Origin: a virus
Lineage: Duplodnaviria > Heunggongvirae > Uroviricota > Caudoviricetes
Reading direction: 5' to 3' (one strand)
DNA length: 5,455 nucleotides
IMG/VR virus record: IMGVR_UViG_3300010283_000096
Span: 1-5,455 of that record
In this document: positions 1 through 5,455 of the stretch, piece after piece
Numbering within the stretch: position 1 is the first letter of the stretch
Layout: every line of letters starts with the position of its first letter
The notes under the pieces: generated by a model
Databases searched by the model: none
What the model was told of the DNA's origin: nothing
Seen by the model: the letters and a program-made list of their open reading frames with translations, nothing else
Translations under genes and position numbers: made by a program

Positions 1-81
1 CAGGCGTGGTACATGGATATGATGTGCGAAGCGCGTGGCGCGGCGGATCTGTATACGCAATCGGCTTTGCAAAGGGGATGA
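1..81 (+). CDS. 3' end of an upstream gene (partial, N-terminus outside window); product not identifiable
   Basis: Frame 1 is open from base 1 to a TGA at 79-81 (translation ...QAWYMDMMCEARGAADLYTQSALQRG*). The other two + frames are not consistent with a gene ending here. The next gene starts 3 nt downstream in a coupled arrangement. No recognisable motif in the 26 visible residues. Confidence 0.4.
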   Translation, partial: QAWYMDMMCEARGAADLYTQSALQRG

Positions 82-84
82 GCA

Positions 85-426
85 ATGAGGGGGATTATTT
101 TTCTGTTAGCTGTCTTTTCTGCGTGCAGCGCGTGGGCGGATGGCTTCACGGTTAAATGCGGTGGCTACACTATGGTTGCAAACCAGGGCGAGTTATCGAC
201 AATCAACGGTGAAAGAGTTACCTCTCAAAAAATCACCGAACTGGGTACCAATGGTTTGAAAGTAGACATGGGGCTTATGCCAGCCAAAGACGGTAACAAC
301 TACGGCTTTGAATACATTCGTCGCCCTGGTACCGAAACGCGATTCCTGAATGTGCAACTGCTGCAGAACAGCATGGATGCGCCGAAAATCATCGGTTCCT
401 TTCCATGCAAAAAGATTGTTGATTAA
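85..426 (+). CDS. Small secreted protein or putative lipoprotein (113 aa), unknown function
   Basis: ATG at 85 is preceded by a Shine-Dalgarno-like AAGGGGA (72-78). The N-terminus MRGIIFLLAVFSACSAWADG is a typical signal peptide (positive residue, hydrophobic core). It has two possible processing sites: an AXA signal peptidase I site (AWA|DG) and a weak lipobox-like FSAC. The mature part is hydrophilic with no further hydrophobic helix. GC is similar to the tail genes (about 60% in a sampled block). Confidence 0.7.
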   Translation: MRGIIFLLAVFSACSAWADGFTVKCGGYTMVANQGELSTINGERVTSQKITELGTNGLKVDMGLMPAKDGNNYGFEYIRRPGTETRFLNVQLLQNSMDAPKIIGSFPCKKIVD

Positions 427-443
427 TCACTCGTAATTATAAT
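416..443 (+). promoter_or_regulatory. Putative sigma70-type promoter for the 480..719 gene (-35 TTGTTG 416-421, 16-nt spacer, -10 TATAAT 438-443)
   Basis: A perfect TATAAT hexamer at 438-443 with a TTGTTG -35-like hexamer 16 nt upstream, overlapping the stop codon of the preceding gene. The predicted transcription start near 450 leaves a ~30 nt leader containing AAGGA (464-468) before the ATG at 480. Sequence-only prediction. Confidence 0.35.
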
Positions 444-479
444 GTGATACTTCTACTTTCACGATAAGGAATTTGTCGC

Positions 480-719
480 ATGTTCGGATTTGATAAATTA
501 ATAACTCCAAAAATCATCAACGTTCTGTATGGCATCACAATGTTACTTCTGGTTGTTGCCGCCATTATAACGTTTGTTAATGGGAAGGCTGCTGGCGCTT
601 TAGTGCTTTTGTTATGTGCTGTATTTTGCCGAATATTCTTTGAGTGCATCATGGTTTCATTTAAAAACAATGAGTATCTTCGCCGAATAGCTGAAGCGTT
701 AGAAGCAAACAAGCAGTAA
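480..719 (+). CDS. Small two-helix inner-membrane protein (79 aa), DUF4282-like; moron-type accessory gene
   Basis: Two hydrophobic helices (INVLYGITMLLLVVAAIITFV and ALVLLLCAVFCRIFFECIMVSF) are followed by a charged C-terminal tail (KNNEYLRRIAEALEANKQ). The N-terminal FDKLITPKIINVLYGI matches my recollection of the DUF4282 small membrane protein family (from memory, not searched). GC is lower than neighbours (about 32% in a sampled block). The gene is flanked by a promoter-like signal and a strong terminator. Confidence 0.65.
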   Translation: MFGFDKLITPKIINVLYGITMLLLVVAAIITFVNGKAAGALVLLLCAVFCRIFFECIMVSFKNNEYLRRIAEALEANKQ

Positions 720-735
720 TGAAACTTCAATAATG

Positions 736-759
736 AACCCGCCACCCGGCGGGTTTTTT
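736..759 (+). terminator. Rho-independent terminator (stem CCCGCC/GGCGGG, loop ACCC, followed by TTTTTT)
   Basis: CCCGCC (738-743) pairs perfectly with GGCGGG (748-753) around a 4-nt loop, extended by two A-T pairs, and is followed immediately by a six-T run (754-759). It lies 17 nt after the stop codon of the 480..719 gene. Confidence 0.8.
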
Positions 760-778
760 GCTTTCTGGAGCCTACCAA

Positions 779-1531
779 ATGGCAGTATCTGACCAGACCC
801 GCAGCGGCGACCTTGCCGAAACATTCAAATCTGAACGGGAAACAACAAAGAATCAGATCCGTGTCGCCTTGCCTGGCATTATTCAGTCATTCGATCCTGA
901 TGCGGTGACGGCGGTTGTGCAGCCTGCTATCCGTTCGGTTGAAAAGGATAATGACGGCAACCGCATTACCAAAAATTACCCGTTGCTGGTGGATGTGCCA
1001 GTGGTATTCCCGCGCGGCGGAGGATGCACGCTAACGTTCCCGGTTAAAGCCGGTGATGAATGTTTGGTGATTTTTGCCGATCGTTGTATTGATTTCTGGT
1101 GGCAGAGCGGCGGGATACAGGAGCCGGTTGATGACAGAATGCATGATTTATCGGATGCGTTTTGTATTGTCGGTCCCCAGTCGCAGGCGAGGAAGATTAG
1201 CGGTATTAATACCAGTGCCACACAGTTGCGTAGTGACGACGGCAGCACCTATTTTGAGCTTAATCCTGATACCAGGAAAATTAAAATTGTCGCTCCGGGG
1301 GGGCTTGATGTGGTTGCCCCCCTGGCTGATTTTTCTGAGAAAGTAACCATTCATGGCCTGTTAACCTGGATGGGTGGCATGGTGGGGTCTGTTGTTTCTG
1401 GTGTGGCTTCAAAAATCACTGGTGCTGTTGAGTTCTTGGGGAGCGTGAAGGCTAACGGCAAGCCAATCGATGATACGCACACTCATGGTGGTGTTCAGCG
1501 CGGTGGAAGCAATACCGACGGAGTAAACTGA
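779..1531 (+). CDS. Baseplate central spike/hub protein, gpV-like (P2 gpV / phi92 gp138 class), about 250 aa
   Basis: The N-terminal half (RVALPGIIQSFDPD...VDVPVVFPRGGGCTLTFPVKAGDECLVIFADRCIDFWWQSG) has the character of the gpV/gp5 OB-fold domain. The C-terminus carries a Gly-rich stretch and a His-x-His apex motif (DDTHTHGGVQRGGSNTDG), comparable to the P2 gpV C-terminus as I recall it. The ATG at 779 with GGAG (765-768) about 10 nt upstream is preferred over the TTG at 758 given by the ORF track, which sits inside the terminator T-run. The stop overlaps the next start (TGATG). Confidence 0.8.
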   Translation: MAVSDQTRSGDLAETFKSERETTKNQIRVALPGIIQSFDPDAVTAVVQPAIRSVEKDNDGNRITKNYPLLVDVPVVFPRGGGCTLTFPVKAGDECLVIFADRCIDFWWQSGGIQEPVDDRMHDLSDAFCIVGPQSQARKISGINTSATQLRSDDGSTYFELNPDTRKIKIVAPGGLDVVAPLADFSEKVTIHGLLTWMGGMVGSVVSGVASKITGAVEFLGSVKANGKPIDDTHTHGGVQRGGSNTDGVN

Positions 1532-1884
1532 TGCGATACAGACGTGAAGACGCCGATGGCGATTACACCTTTGGCAGCGGTGATGACACCTGGCTGATTA
1601 ACTCACCGGAGGCCGTGGCACAGGCGGTAAAAACGCGATTCGAATTGTGGTATGGGCAATGGTTTCTCGACACCACCGAGGGGACTCCGTGGATCCAGTC
1701 CGTACTCGGTAAGCAGAAGCCGGAAACCTACAACCTGGCGATCCGTAAGCGCATCCTCGAAACGCGGGGCGTTAAATCAATCCTCTCTTTCAATACGACG
1801 GTGGATACCACGACCCGACGTGTCAGGTTTTCCGCTGAAATCGACACTCTTTATGGAATAACGACTGTTACATCGGAGGCGTAA
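1531..1884 (+). CDS. Small baseplate-associated protein (117 aa), positional equivalent of P2 gpW / Mu gp46 / gp25-like wedge subunit; family not confirmed
   Basis: Coding is well supported: GGAG lies 8 nt upstream, and both ends are coupled by overlapping stop/start codons (TGATG at 1529-1533, TAATG at 1882-1886). The size and position between a gpV-like and a Baseplate J gene are typical of gp25/W-like proteins. I do not recognise canonical GPW motifs in the sequence, so the functional call is positional. Confidence 0.6.
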   Translation: MRYRREDADGDYTFGSGDDTWLINSPEAVAQAVKTRFELWYGQWFLDTTEGTPWIQSVLGKQKPETYNLAIRKRILETRGVKSILSFNTTVDTTTRRVRFSAEIDTLYGITTVTSEA

Positions 1885-3083
1885 TGACTCTGAACCTTGA
1901 TTCTCTCGGTTTATCTGCAAAGGTAACCGCGGAGGGGATCAGTGCGCCTGATTATCAGACGATACTCAGCACCCTGATTAGCTATTTTCAGCAGATTTAT
2001 GGTAGTGATGCCTACCTCGAACCGGACAGTAAAGACGGTCAGATGGTGGCTCTGATGGCGCTGGCGATTCATGATGCCAATAATACGGCGATAACTGTCT
2101 ACAACTGTTTTTCACCGGCAACCGGCTATGGGGCTGCACTGACCAGTAACGTGAAAATAAATGGTATTTCACGTAAAGGCGCGACGAACTCTACGGTTGA
2201 TTTGCTTCTTACAGGAACTGCCGGAACAACCATCATTAATGGCAGCGTGAAAGACAGTAATAATGTGATATGGCGTTTGCCTGCTTCAGTGGTGGTCGGC
2301 GTGGATGGTACAGTGATGGTGACCGCAAAATGTTCCGTCAGTGGTGCAGTGGCGGCGCTGGCTGGAACTATCACTGAAATTAATACGCCAACCCGTGGCT
2401 GGGTTTCGGTAACCAATCCTGCTGCAGCTACTGTAGGCACTCCGGCAGAAACTGATGCGGAGTTACGTATCCGCCAGTCGCAAAGTGTTGCGTTGCCATC
2501 AATAACCCCATTTGAAGCACTGGATGGTGCTGTTTCTAATGTTACCGGGGTAACCCGCCACAAACTCTATGAAAACGATACTGGTTCGGAGGATGGTAAC
2601 GGGTTACCGCCACACTCTGTTGCTGTAATTGTGGATGGCGGTGATGTGACGGATATTGCTCAGGCTATCAGAGGGAATAAAGGCCAGGGGACAGCCACTC
2701 ACGGTACAACATCCGTTACGGTTCCGGATAAATACGGCAATCCCCATGTAATCAAATTCTCGCGTTCCAGTGATGTGCCTGTTTATGCCCGGATTAAATT
2801 AAAAGTTTTTACGGGTTATACCTCACAGATAGGGCAGCAGATCCAGCAGGCTATTTCCGACTATATCAATAGTCTGATGATTGGTGATTCGGTCCTTTTA
2901 AGTCGCATTTACTCACCGGCGAATCTTGGCGTGGTGAGTGGCGGAAATGCACGCTATTACGATATTCAGGAACTGACGATTGGTAAATCCCCGGGGGCTT
3001 TGTCGTCATCAAACATTGATATCAGATATAACGAATCTGCGTCCTGTGCCCCGGAAAATATCGTTATAACGGTGGAGTCATGA
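1884..3083 (+). CDS. Baseplate wedge protein, Baseplate J family (P2 gpJ / Mu gp47 / T4 gp6-like), 399 aa
   Basis: Size, position after the gpV-like and small baseplate genes, and overall sequence character match Baseplate J-family proteins. The start is coupled to the upstream gene (GGAGG 1876-1880, TAATG overlap) and the 3' end overlaps the next gene (ATGA at 3080-3083). E. coli e14 jayE is a remembered analogue. Confidence 0.8.
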   Translation: MTLNLDSLGLSAKVTAEGISAPDYQTILSTLISYFQQIYGSDAYLEPDSKDGQMVALMALAIHDANNTAITVYNCFSPATGYGAALTSNVKINGISRKGATNSTVDLLLTGTAGTTIINGSVKDSNNVIWRLPASVVVGVDGTVMVTAKCSVSGAVAALAGTITEINTPTRGWVSVTNPAAATVGTPAETDAELRIRQSQSVALPSITPFEALDGAVSNVTGVTRHKLYENDTGSEDGNGLPPHSVAVIVDGGDVTDIAQAIRGNKGQGTATHGTTSVTVPDKYGNPHVIKFSRSSDVPVYARIKLKVFTGYTSQIGQQIQQAISDYINSLMIGDSVLLSRIYSPANLGVVSGGNARYYDIQELTIGKSPGALSSSNIDIRYNESASCAPENIVITVES

Positions 3084-3760
3084 GCAAATACACCGAACTA
3101 ATCACGAACTATCACGCCACCAAACCTAAATTTCTTGCACATGCTGATCTGATGACCAGGCCGCTTATTGATGTTGCGGCTGCCACCAGAGGGCTGATTA
3201 CTGCATTTGATATTGACTCTGCGGTTGGTGTGCAACTTGACATTCTGGGATTGTGGATCGGACGTAGCCGTGTTGTCAGCCAGCCTATCTCAGGTGTCTA
3301 TTTCAGCTGGGATACCGACGGGCTTGGATATGATCAAGGTGTATGGCAGGGGCCATACGATCCTGATTCCGGATACATGTACCTCAGCGATGAAACTTAT
3401 CGTGTCATCCTTAAAGCGAAGATTGCGATTAATAACTGGGACGGACGGAATGATTCGCTTCCAGCAATTCTTGACGCTGCAACAGCAGGATCAGGGCTGC
3501 GAATGCAGATAGTCGATAACCAGGACATGACGATATCGGTCTGGGTCTTTCCTGATACTGATATTTCAGATGTATCGCGTGAGTTAATTGCGGCAATTAA
3601 ACAGGGGTATCTAACAGTAAAAGCCGCCGGGGTATGGGCGGGGGGCATTGAAACACCTTCGGTGGAAACTCCATCGGAAGGCTCTAAATTTTTTGGTTTT
3701 GATATGGATAACGAATTCATCAGTTGTTTTGATGTAGGGGCATGGGGAGTATTACTCTGA
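3080..3760 (+). CDS. Baseplate wedge / tail-fiber attachment protein, gpI-like (P2 gpI / Mu gp48 position; possibly DUF2313/YmfQ-like), 226 aa
   Basis: The ORF overlaps the Baseplate J gene by 4 nt (ATGA) and sits immediately upstream of the tail fiber gene. This is the conserved position of gpI-type proteins that follow Baseplate J in P2/Mu-type baseplates. Family membership is inferred from synteny and size, not from a recognised motif. Confidence 0.65.
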
Positions 3761-4464
3761 TGGCGAAAAATGACTTTAAAGCGTTTGCAACTGATCGAAA
3801 TGCCAATGTTATGTCGCAGGAGGAATGGGAAGCGTTGCCTGCGCTTATATCCGGATTTACAGCAGGGAAAGCATCCAGTGCGCAAGTCAATAAGGTTATT
3901 CGGCAGGCCAGCTTTATTGCTGCAGCTCTGGCCCAGTTTGTAAGTGATAAAACGCAACGGGATGTGCTTGATAATGGTGATCTGCCCGGTTTTGTTGAAT
4001 TGCTGGGATCGGGGTTTGCTGTTGAATACCTGAGCCGCAAGAATCCGTTTGGCGATATCAAATCGGATGGCACGGTGAAAACGGCTCTCGAAAACCTTGG
4101 TTTGGGAGAAGCGGCAAAACGGAATGTGGGGACAGGGGAAAATCAGATCCCCGATATGAGTTCTTTCGCTTCGTTGAGCGGTGAATCGGGTTACCAGCGT
4201 CTCCCAAGTGGGAGGCTTATTGTCTGGGGACGTGCGATGGTTTCCTCATCTTCAAATACGATTACGCTTATTGCTTCTTTTGACAATACAAATTATCGCG
4301 TTATTGTATCCGATACCGGATCTGGCTGTATTCCGTACGGTGCATCACCGTTAAGTGGTTCGACATTCAAACTGACCAGAGCTGGTCGTTCCTATAATAG
4401 CGATGGAACGTTACAAACAATCTCTGGTCCATCTGCTGTTAATTACATCGCAATAGGTAATTAA
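3760..4464 (+). CDS. Short tail fiber / receptor-binding protein (about 235 aa)
   Basis: It is immediately followed by a Tfa-type chaperone gene and preceded by baseplate wedge genes. The C-terminal half is Ser/Gly/Thr/Asn-rich ([42 protein letters not shown]...), typical of fiber distal domains. The ATG at 3760 (GGGGAG at 3744-3749, 10 nt upstream; overlaps the upstream stop as TGATG) is preferred over the in-frame ATG at 3742, which lies inside the previous gene. Confidence 0.75.
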
Positions 4465-4465
4465 T

Positions 4466-4867
4466 ATGTTTTATTCTAAGAGTGCCAACGGTTTTTTCGA
4501 TTCTTTATCTGCTCTTCCCGATGATTCATTAGAAATATCCGATGAGAAATATGCTGAAATGATCGAGGGTATCGAGGCAGGAAAAGTTTTATCTTCAGAC
4601 CATGAAGGCTATCCAGTTTTATCAGATCTTAAGTTGACAAAGGAACAGCAAATCAGTGAGGTAATGATTGTTAAAAATGGCAAAATTGCAGATGCTATGT
4701 CAGAAATTAGCGTATGGCAAACAGAGTTACAATTGGGGATCATAAGCGATAACGACAAAGTCAGTCTGATAAACTGGCTTTTGTACATTAAAGAACTGCA
4801 AGCCGTTGACACTTCAACGTCTCCTGACGTTATATGGCCTATGCCTCCGATAGTTCAGGACAGATGA
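4466..4867 (+). CDS. Tail fiber assembly chaperone, Tfa family (lambda Tfa / P2 gpG / Mu gpU class), 133 aa
   Basis: The C-terminal motif SLINWLLYIKELQAVDTSTSPDVIWPMPP closely resembles the conserved Tfa C-terminus (lambda Tfa ends ...[29 protein letters not shown] as I recall it). The gene starts 1 nt after the fiber stop codon. Its GC (about 37% in a sampled block) is lower than the baseplate genes, consistent with a swappable host-range cassette. Confidence 0.85.
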   Translation: MFYSKSANGFFDSLSALPDDSLEISDEKYAEMIEGIEAGKVLSSDHEGYPVLSDLKLTKEQQISEVMIVKNGKIADAMSEISVWQTELQLGIISDNDKVSLINWLLYIKELQAVDTSTSPDVIWPMPPIVQDR

Positions 4868-4873
4868 TATCCG

Positions 4874-4905
4874 ATGCACTGGAACAATAGATACATCCAG
4901 TGCAT
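4874..4905. repeat. Perfect 10-bp inverted repeat (ATGCACTGGA / TCCAGTGCAT) with a 12-nt spacer, between convergent genes; possible terminator hairpin or protein-binding palindrome
   Basis: Arm 1 (4874-4883, ATGCACTGGA) and arm 2 (4896-4905, TCCAGTGCAT) are exact reverse complements. The repeat lies 7 nt after the Tfa stop and about 45 nt from the stop of the convergent minus-strand gene. There is no clean T-run on either side, so it is not a canonical intrinsic terminator. Confidence 0.5.
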
Positions 4906-4948
4906 ATAATATTAACTGTTCAGTAATTAATACAGATAATCTTTAACT

Positions 4949-5455
4949 TTAAATATGTGCGTACATTTTTATTTTTTTGTAAATTGGTATGGTGATATAA
5001 TATGAAGCCATAAAGCAAATCGCGGTAAGCATTATTACCTGGATTCCATTCGCTGGCGCTAGTTTTATACCAAACAAACTACCTGCTTCGGTAATTAATA
5101 ACTTTATTGTTTGTTCTGTGCCACATAGAACTAGCGTATTTCTACCTAATTCATAAAAAGGTTTAAATACAAGTAATCGAGACACAAAAATAGACGAGAT
5201 AATTAATGAGAATGTTATAGTAATATTAATCACAGATAATATATATTTGTTGCTTGAAATAGCATAAATATCCTTAACCCCAAACATATATAGATATGAT
5301 GAAACCAAAACACTAATTGTGATTGCTAGTAAAAATCCAACACCATTCATTATAAATGACTTGGAACTTTGCAGGATATAACTAGATAAAAATTTTCCTA
5401 ATGAATAATACAGGAGATATACAAGGGCGCTGTCAACGTTAAAAAAATAAGCAGG
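4949..5455 (-). CDS. AT-rich gene for a polytopic integral membrane protein (C-terminal 169 codons visible; N-terminus beyond the window edge), unknown function
   Basis: The minus-strand ORF stops at 4949-4951. Its reading frame remains open upstream of the ATG at 5350 through to the window end at 5455 (no stop codon when I translate 5351-5455 in frame), so the gene most likely starts outside the window. The protein is very hydrophobic with at least three predicted helices (GFLLAITISVLVSSYLYMF, ILSVINITITFSLIISSIFV, IQVIMLTAICFMASYYITIPIY) and is rich in I/L/F/Y/K/N. Local GC is about 25%, against about 55% in the tail genes. Confidence 0.65.
   Translation of the reverse strand, partial: PAYFFNVDSALVYLLYYSLGKFLSSYILQSSKSFIMNGVGFLLAITISVLVSSYLYMFGVKDIYAISSNKYILSVINITITFSLIISSIFVSRLLVFKPFYELGRNTLVLCGTEQTIKLLITEAGSLFGIKLAPANGIQVIMLTAICFMASYYITIPIYKKIKMYAHI

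Follow-up and report, generated by a model that had tools for sequence, protein, structure and literature searches.

The window, i.e. the whole stretch of 5,455 nucleotides that was analysed, covers the tail-tip and baseplate region of a prophage, a temperate myovirus of the SEN34/Brunovirus type. Prophages of this type are common in E. coli (several hundred genomes, including O55:H7, O111 and O145:H28 strains). The window starts with the 3' end of a baseplate hub gene (1-81), followed by a gene for a 113-aa protein with a signal peptide (p113, 85-426), an ORF for a 79-aa DUF4282 protein (480-719) and the spike gene (779-1531). Downstream of the spike gene lie, in this order, a sheath-initiator-like gene, a Baseplate_J gene, a DUF2612/wedge gene, a tail fibre gene and a tail-fibre assembly gene. 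The original prediction, made from the sequence alone, regarded the DUF4282 gene with its flanking signals as a self-contained moron cassette located just before the baseplate operon; the actual site is inside the baseplate block, between the hub gene plus p113 and the spike gene. The features of the region are as follows.

1-81, plus strand: 3' end of the baseplate hub gene (E217_GP41 / gp27-like); the tblastn match of the SEN34 hub ends at 78.
85-426, plus strand: gene for p113, a 113-aa signal-peptide protein of PHROG 3443 (no function assigned); it abuts the hub stop codon.
414-734, plus strand: cargo-specific segment comprising the -35 and -10 hexamers, the Shine-Dalgarno (SD) sequence, the DUF4282 ORF and 15 nt of 3' UTR, delimited by an alignment of related phages and a junction listing.
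416-443, plus strand: sigma-70 promoter-like site, TTGTTG (416-421), 16 nt, TATAAT (438-443), from reading of the sequence and a position-weight score.
466-470, plus strand: SD sequence AAGGA, 9 nt upstream of the ATG, from direct reading.
480-719, plus strand: DUF4282 gene (79 aa, 8.8 kDa), supported by Pfam, PHROG 12129, homologs, an AF2 model, dN/dS and hydropathy.
735-765, plus strand: intrinsic terminator with the stem GAACCCGCC / GGCGGGTTT, the loop ACCC and a T-run, from a terminator scan, folding and comparative alignment.
767-1531, plus strand: spike gene with the SD sequence GGAG (767-770) and the ATG at 779, identified by a PF18352 N-terminal domain and a GpV Apex motif; right backbone flank.

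The hub gene, whose counterparts in SEN34 and YP3 carry the annotation 'baseplate hub', forms the left backbone flank of the slot that holds the DUF4282 gene. The p113 gene is semi-conserved (108 of 150 loci), and its final four or so codons, after the conserved FPCKK, are cargo-specific. The G+C content is 35.5% in 414-734 and 37.5% in the DUF4282 ORF, whereas it amounts to 47.4% in the upstream gene and 51.3% in the spike gene. Both the G+C content below that of the neighbors (47-51%) and the SD sequence of its own, which had been attributed to the gene beforehand, are thus present. A known RNA element was discarded as an explanation because the Rfam scan of the window yielded nothing relevant.

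A variable slot between the hub and spike genes

In comparison with the phages SEN34 (Salmonella), YP3 (Yersinia) and vB_EcoM-611R5 (Escherichia), homology ends in the last codons of p113, after FPCKK, and resumes exactly at the terminator, with the megablast alignment to 611R5 restarting at 736. At the same junction, unrelated ORFs are found in all three phages (140, 266 and 170 aa, respectively). Since homology stops and resumes at these points, the hexamers, the SD sequence and the ORF (about 414-734) are cargo-specific, whereas the terminator, the spike SD sequence and the spike gene belong to the backbone.

A total of 160 loci with spike homologs were fetched for a survey of the slot, and hub and spike genes could both be placed in 150 of them. 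These 150 loci displayed 58 slot architectures, and 18 slots were empty. The distance between hub and spike genes ranged from 9 bp to more than 2800 bp; in eight related loci the gap was 9-45 bp, compared with 701 bp in the window. The architecture consisting of p113 and DUF4282 occurred in 11 of the 150 loci. Regarding the complete genomes of E. coli, the cassette was found in 84 out of 5426, with an identity of at least 99% in each case, whereas the spike backbone was found in 213 at a coverage of at least 80% and in 315 at any coverage, with identities of 78-98%. The cassettes of ten viral contigs were 99.7-100% identical to that of the window, and the adjoining spike genes were only 95-98% identical.

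Elsewhere the slot holds the validated defence system PD-Lambda-1 (PADLOC, E 5e-83), the toxin YafO, Fic/Doc or a membrane protein with DUF2335, as well as many genes that lack annotation. One further cargo weakly resembles PycTM.

Morons are recognized as extra DNA between genes that are adjacent in relatives, with a deviant base composition, a promoter and terminator of their own and expression from the repressed prophage (Juhala et al. 2000; Cumby et al. 2012, PMC3594210). With its exchangeable cargo the hub-spike junction fits the definition of a moron site, and it resembles a hotspot for defence and accessory genes; the segment at about 414-734 is very probably an accessory unit of the moron type. 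Related prophages carry other cargo or an empty slot at the junction (84 versus 213-315 E. coli genomes), in agreement with the accessory status that had been proposed for the gene. A fixed structural or lysis role in the lineage of the window was discarded in view of this presence/absence pattern and of a separate, complete lysis cassette. As a hotspot of prophages, the hub-spike junction has apparently not been described so far; a literature search, which was not exhaustive, found no prior description.

The DUF4282 gene, its product and its homologs

The plus-strand ORF at 480-719 is a real gene under purifying selection. Its dN/dS was at or below 0.23 wherever dS could be computed, synonymous sites being saturated elsewhere. 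Homologs (87) occur across the Enterobacterales with conserved length, and PF14110 is assigned to all 86 for which precomputed Pfam hits exist. A longer antisense ORF (437-778) was discarded as the true gene, as the Pfam match, the conservation among homologs and the dN/dS values all refer to the plus-strand ORF. The match of the 79-aa protein to Pfam PF14110 (DUF4282) had an E-value of 1.2e-10 and a score of 42.2 bits, and covered residues 2-71 of the protein and positions 2-85 of the 86 of the profile. Membership in PF14110 is defined by a whole-protein HMM score above the curated gathering cut-off of 27 bits, so that the family assignment, initially only a likeness, now holds.

The AF2 model (pLDDT 85.7) is a helical hairpin formed by helix 10-33, a four-residue turn and helix 37-78. 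The hydropathy profile fits two membrane spans and, behind them, an amphipathic tail of 19 residues, and the two-helix membrane protein that had been proposed is retained as a prediction on both grounds. The alignment of the homologs contains 17 invariant columns. Conserved residues comprise the motif LITPKI just ahead of helix 1, R51, F54 and E55 within helix 2, and the invariant FKNNEYLRRI just after it; the strongest conservation is thus found in short motifs of the soluble face, outside the membrane helices. LITPKI and FKNNEYLRRI probably lie on the same side of the membrane, the cytoplasmic one, according to the predicted topology. Such conservation of soluble motifs on one side suggests that the protein acts on a specific partner and does not exert a generic effect on the membrane.

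The 79-aa protein belongs to PHROG 12129, which is labelled 'unknown function', and a literature search for DUF4282, PF14110 and WP_000466689 found no paper on function, in line with the original statement that the family is without a known one. Comparison of the AF2 model with PDB and BFVD yielded generic helical hairpins only, none of them at an E-value of 0.001 or below. A profile search of PDB sequences gave nothing below an E-value of 0.1, PADLOC-DB v2 gave no match at E-values up to 0.01, and NCBIfam gave no match. At E-values up to 0.1, Pfam gave, besides DUF4282, only a weak match to YbhQ (E 8e-4, below the cut-off); the YbhQ protein of E. coli is an inner-membrane protein.

Members of the subfamily found in the Enterobacterales, which have about 78-82 aa and share the FKNNEYLRRI motif, are mostly carried by phages. 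The position between hub and spike genes is also used in prophages of Erwinia, Pectobacterium and Hafnia, in which the DUF4282 proteins are only 65-67% identical to that of the window; the Erwinia spike is 68% identical to the spike of the window. Regarding the 50 divergent homologs from IMG/VR, 40 start 0-60 nt past a tape measure gene (TMP_3 or SLT-containing). The same position is found in Klebsiella siphovirus prophages, in an E217-like tail cluster of Salmonella and in Edwardsiella phage GF-2, and in several lineages (GF-2 and many IMG/VR loci) the interval to the tape measure stop codon is 0-19 nt. The gene that follows a tape-measure-linked DUF4282 gene is usually a Dit-like baseplate gene. 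At some of these loci lysis genes are found a few genes downstream. The remaining phage contexts lie mostly within the segment from tape measure to spike. Altogether, linkage to tape measure, hub and spike genes recurs across four or more types of tail module.

Two exceptions were observed. In a Pantoea lambdoid prophage the DUF4282 gene lies just downstream of the holin, endolysin and Rz genes, and some chromosomal copies have no phage genes nearby, their neighbors being LysR regulators, an acetyltransferase gene and iraP. The latter copies indicate that the protein can work without a phage.

Of the relatives of one Dit-like gene, 15 out of 17 carry DUF4282, which is therefore near-fixed in the TMP_3/Dit-like lineage. 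Because of this near-fixation after the tape measure gene, the label of a free-floating moron describes the family only in part, and the near-fixed genes abutting the tape measure gene fit a role in the lytic cycle as well as one in the lysogen. The moron reading as first proposed is largely supported for the lineage of the window, with its extra DNA, G+C shift, terminator and lack of fixation.

Transcription signals around the cassette

The -10 hexamer at 438-443 is a perfect TATAAT, and the -35 hexamer TTGTTG matches the consensus at three of six positions (the TTG part). Both hexamers fall inside the cargo-specific DNA (about 414-734). The site at 416-443 was not listed by a scan for consensus promoters because its -35 hexamer matches at only three of six positions. 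Scored with position weights that rest on literature frequencies of the hexamers, the site falls among the best 2.1% of the 100-nt windows of the analysed DNA, and its score was equalled by 5.2% of shuffles of the same AT-rich stretch. Sites in other homolog contexts are comparable or better in Pantoea (TTGAAA-17-TAAGAT) and Klebsiella; the Erwinia context is without such a site. Across 42 distinct regions upstream of DUF4282 genes, the best promoter scores had a median of 7.2, compared with 4.3 for control ORFs (Mann-Whitney p ~1e-12, a value that overstates the enrichment because the 42 regions are mutually related and partly intergenic). Scores were weak where the DUF4282 gene abuts the tape measure stop codon. 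A sigma-70 promoter for the 79-aa gene is thus plausible and statistically modest: the hexamers named in the original prediction are there, but they stand only modestly above chance and escape the consensus scan.

The core of the terminator (735-756) has a 9-bp stem with six GC pairs and is followed by TTTGCTTTCT. The core hairpin has a folding energy of about -14.6 kcal/mol and a z-score of -2.7 against shuffles. Among the matches listed for the window and for the late region of about 20 kb of a near-identical prophage, the terminator at 735-765 ranks first. A hairpin of the type AACCCGCC-loop-GGCGGGTT, with a T-run and a GGAG, precedes the spike gene in 126 of the 132 occupied slots, whatever the cargo, and also in eight out of ten gene-less gaps of 70-124 nt; it is missing only where hub and spike genes nearly touch. 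As the hairpin precedes the spike gene regardless of cargo, and even in gene-less gaps, the terminator is the conserved right border of the slot. A terminator exclusive to the DUF4282 cassette was accordingly discarded, the same hairpin flanking other cargo. The alignment of 79 distinct terminator sequences contained compensatory changes in four of seven pairs, and the covariation term was weak (-0.14) because the stem is mostly invariant.

Elsewhere, a terminator accompanies the DUF4282 gene itself. It was found within 110 nt after the gene at 50 out of 50 divergent IMG/VR loci, whereas among the controls, for which the remaining long same-strand ORFs of these loci were used, only 30 of 305 had one; the unit of ORF and terminator is thus a trait of the DUF4282 family. 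Strong terminators lie 5-25 nt past the DUF4282 stop codon in a Klebsiella siphovirus prophage, the Pantoea lambdoid prophage, Edwardsiella phage GF-2 and TMP_3/Dit-like myoviruses. Of the strong terminator previously assigned to the cassette, the hairpin at 735-765 and its regular occurrence after homologs (50/50) were thus confirmed, but at this junction it is common to all cargo.

In a near-identical prophage of E. coli MLI108K3, the late genes form a single co-oriented block that runs through holin, terminase, head, tail, baseplate and fibre genes and is headed by a gene of the Q antiterminator family and a tR'-like terminator. The lysis cassette of the prophage is complete, with a lambda-family holin, a GH104 endolysin and an Rz-like gene, and is located 17 kb upstream. 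No terminator was found by the scan between the upstream late genes (hub, p113) and the DUF4282 gene, so that its product would also be made late in lytic growth. Given the Q gene, the tR'-like terminator, the single late operon and the analogy to lambda and HK97, lytic transcription probably reads through the hairpin at 735-765 by means of Q, and the hairpin should stop only ordinary transcripts, i.e. those from the moron promoter in the lysogen. The insulation of the spike gene claimed for the terminator would therefore not apply to lytic growth, if the lambda model holds.

Proposed function and alternative explanations

In the account preferred here, the segment at about 414-734 would be a horizontally exchanged one-gene unit in a hypervariable slot between hub (plus p113) and spike genes of a SEN34/Brunovirus-like prophage. 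In the lysogen, the 79-aa gene would be transcribed from its own weak-to-moderate sigma-70 promoter, and the transcript would end at the 735-765 hairpin, leaving the silent baseplate genes unexpressed. In lytic growth, RNA polymerase modified by Q would pass the same hairpin, as the Q gene and the layout of the operon suggest. The protein would insert into the inner membrane, with LITPKI and FKNNEYLRRI probably in the cytoplasm, and may block the entry of a superinfecting genome there by interfering with the channel formed by tape measure and tail tip. The account as a whole, a moron between hub and spike genes that encodes an inner-membrane hairpin expressed in the lysogen and acting in superinfection exclusion at genome entry, is considered moderately probable. 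The exclusion mechanism taken by itself is a tentative proposal from genomic context: it is put forward because a terminator insulates the gene of the small membrane protein, the phage can do without this gene in the present lineage, and the linkage to genes for DNA injection recurs. Members of the functional class that excludes phages at DNA entry act once the phage has adsorbed, and their specificity maps to the tail or the tape measure protein; the contextual support for DUF4282 comes from the 40 of 50 viral homologs located directly past a tape measure gene. The proteins gp15 and Imm are small inner-membrane proteins that exclude phages via the tape measure protein (PMC3594210; bioRxiv 10.64898/2026.03.06.709160). 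It is possible, and no better than speculative, that the enterobacterial DUF4282 proteins form a widespread, unrecognized family of tape-measure-directed exclusion factors, analogous to gp15 and Imm and unrelated to them in sequence, which are linked to the genes of their targets, immediately past the tape measure gene in most phages and in the hub-spike slot in SEN34-like prophages, and always insulated by a terminator for expression in the lysogen without switching on tail genes. If so, SEN34-like prophages would possess, at the junction of hub and spike genes, a hotspot of defence genes bounded by a conserved terminator.

The first moron to be described was gp15 of phage HK97. It lies beside the tape measure gene, and the specificity of its exclusion depends on the tail region (PMC3594210). 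In the HK97 annotation, gp15 ('moron product') is followed by a terminator and, 12 nt later, by the tape measure gene. The two cases agree in that a single gene for a small inner-membrane protein sits as a unit in the tail operon of a temperate coliphage of the Q type, next to genes of the injection machinery, and is missing from close relatives; in both, the ORF is followed by a GC-rich hairpin and a T-run, and the next structural gene begins 12-20 nt further on. They differ in that gp15 has 62 aa, a single helix and a YebO-like sequence (PF13974), whereas the 79-aa DUF4282 protein has no match to PF13974; BLASTP gave no alignment between gp15/YebO and the DUF4282 protein, and hhalign a probability of 1.6%. 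The gp15 gene precedes the tape measure gene, whereas DUF4282 lies between hub and spike genes or, in other phages, immediately past the tape measure gene. Moreover, experiments have established what gp15 does, whereas the function of DUF4282 is hypothesized here. The resemblance between the two thus appears to be one of design only.

Imm of phage T4, a membrane protein of 9.3 kDa, blocks genome translocation by binding to the tape measure protein, and a similar proposal involving the tape measure protein is noted for gp15 in the same preprint (bioRxiv 10.64898/2026.03.06.709160). Like Imm, the DUF4282 protein is a phage-encoded membrane protein of about 9 kDa by its size and predicted localization. 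In contrast, Imm is the product of an early gene of a virulent phage and not of a prophage moron, and the Pfam matches of the 79-aa protein at E-values up to 0.1 are confined to DUF4282 and the weak one to YbhQ.

The main alternative, regarded as rather unlikely, is a gene of the late operon only, whose hexamers would have arisen by chance in AT-rich foreign DNA and which would be expressed from the Q-dependent late transcript for a role in lytic growth. Such a role could consist in excluding late secondary infection or in shielding the membrane from the phage's own tape measure and spike proteins before assembly, and the hairpin would serve transcription attenuation or the stabilization of RNA 3' ends. 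The orientation of the gene along with the late genes, the lack of a terminator between hub, p113 and DUF4282 genes and the modest promoter score all agree with this explanation, as do the genes of GF-2 and many IMG/VR loci that start 0-19 nt past the tape measure stop codon with weak promoter scores, and the near-fixation in the TMP_3/Dit-like lineage. In HK97, the major tail gene is likewise annotated with a terminator behind it, so that terminators in tail operons are not confined to morons. However, a terminator after 50 of 50 genes, against 10% of the controls, is hard to square with read-through that is always wanted; stand-alone chromosomal copies exist outside prophages, promoter-like scores are enriched upstream of the gene across the family, and the gene is dispensable in this lineage and absent from most close relatives.

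Two further explanations are less probable still. The two-helix structure of the small membrane protein would suit a membrane-active lysis regulator (holin, antiholin or pinholin-like) or a small membrane toxin or abortive-infection effector, and the Pantoea homolog just downstream of holin, endolysin and Rz genes, the lysis genes near some tape-measure-linked loci and the cargo with weak resemblance to PycTM point in the same direction. This function is nevertheless improbable: the prophage already has its complete lysis cassette 17 kb upstream, Pfam gave no match to a holin family at E-values up to 0.1 and PADLOC no match at E-values up to 0.01, the cassette is without a partner gene, and conservation is highest in the motifs of the soluble face, outside the membrane helices. 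A lysogenic-conversion factor without a defence function, of the kind known from Bor and Lom of lambda, might alter membrane physiology, stress tolerance or virulence of the host. In favor of it are the diverse host-directed roles of moron products (PMC3594210), the non-phage homologs beside LysR regulators, an acetyltransferase gene and iraP, and a weak similarity to YbhQ (E 8e-4, below the cut-off); the strong and repeated association with genes for tape measure, hub and spike in at least four types of tail module would not be expected of a general physiology factor, which makes this reading, too, a distant one.

The superinfection-exclusion reading provides DUF4282 with a concrete and cheaply testable hypothesis, namely a prophage-expressed exclusion of DNA entry whose specificity would follow from the tape measure and tail-tip genes to which the gene is linked. 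The architecture itself is that of an ordinary textbook moron and not surprising. With the accessory and defence hotspots of P2 and P4 (Rousset et al. 2022, as cited in PMC10884400), and with lambdoid moron sites, the present slot shares a fixed position between core genes and many alternative cargo genes; it differs from them in its location at the SEN34-like hub-spike junction and in a right border that is a conserved terminator. Being a variable slot in common enterobacterial prophages, with a validated defence system and toxins among its cargo, the junction is useful for mining new functions in phage defence or lysogenic conversion; dozens of uncharacterized cargo genes already accompany PD-Lambda-1, YafO and Fic/Doc in it.

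Conserved terminator and direct repeats at the hub-spike junction

The junction between the baseplate hub and spike genes was hypervariable, with 58 architectures among 150 loci; its ORFs fell into as many as 78 clusters. Its right border in the window is a terminator that was conserved among distant relatives.

735-778 (window): GGAG preceded by the terminator hairpin with its T-run; in the 79 distinct loci of alignment A3 the element lies some 65 nt before the spike start
2218-3447 (L109), 3042-3458 (L023) and 3024-3434 (L142): examples of the hub-spike junction among comparison loci L012-L171
5476-5599 and 6400-6523 (L003, Yersinia phage YP3): perfect direct repeats of 124 nt flanking a 266-aa cargo ORF

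The hairpin, T-run and GGAG were kept across phages with spike proteins only 46-60% identical, and were present in eight of the ten hub-spike gaps of 70-124 nt that lack a gene. The hairpin may serve as a recombination boundary for the exchange of slot cargo. Only six occupied slots lack a terminator, and that of YP3 is among them; its 266-aa cargo ORF lies between the two repeats, the second of which extends into the spike start codon, and the pair looks like a duplication that arose on insertion of the cargo.

Cargo genes and the protein adjoining the hub

The cargo among the loci included PD-Lambda-1, a YafO toxin, Fic/Doc and DUF2335, as well as one protein with weak resemblance to PycTM. 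The most frequent cargo was a gene pair (257-266 aa and 131-165 aa, in 37-38 loci), for which Pfam and PADLOC gave no match.

85-426 (window), + strand: 113-aa protein (PHROG 3443), directly adjoining the hub stop codon

This protein was carried by 108 of the 150 loci, at identities of 24-100%. It has a cleavable signal peptide (cleavage between CSAWA and DG) and two conserved cysteines; Pfam, NCBIfam and PADLOC yielded no match. It is probably a periplasmic, non-virion protein, semi-fixed within the baseplate gene block.

DUF4282 in the TMP_3/Dit-like lineage

about 5001-5240 (L236, L254 and similar IMG/VR loci) and 6001-6243 (L181, Edwardsiella phage GF-2): DUF4282 gene

Within this myovirus lineage the gene is nearly fixed: in 15 of 17 loci it follows the tape measure gene and precedes the Dit-like one. 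In some cases its first base comes immediately after the stop codon of the tape measure gene. N- or C-terminal extensions occur in some versions, which reach up to 137 aa.

Window end and a terminator in a near-identical prophage

4949-5350 (window), - strand: 133-aa hydrophobic multi-span ORF, opposite in strand and beyond the tail-fibre assembly gene
2874-2895 (L172, near-identical E. coli prophage): strong terminator, with the gene of the Q antiterminator family on one side and the holin gene on the other

The window diverges from its E. coli relatives beyond about 4111-4161, and positions 4868-5455 are very AT-rich (GC 30%). The 133-aa ORF, without a match in Pfam, PHROG, PADLOC or NCBIfam, is probably a further cargo gene at the prophage end. 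The terminator in the E. coli prophage is positioned similarly to lambda tR', at the head of the late genes.

Follow-up and report, generated by a model that had tools for sequence, protein, structure and literature searches.

A probable central baseplate spike of the phi92 gp138 family, with a C-terminal His-x-His apex motif, in a temperate enterobacterial myovirus

Central spikes that end in a His-x-His (HxH) motif are an already known family, structurally characterized since 2011-2012 and represented in Pfam by models for both of their parts. In phage P2, H197 and H199 of the spike protein gpV form an octahedral Fe cage, according to work from the Leiman laboratory (10.1101/2023.02.25.529910). 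The gp138 subfamily has been known since the 2012 structure of the phi92 protein (PDB 3PQH/3PQI; Browning et al. 2012, as cited in PMC13450770), and a 2026 cryo-EM study describes an iron ion at the gp138 apex coordinated by three HxH motifs (PMC13450770). Spike gp5 of T4 is described as being without HxH and as carrying a separate PAAR tip instead (10.1101/2023.02.25.529910); this separate tip protein, gp5.4, is reported to be required on deep-rough lipopolysaccharide (LPS) mutants. The P2 spike is reported to translocate to the periplasm. In laboratory infection with P2, deletion of the Apex or replacement of the cage by Phe reportedly leaves infectivity unchanged, while an unfolded (AA) tip halves it, the only variant described as so affected. 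The P2 cage is accordingly proposed to act through the sharpness and stiffness of the tip, perhaps on hosts with other LPS types; AlphaFold predictions reportedly did not respond to mutations of this cage. Because the P2 Apex is dispensable in the laboratory, the term 'membrane-piercing apex', which the initial annotation of the locus described here had used, is best read as naming a tip that acts mechanically, with no claim that its function is essential.

The locus lies in a 5,455-nucleotide stretch of viral DNA (positions 1 to 5,455 of IMG/VR record IMGVR_UViG_3300010283_000096; hereafter the window), in which the plus-strand gene at 779-1531 very probably encodes the 250-residue central baseplate spike, of the phi92 gp138 family, of a temperate enterobacterial myovirus (prophage), with an iron-caged Apex expected. 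The reading frame terminates at TGA 1529-1531 and is opened at TTG 758 in the program-made listing of open reading frames. The true start is most likely ATG 779, because a strong intrinsic terminator (9-bp stem with six G-C pairs, followed by a T-run) occupies 735-756, a GGAG stands at 766-769 ahead of the ATG, and homologues in RefSeq and GenBank are 250 residues long. The histidines of the motif are therefore numbered H234 and H236. Direct reading of the codons bears out the THTH that had been noticed at 1475-1486 (ACG CAC ACT CAT, followed by GGVQRGGSNTDGVN* up to the stop); the C-terminus reads ...DDTHTHGGVQRGGSNTDGVN, and the full tail of the frame ...KANGKPIDDTHTHGGVQRGGSNTDGVN*. The two motif histidines are among only four in the whole protein. 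The Gly-rich segment said to precede the motif is likewise present, with 21% Gly over the C-terminal 61 residues (190-250) vs 10.8% in the whole protein. The span originally given to the feature, 1470-1531, is correct at its end and trivially off at its start, since 1470 falls one base into the codon of D231.

The N-terminal part of the protein identifies its family. Residues 31-132 (869-1174, plus strand) form a domain of OB-fold type that matches PF18352, the Pfam model for the N-terminal domain of spikes of the phi92 gp138 family, over model positions 1-98 of 98 (E 1.5e-44; 150.4 bits vs a cut-off of 26.1), and phi92 gp138 itself matches this domain through its residues 20-102 (pairwise BLASTP, E 3e-09). 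This is the predicted hub-docking part, by which, on analogy with phi92, the spike trimer should attach to the hub. It is followed by a presumed intertwined triple β-helix (about residues 145-231; 1211-1471, plus strand) that ends in the Gly-rich stretch 190-231 and with which residues 94-201 of P2 gpV align in BLASTP; the β-helical parts of SN gp41 and E217 gp43 align with the protein up to residue 199. A sequence search of the PDB matched nine central-spike entries with E values down to 3e-13 (4ru3, 8eon, 9b45, 9ndy, 9zd7, 7yfz, 9cuy, 3pqi and 21vq), which comprise SN gp41, E217 gp43, Pa193 gp44, Bas63 gp021, 9zd7 gp86, Pam3 gp20, the PhiTE spike and two entries of phi92 gp138. Alignments to gp138 and 9zd7 gp86 are nearly full-length (for 3pqi_A, query residues 32-245 against chain residues 28-238, E 1.4e-4); those to SN, E217 and Pa193 end at about query residue 199. 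The protein thus belongs, on its sequence, to the phi92 gp138 family, and a homotrimer with an intertwined β-helix is predicted from the solved homologues.

Structural modeling points in the same direction. A monomeric AlphaFold2 model has a mean pLDDT of 62.8, with values of 70-84 in the N-terminal domain and 47-56 across the last 20-30 residues, and it falls below 50 at residues 192-210 and 245-250; weak confidence in the C-terminal third is expected of a monomer model, because the protein would be an obligate intertwined trimer. When this model was compared with the PDB by Foldseek, the best 21 matches were without exception central spikes, from contractile tails or R-pyocins, among them phi92 gp138, P2 gpV, Mu gp45 and the R2 pyocin spike, with VgrG structures as distant matches. 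The domain order from OB-fold through β-helix to Apex is supported by homology to solved spikes, and the proposed identity as a membrane-piercing spike is upheld by the PF18352 match, the solved central spikes found by sequence and the Foldseek result. The PHROGs collection returned no family for the spike, though neighboring genes were identified there. The NCBIfam model for P2 gpV, TIGR01644 (phage_P2_V), scored 33 bits vs a cut-off of 46.75, over the C-terminal half only (residues 123-248), and membership in the P2 gpV subfamily is ruled out by that score. The suggestion that the protein is a subfamily distinct from P2 gpV therefore holds as to the distinction, but not as to novelty, since the subfamily is the already described one of phi92 gp138.

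The Apex itself is recognized by a Pfam model of its own and by alignment to spikes of known structure. Residues 232-248 of 250 (DTHTHGGVQRGGSNTDG; 1472-1522, plus strand) match PF18946, the 'GpV Apex motif', at 22.7 bits vs a gathering cut-off of 20.8 (E 1e-4), a small margin of 1.9 bits for a model of only 23 positions. Within it lies the histidine-cage motif H234-T235-H236 (1478-1486, plus strand). When the P2 gpV and phi92 gp138 sequences, taken from their genome records, were aligned with the protein by MAFFT, the HxH motifs of all three coincided: T233-H234-T235-H236 pairs with T196-H197-K198-H199 of P2 gpV and with the THTH of gp138. BLASTP independently pairs THTHGG here with THKHPG of P2 gpV, and the claim of a His-x-His apex comparable to that of P2 is thus supported by two alignment methods as well as by the Pfam match, with H234 and H236 equivalent to H197 and H199. 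The residue that follows the motif is Gly here and in OBP gp146 and PhiTE, and Pro in P2 and phi92; the apexes of PhiTE (SHTHGGVSRGGDNTNP) and OBP gp146 (HRHGGVQSGGSKTD) match the Apex of the protein. Three HxH copies in the trimer are expected, as in P2 and phi92, to coordinate one Fe octahedrally.

It is conceivable that the HxH is instead a chance or lineage-specific sequence that forms no metal cage, in a C-terminus that is simply a disordered tail, as the low pLDDT over the last residues and the marginal score of a short Apex model might suggest. This is extremely unlikely. An HxH within the last 20 residues arose in only 0.35% of 200,000 shuffles of the protein, and low confidence in a monomer model is just what an obligate intertwined trimer would give. 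No substitution of H234 or H236 occurs among 47 close homologues (65-92% identity), in contrast to position 235 and most positions after it, which vary; both histidines are also invariant in an alignment of 30 diverse C-termini. A profile built from those 30 C-termini retrieved 17 PDB sequences, of which 16 are phage central spikes or tail tips (from OBP gp146, gp86, PhiTE, 36za gp51, Mu gp45, P2 gpV, phi92 gp138, E217, Pa193 and SN), and among these are the Fe-binding apexes solved for P2, Mu and phi92; the C-termini of E217, Pa193 and SN are weak matches that reach only profile position 48 of 62. The C-terminal HxH is thus a real feature rather than a product of chance, and the iron-caged Apex stands as the expected reading; its tip geometry, iron binding and piercing role would be those described for solved homologues and in the literature.

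The motif is also positionally fixed across the wider family. A search of 1.84 billion representative proteins yielded 8,381 relatives at E values up to 0.001, and among the best 150 of these (39-98% identical, 50% clustering) 112 carry HxH within the last 40 residues. Of 101 full-length representatives, 99 have the start of the motif 13-23 residues before the C-terminus, most commonly at 17, as it is here; the distance is the same in relatives of 40-70% identity, which further argues against a lineage-specific sequence without a cage. The consensus among the full-length representatives is HxH-x-G-V-Q-x-G-x-G-x-T-G. A C-terminal HxH is absent from 38 of the 150 family representatives (P0159, P0165, P0193, P0245, P0268 and P0269 among them), and several of the 38 are fragments, either truncated or frameshifted. 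One distinct group among those without HxH ends in a conserved '...G(A/T)SGTF.....G..(I/V)TVQDGI(I/V)TNI', which looks, from these sequences, like an alternative apex-less C-terminal module placed on the same N-terminal spike domain.

Between the β-helix and the Apex, the Gly-rich stretch of residues 190-231 (GLLTWMGGMVGSVVSGVASKITGAVEFLG...) is mildly hydrophobic and conserved in the enterobacterial branch of the family; the 47 aligned close homologues all share W197, G200, M201, G203 and G208. It aligns with the tapering end of the β-helix in P2 gpV. The usual Kyte-Doolittle threshold for a transmembrane segment over 19 residues is 1.6. The maximum reached by the stretch over 19 residues is 1.28, and a transmembrane reading is rejected on that score. 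A further idea is that, just below a standard Apex, a hydrophobic neck replaces the usual polar end of the β-helix in the enterobacterial branch, non-canonical and possibly membrane-active; AlphaFold2 did not model the stretch with confidence as a monomer. This idea is a long shot, and if it is correct, the spike tip would here take a form not yet represented among solved structures.

The genes around the spike make up a baseplate module. Positions 1-81 (plus strand) hold the 3' end of a gp27-like baseplate hub gene, whose 353-aa counterpart in a syntenic E. coli prophage ends at window position 81; its matches are the Pam3 hub gp19 (2.6e-12), phi92 gp137 and the baseplate hub family phrog_196, and on analogy with these systems it would be the partner for spike docking. 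Downstream, all on the plus strand, are a gp25/gpW-like sheath initiator (117 aa; 1531-1884; Pam3 gp21, 4.8e-12; phrog_120), a Baseplate_J/gp47-like baseplate wedge protein (399 aa; 1884-3083; PF04865, 8.5e-16; phrog_6, 2.3e-75), a second baseplate wedge protein (DUF2612/Phage_Wedge1; 226 aa; 3080-3760; PF11041, 8.2e-46; solved counterparts 7kh1 gp17 and 9zd7 gp89), a short tail fiber (240 aa; 3742-4464; PF21882; phrog_11303 and phrog_1396) and a tail fiber assembly chaperone (133 aa; 4466-4867; PF02413 Caudo_TAP, 8.1e-21; phrog_188). The sheath initiator also matches those of the XM1-type tail (7kh1), Bas63, PhiTE and phi92 (gp139), and an identical gene in contig L005 carries PF10934 (Sheath_initiator). 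Several genes overlap, with a TGATG junction between spike and sheath initiator (1529-1533), an ATGA junction between the two wedge genes (3080-3083) and 19 shared nucleotides between the second wedge and fiber genes (3742-3760); such overlaps would fit translational coupling along the module.

This neighborhood bears on whether the protein might be a tail fiber or tailspike in which an HxH cage merely keeps three chains in register, a possibility raised by the occurrence of such cages in phage fibers and tailspikes as well (10.1101/2023.02.25.529910). Its probability verges on the negligible. The N-terminal half is a hub-binding domain of gp138 type, and the gene sits between hub and sheath initiator, with two small cargo ORFs intercalated after the hub. 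A separate fiber gene with its chaperone is present downstream. The matches by sequence and by fold are to central spikes, with one weak exception, the 17th match of the C-terminal profile, which is a baseplate receptor-binding protein (E 0.7).

The assignment to a contractile machine rather than a siphovirus tail, which had been proposed from the spike motif, agrees with the gene content: the sheath initiator is the very next gene, and the syntenic prophages carry a tail sheath. Upstream of the corresponding position, syntenic prophages and contigs encode a neck terminator, sheath, tube, assembly chaperone, tape measure, tube initiator/Dit-like protein, plug and hub, and their sheath protein matches 7kh1 (4.5e-41) and the Pam3 sheath (1e-23). 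The order plug-hub-spike-sheath initiator-wedge is that of phi92, in which plug to initiator correspond to gp136 to gp139. On the baseplate genes of the window, together with the sheath, tube, plug and hub genes of the syntenic prophages, the tail is judged contractile. A tailocin or a decayed prophage, the spike of which would kill target cells or do nothing, is highly unlikely, even though only tail genes are present in the window, Foldseek also matched the R2 pyocin spike and remnants of prophages are frequent in E. coli. In syntenic loci, terminase, portal, head and lysis genes adjoin the tail module, and four isolated phages bearing the myovirus name vB_EcoM (vB_EcoM-606R2, 611R5, 683R1 and 689R2) are 97% identical to the window over 736-4111; the identity of the motif is unaffected either way.

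The interval between hub and spike, inside the late tail operon, contains two small ORFs (85-426 and 480-719) in addition to the intrinsic terminator already described, and looks like a variable cargo ('moron') slot. The first ORF (113 aa) matches phrog_3443, a family of unknown function, and its N-terminus reads as hydrophobic and signal-peptide-like; the second (79 aa) is a DUF4282 membrane protein. Neither the first nor the second gave a PADLOC match. Contigs L005-L008 all retain the 113-aa ORF or a counterpart of 115 aa, but they differ in what separates it from the spike gene: the 79-aa DUF4282 ORF in L005, ORFs of 243 and 142 aa in L006 and L007, and ORFs of 257 and 126 aa in L008. Phages vB_EcoM-606R2 and vB_EcoM-689R2 match the window only from 736 onward.

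Exchange of sequence is also apparent toward the other end of the window. The tail fiber has a conserved N-terminus, but beyond about 4111-4170 it is no longer similar to any of the phages and prophages of E. coli in the collections; its gp53-like C-terminal domain and the chaperone gene (about 4111-4867) constitute a swapped host-range cassette. The cassette has no close match in 5,426 complete E. coli genomes, and an exact look-up did not find the tail-fiber protein on public record. Different cassettes occupy this place in related loci, and some of these (L006, L007) include a resolvase and a duplicate that looks invertible. From about 4800 the DNA is AT-rich (GC 0.30-0.35), and a minus-strand ORF runs over 4949-5455, listed as 133 aa but with its frame open to the window end. 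An identical metagenomic scaffold, L005, encodes there a 331-aa Acyl_transf_3 membrane protein, followed by a GNAT acetyltransferase gene and an integrase-type Arm-DNA-binding fragment. The 168 residues that fall inside the window show 100% identity to the C-terminal half of this membrane protein; searched alone, the fragment gave no match in Pfam, PADLOC, phage or plasmid searches. The gene is probably lysogenic-conversion cargo, O-antigen acetylase-like, at the prophage end.

The spike is common in public records, under several names. The window DNA matches 2,099 of 5,426 complete E. coli genomes, with coverage never above 76% in any of them, and the exact 250-aa spike protein occurs in 52 blocks of public assemblies. 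RefSeq names the 97-98% identical E. coli genes (97.6% identical DNA) as encoding a membrane-puncturing spike protein family member. GenBank phage records name the protein 'hypothetical protein'. Many homologue records in NCBI and UniRef are mislabeled 'translation initiation factor IF-2', for example a 1,753-member Salmonella cluster (P0002), and this label is a propagated annotation error. Beyond correct annotation the significance of the motif here is small: it marks the module as the center of a contractile baseplate and pinpoints the membrane-attacking tip. The practical use is that homologues labeled IF-2 or hypothetical protein can safely be renamed.

In the proposed structure, three chains would form a single needle of three parts. 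The N-terminal OB-fold domains (about residues 26-132) would be seated on the trimeric hub encoded just upstream, the intertwined β-helix (about 145-231) would taper via the Gly-rich stretch, and the last ~19 residues would form a conical Apex. H234 and H236 from each chain would build a six-histidine octahedral cage round one buried iron ion; this cage would hold the ends of the three chains in register and maintain a folded, narrow, stiff tip. On contraction of the sheath, the tube would force the tip by mechanical action across the outer membrane and into the periplasm, after which the spike would leave the end of the tube and open a passage for the tape measure protein and the DNA.

Among described systems, phi92 gp138 is similar over its whole length, with the PF18352 domain, the same OB-fold/β-helix/Apex layout, a size of 245 vs 250 aa, a C-terminal HTHTH that aligns with the THTH here, and a gene placed between those for the hub and the sheath initiator. 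It differs in sequence (about 26% identity, with pairwise BLASTP significant over the N-terminal domain only) and at its end, where the HxH is followed by Pro and a 2-residue insertion and the C-terminal tail is longer. The phages differ too, phi92 being lytic and of 148 kb and that of the window temperate and of the ~40-kb class. P2 gpV (PDB 3QR7/3QR8/3AQJ), the archetype of the Fe-loaded Apex, shares with the protein the GpV Apex motif and the exact register of its cage histidines, and its residues 160-195 align with the Gly-rich end of the β-helix; however, its N-terminal domain is of another family, it is 211 rather than 250 aa long, and its motif is followed by PG rather than GG. [quoted passage not shown] T4 gp5 with gp5.4, and VgrG with PAAR in type VI secretion systems, likewise serve contractile injection systems as the tip that attacks the membrane. 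A spike of this PAAR-capped type is ruled out here by the presence of the HxH and by the lack of any match to PAAR families in Pfam among the nine window proteins scanned. In T4 gp5 and VgrG the spike is without HxH and the PAAR tip is a separate protein, whereas here the tip is fused to the spike.

What the first reader, a model, noticed from the sequence alone, without database searches (positions are those of the whole stretch)
4868..5455. Abrupt GC drop into an AT-rich cargo gene for an uncharacterised polytopic membrane protein, convergent with the tail-fiber module
GC falls from about 55% in the baseplate genes to about 25% right after the Tfa gene (hand counts on 60-nt blocks). The AT-rich segment carries a minus-strand ORF that runs off the window, encoding a multi-helix membrane protein I cannot assign to a family. 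The position just distal to the tail fiber/Tfa genes is a classic moron or accessory slot in prophages, where superinfection exclusion, abortive infection, O-antigen modification and other defence genes tend to accumulate. The composition and extreme hydrophobicity are also reminiscent of Wzy/Wzx-type or acyltransferase-type envelope enzymes. This is the strongest candidate in the window for an undescribed system, but only its C-terminal part is visible.
Basis: partly seen in the sequence, partly recalled or inferred. Interest (0 to 1): 0.65.

Follow-up and report, generated by a model that had tools for sequence, protein, structure and literature searches.

The report
Prophage sugar O-acetyltransferase beside tail fibre
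The AT-rich gene running off the end of the window is the last half of a prophage-carried membrane acetyltransferase, of the kind temperate phages use to acetylate their host's surface sugars; it is an uncharacterised member of a well-known family, not a new system.

Summary
After the Tfa gene, GC falls to 30% (baseplate and fibre genes 49%, Tfa 39%). A minus-strand ORF (4949-5455) stays open to the window edge. Eight E. coli contigs match the window at 98.5-100% and give the full gene: 331 aa, Pfam Acyl_transf_3 (PF01757) over residues 7-316. The predicted structure is confident, and its only strong PDB matches are HGSNAT and GWT1, the transmembrane acyltransferase fold. The family's D-x-x-[R/K]-x10-H and FFxxSG motifs are present.

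The closest characterised relative is OacD of Shigella phage SfII (35% identity). OacD 6-O-acetylates GlcNAc of the O-antigen and sits in the same slot, convergent with Tfa. Sf6 oac and uncharacterised relatives in other prophages also lie beside the receptor-binding gene.

The gene is phage cargo, not chromosomal flank. The block of fibre tip, Tfa and acyltransferase is 99.6-100% identical in two unrelated myovirus-type prophages at several integration sites.

Relatives of the window's phage carry an invertible fibre segment plus pin there. Here only the left crossover site and the last ~45 pin codons remain.

Verdict: a new member of a known kind (lysogenic-conversion O-acetyltransferase). 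The acceptor sugar is unknown. Interest is low to moderate.

The parts
4949..5455 (-). 3' half of the acyltransferase-3 (AT3-only) gene: codons 164-331 plus the stop at 4949-4951. It encodes roughly the last five transmembrane helices, including the conserved N169-x-D171-S172 and G267-x3-L271-x2-C274-G275-x-E277 positions. The 5' half (residues 1-163, with the D10-x-x-K13-x10-H24 and F44-F45 motifs) lies beyond the window edge.
   Evidence: The frame is open to the window edge. The fragment is identical to the C-terminus of the 331-aa gene at L005 10484-11479(-), and L005 matches the window at 99.945% over 5455 nt. Pfam PF01757, E 2e-14, 53.9 bits against a cutoff of 31.
4868..4948 (.). 81-bp spacer between the convergent Tfa and acyltransferase genes. 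It holds a 10-bp perfect hairpin (4874-4883 / 4896-4905, 12-nt loop). This is probably a shared transcription stop or RNA-stabilising stem; it has no clear U-tract.
   Evidence: dG -22.4 kcal/mol, z -4.48, 0 of 200 shuffles as stable; minus strand, z -2.9; repeat I1. The consensus terminator scan did not call it.
4466..4867 (+). Tail fibre assembly chaperone (Tfa, 133 aa, Caudo_TAP), part of the mobile block.
   Evidence: Pfam PF02413 in the precomputed gene table. An exact-protein look-up found the 331-aa AT3 gene immediately downstream in all 8 places shown. It is 30% identical to SfII Tfa.
4111..4464 (+). Variable receptor-binding tip of the short tail fibre (gene 3742/3760-4464). It is specific to this block and absent from 5,426 complete E. 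coli genomes.
   Evidence: Megablast matches of the window in complete E. coli genomes stop at 4111-4161. There is no match at all for 4400-5455. Similarity to the SfII fibre ends just after the '...NQIPDMS' stretch.
4085..4110 (+). 26-bp site CTCTCGAAAACCTTGGTTTGGGAGAA inside the fibre gene. It resembles the left crossover site of a Pin/Gin-type invertible fibre segment. Its right-hand partner is missing in this phage.
   Evidence: Related prophages L010 and L011 have this site plus an inverted second copy, flanking an inverted Tfa'/tip' pair and followed by pin. L005 has only the left copy and only the last ~45 codons of pin. That these are Din-family crossover sites is my own recall of hix/gix-type sequences.
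4033..5455 (.). The window's share of a ~2.47-kb mobile block: conserved fibre segment, variable tip, Tfa, convergent AT3 gene, its upstream region and the pin remnant. The block continues about 1.05 kb past the window edge.
   Evidence: This span is 100% identical in L001-L003, L006 and L007 and 99.65% in L008 (SfII/Mu-type baseplate), and is also present in L004 and L005 (Pam3/E217-type baseplate). Upstream of 4033 the two lineages share no similarity, and homology ends at L005 ~11976-12047.

Best explanation
The ORF is the C-terminal half of a 331-residue, ten-helix inner-membrane acyltransferase of the AT3 family (PF01757, 'AT3-only', with no fused SGNH domain). It is carried as lysogenic-conversion cargo by an E. 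coli myovirus-type prophage.

Proposed mechanism, by analogy with Oac/OacD and the OafB/HGSNAT models:
- Acetyl-CoA enters a pore in the helix bundle from the cytoplasm. It is held by basic residues (K13; K68/K70/K71 in place of the RxxR motif).
- The acetyl group is passed at the invariant His24 (TM1) to a hydroxyl of a sugar on the periplasmic side.
- The acceptor is most probably a residue of the host's O-antigen repeat.
- The lysogen's surface is thereby changed. This alters its antigenicity and probably blocks adsorption of the same phage or of phages with the same fibre tip.

The gene has its own promoter-like site and RBS, and is transcribed towards the fibre genes. It moves between unrelated phages as one block with the fibre's receptor-binding tip and its chaperone.

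Shown here: family, fold, motifs, phage location, linkage and mobility. Inferred: acetyl donor, O-antigen acceptor, exclusion phenotype.
For: Family and fold:
- PF01757 covers residues 7-316, above Pfam's cutoff.
- The AF2 model has pLDDT 93.7 and pTM 0.91, with about 10 long helices.

Motifs:
- D10-x-x-K13-x10-H24 matches the R/K-X10-H motif, FFFVGG matches the FFxISG motif, and H24, F44, F45, G49, P75, R110 and E277 are invariant in 49 homologues.
- The motif definitions and their essentiality come from PMC9833829, PMC8952252 and PMC9558356.

Closest characterised relative:
- The SfII acyltransferase SfII_25 is 35% identical over about 95% of the length (E 3e-55).
- The literature identifies the SfII-borne acyltransferase gene as oacD, responsible for 6-O-acetylation of O-antigen GlcNAc. 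SfII_25 is the only acyltransferase gene seen in the SfII stretch I examined; I did not check the whole record.

Same slot in other phages:
- SfII: fibre -> Tfa -> <-acyltransferase.
- Sf6: tailspike -> <-oac <-int attP. L001/L004 have the same layout, ending in int, tRNA-Arg(CCT) and yfdC.
- Homologues at 36-41% identity sit next to tailspike genes in epsilon15-like and lambdoid prophages.
- In IMG/VR contigs the neighbouring gene is usually a tail fibre or spike.

Mobility and integrity:
- The 2.47-kb block is 98.7-99.5% identical across loci from two phage lineages and several integration sites (its window part 4033-5455 is 99.6-100%). The ORF is intact in 8 of 8 loci, with at most 2 amino-acid changes.
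- A promoter-like site TTGACT-16-GATAAT (10 of 12 matches) lies about 30 bp upstream of the ATG, and AGGA lies 7 nt before the ATG.
Against: - No experiment has been done and the acceptor cannot be read from sequence. 35% identity to OacD does not transfer regiospecificity or even the target polymer.
- The RxxR motif, essential in Oac and OacB, is not literally present. It reads K68-F-K70-K71, and most clade members have S-F-K-R.
- PHROGs and NCBIfam have no model that matches.
- The promoter scan found fewer sites than shuffled sequence, so the promoter call is weak.
- The O-serogroup of the carrier strains could not be determined, so no association between serogroup and gene is shown.
- The fibre is a short 'gp53-like' fibre, not a tailspike with glycanase activity, so its receptor may not be O-antigen.
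Confidence: 0.7

Rival explanations
1. It is an active AT3 acyltransferase, but its acceptor is another envelope glycan rather than O-antigen: enterobacterial common antigen (as for WecH), a capsule or colanic acid, LPS core, or osmoregulated periplasmic glucans (as for OpgC). The phage's receptor would then be that polymer, or the gene would give some other fitness benefit.
For: AT3-only enzymes act on many glycans (review PMC9558356). Identity to any characterised enzyme is at most 35%. The linked fibre is a short gp53-like fibre without a recognisable depolymerase domain. Sources label several homologues only as 'fucose 4-O-acetylase-like'.
Against: Every characterised phage-borne AT3 protein covered in the papers I read (Oac, OacB, OacC, OacD, the PhiV10 enzyme, BTP1 GtrC/OafB) modifies O-antigen. 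The nearest characterised relative is an O-antigen enzyme in the same slot. The uncharacterised relatives sit beside tailspikes of epsilon15-like phages, and phages of that type use O-antigen as receptor (my knowledge).
Confidence: 0.2
2. It is a decaying or silent passenger. The gene landed in a dead invertible segment, is no longer expressed or active, and persists only because the block is young.
For: The surrounding region is visibly scarred: pin is reduced to its last ~45 codons and the right crossover site is lost. The copies are nearly identical, so purifying selection cannot be measured. Arg is replaced by Lys at motif positions. Several cluster members are truncated, at 90-221 aa.
Against: The ORF is intact in 8 of 8 long contigs, in very AT-rich DNA where stops arise easily. 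All columns invariant across the family are retained. Lys at these positions also occurs in OacD and other clade members. The short cluster members mostly come from short contigs or are labelled 'partial'. The block has spread to two phage lineages and at least four chromosomal sites.
Confidence: 0.06
3. It is a novel anti-phage defence or abortive-infection membrane effector that only resembles an acyltransferase.
For: It sits in a prophage accessory slot. In L002, L003 and L006 the neighbouring cargo includes an EcoRII-type restriction-modification pair and a GIY-YIG protein.
Against: It is a single gene with a full-length match to PF01757 and the catalytic motifs. The fold matches only transmembrane acyltransferases. 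There is no PADLOC hit. No partner gene is conserved: the block holds only the fibre tip, Tfa, AT3 and the pin remnant. Receptor acetylation is itself a known superinfection-exclusion route, so no new mechanism is needed.
Confidence: 0.03
4. The prophage ends at about 4870 and the gene is host chromosome, for example an O-antigen cluster acetyltransferase.
For: Low GC is typical of O-antigen clusters (my knowledge). The gene is the last thing visible in the window.
Against: The same gene follows the same Tfa at argW/yfdC, next to ybhB-bioA, next to dusA and beside a SPATE island. In L001 and L004 a phage integrase and the tRNA lie beyond it. It is absent from 5,426 complete E. coli genomes even at blastn sensitivity. 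A pin invertase remnant lies on its far side.
Confidence: 0.01

Closest known systems
OacD, the acyltransferase of Shigella flexneri serotype-converting phage SfII (SfII_25); it mediates 6-O-acetylation of O-antigen GlcNAc (Sun et al. 2014, cited in PMC9558356)
   Same: - AT3-only architecture of similar length (349 vs 331 aa).
- 35% identity over about 95% of the length.
- Same clade-specific motifs: W-[IV]-D-x-L-K-F-L-G-I-F-x-I-Y-L-G-H, HVPLFFF and GRNTL-x-x-CG-x-E.
- Same genomic slot, convergent with Tfa after the short tail fibre of a Mu-type baseplate module.
- The SfII fibre shares the conserved '...[42 protein letters not shown]' junction and then diverges.
   Different: - Only 35% identical, so it is a different allele or paralogue, not an orthologue.
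- The host is E. coli, not S. flexneri.
- The acceptor sugar is unknown.
- The linked fibre tip does not align and Tfa is only 30% identical.
- No gtr cluster follows. A pin remnant follows instead.
- It also occurs in a second, unrelated phage backbone.
Oac (OacA) of Shigella phage Sf6 and its relatives OacB/OacC: O-antigen rhamnose O-acetyltransferases
   Same: - AT3-only, about 333 aa, phage-borne.
- Convergent with the receptor-binding gene and followed by int and attP at argW. L001 and L004 have the same layout.
- Shares the TM1 His and the FFxxSG motif.
- According to the review, Sf6 O-acetylation blocks superinfection by Sf6.
   Different: - Only 18% identity in the multiple alignment, and it is not found by tblastn at E 1e-3.
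- Oac has a literal RxRR motif (R73/R75/R76) where this protein has K68-F-K70-K71.
- Sf6 is a P22-like podovirus with an endorhamnosidase tailspike, not a myovirus with a short fibre.
AT3/TmAT superfamily models: Salmonella OafA/OafB (AT3-SGNH) and human HGSNAT (solved structures 8JKV, 8TU9, 8VLV)
   Same: - D-x-x-[R/K]-x10-H in TM1.
- Presumed use of cytoplasmic acetyl-CoA to modify a sugar on the far side of the membrane.
   Different: - No SGNH domain, so transfer to the acceptor must be done by the AT3 domain itself or by an unknown partner. This is an open question for all AT3-only enzymes.
- 10-16% identity to the solved proteins.
Invertible tail-fibre segments with a Din-family invertase (Mu G segment/Gin, e14 P segment/Pin)
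   Same: - The window's fibre gene carries the left crossover-like site at 4085-4110.
- Sister prophages have the full arrangement: tip/Tfa, inverted Tfa'/tip', a second site and pin.
- The acyltransferase occupies the position and strand of the inverted alternative genes.
   Different: - Here the right site, the alternative tip/Tfa and all but the last ~45 codons of pin are gone.
- The segment should therefore be locked in one orientation.
- The AT3 gene is not a normal component of such segments.

Membership tests
Acyltransferase-3 (AT3, Pfam PF01757) / TmAT superfamily | Significant full-length match to the PF01757 profile | tested here: met
   E 2e-14, 53.9 bits (cutoff 31), residues 7-316 against profile positions 2-319 of 326. 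The 168-aa window fragment alone gives no hit.
Acyltransferase-3 (AT3, Pfam PF01757) / TmAT superfamily | Ten-transmembrane-helix core fold shared with HGSNAT and GWT1 | tested here: met
   [not shown]
Acyltransferase-3 (AT3, Pfam PF01757) / TmAT superfamily | R/K-X10-H motif (with the preceding D-x-x-R/K) in TM1, including the essential His | tested here: met
   D10-S-L-K13-x10-H24. H24 is invariant and D10 is conserved in at least 90% of the 49 homologues. The position aligns with the HH of Oac. Motif definition. These residues lie outside the window and were read from L005 and the 7 other loci retrieved.
Acyltransferase-3 (AT3, Pfam PF01757) / TmAT superfamily | RxxR motif on the cytoplasmic face of TM3 | tested here: inconclusive
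   The aligned positions read K68-F-K70-K71 (Oac: R73-A-R75-R76; OacD: K-F-Y-R; most clade members: S-F-K-R). Positive charge is kept, but neither Arg is. Whether Lys can substitute was not tested.
Acyltransferase-3 (AT3, Pfam PF01757) / TmAT superfamily | FFxISG-type motif after TM2 | tested here: met
   H40-V-P-L-F44-F45-F-V-G-G49. H40, V41, P42, L43, F44, F45 and G49 are invariant in 49 homologues. Motif definition.
AT3-only subclass (as opposed to AT3-SGNH fusions such as OafA, OafB and OatA) | No fused periplasmic SGNH or other domain | tested here: met
   The protein is 331 aa and PF01757 covers residues 7-316. No other Pfam hit at E<=1. The model is all-helical.
OacD orthologue (6-O-acetylation of O-antigen GlcNAc) | Orthologue-level sequence identity to SfII OacD | tested here: not met
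   35% identity. It belongs to the same clade but is not an orthologue, so I do not file it as OacD.
OacD orthologue (6-O-acetylation of O-antigen GlcNAc) | Acetylates GlcNAc O-6 of an O-antigen repeat | not testable with these tools
   Needs LPS chemistry (NMR or MS) on isogenic strains.
Phage lysogenic-conversion (serotype-converting) O-antigen modification gene | Carried inside a temperate phage genome, next to the receptor-binding gene and/or attP-int | tested here: met
   It lies between Tfa and int/tRNA-Arg in L001 and L004 and at the prophage end in L008. It is linked to the fibre tip in 8 of 8 loci. The layout is the same in SfII and Sf6.
Phage lysogenic-conversion (serotype-converting) O-antigen modification gene | Expressed from the prophage, changes the O-antigen, and blocks superinfection | not testable with these tools
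   Only a promoter-like site and an RBS were seen.
Known anti-phage defence systems (PADLOC) | Match to a defence-system protein model | tested here: not met
   No PADLOC family at E<=0.01 for the AT3 protein, Tfa or the fibre.

The most novel reading that the evidence does not exclude
The fibre's receptor-binding tip, its chaperone and the acyltransferase form one co-adapted 'bind it, then mask it' cassette. The enzyme would acetylate exactly the glycan that this tip recognises. A phage that acquires the cassette would then gain both a host range and immunity of its lysogen against phages carrying the same tip. The cassette would spread between unrelated myoviruses by recombination in the conserved flanks of Pin-type invertible fibre segments (the conserved fibre junction on the left, the pin 3' end on the right), after replacing the alternative fibre half and so freezing the switch. 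SfII (tip, Tfa, OacD) would be a second, co-diverged allele of the same cassette.
Probability: 0.35. Interest if true: 0.45.

Novelty: new member of a known kind. Interest (0 to 1): 0.25.

Why it matters
If the enzyme acetylates an E. coli O-antigen, it is a previously uncharacterised, rare serotype-modifying factor. The protein cluster holds 21 sequences seen on roughly 100 contigs, and the gene is absent from 5,426 complete RefSeq genomes. It could alter O-typing, vaccine epitopes and phage susceptibility in the strains that carry it.

It also gives a clean natural example of a receptor-binding tip and a probable receptor-modifying enzyme moving together between phage lineages, which is relevant to predicting host range and to phage-therapy resistance.

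The Lys-for-Arg version of the RxxR motif is a small natural test of what that motif needs. None of this changes current understanding, because the gene class, its genomic slot and its general mechanism are textbook for Shigella and Salmonella phages.

Tried and rejected
Searches that returned nothing:
- Pfam on the 168-aa window fragment at E<=10; the full-length gene was needed.
- Megablast of 4400-5455 against complete E. coli genomes and against phages. Blastn 'distant' mode of the gene plus its upstream region against E. coli genomes.
- An exact 36-mer in one genome per species (GTDB).
- PHROGs. NCBIfam gave only a sub-threshold, irrelevant hit (EdmS, 13.7 bits against a cutoff of 100).
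- PADLOC, a PDB sequence-profile search and Rfam on the whole window.
- tblastn against plasmids gave one weak Clostridium hit, which was uninformative.
- A literature search for CP055981, to learn a carrier's serotype.
- An exact look-up of the Pantoea homologue P0008 was not on record.

Ideas tested or considered and rejected:
- A right-hand crossover site that would make the tip-Tfa-AT3 segment still invertible. None was found in L005 9200-12300, although both sites are found in L010 and L011.
- Phase-variation signatures. Reading the ~300 bp upstream of the gene by eye, I saw a single GATC. This does not resemble the multi-GATC/OxyR pattern reported for gtr/oafB, and I did not pursue it.
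- Wzx/Wzy identity. Rejected because the only strong fold hits are transmembrane acyltransferases; transporter hits have Foldseek E>0.7 and TM-scores <=0.22.
- Host chromosomal flank. Rejected.
Full report

Yes. GC is 49.0% across the baseplate-to-fibre genes (758-4464), 38.8% in Tfa (4466-4867), 29.6% in the 81-bp spacer and 30.0% in 4949-5455. The fall is stepwise and starts inside the fibre tip and Tfa, not exactly at the Tfa stop.

On the minus strand, the frame ending at the stop 4949-4951 is open for 168 codons up to the window edge. The other two minus-strand frames are full of stops. In 30%-GC DNA this is very unlikely by chance (about 1e-6 by my arithmetic). Between the two convergent stops lies a perfect 10-bp hairpin at 4874-4905 (dG -22.4 kcal/mol, z -4.5).

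**2. Recovering the whole gene.**

The fragment alone matches no Pfam family. The region has no nucleotide match in 5,426 complete E. coli genomes or in 50,697 phage records. An exact-protein look-up of the neighbouring Tfa retrieved eight long contigs (L001-L008).
- L005 matches the window at 99.945% over all 5455 nt, and L004 matches 736-5455 at 98.5%.
- Six others are 99.65-100% identical from window position 4033 onward.
- In all eight, the ORF continues to a 331-aa protein with at most two substitutions.

The protein's sequence cluster holds 21 sequences. Every member that carries a name is from E. coli and is labelled only 'acyltransferase family protein'.

**3. What the protein is.**

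The full-length protein matches Pfam Acyl_transf_3 (PF01757) over residues 7-316 (E 2e-14, 53.9 bits against a cutoff of 31). It is very hydrophobic (GRAVY +0.87).

The family motifs are present (definitions):
- D10-x-x-K13-x10-H24, the R/K-X10-H motif with the essential His.
- H40-VPLFFF-x-G-G49, the FFxISG-type motif.
- Family-invariant P75, R110 and E277.

The RxxR motif is not literal. The aligned residues are K68-F-K70-K71 (Oac R73-A-R75-R76; OacD K-F-Y-R). The protein has 22 Lys and 6 Arg, as expected for a 30%-GC gene. There is no SGNH or other domain, so the protein is 'AT3-only'.

There are no hits in PADLOC, PHROGs, NCBIfam (none above threshold) or PDB sequences.

**4. Relatives and their contexts.**

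The only phage-database hit is the acyltransferase of Shigella phage SfII (35% identity, about 95% coverage). The literature identifies the SfII-borne gene as oacD, responsible for 6-O-acetylation of O-antigen GlcNAc.

SfII has the same gene order: Mu-type baseplate, short tail fibre, Tfa, then the acyltransferase convergent with Tfa. Sf6 has tailspike, convergent oac, int and attP. L001 and L004 have the same layout: AT3, a 385-aa integrase, tRNA-Arg(CCT), yfdC.

The nearest database homologues are only 36-42% identical. Four were inspected:
- P0005, P0029 and P0017 lie next to the tailspike in epsilon15-like prophages.
- P0007 lies next to the tailspike in a lambdoid Salmonella prophage.

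IMG/VR holds 23 viral contigs with relatives at 24-43% identity over near-full-length matches (one partial match at 52%). Seven are SfII-like. Of ten other neighbouring genes scanned, six are clearly tail fibre or spike proteins.

**5. It is phage cargo and part of a mobile block.**

Window 4033-5455, continuing about 1.05 kb beyond the edge to L005 ~12040, is one ~2.47-kb block. It contains the conserved fibre junction, the variable fibre tip, Tfa, the AT3 gene, its upstream region and a pin remnant.

The block is 98.7-99.5% identical across loci from two prophage lineages that share nothing upstream; its window part (4033-5455) is 99.6-100% identical:
- SfII/Mu-type tails (gp44-48 homologues; L001-3 and L006-8).
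- Pam3/E217-type tails (L004, L005 and the window).

The block sits at different chromosomal sites: argW/yfdC, next to ybhB-bioA, next to dusA, and beside a SPATE autotransporter island. This excludes the 'flanking chromosome' reading.

In complete E. coli genomes the window's phage backbone is common: 2,099 genomes have a match, and the best matches extend only to 4111-4161. There the sister prophages carry a Pin-type invertible fibre segment: tip/Tfa, inverted Tfa'/tip', and pin, flanked by two inverted 26-bp sites.

The window retains only the left site (4085-4110, CTCTCGAAAACCTTGGTTTGGGAGAA). L005 has no right site and only the last ~45 codons of pin ('...KLTPEQWEQAGRLIASGVPRQKVAIIYDVGVSTLYKKFPVGDK*'). 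The AT-rich acyltransferase gene therefore replaced the alternative fibre half and the recombinase, which locks the fibre in one form.

Compared with SfII, the fibre is near-identical up to '...NQIPDMS' and then diverges. Tfa is 30% identical and the acyltransferase 35% identical. SfII thus carries a co-diverged allele of the same three-gene arrangement.

**6. Most likely mechanism.**

Shown: this is an intact AT3-only transmembrane acyltransferase with the catalytic His and pore motifs. It is phage-borne, linked to the receptor-binding tip, and has an AGGA RBS and a promoter-like TTGACT-16-GATAAT site upstream.

Inferred from the family: cytoplasmic acetyl-CoA enters the helix-bundle pore, and the acetyl group is transferred at His24 to a sugar hydroxyl on the periplasmic side.

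Inferred from OacD, Oac and the genomic slot: the acceptor is an O-antigen sugar, and the modification changes the serotype and hinders adsorption of phages with the same tip.

I put the family assignment at about 0.97. The whole statement, including the O-antigen acceptor, I put at about 0.7.

**7. Rivals.**
- Another envelope glycan as acceptor (0.2).
- A silent or decaying passenger (0.06).
- A novel defence effector (0.03).
- Host chromosomal gene (0.01, refuted).

**8. Novelty and score.**

This is a new, uncharacterised and rare member of a well-known kind, phage lysogenic-conversion O-acetyltransferases of the OacD-like clade. The modestly interesting extras are the three-gene 'tip + chaperone + acyltransferase' block shared between two unrelated phage lineages, its origin by replacement of half of an invertible fibre segment, and the Lys-only version of the RxxR motif. 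Interest is 0.25.

Noticed in passing
window 4085-4110; L010 9085-9110 and 10953-10978; L011 9085-9110 and 11024-11049; L005 ~11816-11941: The fibre gene contains a 26-bp site that looks like a Pin/Gin-type crossover site. Sister E. coli prophages have two inverted copies flanking an invertible tip/Tfa segment, followed by pin. The window's phage keeps only the left site and the last ~45 codons of pin, so its fibre switch appears frozen.
   Followed up: yes
window 85-426 and 480-719 (GC 36-42% around 400-800): Two small ORFs sit in a lower-GC pocket between baseplate genes. One is a 113-aa protein with a signal-peptide-like N-terminus (MRGIIFLLAVFSACSAWA|DG) and no Pfam family. The other is a 79-aa DUF4282 membrane protein. 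In L004 the same slot holds different genes (256 aa and 131 aa), so this is a second variable cargo slot inside the tail module.
   Followed up: partly
L002, L003 and L006, ~11999-15861 (just beyond the acyltransferase block): In three SfII-type prophages the block is followed by a LEM-3-like GIY-YIG nuclease gene, a cytosine DNA methylase and an EcoRII-type restriction enzyme. This is further defence-type cargo at the same prophage end.
   Followed up: no
L001/L004 12133-13529; L007 12045-14578; L008 12332-14156: The same block lies at different attachment sites. In L001 and L004 it is next to a 385-aa integrase, tRNA-Arg(CCT) and yfdC, which is the Sf6-type layout. In L007 it is next to dinI, an integrase and dusA. 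In L008 it is directly next to ybhB-bioA.
   Followed up: partly
L005 10484-11479 (protein residues 13, 68, 70, 71): Family positions that are Arg in Oac and OafB are Lys here (K13; K68-F-K70-K71). The protein has 22 Lys against 6 Arg, which fits the codon pressure of a 30%-GC gene. This may be a natural test of whether the RxxR motif needs Arg.
   Followed up: partly
L005 12271-18890; L006 16708-20402: Beyond the prophage end in L005 and L006 lie a GNAT acetyltransferase (L005 only), a truncated integrase (112 aa), a MarR regulator and a 1376-aa SPATE-type serine-protease autotransporter. Together these look like a pathogenicity-island remnant.
   Followed up: no
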